Of a stretch of DNA of 64,000 bases, positions 1 to 64,000 are shown piece after piece (the first letter of the stretch is position 1; each line of letters starts with the position of its first letter). The position numbers and the translations under genes are program-made. Source of the stretch: an uncultured Rhodospirillaceae bacterium (GTDB taxonomy: Bacteria; Pseudomonadota; Alphaproteobacteria; Rhodospirillales; UBA2165). The stretch covers positions 35,690 to 99,689 of the forward strand of contig CAZMHI010000005.1 of assembly GCA_964566055.1 (NCBI GenBank), read 5' to 3'. The notes below the pieces were generated by a model. The model made no database searches, was not told the DNA's origin, and saw only the letters and a program-made list of their open reading frames with translations.

Positions 1-372
1 GTCGAATGCGATGGCGGCAACTTGCAGAATTTAACCGCCAAAGGGTCCGGCAGCGCCGTCACGGTCTTTCGTGCCAAGCCGGGCGGCAAATCCAAATTAC
101 CGCGATCTCAGTTGACGATCTATGGCACGACGCCATTCGTTTCCTTATCGGCCAAAATATCGAAACTCAATGTCACGCGTCTTGATAAGAAATCGCAACC
201 AATCGCCATAAAAGTCGATGGTGATATCAGTGATTTTGCCAAGCACAAAGTACAGCTTAGCCCGGGTGGTCTTTACCGCATTAAGGCAGGTACAAAAAGT
301 TTGGTCTTCTCGGTTGATCCTTTGGCAGAGGATACCAGCATCTCGCTATTACAAAGACTGATTAAACTTTAA
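1..372 (+). CDS. 3' end of an ORF that runs off the left edge; hypothetical protein, possibly the partner of the downstream CHASE2 cyclase
   Basis: The frame of ORF 22..372 stays open back to base 1. Its stop at 370-372 lies 3 nt before the cyclase ATG at 376. I recognise no motif. FecR-type proteins often precede CHASE2 cyclases, but that cannot be confirmed from this fragment. Confidence 0.4.
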   Translation, partial: VECDGGNLQNLTAKGSGSAVTVFRAKPGGKSKLPRSQLTIYGTTPFVSLSAKISKLNVTRLDKKSQPIAIKVDGDISDFAKHKVQLSPGGLYRIKAGTKSLVFSVDPLAEDTSISLLQRLIKL

Positions 373-375
373 TAC

Positions 376-2508
376 ATGTTCAATAAAACTATTCTTGCCG
401 GGCTCGTCGCCGCACTCATTTCAACAACAGCCCTACTGACACCGGCGACCGACCGCCTGCATGGTCTTTCGCTCGACAGTCTACATTGGTTGCGGCATAT
501 ATTTTTCACACCTGAGCCCAATCCAGCAGATTCGCCCGCTGTGGTTATCGTAATTGATGAAGAAACCTATCGCCGGGAGCCTTTTCGAAACCTGCCCAAA
601 GTAATGTGGAGCAAACAGCTTGCCCAAATTATCAACGCTGTCGTAAACGCTAAGGCGAAAGTCATCGGTCTCGATATAATTCTGCCAACCTCTGTTGAAA
701 AGCACATCAGAGGCTTTGACCGTGACCTCCTGGTCTCTATGCGCCGGGCCAGCCAGCAAAATAAGATTGTCCTCGGCAAAGTTCAGCACCAAGCCAAGCC
801 GATTGCTCCTCACGCCGGTCAAAGTTTCGCCGTTGGCCATCACAAAAATATCCGGGTGGTTAATATTGATGAAGATGTAGATGGCACCATCCGGCGCCTA
901 CCGCTTACGGTTCAAGCGAGCGACCTAAAGAAAGGTATACGCGAAGAACCGGTGATGGCGGTGGAGCTAGCCGCCCGGGCTGTGAAGCAAGCACCAGCCG
1001 TCACCTCTACGGGGGCGTTACAATTTGGTGGAAAGACAGTGCGCGGCACGAAAAACAATCAAATGACGCTTAATTTTGCCGGCGGCAGCCAAGCTATCCC
1101 CGCCTACTCCTTCGCCGATATATTCGCCTGCATCCAAAAAGGTGACACGAGCTTTATTGAGAAAAATTTCAAAGACAAAGTTATTCTTATCGGTACGGCT
1201 TTGGATGAAGAGGACCGCCGCCTCACCTCGAAAAGATTTATCACCGGGCCTGAAAATTTTACTCATGATGCCCGGTGCCACTACCCGGTGGCAAAAGATA
1301 TATATCGGGCTGAATTGGTGCGGGATTCCATTCCCGGAGTGTTTATCCATGCGACAGCGGTTAACAATATTCTGCGCAATAACGCCCTGAGCGAGTTAAC
1401 AAACATAGTCAATGCCGCGATTATTTTTGTAATAGCGCTTTTTGCCGCTTTTTTTACCTTGAGTTATCCGCCCATTAGAGCGGGAATTCTGGCGACGGGC
1501 TTAGGACTGCTTTGGCTGGTGCTGGCAACTTCGGCGTTTGATGCAGGATATGCTGCAACATTAATTGATCCCATACTCGCTGCAGCCCTGACGTTCGCTC
1601 TCTTGCTCGGCTATCGCTTTACAGTTTCAGACAAAGATAAGCGCTATATCAAAAAAGTTTTTTCCTATTATCTGCCGCCTACGGTTATTGAGAAAATGAC
1701 CGCCAGTGACACTCTGCCGACACTTGGCGGGGAAGCGAAGGAAGTGACCATATTGTTTTCCGATATTGCCGGTTTTTCCGCGCTGTCAGAGAATCTAAGC
1801 GCCAGTGACGTCGCTACATTCTTGAACGATTATCTTTCCGAAATGTCGGATATCCTGGAGTCCTATGGCGCCTTTATCGAAAAATTTGTCGCCGATGAGA
1901 TCACGGCGGTCTTTGGCGCGCCTATGGATGACCGCGAGCATGCCCTGCACGCTGTTCAGGCAGCGCTGGCTTGTCAGGAACGGCTTAATCAAATGCAGGG
2001 CGCTTTTGGTCTGCCCGCAGACCGCAAACTTGCAGCCAGGACCGGTATTAACAGTGGTGAAATGCTGGTCGGTAATATCGGCTCGCACCGCCGCTTTACT
2101 TATGCGGCCATGGGGGATGCCGCCAATTTGGGCTCCCGGCTGGAAGGCGCCAATAAATTTTATGGCTCGGAAATTATGGCCGGCGAACGCACGGTAGAAC
2201 TTTGTGGGTCGTCAATTTTATTTCGAGAACTGGATTCGATTGTGGCTATGGGCCGGGAAAATCCTGTAGCGGTTTTCGAGCCACTTGGTGAAATTGCCGA
2301 AGTCTCTGCTGACAAATTAACACTCAAACAAGAATACGAAAAAGCGCTGACGCTCTACCGGACCGGAGATTTTTCTAGGGCGCGCGTCATCTTTGAAGCC
2401 TTGATGACGGATGATTTTGTTTCTGCAGTTATGTCGGAACGCTGCCTCAACCTCCTCGCCATGCCGCCGGAAAATTGGGATGGCAGTTTTGAGCTGAGTA
2501 GTAAGTAG
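376..2508 (+). CDS. Membrane-bound CHASE2-sensor class III adenylate/guanylate cyclase
   Basis: 710 aa. It has an N-terminal signal/TM segment and a periplasmic-type region (VVIVIDEETY...). Three hydrophobic helices follow (IIFVIALFAAFFTL, GLGLLWLVLATSAF, ILAAALTFALLLGY). The cyclase core shows TILFSDIAGFSALSE ... AVFGAP ... RTGINSGEMLVGNIGS ... YAAMGDAANLGSRLEG. Confidence 0.85.
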   Translation: MFNKTILAGLVAALISTTALLTPATDRLHGLSLDSLHWLRHIFFTPEPNPADSPAVVIVIDEETYRREPFRNLPKVMWSKQLAQIINAVVNAKAKVIGLDIILPTSVEKHIRGFDRDLLVSMRRASQQNKIVLGKVQHQAKPIAPHAGQSFAVGHHKNIRVVNIDEDVDGTIRRLPLTVQASDLKKGIREEPVMAVELAARAVKQAPAVTSTGALQFGGKTVRGTKNNQMTLNFAGGSQAIPAYSFADIFACIQKGDTSFIEKNFKDKVILIGTALDEEDRRLTSKRFITGPENFTHDARCHYPVAKDIYRAELVRDSIPGVFIHATAVNNILRNNALSELTNIVNAAIIFVIALFAAFFTLSYPPIRAGILATGLGLLWLVLATSAFDAGYAATLIDPILAAALTFALLLGYRFTVSDKDKRYIKKVFSYYLPPTVIEKMTASDTLPTLGGEAKEVTILFSDIAGFSALSENLSASDVATFLNDYLSEMSDILESYGAFIEKFVADEITAVFGAPMDDREHALHAVQAALACQERLNQMQGAFGLPADRKLAARTGINSGEMLVGNIGSHRRFTYAAMGDAANLGSRLEGANKFYGSEIMAGERTVELCGSSILFRELDSIVAMGRENPVAVFEPLGEIAEVSADKLTLKQEYEKALTLYRTGDFSRARVIFEALMTDDFVSAVMSERCLNLLAMPPENWDGSFELSSK

Positions 2509-2512
2509 AGAA

Positions 2513-6297
<3,785 letters not shown>

Positions 6298-6340
6298 GGG
6301 TGTCGAAATTTCCGTATCTAAATAAAGGGGTTAAAAAATA

Positions 6341-7144
6341 TTACTCAAAAGGCCAATACCACCGGCTCGCTTTTGCCTTAGGCCGGACCGATTTACCTTC
6401 AACGATCTCATAAGAGTCGATATACCATTCGCTGCCGGGAAAATTATGGCCTAAAACAGCAGCCGTCTTCTTCGCCTCAGCAACCAACCCCAAGGACAAA
6501 TAGGATTCGGTCAAGCGATGCAAGGCTTCCGGCACATGGGGCGTTGTCTGGTATTGATCGATGACTTTTTTATAGCGATTAATAGCACCCAAAAACTGCC
6601 CCTGGTTTTCATAATAGCGGCCAATTTCCATTTCTTTACCTGCCAGATGATCGCGGGTGAGATCAATTTTCAGCGCCGCATCCCGGGAATATTTACTATT
6701 GGGAAAGCGGGTGACAATTTCATTAAGCGACTTCAACGCCAATTGGGTCATTTTCTGATCCCGGCCAACATCAGAAATCTGCTCATAATAGGACAGCGAT
6801 TTTAGATAATAAGCATAGGGCACGTCACGGTTTGAAGGATGAATTTGAATAAACCGGTCTAAGGCAATAATCGCATCGTCGTAATCATTATTCTGATAGT
6901 AGCTATAGGCGGACATAAGTTGCGCCTTGGTCGCCCAAACCGAATAGGGATGCTGGCGGTCAACTTCGGCAAAAGCCTTAGCAGCAATTTCATACTCGCC
7001 CTCTTCCAACTGCGCAATCGCCTGATTATACAAGCGTTCGACAGGGGCTTCTTTATAGGTATCTTCCTCGGCTGCACAGGCGGCAAGCATCACGGTAATA
7101 ACAAATACCATCAACACCTGAATTGGTCGTTTCGTGCGATTCAT
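6341..7144 (-). CDS. bamD: Outer-membrane protein assembly factor BamD (YfiO-type TPR lipoprotein)
   Basis: I place the start at the ATG at 7144 (MNRTKRPIQVLMVFVITVMLAAC), which gives a signal peptide with an LAAC lipobox. The body is TPR-like (YNQAIAQLEEGEYEIAAKAF..., YYLKSLSYYEQ). The lpxC-bamD-recN order is typical of alphaproteobacteria. The 21-codon upstream extension in the ORF track is probably not translated. Confidence 0.85.
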   Translation of the reverse strand: MNRTKRPIQVLMVFVITVMLAACAAEEDTYKEAPVERLYNQAIAQLEEGEYEIAAKAFAEVDRQHPYSVWATKAQLMSAYSYYQNNDYDDAIIALDRFIQIHPSNRDVPYAYYLKSLSYYEQISDVGRDQKMTQLALKSLNEIVTRFPNSKYSRDAALKIDLTRDHLAGKEMEIGRYYENQGQFLGAINRYKKVIDQYQTTPHVPEALHRLTESYLSLGLVAEAKKTAAVLGHNFPGSEWYIDSYEIVEGKSVRPKAKASRWYWPFE

Positions 7145-7253
7145 ACGAATTTTAATCCTAATTTCCGCCGTAAAATTGTTAGCTTTAAACTGGCTTGAAT
7201 ATATCATTTTCCGCCAATTTGTCTGCTCAAATCTAGTGTCTGATCTCTAAAAG

Positions 7254-7290
7254 ACGAAAAAAAACCGGCTCTCTTAAAAAACCGGTTTTA
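7254..7290 (-). terminator. Rho-independent terminator downstream of lpxC
   Basis: The minus-strand RNA reads UAAAACCGG-(13 nt)-CCGGUUUUUUUUCG. The AAAACCGG/CCGGUUUU stem (cores 7263-7268 and 7282-7287) is followed by a U8 run and starts about 20 nt after the lpxC stop. Confidence 0.55.
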
Positions 7291-7311
7291 AATCAAACTA
7301 TTTGCGGAATA

Positions 7312-8319
7312 TTAAGCGGTTGCCGCAGCTAAACTTACAATTTCTGCCTCTTTGGCAACAAGATCAGCATCATCAAGCGAATCATCTTCGCTCAGGTCGA
7401 CGTAGCGCCAGGCTGATTGATCAGCAAATAGTGCGCGCAGCAACTGATTGGTTAAAGCATGCCCTGACCGAACGCCTTTAAAGCTGCCCATTATCATGCC
7501 ACCGGATAAATACAGATCACCAACCGCATCAAGTACTTTGTGGCGGACAAATTCATCGTCGTAGCGCAAGCCGTCTTCGTTGAGAACTTTGTCACCTTCA
7601 ACGATAACCGCGTTATCCAAGGAGCCCCCAAGGCCCAATCCGGCAGCCTGGAGTTGCTCAACTTCATGCATAAAGCCAAAGGTGCGAGCGCGGGCGACTT
7701 CTTTTTTGAATGTACCATTGATCATGGTGACGGTAATGGCCTGCTTAGCGACAATTTCGCTGTCGAAATCGATCTCAAAACCAACCGAGAAGGTATCACT
7801 GGGAACAATTTCAGCCATTTTATCGCCGATCTCGACCCGAATGGGTTTAAGAATTTCAATCACCTGACGCGGCGCATCCTGTTCCTGCAATCCTGCACAT
7901 TCAATGAGGAAAACAAAAGGCTGCGCGCTGCCATCCATAACGGGAACTTCAGGACCATTGACGTCGACATAGACATTGTCGACATGGCAGCCCGCCAATG
8001 CGGCCATAAGATGTTCTACGGTCGATATCGTGACGCCATCGTCATTGCCTAGGGTCGTGCACATACGCGTATCGACAACATTATCCCAACTGGCGGCAAT
8101 TTCTTTAGAACCGGGAATATCTGTGCGCCGGAAAACAATGCCGGTATTGGCTTCAGCAGGCCGTAGCGTGAGCGAAACTTTCTCGCCGCTGTGAAGGGCG
8201 ATACCAACGCAATTCATTGTTCTGAGAAGTGTTTTCTGTTTGAGCGAATTCAGCGCGGGTGCCACGGGTGTAGCAGTATCAAAGTCGCCTGAAATTGTGT
8301 CTTGGCCAAGGTGATTCAT
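7312..8319 (-). CDS. lpxC: UDP-3-O-acyl-N-acetylglucosamine deacetylase
   Basis: 335 aa. Motifs are [27 protein letters not shown] and [12 protein letters not shown]. Confidence 0.93.
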
Positions 8320-8380
8320 ATTGTCTTTTCTAACTAAGGTGTCCCCAAAATCTGGAGCCTTTAGCTTTAGGGTATTGCCC

Positions 8381-8434
8381 TAAAAAGCTTGAGTACTCCG
8401 AGAGTGTTGTAGCAACGCCCCCGTGAGTACTCAA
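8381..8434 (-). terminator. Long hairpin plus U-run after ftsZ; probable ftsZ terminator, or alternatively a pair of palindromic operator sites in front of lpxC
   Basis: TTGAGTACTC (8389-8398) and GAGTACTCAA (8425-8434) form a perfect 10-bp inverted repeat. On the minus strand the hairpin is followed by GCUUUUUA. Each arm also contains the self-palindrome GAGTACTC. Confidence 0.45.
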
Positions 8435-8489
8435 ATCAACTAATATTGCAAAATGTTACGTCTAAATTCGAGCCGAAAATAATTAACTC

Positions 8490-10397
8490 CTAATTGGCCT
8501 GACGCCGTAAAAACGCTGGAATATCAAGGACATCCTCTTCTTCCTGAGTTCCCGTCAGACGATCTTCCGGATCGAGATCACCTAATAAGCTTTGCGGTGG
8601 CGGAATATCCTCTTCGGCCGCTTCTACAGACATTTCTGCCGGCGATTCGGTAATTGATTCTGCCGGTATTTCAGCCACCGTTTCCACCAGCGGTTCCGGT
8701 ATCGCATCGGGCACGGCTTCTACAACCGGTTCAATTGTAGTTTCCTCGATTACCGGTTCCGGCGTCGAAATTGGCTCTGGCTCCGGAATTGGTTCTGGTT
8801 CCGGAATTGGTTCTGGTTCCGGCGCCACTTCGGCGACAATCTCAGGTTCAGGCTCAGGTTCTGGGATTGGTTCCGGAATTGCTTCTGGTTCCGGCGCCAC
8901 CTCACCAACCGCCTCGATTTTCTCTTCGGGTTCCGGCTTCTTAACCTCAGCACGCTTTTTGTCGCCGCGGGCAACACCGGTAACGCGCTCGAACAAGCTA
9001 AGACCAGATTTCTTTGGTGGCTCCTGAACTTCAGGTTCCTTGTGGGCATTCACCATATCCGCCGCGGCAAATGGATCAGCTGGCGTTTCCGGTTCTAATG
9101 CTCCTGTTGTGACGGCAGGTTCGGCCGGTATAAACACGTCTTCATCCTTCTTGATATTCGAAAGAAACGACGGAATTTTATCGTCTTCCGGCAGGGGTGC
9201 TTCTTCTATAACCGGTTCTTCAGCAATAGGTTCTGCTATCGGTTCAGGTTTGACTTCGGTTTCTATCGCCGCCTTTTCCGGACGCGGTATCATATTTACC
9301 GGCGCGACTGCAGCTGGCGGTGCGATTTTTTCAGGCTCTGGTTTTGGCGGCGCATTCAATGCTTTCGGTGTTGCAGTCGCCTGAGTAACGGTCCGGACAA
9401 CCGGTTCGGGCCTCACTCCAGCAACAGATTCGATGCCAGTAGCAACAACTGAAACCCGCACCCGTCCTTCAAGTGCTTCGTCATAAGTTGAGCCGAATAT
9501 AATATTTGATTCGCCGTCAACTTCATCCCGGATGCGATTAGCCGCTTCATCCACTTCAAACAACGTAATGTCGGAACCGGCAGTAATATTGATCAGCACG
9601 CCTTTGGCACCGCTCATCGAAGTGTCATCCAGCAACGGATTAGCAATCGCCTGCTCAGCAGCTTCGGTTGCCCGACGCTCGCCTTCGGCTTCACCAGTAC
9701 CCATCATGGCTTTACCCATCTCACTCATCACCGATTTAATGTCGGCAAAATCGAGATTGATCAGACCCGGCATAACCATCAAATCCGTAACACCGCGAAC
9801 GCCAGAATACAGAACATCGTCAGCCATCTTAAAGGCATCTGCAAAAGTGGTTTTTTCATTGGCGACACGGAATAAATTCTGGTTCGGAATTATCAGCAGC
9901 GTATCGACATAGGCCTGCAATTCTTCCAAGCCAGCTTCGGCCATTTTCATCCGATTAGCGCCCTCGAACTGGAAGGGCTTGGTCACTACGCCGACAGTCA
10001 AAATGCCATATTCACGGGCTGCCTTAGCAATCACCGGGGCTGCACCCGTGCCGGTACCACCGCCGAGACCGGCTGTGATAAACACCATATTGGCATCCCG
10101 CATATGAGAGACAATTTCTTCCATCGATTCTTCGGCAGCAGCGCGGCCGATATCCGGATTAGCGCCGGCACCCAGACCCTGGGTAATATTAATCCCCATC
10201 TGAATGCGCCGCTCCGATTTCGAATGAGCCAAGGCTTGTGCATCAGAATTCGCAACTAAGAATTCGACACCTTCCAAGCCTGATGAAATCATGTTGTTGA
10301 CCGCATTACCGCCCGCGCCGCCGACGCCGATAACTGTAATGCGGGGTTTTAATTCTGACTCAATCGAGCCCGAAGGTAGTGTAAGATTGATGCTCAT
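8490..10397 (-). CDS. ftsZ: Cell division GTPase FtsZ with a very long Pro/Glu-rich C-terminal linker
   Basis: I place the start at the ATG at 10397 (MSINLTLP...), preceded by GGAGG 5 nt upstream. Motifs are [13 protein letters not shown], the tubulin signature [11 protein letters not shown] and the C-terminal conserved peptide [14 protein letters not shown]. The 30-codon upstream extension in the ORF track was rejected. Confidence 0.95.
8769..8822 (-). repeat. Three tandem 18-bp units (aattggYtctggYtccgg) inside ftsZ, encoding PEPEPI x3
   Basis: The units lie at 8769-8786, 8787-8804 and 8805-8822. The last two are identical and the first differs at 2 positions. The reverse complement ccggaaccagaaccaatt encodes P-E-P-E-P-I, matching [19 protein letters not shown] in the FtsZ linker. 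Confidence 0.9.
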
Positions 10398-10533
10398 AAT
10401 GGCCTCCAACTCCAAAACAAATTGCTCACCCGCCGGATATGCTGGCTTCTCCAGCAGAGGAGCGGTTCGTTTCCCCAATTTCCCCAATTGAGAACAAAAT
10501 CACATTGCCCAAGATTCTACGGGCAAAAGGTTA

Positions 10534-11805
10534 CTAAATGTTTTCCTTTATCCATTGTCCAAAACGGCCGAATTTACCGCCCGAAACCTCTATCGTGCGC
10601 GACGACGTCGTTGCTGCCGCACTTCGTTCCTTTAAAATCACTTGTATGAGACCTGCAGGGGCCGCAAACGCAGGCCCATTAACGGATTCAGCCAATCCCT
10701 TAACGTAATTTGGCCTTCCCAAACGGACCTGTTTATCCAACATTTCACCGGCTAATTCGCGCGCTCCGGTCAATTGAGAGGCGCCGCCAGTTAAGACAAC
10801 TCGGCGCGCACCAGCCTTTTCAAACCCGGTTGGCTCCAATTTTTCGCGAACCAACTCATAAATCTCTTCAATGCGCGGCCGGATAATACCCACCAGCATT
10901 GACCGTGAAATTTGATTTTCGCCATCATCCTCCTCACCGACGAGAGGCACTTTGATGACTTCCTGATCGTCTGACGGTGAGGGCACGGCACTGCCGTAAA
11001 GTGTCTTCATGCGCTCGGCATAAGATACCGGTGTCGACAGCCCGCGAGCGATATCATTGGTGACATGATTGCCGCCAAGCGGCACAGAATCAGTGTAAAC
11101 AATTTCACCATCGAAAAAGACCGAGAGGTCGGTCGTGCCGCCGCCCATATCGATACAAATTACGCCGAGCTCTTTTTCGTCTTCAACCAGACTGGCTAAG
11201 CCGGCGGCATAGGGCGCAACGACCCGGGATTCAATATCCAAATGGCAGCGGTTTATGCAGGCAGTCATGTTCCGAAGGGCCCCGGCTGATGCCGTAATAA
11301 CATGCATGTTGACGCCCAGTTTTTCGCCGTACATACCGCGCGGGTCTTTAACGCCGGGATTGCCATCAATGCTATAGGCGACCGGAACGGTATGAATAAT
11401 CTGGCGGTCTTCGGCCTGCTGCGAATACAACCAGGTTGGATCAAGGGCGCGTTTAAGATCGACATCACTTATTTCGTGGCCCGAGATGGCGACATCAAAA
11501 GATATAAGTTTTGAATCCGGAATGCAGCCCGAAACACAGAGCACAACTTCGTTGACATTTTCACCGGCCATTTGCTCCGCCGTCTCTACAGTGGTCCGGA
11601 TTGAATCTTCAACAGCCGCCATATCGACGATGTTGCCGTTCTTGATACCTTTTGACACCTGGTGACCGACGCCGATCACCTCCGCATCACCATTTTCCAA
11701 GGGGCGAGCGATAAAACAGGCAACCTTGGTTGTACCGATATCCAGGGCGGTTATAAGGCCAGTCCGGCTGGCCGATTTAGTGGGCGCTTTCTGTATCATA
11801 TTCAA
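10534..11805 (-). CDS. ftsA: Cell division protein FtsA (actin-like ATPase)
   Basis: 423 aa. Motifs are ALDIGTTKVACF and IDMGGGTTDLSVF. It sits between ftsQ and ftsZ. Confidence 0.93.
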   Translation of the reverse strand: MNMIQKAPTKSASRTGLITALDIGTTKVACFIARPLENGDAEVIGVGHQVSKGIKNGNIVDMAAVEDSIRTTVETAEQMAGENVNEVVLCVSGCIPDSKLISFDVAISGHEISDVDLKRALDPTWLYSQQAEDRQIIHTVPVAYSIDGNPGVKDPRGMYGEKLGVNMHVITASAGALRNMTACINRCHLDIESRVVAPYAAGLASLVEDEKELGVICIDMGGGTTDLSVFFDGEIVYTDSVPLGGNHVTNDIARGLSTPVSYAERMKTLYGSAVPSPSDDQEVIKVPLVGEEDDGENQISRSMLVGIIRPRIEEIYELVREKLEPTGFEKAGARRVVLTGGASQLTGARELAGEMLDKQVRLGRPNYVKGLAESVNGPAFAAPAGLIQVILKERSAAATTSSRTIEVSGGKFGRFGQWIKENI

Positions 11806-11807
11806 AC

Positions 11808-12764
11808 TTACGTATCTCTTTCGCTGATCAAGCGGCCACCGGGATGACGGTTGGGCCGGTTATAAGGCCGGGATTTGGGTTTCTGTTTTCGCTTTGGCAG
11901 ATTTGGCACGATATCGAACTTCTCATCAGGCGAGCCCTTCTTTACTTCACGGATGACAATTCGATCGGCCAGTCTCAAATCCACACTGATTAAATCCCGG
12001 GACAACAAGGCATATTTTTGGTTGAGCTCAGCCAAATGACTCCAGGCAGCACCCGGATCATCTTCCGGCAACTGTATTTTAATTTTATTAATTAGGTGAA
12101 GATTCCAGCGGCGCGCACCAACTCGCACTGCCGCTCTAACCTGGCTCGCCAATTTAGGTTCCGCCGCCAATACTTCAAACAACACGGCTGCATGACGCGG
12201 CGCATCTTTACCGATAATGACGATTAGATTGGTATAATTGCTGACATCTTTCAGTGGGATCAGCTCACCGTTGGTATCAATGAGAGAGAATTTTCCGCCA
12301 CGCTGCCATAATGCCATCGGTCGCCGCTCGTTCAATTGCAGATGAACAACATCCGGCAATTGCCGTTCAATCACCGCATGGCGTACCCAGGGCAGCGCCT
12401 CGACCCGTTCACGCGCCGCTTGCGGATCAAAAGCCAAGATCGGCGCCCCACGCTCAAGCCGCAGCGCCTTCAAGAGGCTTTTCCGGGGCGTCTCGAAGCG
12501 GCCTTCAACAAATATTTCTCGAACCGAAAAGCCGGTTTTGGCAGCACCTGCAATGATCATCCATTTAGCCCGCTCAGCCGTGGTTTGCACCCAGCCACTT
12601 TGCCAGACCCACCAACCGGCAAGGCTGGCACTGGAGATGATGACCAGTACATAACCGGTGACAAACAAGGGACTGCGCCACAGCGGTTTGACGCGCCGGC
12701 GTTTTTGGCCCCGCTTGCTGCTTGCCTTTTTAGGGGCGGCATCGGCTTTGCTAAACCATGCCAC
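11808..12764 (-). CDS. ftsQ: Cell division protein FtsQ
   Basis: 318 aa. It has a basic N-terminus, a single TM helix (FVTGYVLVIISSASLAGWWVW) and a POTRA-like region (VREIFVEGRFETPRKSLL). It sits between ddl and ftsA. Confidence 0.85.
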   Translation of the reverse strand: MAWFSKADAAPKKASSKRGQKRRRVKPLWRSPLFVTGYVLVIISSASLAGWWVWQSGWVQTTAERAKWMIIAGAAKTGFSVREIFVEGRFETPRKSLLKALRLERGAPILAFDPQAARERVEALPWVRHAVIERQLPDVVHLQLNERRPMALWQRGGKFSLIDTNGELIPLKDVSNYTNLIVIIGKDAPRHAAVLFEVLAAEPKLASQVRAAVRVGARRWNLHLINKIKIQLPEDDPGAAWSHLAELNQKYALLSRDLISVDLRLADRIVIREVKKGSPDEKFDIVPNLPKRKQKPKSRPYNRPNRHPGGRLISERDT

Positions 12765-12776
12765 TATGTGTCACCC

Positions 12777-13676
12777 TTAATCATCAGTGTCTGCATTCTC
12801 CACGAGCCAGCTTACCAACTCGTTAAACGAAATATTTGCGTGCGCTGCCTGCTCCGGCACCAGGGAGGTCGGCGTCATGCCGGGTTGGGTGTTTACTTCC
12901 AGCATAAATAGGTCTTTGCCGTCATAGCGAATATCGGCACGGGACACGCCCCGACACCCCAGACATTCATGAGCCAGCACTGAAATTCGCATCGCTTCGT
13001 CATAAACTTTTTTCGGAATATCGGCGGGTATTTGGTGCTCAGAGCCACCATCAGCATATTTAGCGTCATAGTTATAAAAACCGTGACCGGTGGTTATCTC
13101 TGTGACCGCTAAAGCCTGCTCTCCCATGACCGATACGGTGAGCTCACGACCAGGAATAAATTTCTCAACCATCACAGAGCGGCCAAAGCTCCAGTCTTCT
13201 GCGCTTGGCAGGTAATTATCACCTTCCATGACAATGTGAACGCCGACGCTGGATCCTTCGTTGTAGGGTTTGACAACAAAAGGCGGCTCCATAACTCCGG
13301 CAATAAGCTCTTCACGGCTGACAATTTTATGTTCGGCGACCTTAATGCCAACCGCTTCAAAAACCGATTTCGCCACCGGCTTATCCATCGCTAAAGCCGA
13401 GGCCAATACGCCTGAATGGGTGTAAGGGATATCCAAAATATTAAGCAAACCTTGGATGCAGCCATCTTCACCGTAGCGGCCATGCAGGGCATTAAAGACG
13501 GCATCCGGTTTGGGATAGAGCCGGGTCAACAAAGCGCCAACGTCGCGCTGTACATCAATCGAAGTCACCTGGTAACCGGCTTCAACTAAACCGTTGCTGA
13601 CAGCCGCTCCGCTCACCAGCGAAACCTCCCGCTCAGCCGACCAGCCGCCCATCAATACCGCTACATGCCGCGTCAT
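12777..13676 (-). CDS. ddl: D-alanine--D-alanine ligase
   Basis: I place the start at the ATG at 13676 ([19 protein letters not shown]), which overlaps the murB TGA as ATGA. Motifs are HGRYGEDGCIQGLL and EVNTQPGMT. The 19-codon upstream extension was rejected. Confidence 0.93.
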   Translation of the reverse strand: MTRHVAVLMGGWSAEREVSLVSGAAVSNGLVEAGYQVTSIDVQRDVGALLTRLYPKPDAVFNALHGRYGEDGCIQGLLNILDIPYTHSGVLASALAMDKPVAKSVFEAVGIKVAEHKIVSREELIAGVMEPPFVVKPYNEGSSVGVHIVMEGDNYLPSAEDWSFGRSVMVEKFIPGRELTVSVMGEQALAVTEITTGHGFYNYDAKYADGGSEHQIPADIPKKVYDEAMRISVLAHECLGCRGVSRADIRYDGKDLFMLEVNTQPGMTPTSLVPEQAAHANISFNELVSWLVENADTDD

Positions 13677-14620
13677 GAGGAAACCTCCTCTACGCTTGGC
13701 TGGCCGGGCACGCCGATACGGCGGATTTCCCATTCTAATTTGACGCCACTGGTCTCAAACACCCGGCGGCGCACTTCTTCGCCAAGACCTTCAAGATCAG
13801 CTGCCGTTGCCGAACCGGTATTAATAAGGAAATTGCAGTGTTTTTCAGAGACCACCGCTCCGCCCCGCATGAGGCCGCGGCAACCGGCTTGATCAATAAG
13901 CTCCCACGCTTTGGCATCGGGAGGATTAGTAAACGTGCTGCCGCCAGTTGGCGTTTTAATCGGCTGCGACTGTTCACGCTGCGCCCGGATACTCTTCATC
14001 CTGGCTCCGATGCCGGCAGTCGTACCAGCTTCTCCTTTGAAACGGCCTTCGACGAAAATTAGATCAGCCGGCGCATCGGAATGGCGATAGCTGAACTTCA
14101 TATCGTCGACCGAGAGCTCGATAATGGCTCCCTGCTCATCAATCGCCTTTACGCTTTGCACAATGTCTTTGGTTTCAGCGCCATAGGCACCCGCATTCAT
14201 ACGGAGCGCCCCGCCTACCGCACCTGGAATGCCGGTCAGAAATTCAAATCCTTTAATGCCGGCATCGCGCGCTGCATTGGCGAGCCTGAGATTAGAAACA
14301 CCGCCGCCAGCCACAATTTCCAAACCATCAACTGAAATGTCGGTAAACACCTCGCCCAGCCTGATCACCACGCCCGGCACGCCGCCATCCCGCACCATCA
14401 GATTAGAGCCGATACCAATTATCGTTATCGGCACGTCATCGGGCTTATGGGCAAGAAAATTTGTCAAATCTTTGAGATCGCGCGGCTGGAACATAACTTC
14501 GGCAGGACCTCCTACCCGGAACCAGGTCGATTTTGCGAGTTCGGCGTTTTCTTCCAACCGTCCTTTTACGGGTGGAAGTTTGGCCATTAAACCATCAGGG
14601 AAACGAGGAGCCGCCATCAT
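13673..14620 (-). CDS. murB: UDP-N-acetylenolpyruvoylglucosamine reductase
   Basis: 315 aa. Motifs are [23 protein letters not shown] and GGSTFTNP. It overlaps murC by 4 nt. Confidence 0.93.
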
Positions 14621-16050
14621 CCAGCCACCTCCTTTTTAGACCCGCGCAATTCGGCCAACTCGTCGGGCAAGCTATTGGCCCAGGCCGTTATACTGCCGGC
14701 CCCTAAGCAGACCACCATATCGCCGGAACTCATATGTTCACTGGCCAGACTGGCGAGATCTTCTGGTTGCTCTAGCGGGATTACCATACGGTGACCGTGG
14801 GAGCGCAAGCCTTCAACTAAACTATCCCGGCTGACCCCTTCTAGTGGCGTCTCACCGGCGGCATAGATATCAGCAACGACAACAATGTCGGCATTGTTAA
14901 AGCAGGTGCAAAACTCCTCGAATAAATCCTGGAGGCGGGAATAGCGATGGGGTTGCACGACAGCCATAACCCGGCCCGATGGTGTCGCCGTACGGGCAGC
15001 TTCAAGCACGGCGGAAATTTCAACCGGGTGGTGACCATAATCATCAATGATCGAAATGCCATCGACCTCACCGGTTTTGGTGAAACGCCGCTTTACACCG
15101 GCAAAATTAGTCAGGCCCTGACGGATCAACTCATCAGCGATCCCCATTTCCAAAGCAATGGCGATAGCTGCGGCGGCATTGAGGATATTGTGCCCACCGA
15201 CCATCGGCAGAAGCAGTTTTTCGATGGTACGTTCTTCGTCTGATTTGCGATCGGCAATAACGATATCAAAACTGGATCCTTCCCTCGACGCCTCAATATT
15301 AGCGATCCGGATATCAGCCTGTGGAGATTCCCCGTAAGTGATGATTTTGCGGTCTGAGACTCGGGGGATCAGCGCCTGCACTTCGGTATCGTCAATGCAA
15401 AGGGCGGCAAAACCATAAAACGGAATTTGCTCAACAAAGGTAACAAAAGCATCGCGCAGCGCATCGAATGAGCCATAGTGATCCATGTGCTCGCTATCGA
15501 TATTGGTCACTACAGCAATTGTCGAAGGTAATTTGACAAATGTGCCGTCGGATTCATCAGCTTCCGCAACCATCCAGTCACCATCGCCGAGACGCGCATT
15601 GGTTCCCCAGGCATTGATAATGCCGCCATTTACAACCGTGGGGTCCATCTCGGCGGCTTCTAATAGGGCTGCCACTAATGACGTCGTAGTGGTTTTGCCA
15701 TGAGTACCGCCAACGGCAATAGACCATTTTAGCCTCATGAGTTCGCCCAGCATCTCGGCCCGGCGCACCACCGGCATCAGGCGCTGACGGGCAGCTTCCA
15801 GTTCCGGGTTGCCGGCTTTGACAGCCGAGGAAATCACCACAACTTCAGCTTTGCCCAAATTTTCTTCGGCGTGACCAACTTTGACGTCAATGCCGAGCCC
15901 TCTTAGGCGGACGACATTAGCGCCTTCCGCCATATCACTGCCCTGCACGGCATATCCGAGGTTATGTAACACTTCGGCAATGCCGCTCATGCCGATACCT
16001 CCGATGCCGACGAAATGAATGATACCGAGATCAAGCGGCAGTCCCCTCAT
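14617..16050 (-). CDS. murC: UDP-N-acetylmuramate--L-alanine ligase
   Basis: 477 aa. Motifs are [28 protein letters not shown] and DDYGHHP. Confidence 0.95.
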
Positions 16051-17204
16051 GCTGCTGCCCTCCGATCATCAGTATCGGGCCCGGTTTTATCGTTACCATC
16101 AGGCATTAGGCCCACCACCATATCGGCAAGCCGTGCCGCCGCATCCGGCACACCGGCCGATTTTGCCGCCGTGGCGGCATTCTCGAGCATACGCGGGATG
16201 GCGAACAGAGCTTCCAAACGCTCCGCCAGCACAACATCGGTGAAGGCGTCTTCCGGGATCAGCCAGCCGCCGCCAACTTCATCAACTGCATGGGCATTTC
16301 TCGATTGATGATCATCCACGGCATGGCGGTAAGGTACAAAAATCGCCGGGCGGCCAATGGTCGTCAGCTCGGCAATGGAAGAAGCGCCAGAGCGGCAGAT
16401 CACCAAATGAGCAGAAGCAATGCGATCCGGCACATCGTTAAAGAAAGTCGAAAGCTCGGCATCAACACCGATACTGCGATAGGCAGATTTGGCCTCATCA
16501 ATATCTTCTGGGCGGCTTTGCTGGGTTATTCTAATCCGGCGGCGCAGAGTTTCATCAAGCCGCTTCATCGCCTCCGGCACGACCACACTAAATATATGTG
16601 CGCCCTGACTGCCGCCGAAAACGGCTAAATTGATATCACCGTCACTGCCGAGGTCTGGGTAAGAGCGCTCCCTAACTGTCGTCACCGCAGGGCGCACCGG
16701 CATACCAGTGACTACTACATTTGACTTAGCAGCTTCCGGAATTTCGGAAACTTTCTCGAAAGAGGTCGCAATGCTTGCGACCCGGCTGGCCAGCAGGCGA
16801 TTGGCCCGGCCCAGCACGGCATTTTGTTCGTGAATTGCCGCCTTAGTGCCGGAATGAGCAGCAGCCAGCATCGTCGGCACCGAGGCGTAGCCGCCAAAAC
16901 CAACGACCACAGCAGGCTTTAAACGGCGCAGCAGAAACCATGCTTGCACGGTGCCGATCATCAATTCAAAGGCACTAAGAATACGGGCCAATATACCTTT
17001 GCCGGCTATGCCGCCAGCGCGTACGCGATGGGTTTCAAGCTCACCTAGACGCCCACTTAAATCACCACCGCGCCGGTCAGTAACGAGCGCCAGCCGATAG
17101 CCGCGACTGCTGAGCTCAGCTGCTAGCGCTTCAGCCGGGAATACGTGACCACCGGTGCCGCCGGCAGCTAAGACAACAAGAAGATTGGCAGAAGAATTAG
17201 CCAT
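16047..17204 (-). CDS. murG: Undecaprenyldiphospho-muramoylpentapeptide beta-N-acetylglucosaminyltransferase
   Basis: 385 aa with [16 protein letters not shown]. Its start shares 1 nt with the ftsW stop (TAATG). Confidence 0.95.
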
Positions 17205-18370
17205 TAAATCAGGCGTCCTCCCATATCTCGACCACCGAGATCACGCAACGCGTTTTCCTGACCCGGCCGTTCGCGGGTCAGCGCCAGCACCATACCGAGA
17301 CCAATCGCCAAAGCCATCATTGATGAGCCTCCATAAGAGATAAACGGCAAGGTCATTCCTTTGGTTGGCATCAGGTTGAGCGTTGAGGCCATATTGATGA
17401 TGGCTTGCAGCCCAAATTGAACCAGCAACCCGGCAACGGCGAGTTGAACGAACAGATCAGTTTCTTTAAAAGCGCGGCCAAATCCTCTCAGCACAACGAA
17501 CAAAAACAGCGCCACAATCAGCAATGTCATGACGAGACCAAATTCTTCACCGGCGACAGCAAAAATAAAGTCAGCATGGGCATCCGGCAGCACCGCTTTA
17601 ACATGACCTTCACCCGGTCCCCGGCCAAACACACCGCCATTGCGAAAAGCTTCGAGCGACCGCATGACCTGATAGGCCTCGGAGCTTGCCGGATCGAAAA
17701 AGCGGTCGATGCGGCTTTGCACATGTTCAAAATTAAAATAGGCGGCAAATCCGCCGGAGATAAAAACAATGCCAATCGCCAATACCAGCAACATCGGCAG
17801 ACCGGCTAGGAAAAACTGAACGCCCCAGACGACACTTACCAAAATTGCCATGCCGACATCCGGCTGCATCAGCAATAAAGCAACAACTGTCAAATACAGT
17901 CCGACCGCCACCATATAGCCGGGAAAATCTTCTTTGAGCCGCCAGGCCGAAAACATCCAGGCGGCGATGATAGCGAAACTCGGTTTGACAAATTCGGATG
18001 GCTGGATAGAGAAACTGGCGAGAGTGACCCAGCGGGTGGCGCCTTTTACCTCGGTGCCGTTCACCAGCGTATAAATCATCAATAAAACTGCCAGCCCAAA
18101 ACAGATGACGGCGAGTTGGCGCACACCACTGCGGTTCAACAATGACACCGCAAACATGACAATTAAGACGAAGGGCAGAACGATGAATTGGCGTTGAGCA
18201 AAGTAAAATGTATCAAGCCCAATGCGTTCAGCAACCGCTGGGCTGGCGGCCAGAGCTAAAATCGCCCCCATCGCTAAAATCGCAATGATCGCTGCAATCA
18301 TCCAGCGGTCAACAGTCCACCACCAGCGGCCAAAGAGACTTTCATCAGAACGGGAGAAGGTCGAATTCAT
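17204..18370 (-). CDS. ftsW: SEDS-family peptidoglycan glycosyltransferase FtsW
   Basis: 388 aa polytopic membrane protein. Motifs are SIQPSEFVKP and the C-terminal LPFISYGGSSM. It sits between murD and murG. Confidence 0.92.
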   Translation of the reverse strand: MNSTFSRSDESLFGRWWWTVDRWMIAAIIAILAMGAILALAASPAVAERIGLDTFYFAQRQFIVLPFVLIVMFAVSLLNRSGVRQLAVICFGLAVLLMIYTLVNGTEVKGATRWVTLASFSIQPSEFVKPSFAIIAAWMFSAWRLKEDFPGYMVAVGLYLTVVALLLMQPDVGMAILVSVVWGVQFFLAGLPMLLVLAIGIVFISGGFAAYFNFEHVQSRIDRFFDPASSEAYQVMRSLEAFRNGGVFGRGPGEGHVKAVLPDAHADFIFAVAGEEFGLVMTLLIVALFLFVVLRGFGRAFKETDLFVQLAVAGLLVQFGLQAIINMASTLNLMPTKGMTLPFISYGGSSMMALAIGLGMVLALTRERPGQENALRDLGGRDMGGRLI

Positions 18371-19749
18371 GCAGCACCTGCTTCCAGATTGGTGACAAGA
18401 TCGCGGAAAGTGTCACCGCGTTGTTCAAAATCACTAAATTGATCGAAGGACGCACAGGCCGGCGACAATAGAACCGTCCCACCGCCTTCACTTTGCGCTG
18501 CTTGATGAGCAACCTTCACTGCCGCTTCGAGATCGTCACATTGAACTGCTGGGACGTTAGAGCCGAGCAGTTCAGCTAGCTGGCCTTGCGCTTCTCCGAT
18601 AAGATAAACCTGCTTGATCTGCGGCAACACTTGTTCAATGGAGCCGAGGTCATCTTCTTTAAATTGGCCACCGGCGATCCAATGAATATTTTGGTAGCAC
18701 TGCAGTGCCTTAGCAGCGGCTTCGGTGTTGGTAGCCTTACTGTCATTAATATAGGTGACGCCATTGATCTCGCGGACCATTTCCTGGCGATGGGCGAGGC
18801 CCGCAAATGACCTAATTGCTGTGGCGATTTCTTCAGGCTTAATGTCGGCAGCCCGAGCCGCCGCATAGGCCGCTGCCGCATTTTGCCAATTATGCCCACC
18901 CGGCAAAGTCGCTACCGAACGCATATCCATGATCGAGTTTTGCTGATTTTCGAGATCGTCAATTAGCATGCCGTCCTCGACATAGACGCCGCCAGGGGTT
19001 CTGGCGCTGCCCGAGATCGGCACAATGCCTTTACCGCCCCGGTCGAGCATCAATTCCAGGGAGATACCCCGGCAATGAGAATCTTCCATACCAATAATAG
19101 CTGGAGCAAATTCTTTGGTACGCTCGAACAAAATTCGCTTGGCAGCAACATAACCATCGAGACCACCGTGACGATCCAAATGATCCGGTGAAATATTAAG
19201 CAGCACCGCAACATCGAGACGAACCGAGGGAATACGCTCCAATTGATAAGATGACAGTTCCAGCACATAAGTGCCGTCTTCACCGAGTGGCGCCATATCC
19301 AAAGCTGGGATACCGTAATTTCCGCCGATCTCAACCGATCGCCCGGCAGCTTTTAATATATGCCCAATCAGCGCCGTCGTGGTTGACTTGCCATTGGTGC
19401 CGGAGATGCCGACAAAACGAGCGGTAGCTACTTCCCGAGCTAAGAGGTCAACATCACAAATAATTTCGCAATCGGCGTCGCGGGCGCGGCTGGCGATTTC
19501 GTGGGGTTCCGGATATTGATCCGGAATGCCGGGGCTTAAAACCAAAGTCGTTAGCTGAGACCAGTCACTTTTATAAAGATCTGTAAGTTCGACACCTTCT
19601 GCCATCGCCTTGTTCCGGGTTGCTTCTTCATCATCCCAAGCCCAAACTTCGGCCCCTCCCGCAGCCAAAGCGCGGACGGCAGAGAGGCCGGAGCGGCCCA
19701 GTCCCAGCACACCTACCGGCTTATTGGCAAAGGAAGTTACGTTGATCAC
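18367..19749 (-). CDS. murD: UDP-N-acetylmuramoylalanine--D-glutamate ligase
   Basis: Motifs are GVLGLGRSG and GTNGKSTTT. I chose the GTG at 19749, which gives (M)INVTSFANKPVGVLGLGRSG and resembles alphaproteobacterial MurD N-termini as I remember them. It also avoids the 58-nt overlap with mraY that the ATG at 19815 would create. The start remains uncertain. Confidence 0.9.
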   Translation of the reverse strand: MINVTSFANKPVGVLGLGRSGLSAVRALAAGGAEVWAWDDEEATRNKAMAEGVELTDLYKSDWSQLTTLVLSPGIPDQYPEPHEIASRARDADCEIICDVDLLAREVATARFVGISGTNGKSTTTALIGHILKAAGRSVEIGGNYGIPALDMAPLGEDGTYVLELSSYQLERIPSVRLDVAVLLNISPDHLDRHGGLDGYVAAKRILFERTKEFAPAIIGMEDSHCRGISLELMLDRGGKGIVPISGSARTPGGVYVEDGMLIDDLENQQNSIMDMRSVATLPGGHNWQNAAAAYAAARAADIKPEEIATAIRSFAGLAHRQEMVREINGVTYINDSKATNTEAAAKALQCYQNIHWIAGGQFKEDDLGSIEQVLPQIKQVYLIGEAQGQLAELLGSNVPAVQCDDLEAAVKVAHQAAQSEGGGTVLLSPACASFDQFSDFEQRGDTFRDLVTNLEAGAA

Positions 19750-19757
19750 TTGTCTCT

Positions 19758-20846
19758 CTACCTCAGTTTCAAAGTTGCCAGCCCGGCTATCGCCAGGATC
19801 ACAGCAATGATCCAAAAACGGATTACAATGGTCGGCTCAGCCCAGCCTTTTTTCTCAAAATGATGATGTAATGGCGCCATCGCAAAGACGCGTTTACCGG
19901 TCAGCTTAAAGGAAATGACTTGAACGATGACCGAAACAGTTTCCAACACGAACAAGCCGCCAACGATTGCCAGCACCAATTCATGCTTGGTAATGACGGC
20001 TACGGAACCCAATGCACCGCCCATCGACAGCGAACCGGTATCACCCATAAAGACCATGGCCGGCGGCGCATTATACCAAAGAAAGCCGAGACCGGCACCG
20101 ATGAGCGCCCCACAGAAAATCGAAAGCTCACCTGCACCCGGCACATAGTTGAGCTGCAGATAATTTGAAAACACCGAGTTACCGATAACGTACGAGATTA
20201 AGGCAAAGACTCCGGTGGCGATCATCACCGGACCAATCGCCAAACCATCCAGACCATCGGTCAGGTTAACCGCATTGGAAGAGCCGACAATAACAAGGCA
20301 GGAAAAAGCGACAAAAAACCAGCCAAGATCAATCAGCACGGTTTTGAAGAACGGAATGGAAAGCGATGTCGCCAAAGGTTCACGGGTTAGGCTCATGATA
20401 TAAAGTGTTGCCGCCACGGCGATAAAAATCTGCAGCAGCATTTTGAGCTTACCTGGCAGCCCGCTGGAATTTTGCCTTGTGACTTTGATGTAATCATCGA
20501 TAAAACCGATCATGCCATAGCCGACCGTGACTCCAAGTGCTGCCCAAATATATCCGTTGCGGAGATCAGCCCATAGCAGCGTTGATATCACCAAGGCCAG
20601 CAGGATCATAAAGCCGCCCATTGTCGGTGTGCCCACTTTGGTAATCAAATGACCTTCCGGCCCGTCCTCACGGATCGGCTGGCCTTTTTTCTGATGGACT
20701 TTGAGCCATTTGATGATGATCGGCCCGCAAATAAAACTCACGATCAGCGCCGTCATCATCGCGCCGCCGGTTCTAAAGGTGATATAGCGAAACAGATTAA
20801 AAAAGGCGACTTGATCGGCAAATTGCGCAAGGGTGTTAAACAGCAT
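19758..20846 (-). CDS. mraY: Phospho-N-acetylmuramoyl-pentapeptide transferase
   Basis: 362 aa polytopic membrane protein. Motifs are [22 protein letters not shown] and PLHHHFE. Confidence 0.95.
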
Positions 20847-22272
20847 TCAGGATCTCCTTGCTTTCAATATTTTCTTTAAGTGCATCAACGACTAGGCCCA
20901 TCAGAGATCCCGCCGAACCTTTGACCAGAACGACATCACCCGGCTGAAGTGCGTCGAGCAGAGGCTCAATGAGCGCTGCGGAATTATTGGTGCGAACGAC
21001 ACCTATTGTTTCCGGCAGAGCGTCACACAAATGTTTCATCTCCGGCCCTGCGGCATAGACAAGATCAACACCGGCAGCAACAACAGGTGTGACTAAGCCT
21101 TGATGAAGGTCTGCTGATTTATCACCAAGCTCCCGCATATCGCCAAGGGCTGCAATCCGGCGGCCTGAAGGCCCCAGCTCTGCTTGAGCCAGAACCTCCA
21201 GCGCCGCCGCGATTGAAACCGGACTGGCGTTGTAGCTGTCATCGATAAGTTCAAAACTGCCATCACCAATAGAAAGGATATGCCGCTCACCCCGGCCTTT
21301 CGGTGGCTTAATCTCGGCGAAGGCACGTGCGGCAGCAAAAACATCGGCGCCGACAGCCTCGACAGCCGCCAGTACAGCTAAGCTATTCATCACCCAGTGA
21401 CGCCCAGGCATCGTCAGCTGATAAGAAAAACGGTAACCATTAAACGAGGCTTCGACGGTTGAGCCATCGGACCGCAGCACAAAATCCAGCAGTTTATATT
21501 GCGCTTCATGATGTACTCCAAAACCGATGACTTTTCCGGCACCTGCCGCTGAAGCGGCATCGGACAGCAAGTCAAAATAGGCGTTATCCCGGTTGAGGAT
21601 GGCCGTACCGCCCTCCTCCAGGCCATTAAATATCTCAGCCTTGGCGCGGGCGATATCTTCGACCGATGAGAAAAACTCGATATGGGCGGGCTCTACCGTC
21701 GTTACAATGGCGACGATTGGCCTGACCATCTGTGATAACGGAGTTAATTCACCGGCATGGTTCATGCCTAGCTCAAACACGGCATATTCTGCACTTTGCG
21801 GCAAACGCGCCAGCGATAGCGGCACGCCAAAATGATTGTTAAAACTACCGCGGCTGTAGGAAGTCTCGCCCTGATCTGACAATAATTTCCCGAGCGCCTC
21901 TTTAACCCCGGTTTTACCGACACTGCCGGTGACTGCGATCACCTTGGCATCTGAGCGGTCACGTCCCGCCCGGCCCAGATCGTTGAGCGCCGCGAAGGTA
22001 TCACTGACTTTCAGCAGCGGCGCCTCGGCGCCAGCCCCGTCAACGGCCTCGGCAACAATCGCCGCTGCCGCGCCATTTTCCAAAGCACTTTGAACATAAT
22101 CATGGCCGTTAAAGTTTGGCCCTGAAATAGCGATAAAGAGGTCATCTTGCTCAACCGTCCGGCTATCAATGGAAACACCCGCAGCGCTCCAATCTGCTGC
22201 TGATATTCCACCGGTTGCTTTGGCTGCGTCATTTGAGCGCCATAACGTGCTGGATTGCTGAAGGCCGGTCAT
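20836..22272 (-). CDS. murF: UDP-N-acetylmuramoyl-tripeptide--D-alanyl-D-alanine ligase
   Basis: 478 aa. Motifs are [18 protein letters not shown] and DDSYNASP. Confidence 0.93.
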
Positions 22273-23750
22273 GCACTACCTCCTGCAACAGCTTGTTTGG
22301 CAATCTCAACATCATCAAATGGCAGCACGTCATCGCCGATGATCTGGCCCTGCTCATGCCCTTTACCGGCAATGACCAATAGATCACCGTCATTGAGTCC
22401 GTCAACAGCGGTAAAAATCGCTTCCTTACGGTCACCAATTTCCAAGGCGTCTGGACAGGCTGTCATAATCTCCGCCCGAATGGGAGCAGCGTCTTCGGTC
22501 CGGGGATTGTCATCGGTGACAATCACTTCATCGGCGAAGCGGGTAGCAATTGCGCCCATTTCCGGACGCTTGCCTTTATCCCGGTCGCCGCCGCAGCCGA
22601 ACACGACTTTCAGTTTTTTAGCGGTATGAGGCCTTAGCGCCGTTAAAACATGCTTGAGCGCATCCGGTGTGTGAGCGTAATCAACATAAATACCGGCGCC
22701 ACTACCGTGACGGGCCGCAAGTTCAAGCCTCCCCCGCACACCGGCAAGTTTTCCAAGCGCAGCTACGGCCTGAGCTTGATCAGCGCCATCGGCGATAACG
22801 ATACCTAAAGCACAGAGCGCGTTCATGCTCTGGAAACCGCCAATCAACGGCAAGGTTAGCTCGACATCTTTACCCAGCACCTTCAGTGACAAGCGCTGGC
22901 CATCCGCTAACGGCTCAATATTTTTGAGCCTGATGTCGCCGGCCTCAATTCCATAACTTAAAATCTTAATCCGGCGTTTTTCCAAGGCTGCAGCAAGAGC
23001 TTCGCTTTTTGCATCATCGGCATTAATAATAGCAACACCATCGCTGTCCAACACCTCGGTGAACAATCGCAATTTGGCGCCAAAGTAGTCTTCCATACTT
23101 GCATGATAATCAAGATGATCACGGCTGAGATTGGTGAAAGCGGCAATTTTTATTTCAACACCATCTAAGCGAAATTGATCAAGTCCGTGACTGGACGCTT
23201 CTAGGGCGACATGACTGACACCATTCTCAACTAGGTCTCTAAGCGTCTTATGAAGATCAGCCGGATCAGGCGTGGTTAGGCTGCCGCTCTCCTCGCGACC
23301 CGGGGCGATCAGACCCAGCGTGCCAAAACTAGCCGCTGGCTGACCACAAGCCTGCCAGAGCTGGCGGGCAAATTCAGCAACCGAGGATTTACCATTGGTG
23401 CCGGTTACAGCGACAACATGATCGGGTTGGGGTTGATAAAACCGGCCCACCATTTTTGCATAGCGACGGCGTGGGTTGCGGTCCGGTACGAGACTGATGT
23501 CAGCATCTATATCACCGGCAAGACCCTCCTGATAGCTTTCAAGCGAGACCAAAAGGGCCGTCGCACCGGCGGCAATTGCCTCCGGAATAAATTTGGCACC
23601 GTCAATCTGGACGCCGGAAAGGGCCGCGAACAAAAAGCCCGGTCCTACCTGACGCGAATCAGCGGTTATTCCCAAAATGTCAGTATCTACAAAATCTCTG
23701 CCTGACATACTTTTCCATTCATATCCCACCAATAAATCTGCTAATCGCAA
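22269..23750 (-). CDS. murE: UDP-N-acetylmuramoyl-L-alanyl-D-glutamate--2,6-diaminopimelate ligase
   Basis: 493 aa. Motifs are VTGTNGKSS, VDYAHTPDAL and the meso-DAP-type TDDNPRTED. Confidence 0.93.
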   Translation of the reverse strand: MRLADLLVGYEWKSMSGRDFVDTDILGITADSRQVGPGFLFAALSGVQIDGAKFIPEAIAAGATALLVSLESYQEGLAGDIDADISLVPDRNPRRRYAKMVGRFYQPQPDHVVAVTGTNGKSSVAEFARQLWQACGQPAASFGTLGLIAPGREESGSLTTPDPADLHKTLRDLVENGVSHVALEASSHGLDQFRLDGVEIKIAAFTNLSRDHLDYHASMEDYFGAKLRLFTEVLDSDGVAIINADDAKSEALAAALEKRRIKILSYGIEAGDIRLKNIEPLADGQRLSLKVLGKDVELTLPLIGGFQSMNALCALGIVIADGADQAQAVAALGKLAGVRGRLELAARHGSGAGIYVDYAHTPDALKHVLTALRPHTAKKLKVVFGCGGDRDKGKRPEMGAIATRFADEVIVTDDNPRTEDAAPIRAEIMTACPDALEIGDRKEAIFTAVDGLNDGDLLVIAGKGHEQGQIIGDDVLPFDDVEIAKQAVAGGSA

Positions 23751-23780
23751 TGGGTTTCCCTCATTTAGATCCCCACGACG

Positions 23781-25541
23781 TCAGCGTCTTGTTGCTCTGG
23801 CCGCGATGAAAAGATCATCCCCCGGCTTCGGCAGTTTTTCTGCAAGTTGCGATGGCTTAAGCCCTAACAGAGGCGCCATCCTTTTAACCACGCGCGCAAC
23901 CACTGGGGCGGCCACCCAACCGCCCGTCGCATAGCCATGCGTCCGTTGTGTTCCTTTCGGCTCATCCAACAGCGCCAAAATTACATAGCGCGGTTTATTC
24001 ATCGGGAAGGCCGCGACAAAAGACGAGATCACCCGGCGGTCACCATAACCACCACGCGGGCCCGGTTTATCTGCTGTGCCGGTCTTGCCACCAATCAAAT
24101 AGCCCGGCACATCAGCATTCCGGCCAGTGCCGTTACGCACAACCAAGCGCATCAGCCCACGCATTTTTTTTGATGTAGACTTAGAGAGAACTCTTGAGCC
24201 AACCGCTTGCTGGCCGTTTGAAAACTTGATCATCCTAGGATTATAGAGATTGCCGCCATTAACCAGGGCAGCAATACCGGCAACCAATTGGATCGGACTA
24301 ACTGCAATGCCATGGCCATAGGAAATTGTCATGGTGTTGATCTCGCGCCAGCGATCGGGCGTCAGGGGAGAACCAATTTCCGGCAGTTCAATCGCTGCCG
24401 GTTTCAGCATGCCAAAACGTTTGAGGTATTTTTTTTGACCCGCCGTGCCGACCTCAAGCGCCATTTTAGCGGCGCCGATATTGGAAGAATAGACAATGAT
24501 CTCCGGCACTGAAAGCCAGCGGTTCTTGGCGTGATAATCAGATATTAGAAAACGGGAAACTTTAATTGGCTTAGTCGCATCATAACGATCCCTGAGGCGC
24601 GCCGCACCGGTATCTAGCGCCATGGCGGCTGTGAACAACTTGAAGGTCGAGCCCATTTCATAGACGCCTTTGGTAACCCGGTTGAAGCCGGCAATACCAG
24701 CAGCCGTCACCGGCTTATTAGGATTAAAGTCAGGCAACGAAATCATCGCCCGCACTTCGCCATTGGTCGCATCCATGACCACACCGGCTGCACCTATAGC
24801 CCGAAACTCCGCCATCGATTTCAATAGTTCTTCACGCAGGATCGATTGCACGCGAATGTCCAGCGACAAGGTGATCGGCTCATCGGAGCCGCGCAGGGAT
24901 TTATCAAAATATCCCTCGATACCGGACAAGCCTTGGCCATCAATATTTGTGAGACCCAAAGCATGGGCAACGATGCGGCCATGCGGATAAACCCGCCGTT
25001 CCGTACGCTGAAAATAGAGGCCGGGAATGCCCAGGGCATTAACCGCGAACTGGGTCTTTGGCGTGAGATTTCGCTGCAACCAGACAAAGGTTTTTTTCGC
25101 AGCTAGTTTCGACTGGATTTTGGACCGGTCCAAATTGGGGAAAACCCGGGACAATTTCCGCGCTGCTTCTTTGGGATCAAGGATGTGCTGCGGGTTGGCA
25201 TAGAGCGAGGCAGTCGGCAAACTTGTTGCCAGCAAAATACCATTGCGATCCGTTATATCAGAACGCACCTTGCGCATTTTCGAAGTTGCCGCAATCCGAT
25301 TGTTGCGGGCTTCTTCTCCAGCTTGATCAACCAGAGCCAATTCGACCAATCGTCCGGCGATCACAGCAAAGGCCAGCGTGAATAGTGCACCAGTTACCAG
25401 CAGACGATTACGCCCGATCTCCAGGGCCTGGCGGCGGATGCCTTCGAATTTAATGTGGGTCGGAATTTCAGAGGCGGTCTCCTTTACCGAAACATTGGAT
25501 TCGGGCGGACTAAAGGGGTGACGGAGACGTTCGAAATTCAC
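23781..25541 (-). CDS. ftsI: Peptidoglycan D,D-transpeptidase FtsI (PBP3)
   Basis: 586 aa with an N-terminal TM helix and the penicillin-binding motifs STFK, SSN and KTGT. Its GTG start overlaps the ftsL TGA. Confidence 0.93.
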   Translation of the reverse strand: MNFERLRHPFSPPESNVSVKETASEIPTHIKFEGIRRQALEIGRNRLLVTGALFTLAFAVIAGRLVELALVDQAGEEARNNRIAATSKMRKVRSDITDRNGILLATSLPTASLYANPQHILDPKEAARKLSRVFPNLDRSKIQSKLAAKKTFVWLQRNLTPKTQFAVNALGIPGLYFQRTERRVYPHGRIVAHALGLTNIDGQGLSGIEGYFDKSLRGSDEPITLSLDIRVQSILREELLKSMAEFRAIGAAGVVMDATNGEVRAMISLPDFNPNKPVTAAGIAGFNRVTKGVYEMGSTFKLFTAAMALDTGAARLRDRYDATKPIKVSRFLISDYHAKNRWLSVPEIIVYSSNIGAAKMALEVGTAGQKKYLKRFGMLKPAAIELPEIGSPLTPDRWREINTMTISYGHGIAVSPIQLVAGIAALVNGGNLYNPRMIKFSNGQQAVGSRVLSKSTSKKMRGLMRLVVRNGTGRNADVPGYLIGGKTGTADKPGPRGGYGDRRVISSFVAAFPMNKPRYVILALLDEPKGTQRTHGYATGGWVAAPVVARVVKRMAPLLGLKPSQLAEKLPKPGDDLFIAARATRR

Positions 25542-25879
25542 CGGCGTGACCCCCTTTTGTTAGATTTGTTAGAAATCTTATCGGCTGAAATCGCCTGTTC
25601 ATCACCGTCTTGTCCGGATAACTCCTCCACGGATTTAATTTGCATCGGCTGAGTAGGCTTCATTTCAAGATAGCGCGATGCCAAATCCTTGATCCGGGCA
25701 ACATCGTTCAAATGACTCCATTCGGCCTTGAGGACGTGGATGCCTTCCTGATCAGCGACGATGGCTTTATTGAGAATATTCAGCTCTTCCTCAAGATCGG
25801 TAACCTCATATTTCAAAAAGAACAGCGCAACGCTCATTATGGCTGCGAGTAGAAGTGTGAGTACTGTGGTCTGCCGCAT
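25538..25879 (-). CDS. ftsL: Cell division protein FtsL (alphaproteobacterial type)
   Basis: 113 aa with a single N-terminal TM helix (VLTLLLAAIMSVALFFL) followed by a coiled-coil segment. It sits between rsmH and ftsI. Confidence 0.8.
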   Translation of the reverse strand: MRQTTVLTLLLAAIMSVALFFLKYEVTDLEEELNILNKAIVADQEGIHVLKAEWSHLNDVARIKDLASRYLEMKPTQPMQIKSVEELSGQDGDEQAISADKISNKSNKRGSRR

Positions 25880-25893
25880 GCTCCTCTTCTCCT

Positions 25894-26868
25894 CTATTCA
25901 CCCAAAGTATCTGGCCAAGCAGGTGCATCACTGCGCTCAGCCACTCGAAGCCGGGCGGAACGTGCCCGGGGATTTTCAGCAGCTTCATCCTTTCCAGGTT
26001 TAATGGCGCCGCGCTTCACCAAAGTGAAGCTCGGGACCGGCGCCGTGTCGGGGTTATCGGGCAAATGGCGGGAACCGCGCCCGATCGCCCCACCATGTTC
26101 ATGGAGGAAGGATTTCACTTTACGGTCTTCCAGCGAGTGGAAGGAAACAACGGCCAAGCGGCCGCCGGGACTGAGAATTTTTTCCGCCCCTACCAAGCCG
26201 CGTTCAAGCTCACCGAGCTCGTCATTGACTTGAATACGTAGCGCCATGAAAGTCCGGGTGGCAGGATCGATGCCATCTTTGGACCGGCGCACAATGCTAT
26301 GGATAATTTCAACCAATTGAGTGGTCGATAAAATCGGATCAGTTTCTCTGGCGGCGACAATGGCGCGGGCAATTTTCCGCGCATAACGTTCTTCGCCGTA
26401 GTGATAAATTACATCGGCAATTTCTTCTTCGGGCGCTTGGTTGACAAAATCGGCTGCGGTGGGGCCATCGCCCCCCATGCGCATATCAAGGGGGCCATCA
26501 AAGCGGAAGGAAAAGCCGCGTATTGGATCATCGATTTGCGGCGAAGACACACCGAGATCAAGCGTCACGCCATCGACTTGAGCAACTCCAGCCTCGGCCA
26601 TCAAACTCGCCATATCGCCAAAGCAGCCCTCCAGCACGGTGAGGCGGCCATCATATTTATCGCTCAGTTCAGCGCCAAAGGTAATCGCCGCGGGATCGCG
26701 ATCAATGCCAAAGACTTGCGTCGCGGCGGCTTCTAAAATGGCCCGGCTGTAACCGCCTCGGCCAAAAGTGCCATCGACATAGATGCCGCCGTCACGCGGT
26801 TTAAGCGCAGCGACAACTTCCTGCATCATGACGGGAATATGTCCGGTGTCAGGTGCAGCGGCAGTCAT
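25894..26868 (-). CDS. rsmH: 16S rRNA (cytosine1402-N4)-methyltransferase
   Basis: 324 aa. Motifs are HIPVMMQEV, DGTFGRGGYS, DLGVSSPQ and SFHSLEDR. It overlaps mraZ by 4 nt. Confidence 0.95.
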   Translation of the reverse strand: MTAAAPDTGHIPVMMQEVVAALKPRDGGIYVDGTFGRGGYSRAILEAAATQVFGIDRDPAAITFGAELSDKYDGRLTVLEGCFGDMASLMAEAGVAQVDGVTLDLGVSSPQIDDPIRGFSFRFDGPLDMRMGGDGPTAADFVNQAPEEEIADVIYHYGEERYARKIARAIVAARETDPILSTTQLVEIIHSIVRRSKDGIDPATRTFMALRIQVNDELGELERGLVGAEKILSPGGRLAVVSFHSLEDRKVKSFLHEHGGAIGRGSRHLPDNPDTAPVPSFTLVKRGAIKPGKDEAAENPRARSARLRVAERSDAPAWPDTLGE

Positions 26869-27347
26869 GAACCATCCCCCTCATCGGAGCGAAGACGAAG
26901 TGTCGCACCCCTCGACCGGGCGCGTTCAAAGGCTTCGGCATTGTGGGTTTCGTAAGCGGCGGGTTGCCAAATTTGAAACCGGGTGCCACGGCCAACAAAA
27001 ACGGCTTCAGAGGATAGGCCGGCATAGTCAATAAGCTCTTCCGGGAATTGGACCCGGCCTTCAGTGTCGTAAGCCAGCTGATGAGAATTTTCCAGCAAGG
27101 TCGTGGCGAGGTCATCCTGCTCATCGGAAAACAACTCAAGATCATCAAGACTTTCAATAACACGTTTGATAAACGCTTCACCGCAACCTTCAATGGCGGG
27201 ATATTTGAAGGAACGATATACATAGATACCGGAGAAATCAGTTTTCTTGGCGGCGGGCAAGGAAAGGGCGTCGCGAAACGGTTTAGGTACCGATACACGC
27301 CCCTTTTTATCAATCTTATTGATATGCCTGCCGATTAACGCAGCCAT
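26865..27347 (-). CDS. mraZ: Transcriptional regulator MraZ
   Basis: It shows the duplicated MraZ motif DKKGRVSVP and DTEGRVQFP. I prefer the ATG at 27347 (AGGCGG lies about 6 nt upstream). The ORF track starts 6 codons earlier at a GTG at 27365. Confidence 0.9.
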   Translation of the reverse strand: MAALIGRHINKIDKKGRVSVPKPFRDALSLPAAKKTDFSGIYVYRSFKYPAIEGCGEAFIKRVIESLDDLELFSDEQDDLATTLLENSHQLAYDTEGRVQFPEELIDYAGLSSEAVFVGRGTRFQIWQPAAYETHNAEAFERARSRGATLRLRSDEGDGS

Positions 27348-27475
27348 TTTTTCCCGCCTCAACACATTTTGACGGTGAGTTTCTAAAGCTTTCTAAATGA
27401 GGTCCCGTCCCCCAGAAAACCTAAATAATTAGTGTTCAACCGTCATTTTAACACCCATCCAAAACACCACTACAA

Positions 27476-27540
27476 ATGGGCTTATTTGGGATACCATGGG
27501 ATTTAATGGGCGTCAATGGGATAACGTGCCGTATTATGGG
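27476..27540. promoter_or_regulatory. Array of six 10-bp-phased (A/T)TGGG boxes; probable MraZ operator in the dcw promoter region
   Basis: The pentamers are ATGGG 27476-27480, TTGGG 27486-27490, ATGGG 27496-27500, 27506-27510 and 27516-27520. The 27526-27530 slot is degenerate (GTGCC), and ATGGG follows at 27536-27540. The array lies 129-193 bp upstream of the mraZ ATG. TGGGN direct repeats with 10-bp periodicity are the described E. coli MraZ site. Confidence 0.65.
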
Positions 27541-27723
27541 TTAAGAAAGTCTTTCCAGACACGCTTTTGCTCCCAGAATTCCCCAACGATCCCTCGACTG
27601 GAAAGCAGTTCTAGACGCAAATTTGGGCGGAAATAGGGACACAGAATGGCCTAATTGTGTTAAGGAGCCATGAAACGATTAATTTTAAAAAGGTCTCCTG
27701 GGAGAGATAAATTTAATGAGCCG

Positions 27724-28665
27724 TTAAATCGTCTCAGAGAAATACTCGATGGTTTTCTCGAGGCCTTGCTCTAACTGCACGGTCGGCTGCCAGTCGAGCT
27801 TTTCCTTGGCCAAGCTGATATCCGGACATCGTTGCAAGGGATCGTCCTCCGGCAAGGGCTCGTAAATCAATTCAGATTTTGCACCGGTCATTTTAACCAC
27901 AAGCTCTGCCAATTGCAGGATTGTAAATTCGCCGGGATTGCCGAGATTAACCGGCCCTGTCACCTCGTCAGGTGAACCCATCAGCCGCACAAACCCGTCC
28001 ACTAAATCATCGACATAGCAGAATGAGCGGGTCTGACTGCCATCACCATATATGGTAATCGGCTCACCACGCAGCGCCTGAACAATAAAATTTGAAACCA
28101 CCCGGCCATCATCCGGGCGCATCCGCGGCCCATAGGTATTAAAAATCCGGGCAACTTTAATTCTTAAACTGTGCTGACGGTAATAATCAAAAAACAGGGT
28201 CTCGGCGCAGCGCTTGCCTTCATCGTAACAGGCCCGCGGACCGATCGGATTGACGTTACCACGATAATCTTCGCTTTGCGGATGAACCGTGGGATCGCCG
28301 TAAACTTCACTAGTGGAGGATTGAAAAATCTTAGCCCCGGTGCGTTTGGCCAGTCCGAGCATATTTATCGCACCATGTACGCTGGTCTTGGTGGTCTGCA
28401 CAGGATCATATTGATAATGAATGGGCGAAGCCGGACAGGCGAGGTTATAAATTTCATCCACTTCAACATAGAGTGGAAATGTCACATCATGGCGCATTAA
28501 CTCAAAATTTGTATGATCCAGCAGCGGTGCAATATTATCCTTGGTACCGGTAAAGTAGTTATCGAGACAAATAACATCGTGACCAGCTTTAACAAGAAAT
28601 TCGCTTAAATGAGAGCCAATAAAGCCAGCGCCGCCAGTGATCAAAATTCGCTTACGAAGTGCCAT
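27724..28665 (-). CDS. uxs: UDP-glucuronate decarboxylase (UDP-xylose synthase), extended SDR family
   Basis: 313 aa. Motifs are [22 protein letters not shown] and the catalytic YDEGKR. The overall pattern matches the UXS/ArnA-decarboxylase family. Confidence 0.8.
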
Positions 28666-28892
28666 TAATGCTCCATGATGTAGTTACATTTCAGAAATAT
28701 CGTTTCAATAATATTAATGCCGGGGGACACTACCATTGAAATTCCGATCTGGTAAGAAAATATTCGTATCAGGTTTATTTCAGTTTATACTCACATTAAG
28801 GGAATAGCGGTTTATAGTTAATTAAGTGTTTTTCGGTATAAAAATCGCTTAATTGGGCGAATTGTGCCCACAAATTTATCCAGTGATGAGAA

Positions 28893-30173
28893 ATGGCTGA
28901 TACTTCGTCCGTAATCACCTCCGTGTCGGAACGGCGAACACCGGAAAGTTCGCTGCTTGATCATGTTGAACGGGTCGCTCATTCAAGGAGCGGGCGCTTC
29001 GCCGTGCAGGTACATTTATCGAAGCTGCGTCCGCATAATCGCCAGCCCCATCACGTTCGAATTGCCGCACGGAGTTTCGATTCGGTTTTAAACTCTGCGG
29101 AATCAAATCTCTATGTCATGACATCAAATGACCTGGTTCTCATCTGCAAAGACGTCCGGATTGATGACATCGACATCGTGATCGAAAAATTACGCTCTTT
29201 GTTCCGGAACGATCCGTTGGCAGCTGGCGGCAAGGGCTCGGCCCGCGATAAATTTACCTCGTGGTATGATTTTGAAGACGATTACGATTCCTTTCTCCAA
29301 CTGGTTCTGGAAATGTCAGAATACCAGAGCGACATGATTGGTCTGGGTGAAGATGCGTCCGCCGGACGAGGTCTCGGCACCGGTTTCTTGGGCGAGGCTC
29401 TTGATCCTTTCAGTCTGGCTAAAGTTAACGATTCCCTTAATCGCACCCGGGTTCAAGATATGATCCAGCAGCAGCCGGCGGTCATTATCGGCGCCGATGG
29501 CACGGAGCGCATATTATTTCAGGAAAACTATCTTTCCATTGCTCAATTGCAGCAGCGCGTGGCACCCGGCTATAATCTGGTTTCCAACCAATGGCTATTT
29601 CAGCATTTAACTCAAACAGTGGATCGCCGTATTCTGTCTGCACTTATCCGGGACGATTACGCCACTCTCGAAGATGCCATCAGCATTAATTTAAATATCA
29701 GCACATTGTTGTCGAAGGACTTCCAGCGGTTTGATGAAGTGGTAGCGGAATTTACCGGTAAGGTCGTCATTGAAATGCAGCAAATTGACGTATTTTCCGA
29801 TCTTGATAATTATCTTTATACCAGATCCTGGCTAAAGGATCGCGGCTATCGGATTTTACTCGACGGTTTAAATCCGATGTCCTTGCATTATTTTGATCCG
29901 GGTCTGTTAGATGCGGATTATTACAAGGTAGGCTGGGGTATAGAGTTTACTGAAACTGAATCGATTGAAGATCATGCTGATATTGGCGAAGTCGTCGACA
30001 AAATCGGTCCTGATCGCTTTATCCTGGCGCGCACGGAAACAGAAGATGCCCTACGTTGGGCACTGACATTGGGCATTCGACGCTTTCAAGGCTACTTCAT
30101 CGACGATTTGGTTCAGCGCCAGATTGAAAAAGAGGGCCAGTTGGCAGGCACTCAAGACAAGGTGGTGCATTAA
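28893..30173 (+). CDS. Hypothetical cytoplasmic protein: degenerate GGDEF-like N-domain plus catalytically degenerate EAL-like C-domain (paralogue 1)
   Basis: 426 aa. The N-terminus AVQVHLSKLRPHNRQPHHVRIAARSF...YVMTSNDLVLI lines up by eye with the GGDEF-domain pattern xDiDhFKxiNDxxGHxxGDxxL...RxGGDEFxxl. The C-terminus ISINLN, VVIEMQ, GYRILLDGL, YYKVGW, ILARTET and RRFQGYF lines up with the EAL blocks vNlS, lEitE, iAlDDFG, lKiD, AEGVE and QGy. This is a manual alignment only. Confidence 0.55.
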   Translation: MADTSSVITSVSERRTPESSLLDHVERVAHSRSGRFAVQVHLSKLRPHNRQPHHVRIAARSFDSVLNSAESNLYVMTSNDLVLICKDVRIDDIDIVIEKLRSLFRNDPLAAGGKGSARDKFTSWYDFEDDYDSFLQLVLEMSEYQSDMIGLGEDASAGRGLGTGFLGEALDPFSLAKVNDSLNRTRVQDMIQQQPAVIIGADGTERILFQENYLSIAQLQQRVAPGYNLVSNQWLFQHLTQTVDRRILSALIRDDYATLEDAISINLNISTLLSKDFQRFDEVVAEFTGKVVIEMQQIDVFSDLDNYLYTRSWLKDRGYRILLDGLNPMSLHYFDPGLLDADYYKVGWGIEFTETESIEDHADIGEVVDKIGPDRFILARTETEDALRWALTLGIRRFQGYFIDDLVQRQIEKEGQLAGTQDKVVH

Positions 30174-30176
30174 GTT

Positions 30177-31460
30177 ATGGCGACACCTCCAGCAACTCAA
30201 CAGCGCATACCGAGCCAGGAAAACCTGCTGTTGGATTATATCCACCGGCTTGAATCTCACAAAGAAGACCGGCGGGCGGTTCACATTCACCTCTCGGCGC
30301 TTAAGGCGCAAAACCGGCGGGAACATCATGTTCGGCTGGCAGCCAATACTTTTGATCCCTTGATCAAAATGCTGGAAGGTCAACTCTTCACTCTTAGCAA
30401 CAGTGATCTGTTTTTCATCTATAAAGGTAATGCTCAAAGCGACGTCGAAACTTCAATGCTTAAACTGAGGTTTTTGTTCAGCGATGACCCCTTGATGTCC
30501 GGTGCCGATGAAGGCGATAACGCGAAGTTTCGTACCTATTACGATATTGAGCAGGATTACGAAACCATCCTCGCCCTGGTGCGCAAACTCGTGCATGAAG
30601 AAAGCAGTGAAAAAGCGGCTGACGAAGAAACAGCAGACCCAAAAGCTGCCCTGCAGGCGAAGCAGTCAAAGGGAGAGCCGCTAACCCCGCGGGTACTGGG
30701 CCGGGTCGAGCAGGCGCTCCAACGGGCGGATATTTCCAACATGGTGCGGCGCCAGTTTATCTGTGCGCTTATCGGTCAGGCGGCGCCGCAGCCGCTGTTC
30801 AGCGAACTCTTTATTTCAATCGCCGATCTCCGCGAAACTCTGATGCCAGGTGTTAATGTTAGCGCTAGTCCGTGGTTGTTCCAGCACCTGACGGAAACCC
30901 TCGATCGGCGGATGTTGTCAATGCTGAGCAAAACAAACGATAACTCAATCACCGGCGAGATCAGCATCAACCTTAACGTATCAACCCTGCTGTCGCCTGA
31001 ATTTATGCAATTTGATGATGCTGTGATTGCCTCAATGCGTGGCTCGGTTGTTATTGAATTGCAGAAAATAGATATATTTTCAGATATAAATGCGTTTTTG
31101 TTTGCCCGCGAATTCGCCAAGGATCGCGGTTATCGAATTTGTATTGATGGCCTGGCTTACGACACGATTAATTTTATTAATCGGGAGAAACTGGGCGCCG
31201 ATATGGTGAAGCTAATTTGGGATCAGGAACTGGTCGACACAATCGGCAAGAAAAAGACCTCAGATATCGTGTCCGAAATAGGTAGCTCGCGACTTATTCT
31301 CTGCCGTTGTGATGACAATCAAGCAGTCGAGTTCGGCCAATCGGTCGGCATCAGCATGTTCCAGGGCCGCCATATCGAAAATCTAATCGCTGAAGAAAAT
31401 CGCCGCCGCGAGATCGAAATGGCTAAACGCCGCTCACAGAATTTGGACTTTATTGACTAA
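30177..31460 (+). CDS. Hypothetical cytoplasmic protein: degenerate GGDEF-like plus EAL-like domains (paralogue 2 of 28893..30173)
   Basis: 427 aa. Its ATG lies 3 nt after the paralogue-1 stop. Blocks shared with paralogue 1 are HLSxL..NR..HHVR(I/L)AA..F, WLFQHLT(Q/E)TxDRRxLS, ISINLN(I/V)STLLS, VVIE(M/L)Q(Q/K)ID(V/I)FSD, KDRGYRI and FQG. Confidence 0.55.
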   Translation: MATPPATQQRIPSQENLLLDYIHRLESHKEDRRAVHIHLSALKAQNRREHHVRLAANTFDPLIKMLEGQLFTLSNSDLFFIYKGNAQSDVETSMLKLRFLFSDDPLMSGADEGDNAKFRTYYDIEQDYETILALVRKLVHEESSEKAADEETADPKAALQAKQSKGEPLTPRVLGRVEQALQRADISNMVRRQFICALIGQAAPQPLFSELFISIADLRETLMPGVNVSASPWLFQHLTETLDRRMLSMLSKTNDNSITGEISINLNVSTLLSPEFMQFDDAVIASMRGSVVIELQKIDIFSDINAFLFAREFAKDRGYRICIDGLAYDTINFINREKLGADMVKLIWDQELVDTIGKKKTSDIVSEIGSSRLILCRCDDNQAVEFGQSVGISMFQGRHIENLIAEENRRREIEMAKRRSQNLDFID

Positions 31461-31501
31461 TCCGGGATCGTTACAGCTAAGAATATGGGGGAAGTCAGCC
31501 A

Positions 31502-32191
31502 ATGTTAGACTTTATCAGCCGCACAAAATTCCTGACGCTGCTTACGGCGCTATGTATGGGTCTATCCGCCTGCGCCAGCGGACCCAAAGTACCGACCTCC
31601 GAAGCTTTGGTAACAGAGGCTGTTGAGACTCTGAACATCCTCAAAAATCGCAAAGATTTAGATGGTTTTAACGCCCAACTAAAGAAAGCTGCTGGTGTCG
31701 CGATCTTTCCCTCTGTCTATAAAGCTGGCTTTTTTGTCGGCGCCGAGGGCGGCAATGGTTTGATGATCGGACGGGACGTCAAAGGTAATTGGGGATACCC
31801 AGCCTTTTATACGCTAGCTTCTGCCAGTTGGGGTCTCCAATTCGGTGGTCAAAAATCAGGCGTAGTTTTTATCATCCGGAGGCCCGGTGCAGTTGAAGCG
31901 CTGATGAAGCACCAAGGTAAAGTATCCGCCGATGCAAATGTAGCGGCTGGGAAAATCGGCACGGGGCTTGAAGCTTCTGTCACTTCAAATCTTGGACCGG
32001 ATATTATTGCCTATAGTGATGCGAAAGGTCTATTCGCAGGCGCTTCACTTGAAGGCTCGGCGATGGTGCGACGCAATGATCTGAACTCAGAATATTACGG
32101 CGGTAAAGTCGAGCCGCGCGCCATTCTCATCGATTTCACACACCAGAACCCGCAAGCCGATGCACTGCGCCGCAGCCTCGGTTTTCAATAA
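31502..32191 (+). CDS. Lipoprotein with a SYLF/Ysc84-like (DUF500) domain
   Basis: 229 aa with a signal peptide and lipobox (LCMGLSAC). The Gly-rich repeats GFFVGAEGGNGLMIGRD...ASWGLQFGGQKSGVVFI...GASLEGSAM are typical of the SYLF family as I remember it. It lies 41 nt downstream of the preceding gene on the same strand. Confidence 0.7.
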   Translation: MLDFISRTKFLTLLTALCMGLSACASGPKVPTSEALVTEAVETLNILKNRKDLDGFNAQLKKAAGVAIFPSVYKAGFFVGAEGGNGLMIGRDVKGNWGYPAFYTLASASWGLQFGGQKSGVVFIIRRPGAVEALMKHQGKVSADANVAAGKIGTGLEASVTSNLGPDIIAYSDAKGLFAGASLEGSAMVRRNDLNSEYYGGKVEPRAILIDFTHQNPQADALRRSLGFQ

Positions 32192-32223
32192 ACCATCATC
32201 AATTTCTCGAAGGTTAATTATCT

Positions 32224-32248
32224 AAGCTTGGCCTCAGAGCTTTTTTTT
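32224..32248 (+). terminator. Weak hairpin plus T8 run after the lipoprotein gene
   Basis: AAGCT (32224-32228), a 9-nt loop and AGCTT (32238-32242) run into TTTTTTTT (32241-32248). The stem is short but the T-run is long. Confidence 0.45.
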
Positions 32249-32292
32249 GGCACATAAGGGATAAATTCCGCCACAATAATTGCCAAACATTT

Positions 32293-34035
32293 TTGAGAAT
32301 GGTCAGCGTCGAAATGAGCCCATCAAACACACCTGTCGATAATGAAAATACTGTGATAGACGACAGTGCGCCTCGCGATTTTATTCGTGATATCGTTCAT
32401 GAGGATTTGAGCGCTGGACGCTATCCTTCGGTCGTTACCCGCTTTCCACCTGAGCCCAACGGCTACCTGCATATAGGTCATGCAAAATCAATTTGCTTGA
32501 ATTTCGGTATCGCTGATGATTTTGATGGTCGCTGCCATTTGCGCTTTGACGACACCAATCCGACCAAGGAAGAACAGGAATATATCGATGCCATTCAGGA
32601 AGACGTGCGCTGGCTCGGCTTCGATTGGGGTGAGCATCTGTATTACACGTCAGATTATTTCGAGCAGCTTTATGACTGGGCGGAGGATTTGATTGCGAAA
32701 GGCCACGCTTATGTTGACGATCTTTCGGCGGATGAAATCCGTGAGCACCGCGGCACTTTGACGGAACCCGGAACCAACAGCCCGTACCGGGACCGCACTT
32801 CTAACGAGAATCTTGATTTGTTTCGCCAGATGCGGGCTGGTGAGTTTGAGAATGGCGCCAAAGTATTACGGGCTAAAATCGATATGTCTTCCGGTAATAT
32901 TAATCTGCGTGATCCGGTGATCTACCGCATCATGCATGCCGAGCACCCGCGTACCGGCTCCGCCTGGTGTATTTATCCCAATTACGATTTTGCCCATGGC
33001 CAATCTGATGCGATTGAAAATATCACTCATTCGATTTGCACTTTGGAATTCGAAGACCATCGCCCGCTCTATGACTGGCTAATCGAACATCTGCCGGTGC
33101 CTTCCGAGCCCCATCAATATGAGTTCGCCCGGCTCAATTTAACCTATACGGTTTTGTCAAAACGCCTGCTCATGCAATTAGTCAGCGAAGGGCATGTGGC
33201 TGGCTGGGATGATCCCCGCATGCCGACCATTAGCGGCTACCGGCGGCGCGGCTATCCGGCTGCCGCCATCCGTGACTTTGCCGGCCGCATCGGTGTCTCA
33301 AAAGCCAATGCCACGGTCGAAGTACAAGCTCTCGAAGCTTGCGTGCGCGAGAATTTAAATGAACACGCCGAACGGCGCATGGCCGTGCTTAAGCCATTGA
33401 AAGTGGTGATAGAGAACTACCCCGAGGATCAAACCGAGGAACTTGAGGCCATTAACAATCCGAATGATGAAACTGCCGGCTCCCGTAAAGTACCGTTTTC
33501 AAAAGAGTTCTATATTGAGCGGGATGACTTTATGGAAGACCCGCCGAAAAAGTTTTTCCGCCTGGCACCTGGCCGGGAAGTCCGATTGCGCTACGCTTAT
33601 TTTGTCACCTGCACCGAGGCGATTAAGGATGCAAGGGGTGAGGTGACCGAGCTTCGCTGCACTTATGACCCAGAAACCAAGGGTGGCAATGCGCCGGATG
33701 GCCGCAAAGTTAAGGCTACACTTCACTGGGTTTCAGCCGAACACGCCATTAACGCCGAAATCCGCGAGTATGAGCATTTGTTTACGGCTGAAAATCCCGG
33801 TGCTGAGGGTGAGTTTCTAGACGACATCAATCCCGACTCATTAACGGTATTAGAAAACTGCAAGCTGGAACCCTCTCTGCAGGATGCTAGCGAAGGTGAA
33901 ACCGTGCAGTTTGAGCGCGTCGGCTATTTCTGTTTAGATACAGATGCGACGGCTGAGAAAATGATCTTTAATAAAACAATCGGTCTTCGGGATACTTGGG
34001 CAAAAACTCAAGCCAAAGGCCAACAAAACAAGTAG
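32293..34035 (+). CDS. glnS: Glutamine--tRNA ligase
   Basis: About 575 aa. Motifs are [17 protein letters not shown] (HIGH) and YTVLSKR (KMSKS-type). The C-terminal anticodon-binding region ends FERVGYFC. The start is ambiguous: TTG 32293, ATG 32299 or ATG 32314. Confidence 0.93.
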
Positions 34036-34056
34036 TTAATAAAGGGGAGAATTTAA

Positions 34057-34482
34057 ATGGCAAAAAAAATCGAACATTTGCAATGGCCGGATGCGCCGGA
34101 TATGTGGATGCCTTATGCACCGGCAATTAAAGTCACCGGCGGCTCAACCATCTATTGCGCGGGCGTAACAGCAGCGCCGGTTTATCATCATCACCCGCAT
34201 CGTCCGGAAGAATTTGACGCCATGCCGGACGACATGGAAGGCCAGGCCCGTGCCGTAATGGAAAATCTAAGAAGAGGTTTGGAGGCAGCTGGCGCAACCT
34301 TTGCTGACGTCATTGTCTGCGACCGTTTTCTGACAGATATGGAACAGCAGGACGACTTAAATAAAGTCTGGAACGAATACTTCACCGATCACAGTCCGGC
34401 TTCGACAACGGTTCAGATCGTGCGTCTCGCGACCGATCCCCGCTGCCTATTGGAGGTTAATGCGATAGCGGTTATCGACTAG
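34057..34482 (+). CDS. RidA/YjgF/TdcF-family (endoribonuclease L-PSP fold) protein
   Basis: 141 aa. It shows the family pattern ...IYCAGVTA...QARAVMENLRRGLEAAGATFADVI...FLTDM...PASTTVQIVRL...LLEVNAIAV. Confidence 0.75.
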   Translation: MAKKIEHLQWPDAPDMWMPYAPAIKVTGGSTIYCAGVTAAPVYHHHPHRPEEFDAMPDDMEGQARAVMENLRRGLEAAGATFADVIVCDRFLTDMEQQDDLNKVWNEYFTDHSPASTTVQIVRLATDPRCLLEVNAIAVID

Positions 34483-34510
34483 ATTTACGCCTTTAATTTT
34501 TCTACAAAAG

Positions 34511-34542
34511 AGGCCGTTGATGGAAATGTCAGCGGCCTTTTT
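34511..34542 (+). terminator. Rho-independent terminator after the glnS/ridA-like unit
   Basis: AGGCCGTTGA (34511-34520) pairs with TCAGCGGCCT (34529-34538) over all 10 positions, one of them G-U. The loop is 8 nt and TTTT follows. Confidence 0.8.
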
Positions 34543-34606
34543 ACTTTGTGCGATCTGAAAACGTCTGATTAAATCCAACGAAATCAATTCAGTATCAAAA
34601 AATTCA

Positions 34607-34637
34607 AAATAATAGTTGGAATATCAAACTATTATTT
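34607..34637. promoter_or_regulatory. Perfect 11-bp inverted repeat (candidate operator) upstream of the Rieske oxygenase gene
   Basis: AAATAATAGTT (34607-34617), a 9-bp spacer and AACTATTATTT (34627-34637). The repeat ends 30 nt before the ATG at 34668, inside an AT-rich intergenic region. Confidence 0.5.
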
Positions 34638-34667
34638 GTATGGTTATTGGAATAATAATAAGACTTA

Positions 34668-36017
34668 ATGCAATGGGAAGATGTTGAGGAGAAAATTGGA
34701 AAAGTGAAGCAGGATAGAAATCAATTACTGACTGAAACCGGCCCCGGTCAGCCGACAGGCAAGGTGTTACGTGAGTACTGGATGCCTGCCGCCCTCAGTG
34801 ACGAATTAGCCGGCAACCGCCCCATGGTGCCGGTCCGGTTGCTGGGGGAAGATTTGGTGCTTTTCCGCAATGATAAGGGCGAGTTGGGCTTGCTCGACCG
34901 AGCTTGCCCGCATCGGGGTATTGATCTCTGTTATGGGCGGCTTGAGGATGGCGGTTTACGCTGCCCTTTTCACGGCTGGCATTTCGCCACTGATGGCCAG
35001 TGTCTCGAGCAGCCGGGCGAACCGGAAGGCTCCACTCTTCATGAGCAGATTAAAACCACGGCTTATCCAGTGATCGAGAGGAACGGTATTATTTTTGCCT
35101 ATATGGGCAATGGCGAGACACCGGCCTTGCCGGAACTGGATTGCTTCCGCGCTCCAGATAGTCATGTTTTTGCCTTCAAAGGGCTATGGCAATGTAATTG
35201 GCTGCAAGCCTTGGAGGTTGGAATAGATCCGGCTCATGCGTCTTTCTTGCATCGCTTTTTTAAAGACGAGAATCCAGACGATCAATACGGCAAACAATTC
35301 CGGGATACTGCCGCGGACACAGACATCCCCATCACCCAAGTGCTGCGCGATTATCACCGCCCGGAAATAATTACCGAAGCGACCGAATACGGCATTCGCA
35401 TTAAAACGCTGAGGCATTTAGACAACGGCAAAACCCATGTACGAGTGACCAATCAGGTTTTCCCCTGCGCCGTCACCATTCCGATGTCGAATAGTATGAA
35501 CATCACGCAATGGCATGTGCCCATCGATGATGAGAATTGTTACTGGTATGCCATGTTCACGAGTTTTACCGAGCCGGTAGATAAAGACAAAATGCGCGAG
35601 CAACGTTTGGCCGAACATACGCTTCCGGACTATGCGCCAATAAGAAACAAGAGCAATCAATACGGCTATGACCCGGAAGAACAAAACTCGCTGACCTATA
35701 CCGGCATGGGGATGGATATAAACGTTCATGACCAATGGGCTTGTGAATCCATGGGCGCCATTCAGGACCGCACCAAAGAGCATCTCGGCACCACGGATAA
35801 AGCGATCTCAGCCTACCGGCGTTTGCTACTGCAAACCATCAGCCAGATCGAGAACGATGAAACAGAATTAATCGGCGTTGTCTCGGCAGATACGGCCAGT
35901 ACGATCAAAGGTCCGATTGCTCTCGATGCCGTTGGCGATAGTGCAGATTGGGAGAATATTTGGCTCAAAGGCGATGCAGAGCGCCGGGCAAATTGTCCGT
36001 GGGACGCATCTTTATAA
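34668..36017 (+). CDS. Rieske [2Fe-2S] non-haem-iron oxygenase, alpha-subunit type
   Basis: 449 aa with the Rieske motif CPHRGIDLCYG...LRCPFHGWHF, followed by a catalytic-domain-like region (DPAHASFLH). The start codon is uncertain; a GTG about 40 nt downstream is also possible. Confidence 0.8.
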   Translation: MQWEDVEEKIGKVKQDRNQLLTETGPGQPTGKVLREYWMPAALSDELAGNRPMVPVRLLGEDLVLFRNDKGELGLLDRACPHRGIDLCYGRLEDGGLRCPFHGWHFATDGQCLEQPGEPEGSTLHEQIKTTAYPVIERNGIIFAYMGNGETPALPELDCFRAPDSHVFAFKGLWQCNWLQALEVGIDPAHASFLHRFFKDENPDDQYGKQFRDTAADTDIPITQVLRDYHRPEIITEATEYGIRIKTLRHLDNGKTHVRVTNQVFPCAVTIPMSNSMNITQWHVPIDDENCYWYAMFTSFTEPVDKDKMREQRLAEHTLPDYAPIRNKSNQYGYDPEEQNSLTYTGMGMDINVHDQWACESMGAIQDRTKEHLGTTDKAISAYRRLLLQTISQIENDETELIGVVSADTASTIKGPIALDAVGDSADWENIWLKGDAERRANCPWDASL

Positions 36018-36070
36018 CCAGCTAAAAAAAATATAATCAATAATCAAAGTCAGGGAAACGAGCAATTATT

Positions 36071-37531
36071 ATGAACGAACGGCAAAGCGGTATTGGCCGC
36101 ACAGATTTTATTGAGCGCTGTGGTTTGGCATTGGATGAAACCGAAATCAAACGTATTCACGAGCAAATTAAAGAGCACGATATTGAAGTTGTGCGGCTAA
36201 GTTTTGCCGACCAGCACGGTATATTGCGCGGCAAAACTCTCGTTGCCGAGGCTATTCCTACCGCAATGGTGAATGGCTGCACAATGACAACCACCCTGAT
36301 TGCCAAAGATACATCACACAAAACTCAGTTTCCGGTATTTACCCCTGGTGGCGGCTTTGGCATACCGGAAATGAGCGGGGCCGGTGATATAATCATGGTT
36401 CCCGACCCGAGCACATTTCATGTCCTGCCTTGGGCGCATAAAACCGGTTGGATGCTGTGTGACATTTATTTTCCAAGCGGCAAACAGATACCGTTCTCTA
36501 CCCGCCAAATTTACCGGGATGCACTTGCTGGATTGGCGGAGCAAGGGTTTGATTTTATCACCGGACTTGAAGTTGAATTCCATGTTTTTAAACTCGAAGA
36601 CCCCAAGCTCGCGCCGGAAAACGCGACACAACCTGCCGATCCACCGGAAGTCAGTTTGATTAATCGTGGATTTCAGTATCTCACTGAGCAACGAATGGAC
36701 GAACAAGAACCGGTATGGGAAATTCTGCGGCGTGATCTCGAAGCGCTCAATTTACCTATACGTACTCTTGAAGTGGAATTTGGTCCCAGCCAGTTTGAAA
36801 TCTCCTTCGGCACGGGCACCGGATTGGAACCCGCTGACAACATGATGTTGTTTAGAAGTGCTGTAAAACAAATCTGCCGCCGCAATGGCTATCACGCCAC
36901 CTTTATGTGCCGTCCTGCCCTGCCTAATATATTTTCGAGCGGTTGGCATCTGCATCAATCTCTGGTGGATCGCAAAAGCGGCGTCAATGTATTTGTATCC
37001 GATTCCGAACAAGATGTGGTCTCACCGATTGCCGCAAATTACGCCGCTGGCATTCTTGAACATGCCCGCGGCGCTTCAGTGTTCACCACCCCGACCATTA
37101 ATGGCTATAAGCGTTATCAGCCATTTACGCTGGCACCGGACCGAGTGGTGTGGGGAAAAGACAACAAAGGCGCGATGCTTCGCATCGTTGGCGGCAATGG
37201 AGATCCAATGACCCATTTTGAAAACCGGGTTGGAGAACCGGCGGCAAATCCGTATCTCTATATGACATCGCAGCTTTTATCCGGCATGGATGGCGTCAAA
37301 AGAAAACTGACACCTCCGGAAATGTCCGACGCCGCATATGAAACTGAAGCGCCATCTTTACCACGCAGTTTATTGGATGCCTTGTTTGCGCTTCGTGACG
37401 ACACTTTTTTCCGTGCATCACTCGGTGATCAGTTTATCGATTATATCCTGCACATCAAGGAAGCCGAGATTACCCGCTTCCTCTCCACCGTCACTGACTG
37501 GGAGCACAAAGAATATTTCGAAATTTTCTAA
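36071..37531 (+). CDS. Glutamine-synthetase-family protein (gamma-glutamyl-amine ligase-like)
   Basis: 486 aa. GS-type blocks are GLEVEFHVFK, EVEFGPSQFEISF, ATFMCRP...SSGWHLHQSL and ENRVGEPAANPYL. Confidence 0.8.
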   Translation: MNERQSGIGRTDFIERCGLALDETEIKRIHEQIKEHDIEVVRLSFADQHGILRGKTLVAEAIPTAMVNGCTMTTTLIAKDTSHKTQFPVFTPGGGFGIPEMSGAGDIIMVPDPSTFHVLPWAHKTGWMLCDIYFPSGKQIPFSTRQIYRDALAGLAEQGFDFITGLEVEFHVFKLEDPKLAPENATQPADPPEVSLINRGFQYLTEQRMDEQEPVWEILRRDLEALNLPIRTLEVEFGPSQFEISFGTGTGLEPADNMMLFRSAVKQICRRNGYHATFMCRPALPNIFSSGWHLHQSLVDRKSGVNVFVSDSEQDVVSPIAANYAAGILEHARGASVFTTPTINGYKRYQPFTLAPDRVVWGKDNKGAMLRIVGGNGDPMTHFENRVGEPAANPYLYMTSQLLSGMDGVKRKLTPPEMSDAAYETEAPSLPRSLLDALFALRDDTFFRASLGDQFIDYILHIKEAEITRFLSTVTDWEHKEYFEIF

Positions 37532-39900
37532 GGTATTTGCTTTGGTGCCAGCAACCTACCGCCGCCAAAGTGATGAAAAGCGAGATAAAGTCCGGCGACG
37601 ACCAGCGCTGAATTGGCGATGAAGGGCAGTTTTAGTAAAATCAACAGCGCTAATACGAAGCGTATCGCTATATCATATTTTGAAAGACGAAACTTATCTT
37701 GTCGGCTCAAAGCACTGGCGACCAGATAAAGCACCACAATCAACTTAAACAACAGCCAACTTAGCGCCCCCATATGGATCGTACCGTCGTAACCTGGCAG
37801 ATATTCCTTTTTATCACTTATGCCACCCTCCAGAGACTGCATAATTTGCGCCTGTTCGATCAACAGTAATTCCGGATAGAAGGCAAAGACAAACGGGATG
37901 GTAAACATCACGATACCGGCGCGAACGGCAGCAAAACCGGTCGCTAGAGGTTCGGCCTTGGATATGGTTGACGCCGCAAATGCGGCGATTGCCACGGGCG
38001 GCGTTATCGCCGAGGCCACTGCAAAATAAAATACGAACATGTGAGCGGTGAAAAAGGACGTACCGAGGGCCGCCAATAAGGGACCGATAATCAAAATAAC
38101 GTTCACATAGGCCGGTAGAGTCGGCATACCCATGCCTAAAAGAATTGTCGCCAGCATCGCCACGAATAAGGCCAACATCAGATAGAGGGCACCACCCAGA
38201 ACAAACTCATTGCCGAATAACGTAAAGGTTGAGACCGATTTGAGCCAATTTAAGACATCAATGGTCAAGATACCGGTGAAGTTGGTGAAGCTAATGCAGA
38301 CGTCAATCACACCCACTGCCACTAATAGCAGGAACAATTCAGCAATGATAATACCGGCGTCAGATAAAGCAGTTATGATTTTTCGCGGCGCTTTTCTTAT
38401 TTCCGGATCAAGAAACAACAAGAGAACCAAAATAACCACAGCCCAGAAACCAGCTGAGTCAGGATCACCTGCGGCATTTTGATATACTTGAAGTATCCAC
38501 GGTAACGGCTCGCCAGAGGCAGCATCATAACCAAAAAGAAAAGCTGAGAACCCAGTACCGACAGAATCTTTGGTGCTGAGCAGCAGGATTAATATCATTA
38601 AAATTGGCCCGGCAATCATGATAAGATTCTTACTATCTTCCCGGGTCAATTTCTGCTCTTCAGACAGTTCGCGAACCGCTTCAATTTTCATCCTGCGTGA
38701 TTCAAAAACAACCATCAAAAATAGGCTGAAGAAATAGGCAAGCGCCGGAATAAAAGCCGCCACAATAACATCTGAATAGGGCACGGTTGAAAGCGCCGCC
38801 AAGACGAAGGCAGCGATGCCCATAACCGGCGGCATAATCTGTCCACCGCTTGATGCCGCGGCCTCCACACCTCCGGCAAAAGTCGGTCTAAAGCCATTTT
38901 TTATCATCATCGGGATGGTCAGCGTGCCGGTGCCTAAAACATTCACAACCGGGCCGCCCGATATCGTGCCAAATGTCGCCGAGCCGACAATCGCCGCATG
39001 GGCCGGTCCACCGCGCAATTTGCGGGTAATGACCACTGCCATTTTAATCAGCGAACGCCCACCCGCTGACGCCCCGAACAAGGAGCCCAACACGACGTAA
39101 GGAAAGACAACATTGACCGTAATGTTCAAAAATTGTCCGAGGATGCCGTTAGATTCCAAGATGACTGCATTGCGGGCGCCTACCACGGCCATTGAATAGT
39201 TGCGCACACCATCGACCACGGTGCCGACGGAAGTCGTTAGATACTTGTTGTCCGTCCAATCAAAATACCAAGCAGTTGCGGAGACGACTGTGTAAATAGC
39301 GATAATGATGGCAACGGCAACAATCGGGAAGCCCCAAACTTTGATGATATAGACAAAAAACACACCAACCGCCAAAACCAGAAACGGCAAGATCAAATTA
39401 CCAGAGTTGGTTATACAATCAGGAAAATCTTCGTCCGGCGGCGTGCCGAAAATGGCTTCATATTCGGCTGCCCGCGCCAAATTTTCCGCCATCGCCCTGG
39501 CTCGATCCCCATTGAGCGTATCAATCAGACAAAGTTGCTCATTTTCGATCATGTAAACGATAGCCATTCCGATGATCATCACCAGCATTAGAATATCGAA
39601 AGCAATGCCGAAATAGTATTTTGCCCGAGCTTCATTTCGCCAATCGTTGGCAAAAGAAGAAGTCAGCAAGGCGATCACCATCATGAAAGCAAATGCCAGC
39701 GGGAAAAAGAATTCCGAATTGTATTTGCTGAGACGGGGCAGTTCTGCCAGGCCGGGGATCGAGCGTACAGCCTCCAGCAAGCCGGGAATATTGGGCAGGT
39801 TGTTTGCCATGCCCATGAGAACAAGTATAAAGGCGAGCCCCAACGCTAGGCGACGCATCCATCCTTCGTGTTCTTGTTCTTGAATCGGAATTTCTGACAT
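37528..39900 (-). CDS. TRAP transporter fused permease (TAXI-type DctQM fusion)
   Basis: 790 aa and highly hydrophobic with many predicted TM helices. It lies directly downstream of a TAXI-type solute receptor gene. Its stop overlaps the convergent GS-like stop (CTAA). Confidence 0.8.
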   Translation of the reverse strand: MSEIPIQEQEHEGWMRRLALGLAFILVLMGMANNLPNIPGLLEAVRSIPGLAELPRLSKYNSEFFFPLAFAFMMVIALLTSSFANDWRNEARAKYYFGIAFDILMLVMIIGMAIVYMIENEQLCLIDTLNGDRARAMAENLARAAEYEAIFGTPPDEDFPDCITNSGNLILPFLVLAVGVFFVYIIKVWGFPIVAVAIIIAIYTVVSATAWYFDWTDNKYLTTSVGTVVDGVRNYSMAVVGARNAVILESNGILGQFLNITVNVVFPYVVLGSLFGASAGGRSLIKMAVVITRKLRGGPAHAAIVGSATFGTISGGPVVNVLGTGTLTIPMMIKNGFRPTFAGGVEAAASSGGQIMPPVMGIAAFVLAALSTVPYSDVIVAAFIPALAYFFSLFLMVVFESRRMKIEAVRELSEEQKLTREDSKNLIMIAGPILMILILLLSTKDSVGTGFSAFLFGYDAASGEPLPWILQVYQNAAGDPDSAGFWAVVILVLLLFLDPEIRKAPRKIITALSDAGIIIAELFLLLVAVGVIDVCISFTNFTGILTIDVLNWLKSVSTFTLFGNEFVLGGALYLMLALFVAMLATILLGMGMPTLPAYVNVILIIGPLLAALGTSFFTAHMFVFYFAVASAITPPVAIAAFAASTISKAEPLATGFAAVRAGIVMFTIPFVFAFYPELLLIEQAQIMQSLEGGISDKKEYLPGYDGTIHMGALSWLLFKLIVVLYLVASALSRQDKFRLSKYDIAIRFVLALLILLKLPFIANSALVVAGLYLAFHHFGGGRLLAPKQIP

Positions 39901-40050
39901 GGCCGGAGCGATCTCTTTTTTCCTAGCTGAATTTCGGGGATACTATATTTTTAAATTTTCTTTTCCCAATAGACAACTCGATAGTCAAAAGAGCCGGAGA
40001 GGCTTAAGCTCTCTCCAGCTCCTTTCACAAATATCTATGTAAACGCTGTA

Positions 40051-41097
40051 CTATGGCTTAGCGCAGGCAACAATCTTGTGTCCTGCTGCTTCCCAAGCCT
40101 CGACAGCACCCGGATGAAATTTGATCCCGGCTTTACAATACTTAAAGTTCTTATCTGCTACGTTACCGAATTGTGACGTCCGCGTGAAAGCCGTCTTTCT
40201 GTAGAGATCAGAGATATTTTTTATGAAAGCCGTGGTCAAAGCTCTGGCCAGTTTTTTATCCATATTTTTATTGACCATGGTGCCACCGGCATTTGAGACC
40301 GTCCGGAACATGTTGTCGTCTGAGATTATGCGAACTTTAGAGCCGTAATGGGCAAGATCTTTAACCGGAAAAACAGTCGGAACATTGCCAGGTGCATTGG
40401 TATATTTTGTCCAAGCCTTGCCCTCAAATAATTTCTTAGGCACCGAAACCATATTGAGTTTACCGGCGGCCATAAAAATCGGCATCCAGGAGGCCGGATT
40501 TGTGGCGGGACGCACAACGGCGTCTACAGAACCATCCAGGAATATAGAATTGGCTTGACCCCAGGCAATCTGTTTACCGGTGTAACCTTTACCTTCTGCC
40601 AGACCACCGGAACTTAGACGGATAACATTCCGGGCCGTAACCAGGGCGCCACCACGTGGCGGGCCATTGTGAACTCTTTTCCCTTTAAGTTTGGCATAGC
40701 TGTCAATGCCTGAGCTTTGGAAAGCGACCAAAACAAAGTGAGCGAGATGGAATGGGGCAAGCAATTGCAAATTAGCTGCCAATACTTTGCCTTTTTCCTT
40801 TCCAAGGCCGGAATACGGTCCCAAGCCACGTGACATCAGGAAATTTAGAATGAAGGCGCTGGCGGTAATGTCGGTTTTACCTTGAGCGACCTGGACCATA
40901 GTTTTGGTTAAAACCTGCCCGGCCTGAACCTGAATGGTGGCAATTTTTGCGGCGGCGGCAACTTCTGCAAGGTACTTTGCCGAAACATCGGTGGCGCCAC
41001 CCGGTTGAGCGGCAGCACTGGTTAATTTGACGCCTTGAGCCTGAGCGGTGCTTGCAAGCATAAAGGCTGCTGCACCGGCTAATAGAATTCGTTTCAT
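40051..41097 (-). CDS. TAXI-family TRAP transporter solute-binding protein
   Basis: 348 aa with a signal peptide (MKRILLAGAAAFMLASTAQA). It has the size and position of a periplasmic binding protein upstream of the fused permease. The family call rests on context and overall resemblance only. Confidence 0.7.
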   Translation of the reverse strand: MKRILLAGAAAFMLASTAQAQGVKLTSAAAQPGGATDVSAKYLAEVAAAAKIATIQVQAGQVLTKTMVQVAQGKTDITASAFILNFLMSRGLGPYSGLGKEKGKVLAANLQLLAPFHLAHFVLVAFQSSGIDSYAKLKGKRVHNGPPRGGALVTARNVIRLSSGGLAEGKGYTGKQIAWGQANSIFLDGSVDAVVRPATNPASWMPIFMAAGKLNMVSVPKKLFEGKAWTKYTNAPGNVPTVFPVKDLAHYGSKVRIISDDNMFRTVSNAGGTMVNKNMDKKLARALTTAFIKNISDLYRKTAFTRTSQFGNVADKNFKYCKAGIKFHPGAVEAWEAAGHKIVACAKP

Positions 41098-41276
41098 GAA
41101 ATTTTCCTTCCTGTTTACATTTGTAATTACTTACACGTAATTTATTTTGCCTACCTCAAAATCCTAGCATATGGGATTTTGGAAGTCATGAAAGAAATTA
41201 GCCATCATCCAAACTATTTGATCATTTTTCACCTTGCCCGGGGGTCAGACTTCTATTTTTGATCCAAAATTCCACA

Positions 41277-42368
41277 TCACGAAAATTCAGGGAAAAGTTT
41301 CTTCAAACCCCCGGCACTGGCTTCGCTGACACCGCGTTCGGTTATCAGGCCGGTGACCAACCGCCGGGGCGTTACATCAAAGGCATAATTGGCAGCCGGA
41401 GAGTCATCGGGCGTGATTTGCACCTCTGAAACTGCACCGGACGCGTCTTTGCCTAGCATCACCGTAACTTCGGTGGCATCGCGCTCCTCAATTGGGATAT
41501 CGCGCACACCGTCCTCGACCGTCCAGTCGATGGTTGGTGACGGCAGGCCGACATAAAACGGCACATCGTTGTCATGCGCCGCTAGGGCTTTGAGATAAGT
41601 GCCGATCTTATTGCAAACATCGCCGGTATAGGTGGTCCGGTCGGTACCGGTGATCACCAGATCCACCTGATCGTGCTGCATCAGATGACCTCCGACGTTA
41701 TCAACGACAACGGTGTGAGGCACGCCGTGCTGCCCCAGTTCCCAGGCGGTCAGGCTGGCTCCTTGATTGCGGGGCCGGGTTTCATCGGCCCAGACATGCA
41801 CATCGATACCGGCATTAAAGGCTTTATAGATGGGGGCCAAAGCCGTACCCCAGTCGACTGTCGCCAGCCAGCCCGCATTGCAATGGGTTAAAATATTGAC
41901 CGTCGCACCATTTTTCTTTGCTGATATTTCTTTGATGATGGCCGCCCCATGCTCACCAATGTTGGAGCAAATCTCGACATCTTCATCGCAAATTTCGGCG
42001 GCGCGTTTGTAGGCGGCAGCTTCCCGCTCACCTTCCGGCAATGGGCTCAGCAGCGCCTTCATATCATCCAAGGCCCAGCGCAGATTAACCGCCGTCGGAC
42101 GGGTTGCGAATAGATGATCATACATGGCGGTGAGATTGGCATCAGAGGCATTTTCCCGCATTGCTAAAGCAACACCGTAAGCTGCCGTCGCGCCGATCAG
42201 CGGAGCACCCCGTACCCACATGTCTTTAATTGCCACCGCAGCATCCTGCATGGTTTCAAGACGCACGGTAACAAACTCGTGCGGCAATTTGGTTTGATCG
42301 ATAATCTCCGCGGCCCAGCCATCATCAGCCAGCCAGATCGTGCGGTAAGGCGCGCCGTTAACTTTCAT
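41277..42368 (-). CDS. mtnA: S-methyl-5-thioribose-1-phosphate isomerase
   Basis: 363 aa. Motifs are YRTIW...[31 protein letters not shown] and GADRT-like TGTDRT. Confidence 0.9.
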
Positions 42369-42371
42369 GGT

Positions 42372-43244
42372 TTAAAGCACCCTGCCGGCGACCGCGTCGA
42401 GCTTGGCGCAGACATCCGGGTCGCGAGCTTCCGGTGCGGTGATCAGCGCGTTTTCAAGGGCCGTGTGGCAGCCGTCAGAACATAGCTCAGAGCGGCCTGA
42501 TAATTTTGGCGCAACTTCTTTCACCAGAGAGCGCGCATTATCCGCATTGCCGAGCAAAACTTTGATGATGGCGTCCACCGTTACATGATCATGATCCGGG
42601 TGCCAGCAATCAAAATCGGTGACCATGGCGACCGTGGCGTAGCACATCTCTGCTTCCCGGGCGAGCTTGGCTTCCGGCATATTGGTCATGCCGATGACAT
42701 CACACCCCCAGGATTTGTAGAGATTGGATTCAGCGAGGCTTGAGAATTGCGGCCCTTCCATGGCGAGATAAGTGCCGCCGCGTTGGGTTTTAATACCGAG
42801 CGCCTTGGCACCTTCTTCCAAGGCATCACCCAATCTTGAGCAAACCGGATGACCAAATCCAACATGGGCGACCATACCGGTGCTGAAAAAACTTTTGACC
42901 CGGGCAAAGGTCCGGTCGATGAATTGATCAGCAATCACGAAAGTGCCGGGGTCGAGCTCATCTTTGAACGAACCACAGGCCGATAGGGAAATAATCTCTG
43001 TTACACCGGCGCGTTTGAGGGCATCGATGTTGGCCCGAAAGTTTAACTCTGAAGGCGGGATCTTATGACCGCGGCCATGGCGCGGCAGAAAGATCAATTG
43101 CAAACCGTCCAGCTCGCCGAACAAAAACTCATCGGAGGTTGGACCGAATGGGCTCTCAACTCTTTCCCAGCGCGTATTTGTCAAGCCGTCAATTTCATAA
43201 AGACCACTGCCGCCGATGATGCCGATTACTGGTGTCTCAGACAT
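42372..43244 (-). CDS. mtnP: S-methyl-5'-thioadenosine phosphorylase
   Basis: 290 aa. Motifs are IGIIGGSGLY, FLPRHGRGH and GPQFSS...ESNLYKSWG.DVIGMT. Confidence 0.9.
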   Translation of the reverse strand: MSETPVIGIIGGSGLYEIDGLTNTRWERVESPFGPTSDEFLFGELDGLQLIFLPRHGRGHKIPPSELNFRANIDALKRAGVTEIISLSACGSFKDELDPGTFVIADQFIDRTFARVKSFFSTGMVAHVGFGHPVCSRLGDALEEGAKALGIKTQRGGTYLAMEGPQFSSLAESNLYKSWGCDVIGMTNMPEAKLAREAEMCYATVAMVTDFDCWHPDHDHVTVDAIIKVLLGNADNARSLVKEVAPKLSGRSELCSDGCHTALENALITAPEARDPDVCAKLDAVAGRVL

Positions 43245-43255
43245 ATAAATTCCCC

Positions 43256-43837
43256 CTACTCAGATATAATTTTTACTGTCTCGATAACCACTTGCTTGGC
43301 CGGTACATCCGTTGGGAAAGGACCACCCGGACCCGTCTCCACCCTGGATATCCGGCCAACGATATTCATGCCGTCGATCACCCGGCCAAAGGCCGTGTAG
43401 CCCCAGCCCTGCTGGGTTTTTGATCGGTAATTGAGAAAGCCGTTAAACTTTACATTGATAAAAAACTGGTTGGTTGCCGAATGCGGGTCACCGGTGCGCG
43501 CCATCGCAATAGTACCGCGTTCGTTCGATATGCCCTTATCAGCTTCATTGGGGATCGGTTCCCGGGTCGGCTTTTTATTGTAGCTCGTATCAAAGCCGCC
43601 GCCCTGGATCATGAACGCCTTGATCACGCGGTGAAAAATCATGCCGTCATAATGGCCATCCCGGACATATTGCAAAAAATTAGCCACAGTCTGTGGCGCC
43701 TTCTCAGGCTCCAGCTCAAGGGTAAAATCACCGACATTGGTTTTGAAATGGACTTTTGGTTTACCGGCAGCTTGGAGATTACCGGCAATGGCAAAAGCCG
43801 CGACAAACGGCAACAGCGCCATGATTAGATTTTTCAT
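43256..43837 (-). CDS. ppiA: Periplasmic cyclophilin-type peptidyl-prolyl cis-trans isomerase
   Basis: 193 aa with a signal peptide. Motifs are FHRVIKAFMIQGGGF, GTIAMAR and SATNQFFIN. Confidence 0.88.
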   Translation of the reverse strand: MKNLIMALLPFVAAFAIAGNLQAAGKPKVHFKTNVGDFTLELEPEKAPQTVANFLQYVRDGHYDGMIFHRVIKAFMIQGGGFDTSYNKKPTREPIPNEADKGISNERGTIAMARTGDPHSATNQFFINVKFNGFLNYRSKTQQGWGYTAFGRVIDGMNIVGRISRVETGPGGPFPTDVPAKQVVIETVKIISE

Positions 43838-43848
43838 TTTTGTACTCC

Positions 43849-43892
43849 CAAAAAATAAAGGCGTCCAGATAGCTTAAACTATCTAAACGCCC
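43849..43892 (-). terminator. Rho-independent terminator after the bc1 (petABC) operon
   Basis: On the minus strand GGCGUUUAGAUAG (43879-43891) pairs with CUAUCUGGACGCC (43860-43872). That gives 13 bp including 2 G-U pairs and a 6-nt loop, followed by UUUAUUUUUUG. Confidence 0.8.
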
Positions 43893-43925
43893 TTACTTCA
43901 AATAAATTCTTCGAAATTAGCTGAT

Positions 43926-44726
43926 TTAATGCAGCTTGGCCCAAACCTGCCGTTTCACGGCATAGAGCATCGCGGTAAAGATAATCAGGAACAGCATCAC
44001 TTTAACACCGAGGCGTTTGCGTTCCTCCAACTCGGGCTCAGCAGCCCAGATTAAAAAGGCCGTGACGTCCTTGGACATTTGCTCAACAGTCGCTTTGGTG
44101 CCGTCTTCGTATTCAACGCCTTCATCACTCAACGGTTCGCCCATGGCGATCTGCGCTCCGGGGAAATACGGATTGTAGTTCATACCTTCTGACACTTTGA
44201 AACCCGAGGGAGCCTCCTTATATCCGGTCAATAACGCATGCAAATAATTGGCGCCATTTATCCGCGCTTTGGTTATCAAAGACAGATCGGGCGGTAACGC
44301 ACCTGCATTGGCGGCACGGGCGGCTAGATCATTAGGATAAGGCGAGACTATTTTATCAAAGGCCTTAGCAGGGCGGACAATTAGCTCCCCATCATCATTA
44401 TGGGTTTCGCCGTCTTCATTCGGACCGGCAGCCACTTCAGCTTCGGCAGCGATTTTCTTCACTTCCTCGGCAGAAAGACCCATTTCCACTAAATTGCGAT
44501 AATACAGCAAGCGCACGCTATGACAGGAGGCACAAATTTCGCTGTAGACCTGCCAGCCGCGTTTAAGCTGCTTGCGGTCAAAGAAGCCAAACAGGCCATC
44601 AGTGGACCACTCTTGGGAGGCTGGTTTAGCAACGTCACCAGCAGCCTGAACTGATTTGCTCTTGAGTCCGGTTACGCCAGCACCGAGCACAATTGCGAAA
44701 GCGACAATAAGAATTTTCTTAAACAT
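43926..44726 (-). CDS. petC: Cytochrome c1
   Basis: 266 aa with a signal peptide, the haem motif CASCHS and a C-terminal TM anchor (VKVMLFLIIFTAMLYAV). Confidence 0.9.
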   Translation of the reverse strand: MFKKILIVAFAIVLGAGVTGLKSKSVQAAGDVAKPASQEWSTDGLFGFFDRKQLKRGWQVYSEICASCHSVRLLYYRNLVEMGLSAEEVKKIAAEAEVAAGPNEDGETHNDDGELIVRPAKAFDKIVSPYPNDLAARAANAGALPPDLSLITKARINGANYLHALLTGYKEAPSGFKVSEGMNYNPYFPGAQIAMGEPLSDEGVEYEDGTKATVEQMSKDVTAFLIWAAEPELEERKRLGVKVMLFLIIFTAMLYAVKRQVWAKLH

Positions 44727-46006
44727 TAGCTGCCCTCCTTCGCATCAGCTCCGCCGGCAGTAACTGCCGCCGATATACTGTCTGGTAATGGTTTGGTTTT
44801 CTCAAATTTGCCAACCAATGGAATAAAGACCACCAGATGGAGGAAATAATAAGCGGTCGCTAACCGGCCAATGAGCAGGAAAGTGCCTTCGGCGGGCTTG
44901 GCACCAATATAGCCTAAGATGATGGTGTCGATGAAAAAGAGCCAAAACAGCCAGAAATAAGTGGGCCGGAATTTGGCGCTACGGACTTTGGAAGTATCCA
45001 GCCACGGCAATACCAGCAACACCAGGATCGAGGCGAACATAGCAATCACGCCGGCGGTCTTTGCTGGGATAATCACCGGTAGGATGCCCCAAACATCGAC
45101 AAAGTTGTCCGGTACGGCACGCAGGATCGCGTAAAACGGCAGGAAATACCATTCGGGCACAATGTGTGTCGGTGTCACCAACGGATTGGCTTCGATGTAG
45201 TTGTCCGGCTCACCAAAGAAATTCGGTGCAAAGAAGGTGAAGCCTAAGAAAAAGATTAAAAATAGGCCGACGCCGTAGGCATCTTTCGCCGTGTAATAGG
45301 GATGGAAGGGAATTTCATCCTCATCGCCTTTAACCTCAATACCCAACGGGTTGCTGGATTTATGCGTATGCAAGGCCCAGAGATGCAGAAATACCAGAGC
45401 AAAAATCACAAACGGCAGGAGATAGTGGAAGGAGAAGAATTTATTCAGGGTTGGGTTATCAACCGAGAAGCCACCCCACAGCCACTGCACGATAGATTCA
45501 CCAAAGAACGGCACAACCGAGAACAAATTGGTGATCACCGTGGCGCCCCAGAAACTCATCTGTCCCCACGGCAGCACATAGCCCAGAAACGCGGTCGCCA
45601 TCATGGCGAGGAAAATGAAAATGCCGATGATCCAAAGTAATTCACGGGGTTCTTTGTAAGAACCGTAATACATGCCACGGAAAATGTGGATGTAGACGCA
45701 AATAAAGAACATCGAGCCGCCATTCATATGGAGATAGCGGATCAACCAGCCATAATTAATATCGCGCATAATGCGTTCGACGGAATCAAAAGCCATAGAG
45801 GTATGCGGCACATAGTTCATTGCCAGCATAATACCGGTGCCGATCATGATAACCAGAATCAGCCCGGCGAGTGAGCCGAAATTCCACCAGTAGTTCAGAT
45901 TGCGCGGGGTCGGATATTCAACAATCGCATGATCGAGAAAAGTGACGATCGGCATGCGGTGATCGACCCATTTAATAATTGGATTTTTCCAGGTTCGCGA
46001 GCTCAT
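44726..46006 (-). CDS. petB: Cytochrome b
   Basis: 426 aa. It starts with the typical NYWWNFGSL, shows [12 protein letters not shown] and [13 protein letters not shown], and shares 1 nt with petC. Confidence 0.95.
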
Positions 46007-46017
46007 GATTTTCCTCC

Positions 46018-46578
46018 CTAACCTATAAGAATGTTTGTGTCATCGACGAATTTATACGGCGGTATCGCCAAATTCTTTGGTGCCGGACCCTTACGAATGC
46101 GTCCGGAAGTATCATAATGCGAACCATGGCAGGGGCAGAACCAGCCGCCAAACTCACCTTTGTTATCGCCGCTTTTCTGACCGAGCGGAATACAGCCGAG
46201 ATGGGTGCAAATACCGATCATCACCAGCCATTGGCTTTTCTTGACCCGGTCTTTATCGGTCTCGGGGTCGGGAAGATCTTTCAATTCAGTGGCCTGGGCG
46301 GCTTCGATTTCCTTGGCCGTCCGGCGGCGTACAAAAACTGGCTTGCCGCGCCAAATGGCGGTAATGCTTTGGCCTTCTTCGATCGAGGATATATCAAGCT
46401 CGGTTGAAGCCAATGCCAACACATCTTTCGACGGGTTCATAGCATCAATGAAGGGCCATACGGCCATTGCCGTGCCGGCAGCACCGACGGCTAGGGTAGA
46501 ATATAATAGAAAGTCACGCTTTGAATCATCTTGTGATTCGTGTTCTGCGCCTTCCGCGGTTGAAGCTGTTTCAGCCAT
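46018..46578 (-). CDS. petA: Ubiquinol-cytochrome c reductase Rieske iron-sulfur subunit
   Basis: Motifs are CTHLGC and [10 protein letters not shown] place the start at the ATG at 46578 with AGAGGAAA upstream. The ORF track begins 6 codons earlier at a GTG. Confidence 0.92.
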
Positions 46579-46822
46579 GCCTATTTCCTCTTTCACACCG
46601 GTTAGGTCCGGATGTTTAGTCCTCTACAAAGGTCGTTAAATGCATAAATGGGGATTATTTTTTGGTTTAACAGTGTCCAGGCCATTGTGTGGGGCAAGGT
46701 ATAATGCAGAATACTCCGTTAGAAAAGCCAAAATGACCAATAAGTCGCTGTATTGTTGGGGAAAAACTCACTGAAATCATTGGTTTTTTTGAGATTTAGA
46801 ATAAAAAAAAGGTATAACTTTT

Positions 46823-47287
46823 ATGCGATTAGCCCTATTTGAGCCGGATATTCCCCAAAATACCGGGACGATCCTGCGTTTAGCCGCCTGTTTTGGTATT
46901 GGCGTCGACGTTATAGAGCCTTGTGGTTTTGTCTTTAGTGACCGCCGGTTAAAGCGCGCTGGAATGGATTATCTCGATCAGGTTGAACTGACCAAACACG
47001 ACTCCTGGGCTAAATTCAGCGAATATAATGCAGCCAGTGGGGCGGCTGCACGAATCGTGTTGCTCACCACCAGAGCCGACTTAGTCTATACGGACTTCAA
47101 CTTTCAACCGGCGGATATTTTACTGCTGGGCCGGGAAAGCGCCGGCGTGCCGGACAACGTCCACGCTTCGGTAGATGCCAGCATCGTCGTACCAATGTCT
47201 CCGGAAATGCGTAGCCTCAATATTGCAGTATCTGCAGCCATGGTGTTAGGCGAAGCGTTGCGCCAGACCGATGGCTTTCCCGACTAG
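46823..47287 (+). CDS. trmL: tRNA (cytidine/uridine-2'-O-)-methyltransferase TrmL (SpoU family)
   Basis: 154 aa. Motifs are LFEPDIPQNTGTILRLAACFG, LLLGRESAGVP and SLNIAVSAAMVLGEALRQ. Confidence 0.88.
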   Translation: MRLALFEPDIPQNTGTILRLAACFGIGVDVIEPCGFVFSDRRLKRAGMDYLDQVELTKHDSWAKFSEYNAASGAAARIVLLTTRADLVYTDFNFQPADILLLGRESAGVPDNVHASVDASIVVPMSPEMRSLNIAVSAAMVLGEALRQTDGFPD

Positions 47288-47703
47288 AATTTTATTTCGA
47301 AGTCATCAGGAATATCGAGCCAATTTTTGGCCTCGGAAATATCTCTAAAGGGCATTCGTTTAACTGATTCTGTTTCCAGCAACGTCGTCCATTGCCGACT
47401 ATGGCCCCAAGACCCCTCTTTTCCCATATAATAAGCTATTTTACAGGGAGATATTTTTTCATTAATTGCCTCAATCAATGCTGCTGTACTTTTCATGTAT
47501 TTGTAATTTACTTTTTTCTGATTGAGATTTTGAGCATCCATATAGAAATTATAACCAACCTGATACTCTGGTGAAGCCAATATATTCTGGTAGTTTTCAA
47601 CTATTTTTTCTATGGAAAAAATACCGGAAAATCGAATGAAGACACACCGTAATTCCGCATTAATATTAAATTCTGATAGCATTTCTTCCATGGTGGACAG
47701 CAT
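47284..47703 (-). CDS. Hypothetical small protein in a low-GC islet; paralogue of 60698..61138
   Basis: 139 aa. It shares VFI(R/K), P(E/D)(Y/F)x(V/L)G(Y/I)N, K(I/L)A(Y/W) and the C-terminal FR(D/E)...(E/D)AK(N/E)WLxIPxD(F/Y)EIxF with the 146-aa ORF at 60698. I recognise no family; a STAS-like fold is only a guess. Confidence 0.5.
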   Translation of the reverse strand: MLSTMEEMLSEFNINAELRCVFIRFSGIFSIEKIVENYQNILASPEYQVGYNFYMDAQNLNQKKVNYKYMKSTAALIEAINEKISPCKIAYYMGKEGSWGHSRQWTTLLETESVKRMPFRDISEAKNWLDIPDDFEIKF

Positions 47704-47814
47704 ATAGTTTTATGTATTTTTTTTAAACTAGAAATAAGTCGAAATAAATTAGCTAAATATAGTGATATATAAATTGCCCGCTCTAAGGATTACTTGGTTG
47801 CGAGAATCTCTTAA

Positions 47815-48156
47815 TTACAAATAATTTTCATCGTCGCTGCCGAAGAGTTTTTCGACATATGAGAGCTCGCTGCGGAGACCTTGGCGGCCGATCAATTTGG
47901 TTTGAGCACCGGGCGGCAGATCTGTAAAAGCGATGACGCCTTTGCCGATGAGGACTTCAATCAAATCCTCGGTAACGCGGGCGAGTGATAAATCGGCTTG
48001 CAGCCATTCATCATTTTTGATGATTTCCTGAACATCCACACCCATAAATTCCATGAGTTCATCGCTACCGGCAGGAACTTCTTCATTGGCTCCGTTTTCC
48101 GGCCCAGCGAAGACGGCTTCAATAAATCCATCGGCGTTGCGTCTGACAAAAGGCAT
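47815..48156 (-). CDS. Hypothetical protein
   Basis: 113-aa acidic ORF downstream of, and co-oriented with, the MoxR-type operon. I recognise no motif. Confidence 0.45.
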   Translation of the reverse strand: MPFVRRNADGFIEAVFAGPENGANEEVPAGSDELMEFMGVDVQEIIKNDEWLQADLSLARVTEDLIEVLIGKGVIAFTDLPPGAQTKLIGRQGLRSELSYVEKLFGSDDENYL

Positions 48157-48241
48157 GCCTGTTCAATTCCTATTTGTTTTTCCTGATTTACTATAACCCG
48201 ATTTTTGCGCCGAGGTAAACGCGGGCATTCCCTAGCAAATT

Positions 48242-50314
48242 CTACTGACCCTCCCGCCACCAGGACAACATGACGCCACCGGCGACGAGTAAGAGGAACA
48301 AAAGCGCTGGAAAAAGCGGCACTTGGCGCACGCCAGTCACCGTATAGGCGCCATTATTGACCATACCGAACCAGCCGTTACCGGCACCACTACGGCCCGG
48401 CTTGGTGCGCCGGAAATCCGGCAGGCCTTCTGAAATCCAGGCAATGCCGCCACCGCTGGCTTTCACCAAAGGCTGAATTTTTTCCGGCGAGGCGCGAAGA
48501 TCGGAAAGCTCCGGCGGGTTCAACTTGCCAACAGCCGCCAAGGTGTCGCGGCGGCCATCCTCAATTTTATAAAGCCCGGTTTCCTCGGCTGTAACAGTGA
48601 CTGTGGCAGCTCCGGTTTTACCTTCCTGAAGTTTTAGAACTGTCTTTTTACCAGAAGGTGCGGTCAGTGTGATCGGCGGAAGTGCGGGGTCGAGCGAACG
48701 CCGTTCAATGGTTAATTCCTTGCCGTCGACTTTTGCGCGCAGATCCTCTTCTTCGAGATCAGGTTCTTTCATCAGCCAATGGGCAAGCCGGCGCAATAAC
48801 TCGGCATGGGGTCCACCGCCATCATAGCCGCGCGCCCAGAGCCAGATCTGGTCACTCATAAATTGCGCCACCCTGCCCTCACCAACTCGGTCCAAAATCA
48901 GCAACGGCTTGTCTTCGGCCCCGTTAAGCAGCGTATGGCCCTGGCGCGGCACTGCATCAATTTGACGGAACCAGCGTCCCCACTTTACCTTTTTGCCGTT
49001 TGAACCTGGCAGACCACCCGTCACCGGATGGCGGCGGCCTTTTGCGGTTAATTTGGCGCGAAAACCATTTTCAATGACGGGACCCGACGGCTCACCCGGT
49101 AATATTTTGCCCAAAGGCGTGTGGTACAAGCTGCGCACACCGGCAAAGTCTGGTCCTACTGCCGCCAGTACTGCCCCGCCTTTTTGCACATATTGCTCAA
49201 TGTTCTGGAAATAATTCGGCGGCAACACAAAGCGGATGACATAGCGGTCAAAGACGATCAGATCAAATTCATGCAGTTTGATTTCAAACAATTCACGGAT
49301 TGGAAACGAAATCAGCGCCAATTCGTTTAAAGGCGTGAAATCATTTTTCTCTGGCGGACGCAAAATCGTAAAATGCACCAAATCAACCGAGGGATCAGAT
49401 TTCAGCAAATTGCGCCAGGTCCGCTCACCTAAATGCGGCTGGCCTGAGACCAACAGCACCCGCAAGCGATCACGCACACCATTGACGGTAATGACAGCCC
49501 GGTTGTTGGCGAGCGATAATTCGCGCGCCATTTTCTGAACTTCCATTTCGATGATGGTAGCCCCGCCATGATCCACCGGTACTGTAATGGTTTTGCTGCG
49601 GCCAATTGGTACTGTCGTATTGATGACTTTCTTGCCATCGATTTTAAGCTGTAGCGCGGCCCTGCCTGCCGAGGCCGATTTCTTGGGATTGTCATCAACG
49701 CGCACCCGGATTTTAACTTCTTTGCCGACAATGCCATAAGCCGGTGCACGCTCAACTACCAGACGACGATCCCGTTCATCTGGTTGGCCGGTAAGTAAAA
49801 GATGCAGCGGACGTTCAAACTTCTGATCTTCTGCACTTGGTGTATCATGCACCTGTCCATCAGTGATCACGACAGCGCCGGCAAAGCGGCCTTTCGGCAA
49901 ATCAGCCAGCGCCCGGTTCAACTCATTAAAAACTTGGGTGCCGTCATCGGTTTCCTGACCACGCACAACACGAAGCTGCAGATTTTTGTATGCTGCCAGT
50001 TTCTCCTGCACATGTTTGAGCGCGGCTTTTAGTTGCGCCCGCCGCTCACCGGTATTTTGGCTTGAGGATTCATCCACTGCAACAAGGGCGATATCCGGCT
50101 GTGGTGTCCGATTTTCGCTCTCTAAATGAGGATTAAAGAGCGCCAGGACAAGAATGCCCAACGCCGCCATACGCATAAACGAGCCGCGTGCACCTCTGAA
50201 AACACCAAACACCAACAGCAGTAAAATCAAGCCAGCCAGCACAGCAATTATCTGCCACGGCACCAGGGGTGAGAAACCGATGCCGGTGAGGCCGATGCCG
50301 CTGAACATGCTCAT
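48242..50314 (-). CDS. Membrane protein with a vWA-like (DxSxS) region; fourth gene of the MoxR/DUF58/BatA_N operon
   Basis: 690 aa with N-terminal TM helices and a C-terminal TM helix (LFPALLFLLLVAGGVML). VAVDESSSQ resembles a MIDAS DxSxS motif. It overlaps the upstream gene by 4 nt. Confidence 0.65.
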   Translation of the reverse strand: MSMFSGIGLTGIGFSPLVPWQIIAVLAGLILLLLVFGVFRGARGSFMRMAALGILVLALFNPHLESENRTPQPDIALVAVDESSSQNTGERRAQLKAALKHVQEKLAAYKNLQLRVVRGQETDDGTQVFNELNRALADLPKGRFAGAVVITDGQVHDTPSAEDQKFERPLHLLLTGQPDERDRRLVVERAPAYGIVGKEVKIRVRVDDNPKKSASAGRAALQLKIDGKKVINTTVPIGRSKTITVPVDHGGATIIEMEVQKMARELSLANNRAVITVNGVRDRLRVLLVSGQPHLGERTWRNLLKSDPSVDLVHFTILRPPEKNDFTPLNELALISFPIRELFEIKLHEFDLIVFDRYVIRFVLPPNYFQNIEQYVQKGGAVLAAVGPDFAGVRSLYHTPLGKILPGEPSGPVIENGFRAKLTAKGRRHPVTGGLPGSNGKKVKWGRWFRQIDAVPRQGHTLLNGAEDKPLLILDRVGEGRVAQFMSDQIWLWARGYDGGGPHAELLRRLAHWLMKEPDLEEEDLRAKVDGKELTIERRSLDPALPPITLTAPSGKKTVLKLQEGKTGAATVTVTAEETGLYKIEDGRRDTLAAVGKLNPPELSDLRASPEKIQPLVKASGGGIAWISEGLPDFRRTKPGRSGAGNGWFGMVNNGAYTVTGVRQVPLFPALLFLLLVAGGVMLSWWREGQ

Positions 50315-53061
50315 TGCCCGAGCCTCTCAAGAATGGCCGGTAAATGCACCTGATCGGCTTTGTAATTTCCGGTCAGCACGTACATCATCAAATTAATGCC
50401 AAAGCGATAGGCCATCTCGCGCTGCCTCTCACCTCCAGGCACCACGGGGAAAAGCGGTTTTCGGGCCTCATCCATCGCCCAGGCCGCCGCCCAATCATGA
50501 CCGCCGACAATAATTGAAGACACACCATCATTGGCGCGCTCAGCGGCCTGGCTGGCCAATTGCTGGACCCAGACACGGCCACCAGTCCAGCGGCCTGGAA
50601 ACTCTCTCAACAAATAATAGGCTTTGGTCAACACATGATCAGAGGGGATTGCGGTCATTGGCGGCACATCCAAATGGCGCGCGATCTCTTCAAGCCTATC
50701 GGCGCCAGCACCACCGCCGGAACTATCCCGCGTATCAAAAAAGATCGTACCGCCGCTTTTGAGGTAGCGGTTTAATTTTGCCGCTGTCGCCGGCTCGATC
50801 AGCGGCGCATCTTCAGTGACCGGCCAATAGATCATCGGATAATAGGATAACTCATCGCTTGCCGGATCGATCGCGATAGGTTTGCCCATTTCTGCTGCAG
50901 TGCGGCTATTGGCAATAAAAGCCAAACCTTCAAGGCCAGCCCGGCTGGTGTTATCGATCTGATTGTCACCCGTTTTAACATAAGCGATCCGGATATTGAG
51001 CGCCGGGGCAAATTCACGGTTGTCATTCGCTGGGCTGGAGTAGCCTGGTATTACGGTCTGCGCTTCAACAGAGGTAATAAACAATGGCGTTAGCATGAGA
51101 GCAAGCAGCGCTGCTGTGGCCCGGTTAAAGGTAAAGAACCCGCGCAAAGCAAAACTCGCAATAATATCAAGCAACGCCAAGAATAGTGCTGCGATCAACA
51201 GGTGCCCCCGGAAATCTTGTTCCCGGGTTTCCTGATAACTGTCGCGGGTCACAACTGCACCGAGATCTCCCAATGGTGTCAGATGCGTGATTGAGGGCGA
51301 TAAATTAAAGGCGCGGCGGGCGGTCTCATCGCCATAAAAGCCCGGAGGGTGCTGGGGCCCGGCTTTACCGCTCAGAAAATCACTGCCTTTCATAGCCAAG
51401 GCACCTGGGCGCGGATCTGTCAGACGGCCAAAGCCATCGATTGATTGCACCGGTTTGAGCAGCCGTTCGCTGGCCTCACCGACCACGCCGCGGCTCAGTT
51501 GCACAAGATTTTGCAGCATACCAACAAAAAGACCAGATAGAGGCAGATTTGACCAGTTTGGGCTGGCCGTAATATGGAAAAATACCAGCCAGCCATCGCC
51601 GCGTTTCTCAGCTGTTACCAACGGCGTGCCATCGGTGAGCCGGGCCCAGGTTCTCTCCGGCAGATCGACGGTTGGCTGCGCCAGGACTTGACGGCGGATA
51701 CGCACATCTTTCGGGATCACCAGCCCAGCAAAGGGGCTATTTTCGCTGAAAGCAGCGAGAGCAGCTGGTTTGGACCAGGAAAGTGCGCCGCCCAAATCCC
51801 GATTTCCTTTACGCAACCGCACCGGCAACATCGGTTTTTTCTCTGCCGACAATCGCGGTCCGGCAAAACGAAGCGCAATACCCCCCAGCTTGATCCAGCG
51901 CAGTAGCTGATCATTTTGTTTTTTGGTCATCTTACCGGGATCAGCAAGTACAATCATGGCAAGGTCGCGCTTAAACAATTCAGCCATGGTGCCGAGCCGT
52001 ACTTCGGTGAAAGGGTCGAGCGCTTTATCGAGATAAAAAAGATTATCCAGCAAAGGCTGACTGCTGCTGCGTTTGCGATTTGAAATCAGACCGACCGGCC
52101 TACGGCGCCAGCGCTCGTCAACCAGCACTGTCGAGCCGGCGGAATTAAAGTTTTCAATTTCAATGACCGTAACCTTATTTCTAATTTCTGCAGGCAGGAC
52201 GAGCTTTAATTTGGCCTCCGTCTCACCCGGGGCAAAATTCAGTGGCTGTCTGGTCAGCACATTACCATCGTCACCCCGCACCCGGACACTCAATGAAGCG
52301 GTGACCGAACTGGCTGCCCTCTTGGCTGAAACTGTCAAACCGTCACGCTCGGACACGGGCGGCAACAGGAGCGGCGGCAGGGCACCGGCGCTATCGGACA
52401 GCACCGTCACCGGACCCATTTTTTCGAGTGCAGCAGCAAACTCTGCTACATCGCTGCCATCCGGCTTGTCATTGAGGCCATTACTGAGCCAGATAATTTG
52501 TGGGCTGCCATCAACTTTAAGCTCGTTCAATATCGAGATTGCGGCGATGCGGTTGACCGGCCAGGGCTTGGGCTGAAGCGCTCCCAACAATTGACGGGCT
52601 GCATCAGCTGTCAGCAGAGATTCCATGGCGCGGGTCTGATCGGCAGTCCCGGGGGCTGTGGTGATAACGGCCACGGCACGGTTTTGACGTTCGGCCTGAT
52701 CCATCAAATTGGCAAAGGCCGTTTGGCGTTTATTCCAGTGCCGGGCCGAGGCCCAGCCATCATCGACGATTAAAATAAGCGGGCCGTCCTCAGCGATTTT
52801 ATTATTGGCATTTAAAATCGGATGCGCTGCTCCAAGTATAACCAGTGTCAGCAGAAGCAATCTTAAAAGCGTCAGCCACAAAGGTGTTTTTGCCGAGCTT
52901 TCTTCGGGATTGACCAGGCGCATAACGAGCCGGATGGCCGGGAAACGTACGCGTCTCGGGGCCGGCGGGATAACCCGCAGCAGCCACCACAATATCGGCA
53001 AGGTGGCGAGACCCAGCAGAGCGACCGGAGCAACGAAAGATATGGCGCCAAGGGTAAACAT
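50311..53061 (-). CDS. Large membrane protein with a BatA-type N-terminal domain and a DUF4159-like C-terminus
   Basis: 916 aa. The N-terminus FVAPVALLGLATLPILWWLLRVIPPAPRRVRFPAIRL matches the aerotolerance-regulator N-terminal pattern. The C-terminus FGINLMMYVLTGNYKADQVH resembles DUF4159 as I remember it. Confidence 0.65.
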   Translation of the reverse strand: MFTLGAISFVAPVALLGLATLPILWWLLRVIPPAPRRVRFPAIRLVMRLVNPEESSAKTPLWLTLLRLLLLTLVILGAAHPILNANNKIAEDGPLILIVDDGWASARHWNKRQTAFANLMDQAERQNRAVAVITTAPGTADQTRAMESLLTADAARQLLGALQPKPWPVNRIAAISILNELKVDGSPQIIWLSNGLNDKPDGSDVAEFAAALEKMGPVTVLSDSAGALPPLLLPPVSERDGLTVSAKRAASSVTASLSVRVRGDDGNVLTRQPLNFAPGETEAKLKLVLPAEIRNKVTVIEIENFNSAGSTVLVDERWRRRPVGLISNRKRSSSQPLLDNLFYLDKALDPFTEVRLGTMAELFKRDLAMIVLADPGKMTKKQNDQLLRWIKLGGIALRFAGPRLSAEKKPMLPVRLRKGNRDLGGALSWSKPAALAAFSENSPFAGLVIPKDVRIRRQVLAQPTVDLPERTWARLTDGTPLVTAEKRGDGWLVFFHITASPNWSNLPLSGLFVGMLQNLVQLSRGVVGEASERLLKPVQSIDGFGRLTDPRPGALAMKGSDFLSGKAGPQHPPGFYGDETARRAFNLSPSITHLTPLGDLGAVVTRDSYQETREQDFRGHLLIAALFLALLDIIASFALRGFFTFNRATAALLALMLTPLFITSVEAQTVIPGYSSPANDNREFAPALNIRIAYVKTGDNQIDNTSRAGLEGLAFIANSRTAAEMGKPIAIDPASDELSYYPMIYWPVTEDAPLIEPATAAKLNRYLKSGGTIFFDTRDSSGGGAGADRLEEIARHLDVPPMTAIPSDHVLTKAYYLLREFPGRWTGGRVWVQQLASQAAERANDGVSSIIVGGHDWAAAWAMDEARKPLFPVVPGGERQREMAYRFGINLMMYVLTGNYKADQVHLPAILERLGQ

Positions 53062-53063
53062 GA

Positions 53064-53969
53064 CTAATTAACCCCCGTCCATTCTGTGGTTGCTGTCAAA
53101 GCGACGTAGAGCTTTAACAAGGTTGCTTCCAGCGATTGATCCGTCGTGTGAATACCAAAACCCCATCCGGCGGTCCGGGCGATAGCCTCTAAGCCCCGCC
53201 TCTGCGCCGCCATTTCCGTTTTATAGTCATCGCGCACCCCTTCAACCCGTCCAATCAGGGCGTTGCCTTCATTTTCGGTGCCTTCAAAGCGGGTGCGCCC
53301 GCCAAAAGGCAGACTTTGCTCCGCCGGATCAAGTATCTGCAAAATATAGCCATCGACGCCCCGGTCTGAGAACACCCCAACTGCCCGGTTGATTTCATCC
53401 AAAGGTTCGAGAAAATCGCTGATCATGACCACCCGGCCATGTTTCGGTACCTGTTCATAAGGTGGCAAGCTGCTGGTATGTTCCTTGGGATCATGTTCCC
53501 GGTCATCAAGAGCTGCAGCCAGGATATTGAGCGCCATGCGCCCGGTCGAAGGGATAGTCCCGCGGCCCAAGGGAGCAATATGTTCACCGCCTCTGACCAG
53601 TAGTGAAGCCAAAGCCAAAGTGATTAAATCCGCGTGTTCAACTTTGGTTGGCAATTTTTTTGTCGATTGATACTGCATCGACGGTGAAGCATCACTCCAG
53701 AGCCAAACGCTTTGAGCCGCCTCCCACTCGGTTTCCCGCAAATAGACGCTGTCTGATCGGGCCGAGCGCCTCCAATCGATATGCTGGATGGGATCACCAC
53801 GTTCGTAGTGGCGGAACTGCCAGAAGGTCTCACCCTGACCAACCCGGCGGCGGCCATGCACCCCTTGCGCCACTGTCGCCGCTACCCGCTCAGCCGCCAC
53901 CATTAAAGGCGGCAGATTTGCAGCCAGTAGTTCAGCGCGGTGATGAAGCTCGGCGAGTGATGTCGTCAT
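53064..53969 (-). CDS. DUF58 (vWA-like) protein, MoxR partner
   Basis: 301 aa. It shows GxxxFxxxRxYxxGD (GETFWQFRHYERGDPIQHIDW) and VWLWSDASPSM (DxSxS). It lies immediately downstream of the MoxR ATPase gene. Confidence 0.8.
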   Translation of the reverse strand: MTTSLAELHHRAELLAANLPPLMVAAERVAATVAQGVHGRRRVGQGETFWQFRHYERGDPIQHIDWRRSARSDSVYLRETEWEAAQSVWLWSDASPSMQYQSTKKLPTKVEHADLITLALASLLVRGGEHIAPLGRGTIPSTGRMALNILAAALDDREHDPKEHTSSLPPYEQVPKHGRVVMISDFLEPLDEINRAVGVFSDRGVDGYILQILDPAEQSLPFGGRTRFEGTENEGNALIGRVEGVRDDYKTEMAAQRRGLEAIARTAGWGFGIHTTDQSLEATLLKLYVALTATTEWTGVN

Positions 53970-53980
53970 ACTGAGTAATT

Positions 53981-55015
53981 TTATCCAATTCTACTGGCGA
54001 GTTTATCGATAACTTTCTCCAAGGTGACACCTTCGGCGCGGGCGGCGAAGTTCAAGGCCATGCGGTGCCTCAGTACGGGTTGCGCCAAAGCCAGCACATC
54101 GTCAATTGACGGCGCCAAACGTCCCTGAATAACAGCGCGGCCACGCACGGCCAGCATCAGCGCCTGACTGGCGCGGGGGCCTGGGCCCCAGGCAACATGT
54201 TCTATAACTTCCGGGATATCGGACGAGGTCGGACGGCCCGAACGCACCATTTCCAAAATTGCCGACATCACACTATCGCCGACCGGCACATGGCGGACAA
54301 TCCGCTGGGCCTGTTGTAATTGATCAGCTGAGATAACTTGAACTGGCTTTTCTTCTTCAGCACCCGTGGTCGCTGTCAGAATTTCGCGCTCCGCCGTCAG
54401 CTGCGGATAATCAATGTTCACTTGCATTAAAAAGCGATCCAGCTGAGCTTCCGGCAGTGGGTAGGTGCCTTCTTGTTCGAGCGGGTTCTGAGTTGCCAGG
54501 ACATGAAACGGCGCCGGCAGATCGTGATAATGACCAGCCACCGAGACACGGCGTTCCTGCATCGCCTGTAACAATGCTGACTGAGTGCGCGGGCTGGCCC
54601 GGTTGATCTCATCGGCCATCAAGAGCTGACAAAAGACCGGCCCCTGAATAAAACGGAACGAGCGCTTACCGCTGTCAGCTTCTTCCAGCACTTCCGAGCC
54701 CAATATATCAGCCGGCATGAGATCGGGGGTAAATTGCACCCGGCGCTCATCAAGCCCTAAGACCGTGCCGAGGGTTTCCACTAATCTCGTTTTACCGAGA
54801 CCGGGCACACCGATCAGCAAGACGTGACCACCGGCGAGCAACGTGATAAGAGTTTCTTCGACGACAGGTTGTTGGCCGAAGATAATGCGGCCAATCGCAC
54901 CCTGAACTTTGGCAAAGGTTTTACTGATGCCTTCGAGTTCGTCGATGACGTCATTAGAGTTTGAACTGCCACTTGAATTTTCTGGAGCTTCGTTTGGAAC
55001 AGCAGCGTCAGTCAA
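53981..55015 (-). CDS. MoxR-family AAA+ ATPase
   Basis: 344 aa. It has Walker A GVPGLGKT, Walker B LLMADEINRASPRTQSALLQAMQE and LATQNPLEQEGTYPLPEAQLDRF. Confidence 0.92.
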   Translation of the reverse strand: MTDAAVPNEAPENSSGSSNSNDVIDELEGISKTFAKVQGAIGRIIFGQQPVVEETLITLLAGGHVLLIGVPGLGKTRLVETLGTVLGLDERRVQFTPDLMPADILGSEVLEEADSGKRSFRFIQGPVFCQLLMADEINRASPRTQSALLQAMQERRVSVAGHYHDLPAPFHVLATQNPLEQEGTYPLPEAQLDRFLMQVNIDYPQLTAEREILTATTGAEEEKPVQVISADQLQQAQRIVRHVPVGDSVMSAILEMVRSGRPTSSDIPEVIEHVAWGPGPRASQALMLAVRGRAVIQGRLAPSIDDVLALAQPVLRHRMALNFAARAEGVTLEKVIDKLASRIG

Positions 55016-55061
55016 TGGAATTCTCCTTAAAATCTAGAGTCACGCTTACGCGATACGTCAA

Positions 55062-55697
55062 ATGAACAAAAAAAAACTTGGTACTTTAAGTTCCCTATCC
55101 GGCCTATTTGGCCAGACTGATTTTTCACCTGGCGCAACCAAAACGCCAGACCAGCATGATTCCGTCGAATTGGCCGAAGGTCAAACCCTATGCGGAGAAT
55201 TAGACATTCGCATCAACCGGGACGGTCTATGGTTTTACCACGGTACCCCCATAGGCCGCAAAGAACTCGTGAAGTTATTTGCTTCTGTCCTGGAGCGGGA
55301 CGACACCGGCAGATTTTGGCTGAATACCCCAGCTGAAAAGGGCGAAATCACTGTAGAAGACGTACCTTTTCAGGCCGTTGAGATGACTGTTGAGGGCGAA
55401 AAAGAACAGCAAAAACTGACATTTCGCACCAATGTTGACGATATTGTGATAGCAGATGAAGCCCATCCGATCCGAATCGAAACCGATCCTGAAAGCGGCG
55501 AACCCTCGCCTTACGTTATGGTGCGGGACGGTTTAGAGGCCCGGCTCACCCGATCCGTGTTTTACCAGTTGGTCGATCTGGGTGTTGAAATGGGGGTGGA
55601 AAAAGCGCATGGAAACGATAAATATAAAGAAATGATGTACGGCATATGGAGTAGCGGACAATTTTTTCAGATCGGCTCACTAACGGAACAAGATTAA
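55062..55697 (+). CDS. DUF1285-family protein
   Basis: 211 aa. IRINRDGLWFYHGTPIGRKELVKLFASVL matches my recollection of the DUF1285 core. The synteny with nudix and cca is typical of alphaproteobacteria. Confidence 0.7.
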   Translation: MNKKKLGTLSSLSGLFGQTDFSPGATKTPDQHDSVELAEGQTLCGELDIRINRDGLWFYHGTPIGRKELVKLFASVLERDDTGRFWLNTPAEKGEITVEDVPFQAVEMTVEGEKEQQKLTFRTNVDDIVIADEAHPIRIETDPESGEPSPYVMVRDGLEARLTRSVFYQLVDLGVEMGVEKAHGNDKYKEMMYGIWSSGQFFQIGSLTEQD

Positions 55698-55783
55698 GTT
55701 TAACGGAAGTCCTGACGCGCCTGGACGCGACCGCTGGTGAAATCGGCCGCCGCTCAAACGAAGCAGCCGAGCCCGAAGATCTT

Positions 55784-56320
55784 GTGCAAGAGGAACGTAA
55801 TGAGTGGATTGCCGGCGGTAAGGAACTTATCCCGGCAGCCGTTCTGGTGCCGCTGGTGGTGCGGGGAGACGGCCTAAAGGTGATGCTGACCAAACGTACG
55901 GAACATCTCAATAATCATGCCGGCCAAATCAGTTTTCCCGGCGGGCGGGTCGATGATAGTGACCGCAATGCCCACCACACGGCGCTCAGGGAAACCGAAG
56001 AAGAGGTTGGGCTCCATTCAAAGCATATTGAGATTGTTGGCGAGCTGGATGAATATATCGTCGGCACAGGCTACTTAGTCAATCCGATCATCGGCGTGAT
56101 TGAGCCGCCCTTCGAGCTGACACCCCATGAAGGCGAAGTTGCCGAGGTGTTTGAGGCACCGCTTGAATTTCTGATCGAACCGGAAAACATAAAGCGCCAT
56201 GCCCGTGAATTTGAAGGCATCAAGCGGCATTATTTTGCTATTACCTGGGAAGAGTATTTTATCTGGGGCGCCACCGCCGGCATGCTGCGCAATCTGTCTC
56301 AGAGATTACTGGCAGATTAA
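55784..56320 (+). CDS. Nudix hydrolase, CoA pyrophosphatase type
   Basis: It has LTKRTEHLNNHAGQISFPGG and the Nudix box GGRVDDSDRNAHHTALRETEEEVGL. The start is a GTG, and I found no alternative canonical start in-frame upstream. Confidence 0.8.
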   Translation: MQEERNEWIAGGKELIPAAVLVPLVVRGDGLKVMLTKRTEHLNNHAGQISFPGGRVDDSDRNAHHTALRETEEEVGLHSKHIEIVGELDEYIVGTGYLVNPIIGVIEPPFELTPHEGEVAEVFEAPLEFLIEPENIKRHAREFEGIKRHYFAITWEEYFIWGATAGMLRNLSQRLLAD

Positions 56321-56330
56321 GGAACGGAAC

Positions 56331-56597
56331 ATGCGGATATTTCTCCATATTTTCCTGCCTCTGGTTACTCCCTTAGTGCTCTATTCGATTTGGGCAAAAA
56401 TTGATGCTAATCGTAAAGGCCAGGGCCTGCCGGATTGGGAGGAAGGCCATTGGTTCTGGGTGCTGGTTATTGGCTTTGTACTCACTGCCATGTCGCTGAT
56501 TTACCTGACGACTTTGGGTGACGACGTCGGTGGCCAATATCAATCTCCCCGGATGGAAGACGGCCAAGTCGTGCCGGGGCACTTTAAAAACAAGTAA
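56331..56597 (+). CDS. Small two-TM membrane protein, function unknown
   Basis: 88 aa from the ATG at 56331, preceded by AAGGAA. The hydrophobic segments are IFLHIFLPLVTPLVLYSIW and WFWVLVIGFVLTAMSLIYL. The longer ORF-track version from 56199 overlaps the nudix gene and was rejected. Confidence 0.6.
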   Translation: MRIFLHIFLPLVTPLVLYSIWAKIDANRKGQGLPDWEEGHWFWVLVIGFVLTAMSLIYLTTLGDDVGGQYQSPRMEDGQVVPGHFKNK

Positions 56598-56624
56598 CTG
56601 AACTGTAGGCCGGTTGATTTAAAA

Positions 56625-58058
56625 ATGATTGAAGACCTGCTGGAATTTATTGAAGGCCCGGCGCGATGGACCGTCACAGCGATAGCCTTGATGGTCTTTT
56701 TGTTTTTGGTTGCCCGCCGTAAATCATCGCGCCGCAAACTGTTCGAAGGGCCCGCCAAGCAAACTGACATCATCCTCAATTGGGGAGATAAGCCCGGCGG
56801 CCAGATACCGGTTGAGCCCTGGATGGAGACCCCTGAAATCAAGGCTGTGTTCTCCGCTATCACAAAAAACGGCAAGGAAGCGCGTTTTATCGGCGGCTGT
56901 GTGCGCGACGCACTGCTCAAAAAAACGGTAACAGATGTCGATATCGCCACTCAGGAAACGCCTGATCAGGTGACGTCATTGCTGGAAGAGGCTGGTATCA
57001 AAGCTGTACCAGTCGGTATTGAGCATGGCACGGTGATGGCGGTGATCAATCACCAGAGCTTCGAGATCACGACGCTGAGGCGCGATCTCAAGACCGATGG
57101 CCGTCATGCCGAGGTAGAGTTCACCGATGATTGGAGACAGGATGCTGCGCGCCGGGATTTCACCTTTAATACCTTGAGCGCGACCCCGGACGGCATGGTC
57201 TATGACTACTTCAACGGCATTCAGGATTTAGCCGACCGGGTGATCCGCTTTGTCGGCCTCGCACCTGAGCGGATTGAAGAGGACCGGCTTAGAGTTCTCC
57301 GTTATTTCCGCTTTATCGCCACTTTGGGCATGCGGGTCGAAAGCAAAATGGAGTTTCAGGCCTGCATTGACAGAGCATCAAGCCTCAAAGAACTTTCTGC
57401 CGAGCGCATTAAAGCCGAACTGTTCAAAATTTTGGATTCCGCCATGCAGCTGGATGTGGTGGCGTTGATGTACAATCATGGTGTGCTGAAAGTCATTCTG
57501 CCGCATGTAACCGCACCCGAACGCCTGCGCCAGCTCGTCTGGCTTGAAACCAGCGCTATTAAGTTCGAGAGCGTGCGGCCTGATCCGCTGCGCCGTCTCG
57601 CGGCTTTGGTCAACACCGATGAACGGGGAGCAGCGGACATTACCACAGCGCTCAAACTATCGAATGCCGAGCAGCAACGCCTGAGCTCGTTGATCACGCC
57701 TGAGTGGGATGCCGATTGGCAGATCACTGACGATGATCTCCGCGCCGTTCTTTACCGGGTGGGGGCAGCAACGGTGATTGACCTGGCGCTGCTCAAATGG
57801 GCGGAGATGCTGGTTGCCTCGCCTACCGGGCTCGGTGAGGTCCAGGACAGCTGGGTGCGGATTATTGAAACTGCCGATCAGGCGCTGTCAGAAACGGTGA
57901 TCACCTTCCCGCTCAAAGGCCAGGACGTGCTTGATCAAGGCGTCGAACCCGGCCCAAAGGTCTCTGATTTACTCGGCCAGGTCGAAGACTGGTGGCTGGC
58001 CGATGGCTGCACCGCCGACCGTGAGGCTTGCCTGACGAAACTTGAGGCGTTGTTGTAG
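56625..58058 (+). CDS. cca: CCA-adding tRNA nucleotidyltransferase / poly(A) polymerase family protein, with a possible N-terminal TM extension
   Basis: Motifs are RFIGGCVRDALL, DVDIAT and RRDFTFN. The only in-frame starts upstream of the conserved core are M1, M23 and M67 (56823). M1 adds a hydrophobic helix (WTVTAIALMVFLFLVA). Confidence 0.8.
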   Translation: MIEDLLEFIEGPARWTVTAIALMVFLFLVARRKSSRRKLFEGPAKQTDIILNWGDKPGGQIPVEPWMETPEIKAVFSAITKNGKEARFIGGCVRDALLKKTVTDVDIATQETPDQVTSLLEEAGIKAVPVGIEHGTVMAVINHQSFEITTLRRDLKTDGRHAEVEFTDDWRQDAARRDFTFNTLSATPDGMVYDYFNGIQDLADRVIRFVGLAPERIEEDRLRVLRYFRFIATLGMRVESKMEFQACIDRASSLKELSAERIKAELFKILDSAMQLDVVALMYNHGVLKVILPHVTAPERLRQLVWLETSAIKFESVRPDPLRRLAALVNTDERGAADITTALKLSNAEQQRLSSLITPEWDADWQITDDDLRAVLYRVGAATVIDLALLKWAEMLVASPTGLGEVQDSWVRIIETADQALSETVITFPLKGQDVLDQGVEPGPKVSDLLGQVEDWWLADGCTADREACLTKLEALL

Positions 58059-58125
58059 GCGCTTTAACAGACTTCTGCGTCACATATTTTTGACTAGCTA
58101 TTTTCCGCGAATCCCTGGACAAATC

Positions 58126-59346
58126 ATGGATATGCAGGGGAATTCAAAATTCTGGGCTTTAACACTGCTGACCATCTGCGAGATTTCAGCGATGTCTTTG
58201 TGGTTTTCAGCGACTGCCCTGATCCCAAGTTTTCAAGCTGAGTTCAATATCTCAAGCGATCAAGCTTCGCTGCTGACCAGTGCCGTGCAGGCGGGGTTTG
58301 TCGCCGGCACTCTCTTGAGTGCGATGATGATGCTGGCCGACCGCTTTGACCCGAGGCGGGTTTTCCTGGCCTCAACGCTGATCGCCACCCTTGCCAATTC
58401 CTCAATCCTGCTCACCGATCCGACCACGCTGACGACCATAGCTTTACGTTTTATTACCGGTATCTGCATGGCCGGCATCTATCCGGTCGGCATGAAGATC
58501 GCCACGACCTGGGCCAAAGGCGATATCGGCTTTCTGGTGGGTTTGCTGGTCGGCGGGTTAACCCTAGGCTCAGCCGCACCATATTTGATCAGTTCGATGC
58601 TGATTTTGGATTGGCAGCTGACAATTGCCGGCACCTCAATCGCCTCCCTGGCCGCTGCGGTACTCATTATTTTTGTCGGCCTCGGTCCCAATCATATTCC
58701 AGCCCGAAAATTTCGCTGGGGCGCGGCACTAACGGCGTGGAAAACAAAGTCACTGCGCCTCGCCAATTTCGGTTATCTCGGCCATATGTGGGAGCTCTAT
58801 GCCATGCTGGCCTGGATCGGCATTTTCCTTGATGCCAGTTTCAAGATCACGCTGCCCTCCGGCGATGGAGCGGTTTTGGCCAAAGTCGTGACTTTTACCG
58901 TGATTGGTATCGGTGGGGCCATCGGCTGCATCGGCGGTGGCCTCATAGCCGACCGGGTTGGCCGCACAACGCTGACCATGGGAGCCATGATCATGAGCGG
59001 CGCCTGCGCCATAGCCGTTGGCTTTCTATTCACCAGCCCGCCCTCAATATTAATCTTAGTCTGCTTCATCTGGGGGATCACGATCATCGCCGACTCTGCG
59101 CAATTTTCCGCCTCGATTGCCGAGCTGTCGCCGCCCGATATGGTCGGCACCATGTTGACCATTCAAACCTGCGCCGGCTTTCTGCTGACGCTCTTCACCA
59201 TTCATATGATGCCGTATTTGATCGAGGCGGTGAGCTGGAAGTACGCCTTCGCCGTGCTGGCGATTGGCCCTGTTCTGGGCACCATCGCCATGGGACGTCT
59301 CAGGGCACATCCGGAAGCGGTAAAAATCGCCGGCGGGATGCGCTAA
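58126..59346 (+). CDS. MFS transporter
   Basis: About 406 aa from the ATG at 58126 (MDMQGNSKFW...), with about 12 hydrophobic segments. The 28-codon basic extension from 58042 overlaps cca and was rejected. Confidence 0.75.
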   Translation: MDMQGNSKFWALTLLTICEISAMSLWFSATALIPSFQAEFNISSDQASLLTSAVQAGFVAGTLLSAMMMLADRFDPRRVFLASTLIATLANSSILLTDPTTLTTIALRFITGICMAGIYPVGMKIATTWAKGDIGFLVGLLVGGLTLGSAAPYLISSMLILDWQLTIAGTSIASLAAAVLIIFVGLGPNHIPARKFRWGAALTAWKTKSLRLANFGYLGHMWELYAMLAWIGIFLDASFKITLPSGDGAVLAKVVTFTVIGIGGAIGCIGGGLIADRVGRTTLTMGAMIMSGACAIAVGFLFTSPPSILILVCFIWGITIIADSAQFSASIAELSPPDMVGTMLTIQTCAGFLLTLFTIHMMPYLIEAVSWKYAFAVLAIGPVLGTIAMGRLRAHPEAVKIAGGMR

Positions 59347-59354
59347 GACTTAAC

Positions 59355-60440
59355 TCATTTTTTTACCGACACCTCAATGCCCAATAGATGTGCGGCGTTT
59401 TTACCCATCACTAGCGCTTTGTCGCCTTCGCTCAGGCCTTGCACGGAATCGACATGGCCGACCGGGTCCGGCTCGGCCATATCAAACGGATAATCGGTGC
59501 CCATGACGATTTGTTCCGGCCCCCAGGTTTCGATCAGATAGCGCAATTGATGCTCGGTAAAGACAACGCTGTCGAAATAGAGTTTTTTAATATATTCCGA
59601 GGGCGGTTTGCTGATCACCTGACGGCAATCGTCCCGCAGATGATAGGGATGGTCAAAACGCCCGGCATAGGCGGGGATATAGCCGCCGCCATGGGCAATG
59701 CAGATTTTGAGGCCCGGAAAGCGCTCAAGATAACCGTCAAACACCAGATGCCCGACGGCCAAGGCTGATTCCACCGGATGGCCGATGGTGTTCCTGAAAT
59801 AGTGATCATCCATGCGCTCGACATAGCTGGTGCCGATCGGATGGATAAAAATCATCACGTCTTTTTCTTCGCAGCGGGCAAAGAACTTTTCGAGCCCGGC
59901 CCGGGTCAAATCCTGGCCATTGACATTGGTTGAAACCTCGACGCCTTTAAAGCCAAGCTCGTCAACGCAGCGGTCCAGTTCGGCCACCGACATTTCCGGG
60001 TTTTGCAACGGCACCGTGCCAAGCCCGACAAAGCGGTCCGGATTTCCAGCCACCACCTCGGCGATGCGGTCATTGACCACCCGCGAGGTATCCCGGGTAA
60101 ACTCCGCGTCATAACCATAATTATAATGAAATGGCGAAGTCGAAATGGCCTGCACATCAACGCCCTGGGCATCCATATCTTTCAGGCGCACTTTGGGATC
60201 GGTCAGCTTCGGCATAATGAGCTGCTGCTGCTCGGTATTAATCTTGGCAGTGATCGGGTTGGTATCGACCATCTTGCGGCCGGTGTCATCGGGCGAGAGC
60301 TGCTGCAGCATCTTGTCGGCTTCCGGCACATGGATATGGCAGTGAATATCGACGGTAAAATGTTTGTTGTTTCTTGAGACAGTTTCGGCGTGGCCGGAAC
60401 CCTCTGCCGCCGGGGCGTGATGTGCGCATTTGAAGAACAT
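59355..60440 (-). CDS. Amidohydrolase-2 (ACMSD-like metal-dependent hydrolase/decarboxylase) family protein
   Basis: 361 aa. The metal ligand pattern is VDIHCHIH ... IFIHP ... IAHGGG ... GTDYPFD. Confidence 0.75.
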   Translation of the reverse strand: MFFKCAHHAPAAEGSGHAETVSRNNKHFTVDIHCHIHVPEADKMLQQLSPDDTGRKMVDTNPITAKINTEQQQLIMPKLTDPKVRLKDMDAQGVDVQAISTSPFHYNYGYDAEFTRDTSRVVNDRIAEVVAGNPDRFVGLGTVPLQNPEMSVAELDRCVDELGFKGVEVSTNVNGQDLTRAGLEKFFARCEEKDVMIFIHPIGTSYVERMDDHYFRNTIGHPVESALAVGHLVFDGYLERFPGLKICIAHGGGYIPAYAGRFDHPYHLRDDCRQVISKPPSEYIKKLYFDSVVFTEHQLRYLIETWGPEQIVMGTDYPFDMAEPDPVGHVDSVQGLSEGDKALVMGKNAAHLLGIEVSVKK

Positions 60441-60697
60441 AAACTGATCCGTTTTTGTGATTTAAGCTGGCGGGATTAAATCGGTCACTGTGAGTACAGA
60501 CAAGCTTTATTTTCGCGCCATTTGGAAATCTTACGGGAACACCTGCCCATTGGGCGCAACCATCGTCCGCACTTGGCTCTCATTCACCAAGCTGGTGAAA
60601 CGGCTTACAACCGTTAATTTTACTGTAGAAAAATTTTCTAAGAATGAATATAAGTGATGTAACAAATAAAATTATTTTTGAGGGAACTTGAATAGAT

Positions 60698-61138
60698 ATG
60701 AGCGCAAGCTACATAATTGAGCCCGGCATAAACACCGTTTTCATAAAGCATACCGAAAAAATTGACCCTCTTGAATTCAGCGCGTTTTTCCAAGAGTTGG
60801 TAACCCTCCCTGATTTCAAATTAGGCATAAATGTCTGGCGGGATACTAGAGGCGCGAAAATCCCTAAAGAATGGAATTACGAGTTTTTCCGCGATCAAAT
60901 TGAAATCAACAAATATCCTGCAGGAAAAGAGTTAGGCTTTGCCAAGCTCGCTTGGATGGTTGAGGCTGGTCACCAATATTCCGTAGGCCACCAGGGCGTG
61001 TTGAGCAATCACACGAAAAAGAGAGACAGGATCGAACGCCGCATATTCAGGGAAGATCATGACGCAAAAGAATGGTTAGGCATCCCAACTGACTATGAAA
61101 TCTCTTTTTCCGGCGCCGCCAAATTTCATAGTATGTAA
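60698..61138 (+). CDS. Hypothetical small protein; paralogue of 47284..47703
   Basis: 146 aa. It shares blocks with the 139-aa ORF, including the C-terminal IFREDHDAKEWLGIPTDYEISF versus PFRDISEAKNWLDIPDDFEIKF. Confidence 0.5.
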   Translation: MSASYIIEPGINTVFIKHTEKIDPLEFSAFFQELVTLPDFKLGINVWRDTRGAKIPKEWNYEFFRDQIEINKYPAGKELGFAKLAWMVEAGHQYSVGHQGVLSNHTKKRDRIERRIFREDHDAKEWLGIPTDYEISFSGAAKFHSM

Positions 61139-61164
61139 AAATCAATTAATTCGGAAATCAATTT

Positions 61165-61659
61165 ATGAATTTATCAGGTCTGGCCGGTGATCTCGGCGCA
61201 CTCTTAAAACAAAATGAGCAGACGATATCGGTTGCCGAATCTTCCTCCGGCGGGCTGGTGTCAGCAGCGCTTTTGTCGATCCCCGGTGCTTCGGCCTATT
61301 TTGCAGGCGGTGGCGTGATCTATACCAGAGATGCCCGGCGGGAGTTTCTCAGTCTGCCCGAAGAAATAGTCACCATGCGGGCAGCGACCGAAGAATATGC
61401 CATGATCGTCGCCCAAGCAGTTAAAGACAAGATGGGCACGACCTGGGGCCTCGCTGAAACCGGCGCCAGTGGTCCCAGTGGCAATCGCTACGGCGATGAG
61501 GCAGGCCATGTCTGTGTCGCCGTCGCCGGGCCGGTTGAAAAATCCGTGACCCTTGAGACCGGCAGTTCTGAGCGGGAGGAAAATATGTGGGCCTTTACTA
61601 AAGCTGCGCTTGGGCTGCTTGAAACGGCTATCAAGGAAAACCGAAATATGTCTAGATAA
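61165..61659 (+). CDS. CinA C-terminal domain protein (nicotinamide-nucleotide amidohydrolase PncC-like)
   Basis: 164 aa. VAESSSGGLVSAALLSIPGAS.YF.GG.V.Y matches the CinA/PncC pattern AESCTGG. Confidence 0.75.
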   Translation: MNLSGLAGDLGALLKQNEQTISVAESSSGGLVSAALLSIPGASAYFAGGGVIYTRDARREFLSLPEEIVTMRAATEEYAMIVAQAVKDKMGTTWGLAETGASGPSGNRYGDEAGHVCVAVAGPVEKSVTLETGSSEREENMWAFTKAALGLLETAIKENRNMSR

Positions 61660-61712
61660 AACCTTTAAATACGCCAGCAGGTCCCCACATAGTTGGTTAT
61701 GTGAGGGACCAA

Positions 61713-62009
61713 ATGATCATCTATTTAGTAACGTTTAATCTAAGCGAAAAGTATTCCGATAATGCCATCGGCTTTCGGGATATCTTTGCCAAAATATTCA
61801 AAGAGACTGAGGGTTTTATTTCTGCCGATTTTTTCCGCGACGAGGAAACTCAGGAGGCAGGAGGCTTTACAGTATGGGAATCGGAAGAAAAGGCGAAAGC
61901 GGCTCTTGCAGAACTGCAACCTTTGTTGCTTAGATCCATTGGCGGCAGCGGTGATGGGACCTTTTCAATCAAAAAGCTTGTCCACACCTTGCGGGTTGAT
62001 AACGAATAA
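61713..62009 (+). CDS. Small ABM (antibiotic-biosynthesis-monooxygenase-like, ferredoxin-fold) domain protein
   Basis: About 98 aa from the ATG at 61713. GFISADFFRDEETQEAGGFTVWESEEKAKA resembles the ABM-domain pattern. This is a low-specificity call. Confidence 0.5.
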   Translation: MIIYLVTFNLSEKYSDNAIGFRDIFAKIFKETEGFISADFFRDEETQEAGGFTVWESEEKAKAALAELQPLLLRSIGGSGDGTFSIKKLVHTLRVDNE

Positions 62010-62014
62010 CTGCT

Positions 62015-62833
62015 CTAATTTGCCGGAAACTGTTCCAAGTAGTCAGCGTAACGCTCTGCCACCTGATCTCTGATTTTAGCGCCAAATTCTTTCATTTCAT
62101 CAAGCTCGCCCGGCTTGAAATAATCAGTGATGCCAGCGGCGAAACTTGGCCGCGCCAAAGCCTGCTCCCGCCATTTTTGCACCAAAGGCCGCTCAGCAAT
62201 CCAGATATCGAGCAGGCCTAAATACCCAAGCCTAGCGGCAAAAGGCATCATATTGATATCAGCAAGGGTAAATTGATCACCGAGCAGCCAGGGCCGGCCA
62301 TCACTGAGATCTTTCTCCATGGTTTTAAAAGCTTTTTCGTAGGCTGCGATGCCGTTAAATACGAATGGCGAGTCCACCCCGTCCTTGTAGGTCGACATCA
62401 CCCGGTCGCGCCGCCTGGGATCGCCAACATTGGCAAATCTTTGAGCGCGTTGCTCGTCCGTCATGTTTTGTACGCGCTCCCGGAACATGGCCGAGAAACT
62501 CAAATCCATTACTCCTTCAAATAGGCCTTCGTCGACGGCCTTGCTCCAAAGCCGCATGCGGGTGCGACCATAGGCATCCGCTGGTATTAGGCTGGGCTCA
62601 GGATAGGTCTCATCCAGAAATTCACAGATCAGCGTTGATTCTATCACCGGCTGGCCGTCGGCCATTAAAGTCGGCACGACACCTTTGGGATTTAGTTTAA
62701 GATATTCTGGATCATATTGCTCGCCGGTGAAAAGATTGACTTCGTGAGTGGTATAATCGAGCCCTTTTTCGGAAAGCGTTATGCGGACTTTCTGGGCACA
62801 CACAGAATTGCCAAATTGATAAAGCTCGAGCAT
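62015..62833 (-). CDS. Glutathione S-transferase family protein
   Basis: 272 aa with a GST N-terminal thioredoxin-like pattern: LELYQFGNSVCAQKVRITLSEKGLDY...NPKGVVPTL...VIESTLICEFLDE. Confidence 0.8.
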   Translation of the reverse strand: MLELYQFGNSVCAQKVRITLSEKGLDYTTHEVNLFTGEQYDPEYLKLNPKGVVPTLMADGQPVIESTLICEFLDETYPEPSLIPADAYGRTRMRLWSKAVDEGLFEGVMDLSFSAMFRERVQNMTDEQRAQRFANVGDPRRRDRVMSTYKDGVDSPFVFNGIAAYEKAFKTMEKDLSDGRPWLLGDQFTLADINMMPFAARLGYLGLLDIWIAERPLVQKWREQALARPSFAAGITDYFKPGELDEMKEFGAKIRDQVAERYADYLEQFPAN

Positions 62834-63181
62834 TTATTCTTTCACCCAGATCAGCGCCGCGTTCTTATCGGCAACGTTAAAAAACCGCACGTCGGAATCT
62901 TTTAGTGTCGCTTCAGCCAAGGCTGCTAAATCCCTGGCAAGCTCATTGCCAAGGATGGCAATTTTCTTGAGGTCCTCCCGGCCAAAGGAGAATTTTTCCT
63001 GCGCCTGCGCCCATTCCCAGCCTTCTAAGTCGGTGAAATCTCCAAACAATCGCAGACTTGTTTGAGTGGATAGCACTTCATCCAATTGCGGCAGGATCGC
63101 CCGGTAATCGGCATCCGAAACCCGGCCCGAGGCTTTCAGGCAAACTAAATTACCAGCGCTTTCCGGCAGCCACTGCAGCAT
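62834..63181 (-). CDS. STAS/SpoIIAA-like small protein (DUF3478-like)
   Basis: 115 aa from the ATG at 63181 (MLQWLPESAGNLVCLKASGRVSDADYRAILPQLDEVL...DVRFFNVADKNAALIWV). The longer ORF-track version to 63388 overlaps the 3' end of lpdA and was rejected. Confidence 0.6.
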   Translation of the reverse strand: MLQWLPESAGNLVCLKASGRVSDADYRAILPQLDEVLSTQTSLRLFGDFTDLEGWEWAQAQEKFSFGREDLKKIAILGNELARDLAALAEATLKDSDVRFFNVADKNAALIWVKE

Positions 63182-63191
63182 CAGCCCAGAA

Positions 63192-64000
63192 TCAGCTATG
63201 CAGAGCGCGGTCAGCAACGTCGAGCGCAGCTTCTTTAACCACTTCGCTGAGCCCCGGATGACCATGACAAGTCCGGGCAATATCTTCGGCCGAGCCGCCG
63301 AACTCCATAGCGACCACGCATTCCTGGATGAGATCACCGGCGGCGGCGCCGACAATGTGAACTCCCAGCACTTCATCGGTTTCCGCATCGGCGAGAATTT
63401 TAACGAAACCGTCGGTGGCGCTCATCGCACGGGCGCGGGCATTGGCGGTGAAACTAAACTTGCCGGCGTTATAGGCAATACCGGCCTCTTTAAGCTGCTC
63501 CTCAGTCTTGCCGACTGTGGCGACTTCAGGGCTGGTATAAACAATGCCCGGAATGGCATCGTAATTGATATGACCAGATTGTCCGGCCAGCATTTCAGCC
63601 AGTACGACGCCTTCGTCTTCGGCTTTGTGGGCCAGCATCATGCCGCCGATAACGTCACCAATGGCATAGATGCCGTCGACATTGGTTTTAAAGTTGGTAT
63701 CGACTTTGATAAAGCCGCGGTCCATTTCAACACCGGCTGATTCGAGGCCGAGCCCTTCCGTATAGGGAATACGGCCAATCGCTACCAAGACGCAATCGGC
63801 TTTCATTTCTTCGGCGTCACCGCCATCCCGCGGCTCAACCGTCAAGGTTACACCAGTTTTAGAAGTCTTCGCGCCAGTGACTTTGCTTTTCATTTTAAAC
63901 TTCATGCCTTGCTTTTTAAGGGAGCGCTGGGCAACTTTCGACACCTCGGCGTCCGAGCCCGGCAGACAAACATCCAGAAACTCAACGACTTCAACTTCGG
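63192..64000 (-). CDS. lpdA: Dihydrolipoyl dehydrogenase, C-terminal about 270 codons; the gene continues beyond the right edge
   Basis: The frame stays open to base 64000. The sequence shows YAIGDVIGGMMLAHKAEDEG and the dimerisation-domain CHGHPGLSEVVKEAA (HPT/ExxxEA motif). Confidence 0.9.
   Translation of the reverse strand, partial: EVEVVEFLDVCLPGSDAEVSKVAQRSLKKQGMKFKMKSKVTGAKTSKTGVTLTVEPRDGGDAEEMKADCVLVAIGRIPYTEGLGLESAGVEMDRGFIKVDTNFKTNVDGIYAIGDVIGGMMLAHKAEDEGVVLAEMLAGQSGHINYDAIPGIVYTSPEVATVGKTEEQLKEAGIAYNAGKFSFTANARARAMSATDGFVKILADAETDEVLGVHIVGAAAGDLIQECVVAMEFGGSAEDIARTCHGHPGLSEVVKEAALDVADRALHS

Follow-up and report, generated by a model that had tools for sequence, protein, structure and literature searches.

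A probable mraZ promoter interleaved with a candidate inverted MraZ operator in a marine Rhodospirillales bacterium and other Alphaproteobacteria

The minus-strand segment 27476-27555 of the window (the whole stretch of 64 kb of DNA analysed here, from an uncultured Rhodospirillaceae bacterium) is probably where the mraZ-rsmH-ftsL-ftsI (dcw/mra) operon has its main promoter, interleaved base by base with a direct-repeat MraZ operator for autorepression. The boxes of the array alternate with, or overlap, the -35, the spacer, the -10 and the predicted start site. From analogy with characterised operators and from conservation, we infer that MraZ is the protein bound to the array and that its binding is repressive.

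Six (A/T)TGGG boxes can be read directly in the window (Table 1). [quoted passage not shown] The spacing is exactly 10 bp (a 4-nt core and a 6-nt spacer), with five contiguous boxes and one more past a skipped register, and the array contains the at least three direct repeats at a 10-bp period that characterise MraZ operators. The pattern TGGG-N6-TGGG-N6-TGGG has three occurrences in the window, overlapping and all within the array, and the phased triplet is absent from 100 dinucleotide-preserving shuffles. A regulon search of the window found no such triplet outside the array. The window has six TGGG-N6-TGGG pairs, of which four belong to the array, and the other two (21393-21406 and 27572-27585) are no more than chance would give (mean 2.46).

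The boxes read CCCA in the sense of mraZ, with TGGG on the opposite strand, the reverse of the coding-strand TGGG of E. coli. As each box is TGGG on that other strand, it carries the TG(G/T) core that is read by MraZ. The base 5' of TGG is A in five boxes and T in one, and the full GTG(G/T) consensus is therefore not reproduced. A preliminary description of this DNA had reported six boxes and a degenerate GTGCC at 27526-27530, a position of the array 129-193 bp upstream of the mraZ ATG, and an antisense orientation of the boxes relative to mraZ. Re-reading of the sequence matches the boxes exactly, and the distance and the orientation are right, with the ATG at 27347 backed by an ortholog alignment.

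Table 1. Positions of promoter elements, box registers (r=+1 to r=-5) and genes in the mraZ region of the window
Feature	Coordinates	Strand	Relative to inferred TSS	Remarks
mraZ	26865..27347	-		Pfam MraZ PF02381 match; PDB MraZ matches
rsmH/mraW	25894-26868	-		Next after mraZ; Pfam MraW match
ftsL-sized ORF	25538-25879	-		After rsmH/mraW
PBP3-like gene	23781-25541	-		After ftsL-sized ORF
5' leader	27348..27480	-		Inferred length ~134 nt; GAGG Shine-Dalgarno at 27357-27360
Inferred TSS	27481 (G, +/-2 nt)	-	+1	Gapless alignment transfer from the A. fabrum C58 Atu2103 primary TSS
Box r=+1	27477..27480	-	+2..+5	Plus strand ATGGG, 27476-27480; strict CCCA in 15/26 genome loci
Box r=0	27487..27490	-	-9..-6	Plus strand TTGGG, 27486-27490; CCC supplies the last three bases of the -10 (TATCCC); 25/26 loci, TCCA in L023
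Extended -10 TGgTATCCC	27488..27496	-		TG 27495-27496, TATCCC 27488-27493
Box r=-1	27497..27500	-	-19..-16	Plus strand ATGGG, 27496-27500; abuts TG of the extended -10; strict CCCA in 26/26 loci
Box r=-2	27507..27510	-	-29..-26	Plus strand ATGGG, 27506-27510; in promoter spacer, just 3' of -35
-35 hexamer TTGACG	27511..27516	-		Near-invariant in anchored alignment; TTGAC(G/A/T) in 26/26 loci
Box r=-3	27517..27520	-	-39..-36	Plus strand ATGGG, 27516-27520; just 5' of -35; same position in the A. fabrum promoter
Degenerate register r=-4	27526..27530	-	~-49..-46	GTGCC on plus strand, GGCAC on sense strand
Distal box r=-5	27537..27540	-	-59..-56	Plus strand ATGGG, 27536-27540; context TTAACCCA; strict CCCA in 17/26 loci; MraZ assignment uncertain
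Upstream element GAAAGACTTTCTTAAC (GAAA-N7-TTAAC)	27540..27555	-	~-74..-59	Consensus gAAA.acTTt.TTAaC, high information content

Along the sense strand, the order of the elements is CCCA TTGACG CCCA TTAAAT CCCA TGgTAT CCCA AATAAG CCCA. A sigma-70-type promoter of the alphaproteobacterial housekeeping class has TTGAC(A/G) as its -35, a spacer of 16-18 nt, a TAnnnT-like -10 hexamer and a TSS 5-9 nt further on. In the window the -35 is perfect, the TG extension is present, and the two hexamers are separated by a spacer of 17 nt, but the -10, TATCCC, does not end in T. The boxes are interleaved with TTGACG-17-TGnTATCCC and overlap or abut the predicted mra promoter and its start site, the TSS being transferred from a homologue. 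An E. coli-type promoter scan of 27200-27900 found no site; its consensus is that of E. coli and is uninformative for this promoter class, and it misses the promoter because position 6 of the -10 is C rather than T. The -10 regions of S. meliloti are described as poorly conserved (PMC3616915). The -10 of the window is non-consensus because its 3' half doubles as a box (TAT|CCC), and the invariant TG extension and the perfect -35 would make up for it. TATCCC with TG is thus likely, as part of the overall reading, to be a shared-base compromise between RNA polymerase and the repressor, which would account for the odd yet invariant -10. A promoter on the plus strand was also considered and rejected: TATTAT at 27533-27538 lacks both a -35 partner and conservation, and no gene on that strand follows it.

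The start site is taken from a mapped homologue. The primary TSS of Agrobacterium fabrum C58 Atu2103 was determined by dRNA-seq, and the published sequence, GCCGGCTTCATCCCATTGACGCCCATAGTGTCCCATGATATCCCAAATGCA, comprises 50 nt upstream and the TSS (PMC10469942). This sequence contains CCCA-TTGACG-CCCA-N6-CCCA-TGaTAT-CCCA, inverted as in the window, with TTGACG at -35 to -30, TG at -15/-14, TATCCC at -12 to -7, and boxes at -39, -29, -19 and -9. The TSS is exactly 7 nt past TATCCC. Atu2103 is assigned as mraZ from its length of 441 nt and from its promoter, which is identical at 43 of 51 positions to that of L031, a locus with MraZ downstream; the C58 gene numbering presumably gives the same assignment. 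A literature text search for 'Atu2103' produced no match. The TSS of the window is placed at about 27481 by this transfer, from the Rhizobiaceae to another clade.

In Sinorhizobium meliloti, the interleaved module of SMc01857 (mraZ) and the position of the mapped TSS 2356538, 6 nt past the -10, are derived from a collinear map through L031 and not from the S. meliloti sequence itself (PMC3616915). The distance between the element and the ATG is 276 nt in both S. meliloti and L031. The A. fabrum UTR is 171 nt (PMC10469942), and Weber et al. independently obtained a leader of about 170 nt for S. meliloti mraZ. By sequence, the mraZ promoters of A. fabrum and, via L031, of S. meliloti are true homologues of the window promoter, with four boxes (-39 to -6) compared to six in the window. 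Both papers mapped the TSSs, and the boxes were neither noted nor tied to MraZ in them (PMC10469942, PMC3616915). Ten 5' ends have been mapped upstream of mraZ in S. meliloti (PMC3616915), and given these, extra promoters may be present upstream of mraZ.

The leader that follows would be long. The UpsM system of Rhodobacter sphaeroides (PMC5089854) resembles it in the alphaproteobacterial mraZ, the unusually long leader and the single distal promoter. In comparison, the 268-nt UpsM leader has a strong intrinsic terminator and gives rise to an abundant sRNA, whereas no terminator-like site is found on the minus strand at 27348-27481, including the Rho-independent type that releases the sRNA in UpsM. 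A structured leader, a riboswitch and an UpsM-like sRNA were set aside: the leader has no match in an Rfam search, its fold stability is not significant (z = -1.07), and the covariation term is 0.11 for its TGACGG/CCGTCA stem. This stem is conserved in the leader, and the changes in it are single and wobble-compatible.

Orthologous regions upstream of mraZ were compared in an anchored alignment and in a set of 26 genome loci. The core TTGAC(G/A/T)-17/18-TGnTAT(C/T)CC is found in all 26 loci, and the spacers between the boxes are near-invariant across orthologs and spell TTGACG, 17 nt and TGnTATCCC. The anchored consensus is gAAA.acTTt.TTAaCCCA...cCA...TatCCCATTGACGCCCATtaaatCCCATGaTATCCCAaata..cCCA, and the box consensus of the clade is CCCAT on the mraZ sense strand, or ATGGG on the other strand. 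Directly past the last box the information content is about zero, except for the Shine-Dalgarno sequence, and the leader varies from 28 to 190 nt across loci while the core remains fixed. Loci with MraZ identity down to about 39% have three to six strict CCCA boxes with unchanged phase and orientation, and a reduced form of the array persists at 35-42% identity. CCCA is on the mraZ sense strand in every locus that has the array, opposite to E. coli.

The same module is widespread in metagenomes. A scan with the core gave 120 loci, of which 105 have MraZ within 900 nt downstream (<=900 nt), and 12 of the remaining 15 are truncated contigs. The module is therefore upstream of mraZ in 105 of 108 informative loci, over a range of MraZ identities to the window of 28-63% and of locus GC of 0.28-0.72. 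Modules in front of other genes, in L048 and L051 (and in L077 as far as inspected), contain only the two boxes forced by the pattern and look like chance or unrelated promoters. Three or four boxes are the norm in the metagenome sample and upstream boxes are rare, so the six boxes of the window represent an expansion specific to its clade; across homologues the number is 2 to about 8. A homolog search started from a Caulobacterales MraZ gave 32 marine relatives, none of them from a model species, and one that listed relatives with at least 60% identity reached no MraZ from a model organism. A literature search found no description of an alphaproteobacterial MraZ site; Eraso 2014 and Fisunov 2016 were outside that search.

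The array is at the head of a dcw cluster (Table 1). The gene upstream of it encodes an epimerase, is co-oriented with mraZ, and shows weak terminator-like features only. MraZ is known from a cryo-EM study to read TG(T/G) through Lys13, Arg15 and Arg86 in the major groove (PMC12957436). The equivalent positions D13, K15, R17, D94 and R98 are invariant in an MraZ alignment that includes the E. coli protein, and the MraZ of the window has both DXXXR motifs and retains all of the Lys/Arg contact residues. The D.K.R pattern is also present in 104 of 104 metagenomic MraZ proteins.

The E. coli operator in Pmra (mraZ1p), the subject of Eraso et al. 2014, is said to consist of three (G)TGGGN direct repeats. 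In its sequence, which was checked, GTGGG is repeated three times with a 10-bp period on the mraZ coding strand. It is like the window array in its location just upstream of mraZ, where the dcw cluster begins, the TGGG core, the exact 10-bp period on one helical face, and the proposed autorepression. There are also clear differences. E. coli has three coding-strand boxes downstream of the -10, a leader of about 38 nt and G as the 5' flank, whereas the window has five to six template-strand boxes from -59/-39 to +5, with the longer leader of Table 1 and A/T as the 5' flank. The window boxes, unlike those of E. coli, are interleaved with the -35, the spacer and the -10.

Other operators show the same combination of likeness and difference. 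That of Mycoplasma genitalium, AAAGTG(T/G)-N3 repeated four times, has been studied in cryo-EM complexes (PMC12957436). It shares with the window the 10-bp direct repeats, the TG(T/G) core and a TSS in or at the end box, and its MraZ binds cooperatively with several subunits through the Lys/Arg residues that are retained in the window protein. On the other hand, it is built of four GTGT-core boxes in A-rich flanks, and no -35-type promoter is interleaved with it; the window has more registers, a TGGG core and the inverted orientation. PmraBc of Burkholderia cenocepacia has four 7-nt repeats with 3-nt spacers on an EMSA-positive fragment (PMC7761207). More than three boxes, overlap with the TSS and a long leader (100 nt in Burkholderia) are common to it and the window, but its repeats follow the -10 'as in E. 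coli' and are not interleaved with the -35 and the spacer, and no inversion is reported. Bacillus subtilis, compared with the window by description and not base by base, has GTGG(A/T)G three times, and these repeats are needed for repression (bioRxiv 10.1101/2022.02.09.479790); the number of at least three, the 10-bp phase and the mra promoter are common to both, and B. subtilis differs in having three boxes and a GTGG core.

The preliminary description had read the array as a homologous MraZ operator, and this reading gains from the box conservation, the position of the TSS, the TG(G/T) core and the intact contact residues, all at the level of sequence. Its two proposed checks gave results in the same direction, in that the number, phase and orientation of the boxes are kept in orthologs down to the identity given above, and the transferred TSS is within the array. 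It had left a choice between a long leader and repressor sites further upstream than the promoter; the long leader stands, but the boxes alternate with the promoter elements and do not precede them as a block. Wrapping of DNA around an MraZ ring does not match the 2026 cryo-EM structures, in which the ring opens and lies along straight DNA (PMC12957436). As for the suggested doubling of the number of repeats relative to E. coli, five contiguous boxes hold, but the sixth is uncertain, being embedded in a separately conserved CtrA-like element.

The proposed mechanism would involve an opened MraZ oligomer, with successive subunits placed on successive major grooves along one face of the DNA. MraZ would cover the stretch from -39 to +5, with its five strong boxes in contiguous registers, and perhaps also the sixth box at -59, past one skipped weak register. 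Positioned over the -35, the spacer, the -10 and the start site, it would exclude RNA polymerase and repress mraZ and the downstream division genes. Transcription would start near 27481 and produce the leader of about 134 nt.

Three other interpretations would change the role of the array or of its binding protein. MraZ could be an activator or a dual regulator here, with the boxes from -59 to -36 recruiting or stabilising RNA polymerase. It is upstream of the -35, in the region used by class I activators, that this clade has added boxes, and overexpression of MraZ activates in M. gallisepticum, as stated in the introduction of PMC12957436. This interpretation is nonetheless unlikely, since the best-conserved boxes are those in the spacer, at the -10 and at +1, where occupancy should block RNA polymerase, and boxes over the promoter or TSS lead to repression in E. 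coli, B. subtilis and M. genitalium. The phased CCCA boxes could instead be bound by another protein (DnaA-like, or an unknown alphaproteobacterial cell-cycle factor), or be structural elements of the promoter, phased blocks of G/C and A/T by which the DNA is curved, with no dedicated regulator. MraZ binding is indeed an indirect conclusion, and the boxes depart from the MraZ consensus in their 5' base and from the characterised operators in their inverted orientation. The consensus of the DnaA box is TTATCCACA, to which TATCCCA at r=-3 and r=0 matches at six of nine positions. The best boxes, TTATCCCAT and GTATCCCAA, match at no more than six of nine, and the invariant part is CCCA and not the CACA end, on which grounds an array of DnaA boxes was rejected; to our knowledge, DnaA arrays have no 10-bp direct-repeat period with CCCA cores. 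A sigma-32-type reading of the repeats was also ruled out, by sequence mismatch and spacing. A binding protein other than MraZ, or none, is very unlikely, because the invariant CCCA/TGGG also occurs, at an identical 10-bp period, in the E. coli MraZ boxes that were defined by experiment, the module is located almost exclusively in front of mraZ, and the MraZ contact residues do not vary. Finally, the functional mraZ promoter might be elsewhere, in the 134-nt 'leader' or as read-through from the epimerase gene, with the array acting at a distance. The empty E. coli-type scan, the co-oriented upstream gene and several mapped S. meliloti 5' ends closer to mraZ would fit this arrangement. It is highly improbable in view of the stretch between the array and the ATG, which has no conserved -35/-10-like element and loses conservation past the last box while varying in length around a fixed core, and in view of TTGACG-17-TGnTATCCC being the mapped primary promoter in A. 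fabrum.

A more serious alternative concerns the upstream limit of the operator. The distal box overlaps a conserved CTTTnTTAAC element, and its CCCA is always found within TTAACCCA, after conserved CTTT.TT and GAAA. The element at 27540-27555 may be a binding site, either CtrA-like or for an activator, or else may supply a secondary promoter with its -35. Compared with the CtrA consensus TTAA-N7-TTAAC, GAAA-N7-TTAAC of the window is exact in the downstream half and departs from it in the upstream half, with two matches of four; the upstream half-site is TAAA, with three matches of four, in L011, L013 and L020. The homologous CTTTGTTAAAC upstream of S. meliloti mraZ is scored as a predicted CtrA motif and is also the -35 of the mapped upstream TSS 2356602 (PMC3616915). 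In A. fabrum and S. meliloti the distance between the CTTTGTTAAAC element and the -35 exceeds that of its counterpart in the window by about 32 nt. The S. meliloti 'Motif 2', TTTGTTAACCAT, without an assigned factor, resembles the upstream element as well. It is therefore possible, with an appreciable chance but one well under even, that only the proximal boxes (three to five, -39 to +5) are MraZ sites, and that the 'box' at -59 is a by-product of the GAAA-N7-TTAAC / CTTTnTTAAC element, bound by CtrA or another factor or used as a secondary -35. The operator would then be extended, but short of six or seven registers. The intervening register r=-4, usually nCCA(T/C) in orthologs, has a full CCCA in none of the 26 loci, and the wider metagenome sample, with three or four boxes as a rule, seldom has upstream ones. 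On the other hand, 17 of the 26 loci have the distal CCCA in exact phase, at 20 bp from box r=-3, and the skipped register is still a partial CCA(T/C) in many orthologs. One locus, L016, has eight consecutive in-phase (C)CCA registers. Moreover, M. genitalium MraZ copes with missing middle boxes and longer spacers (PMC12957436).

The reading in which the repressor MraZ occupies the interleaved promoter can be extended to the lineage, more tentatively. Across Alphaproteobacteria, the MraZ operator would be inverted relative to all characterised ones and woven into the promoter, with the 3' half of the -10 serving as an MraZ box. The operator of this marine Rhodospirillales clade would have expanded to seven registers in phase (-59 to +5), nearly enough to engage every subunit of an opened MraZ octamer, with its distal end in common with a CtrA-like element. 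The chance that this fuller picture holds, as judged from sequence comparison, is a little under even.

MraZ is among the most widely conserved bacterial regulators, and its operator has been characterised in few species only, where three or four coding-strand boxes are located at or downstream of the -10. The window and many homologues would represent a lineage-wide alternative design, inverted and interleaved with the -35, the spacer, the -10 and +1. The range of box numbers offers natural test cases for the ring-opening, filament-like model of binding. If the proposal is true, repression by MraZ would be independent of orientation, the length of the operator would tune the count of engaged subunits, and MraZ autoregulation would be physically coupled to a cell-cycle or activator input at one promoter. 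It also provides a ready-made candidate operator annotation for Agrobacterium and Sinorhizobium, whose mraZ TSSs have already been mapped.

The six ATGGG or TTGGG boxes of the preliminary description are present upstream of mraZ, together with the degenerate register (GTGCC) among them. The triplet TGGG-N6-TGGG-N6-TGGG occurs three times in the 64-kb window, as overlapping matches that all lie within the array, and in none of 100 dinucleotide-preserving shuffles. The boxes were placed 129-193 bp from the mraZ ATG and antisense to the gene (CCCA on the sense strand); both statements are correct, as mraZ is on the minus strand and its ATG is backed by ortholog alignment and a GAGG Shine-Dalgarno sequence. 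The mechanical ORF call is 18 nt too long at the 5' end, where it begins with a GTG. Downstream of mraZ are rsmH/mraW, an ftsL-sized ORF and a PBP3-like gene. The right-hand neighbor is co-oriented with mraZ, and the array therefore has no divergent partner gene. Two adjacent ORFs of 426 and 427 residues have translations that are alike by eye and possibly encode degenerate proteins related to c-di-GMP; the first has a sub-threshold EAL-domain match (E = 3.6e-4) that falls short of the Pfam cutoff.

Features of the mraZ upstream region and its surroundings
Feature	Position	Strand	Remark
mraZ	26865-27347	minus	Pfam MraZ; ATG at 27347
GTG-initiated extension	27348-27365	minus	mechanical ORF call
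Shine-Dalgarno GAGG	27357-27360	minus	
Inverted repeat TGACGG...CCGTCA	27370-27375 / 27440-27445	minus	leader
Inferred +1	G27481	minus	leader of 134 nt
ATGGG/TTGGG boxes	27476, 27486, 27496, 27506, 27516, 27536	plus	
Boxes relative to inferred TSS	-59..-56, -39..-36, -29..-26, -19..-16, -9..-6, +2..+5	minus	TSS transferred by alignment
Degenerate register	27526-27530	plus	GTGCC
TTTCTT-N18-TTATCC	27519-27524 with 27544-27549	minus	candidate secondary promoter
GAAAGACTTTCTTAAC (GAAA-N7-TTAAC)	27540-27555	minus	conserved; overlaps the distal box on its upstream side
TGGGGAATTCTGGG pair	27572-27585	minus	TGGG-sense
UDP-sugar epimerase/dehydratase family member	27724-28665	minus	right-hand neighbor
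Adjacent ORFs	28893-30173 and 30177-31460	plus	

A genome scan with the MraZ protein, one genome per species, gave 25 loci, mostly from marine Rhodospirillales MAGs, with some from Magnetospirillaceae, Caulobacterales and unclassified Alphaproteobacteria. The proposed comparison of box number, phase and orientation among orthologs supports conservation, as in nearly all of these loci the sense strand of mraZ has three to six CCCA boxes, phased at exactly 10 bp and located 65-200 bp before the ATG. Such arrays persist from 94% to about 39% MraZ identity, and phased TGGG on the sense strand is found in none of the 25. The degenerate register recurs in the orthologs (full CCCA in 0/26 loci, often nCCA(T/C)). 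The longest array seen (L016, from a Magnetospira MAG) lies about 135-205 nt before mraZ; it has (C)CCA in eight successive in-phase registers, as many as the MraZ octamer has subunits. In L023, from an Alphaproteobacteria MAG, one CCCA and three TCCA boxes lie 85-115 nt upstream of mraZ. These boxes, mostly TCCAT rather than CCCAT, go with an MraZ whose contact residues are the usual ones, which suggests that the first C of CCCA (the last G of TGGG) is not needed.

Judged from sequence, the mraZ promoter is probably located inside the array. With the arrays in register, the spacers are conserved as strongly as the boxes. Aligned without gaps on the TTGAC anchor, the loci yield the consensus gAAA.acTTt.TTAaCCCA...cCA...TatCCCATTGACGCCCATtaaatCCCATGaTATCCCAaata..cCCA, and the information content is about zero directly after the last box. 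TTGACG is a perfect -35, and exactly 17 nt on (18 nt in two loci) is an extended -10, TGnTAT(C/T)CC. This core is present in 26/26 genome loci, including two with no recognizable array. An E. coli-style promoter scan misses it because the -10 hexamer ends in C; alphaproteobacterial -10 regions are described as poorly conserved (PMC3616915). TATCCCA is found twice, exactly 30 bp apart, at the box just upstream of the -35 and the box on the -10.

The primary TSS of A. fabrum C58 Atu2103 was mapped by dRNA-seq to 2069197 (minus), with a UTR of 171 nt and a gene of 441 nt; its sequence entry, 50 nt upstream plus the TSS, is GCCGGCTTCATCCCATTGACGCCCATAGTGTCCCATGATATCCCAAATGCA (PMC10469942). This promoter has TTGACG at -35..-30, TG at -15/-14, TATCCC at -12..-7, and CCCA boxes at -39, -29, -19 and -9. 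Atu2103 matches mraZ in that its length equals those of S. meliloti mraZ and of the MraZ ORF of L031, a locus homologous to both promoters, and its promoter is 43/51 identical to that of L031, which has MraZ downstream. The assignment of Atu2103 to mraZ also draws on the C58 locus-tag numbering. For S. meliloti 1021, ten 5' ends upstream of mraZ and a 36-nt upstream string are reported (PMC3616915). L031 has a homologue of this string, with an element-to-ATG distance of 276 nt in both, and the collinear map puts the end of the -10 at 2356544, 6 nt before the mapped TSS (2356538). Weber et al. independently give mraZ leaders of about 170 nt in S. meliloti and 268 nt in R. sphaeroides (PMC5089854). 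The +1 of the window is transferred from A. fabrum by gapless alignment.

A leader of the type of UpsM, the R. sphaeroides mraZ leader sRNA, was rejected, as the leader in the window has no Rfam match, no terminator-like site and no significant fold stability. In the MFE fold the inverted repeat forms a stem that encloses most of the leader; this stem is conserved in the closest relatives, with single wobble-compatible changes only and no compensatory pairs.

A metagenome scan with TTGAC-N11/12-CCCATGnTATCCC found at least 120 loci in soil, freshwater and marine samples. In 105 of the 120 matches listed, an MraZ ORF follows within 900 nt, and of the 15 that remain, 12 are truncated contigs. 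L048, L051 and L077, the three informative loci without MraZ downstream, look like chance matches or unrelated promoters, L048 and L051 having only the two pattern-forced boxes. Among the matches listed, the MraZs are 28-63% identical to that of the window, locus GC is 0.28-0.72, predicted leaders are 28-190 nt (median 109), and the N-terminal D.K.R motif is found in 104/104 recovered proteins. The 116 distinct complete promoters among these matches contain 1 (1 locus), 2 (17), 3 (48), 4 (45), 5 (4) or 6 (1) strict boxes, counts that are conditional on a pattern forcing two; most commonly, boxes are located in the spacer, abutting the TG, on the -10 and at +1. As the counts are mostly 2-4 among the matches listed, the six boxes of the window, with extra ones upstream of the -35, appear to be the extreme of a widespread design, conditional on the search pattern.

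The protein that recognizes the array is probably MraZ. Known operators typically have three GTG(G/T) boxes (PMC12957436), or four in M. genitalium (PMC12957436) and B. cenocepacia (PMC7761207), and in cryo-EM structures Lys13, Arg15 and Arg86 read TG(T/G) in successive major grooves (PMC12957436). TGG is present in every window box, D13, K15, R17, D94 and R98 are kept in the window MraZ and distant relatives, and the interleaved module is almost exclusively mraZ-linked among the metagenome matches listed. There are differences, however. The 5' base is A/T where known boxes have G, and the array differs in orientation, box number and box position; the E. coli operator, as checked in its sequence, lies downstream of the -10 and consists of three GTGGG boxes on the coding strand, spaced exactly 10 bp apart. 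In the literature searched, which left out Eraso 2014 and Fisunov 2016, no MraZ operator was found described for Alphaproteobacteria or in inverted orientation. The TGGG-sense pair, which precedes the inferred TSS by about 100 nt, has the E. coli-like orientation; its conservation among the closest relatives is only partial, and chance can account for its count in the window.

It is possible, if somewhat improbable, that the sixth (distal) box belongs to a different element. This box lies within TTAACCCA and is preceded by conserved CTTT.TT and GAAA, which together give GAAA-N7-TTAAC in the anchored alignment. The element resembles a CtrA box and CTTTGTTAAAC upstream of S. meliloti mraZ. The possibility arises because this homologous CTTTGTTAAAC was scored as a CtrA motif and also serves as -35 to an upstream TSS that has been mapped, and because the unassigned S. 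meliloti 'Motif 2', TTTGTTAACCAT, resembles the distal element (PMC3616915). TTTCTT-N18-TTATCC has the geometry of the S. meliloti upstream promoter TTTGTT-N18-ATATTT and is a candidate secondary promoter, whose transcripts would start within the main -35.

With MraZ as the binder, autorepression by occlusion is the most economical reading. An opened MraZ oligomer on one DNA face would contact five neighboring grooves between -39 and +5, perhaps together with the box at -59, covering the -35, spacer, -10 and start site. The preliminary description suggested wrapping around an MraZ ring. An open filament along straight DNA is the better picture, as a ring that stays closed cannot accommodate four boxes and has to open (PMC12957436). 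Skipping of the weak register is plausible, since M. genitalium MraZ copes with missing middle boxes and longer spacers (PMC12957436). The CCC of TATCCC is at once the 3' half of the -10 and part of a box, and this sharing would explain the non-consensus -10 with its invariant compensating TG and perfect -35.

The array is a putative MraZ autoregulatory operator of the known type, and what appears new is that it is woven into the promoter in inverted orientation and, in this clade, has gained boxes. The concept itself is unsurprising; the array offers a sharp test ground for MraZ polarity and stoichiometry.
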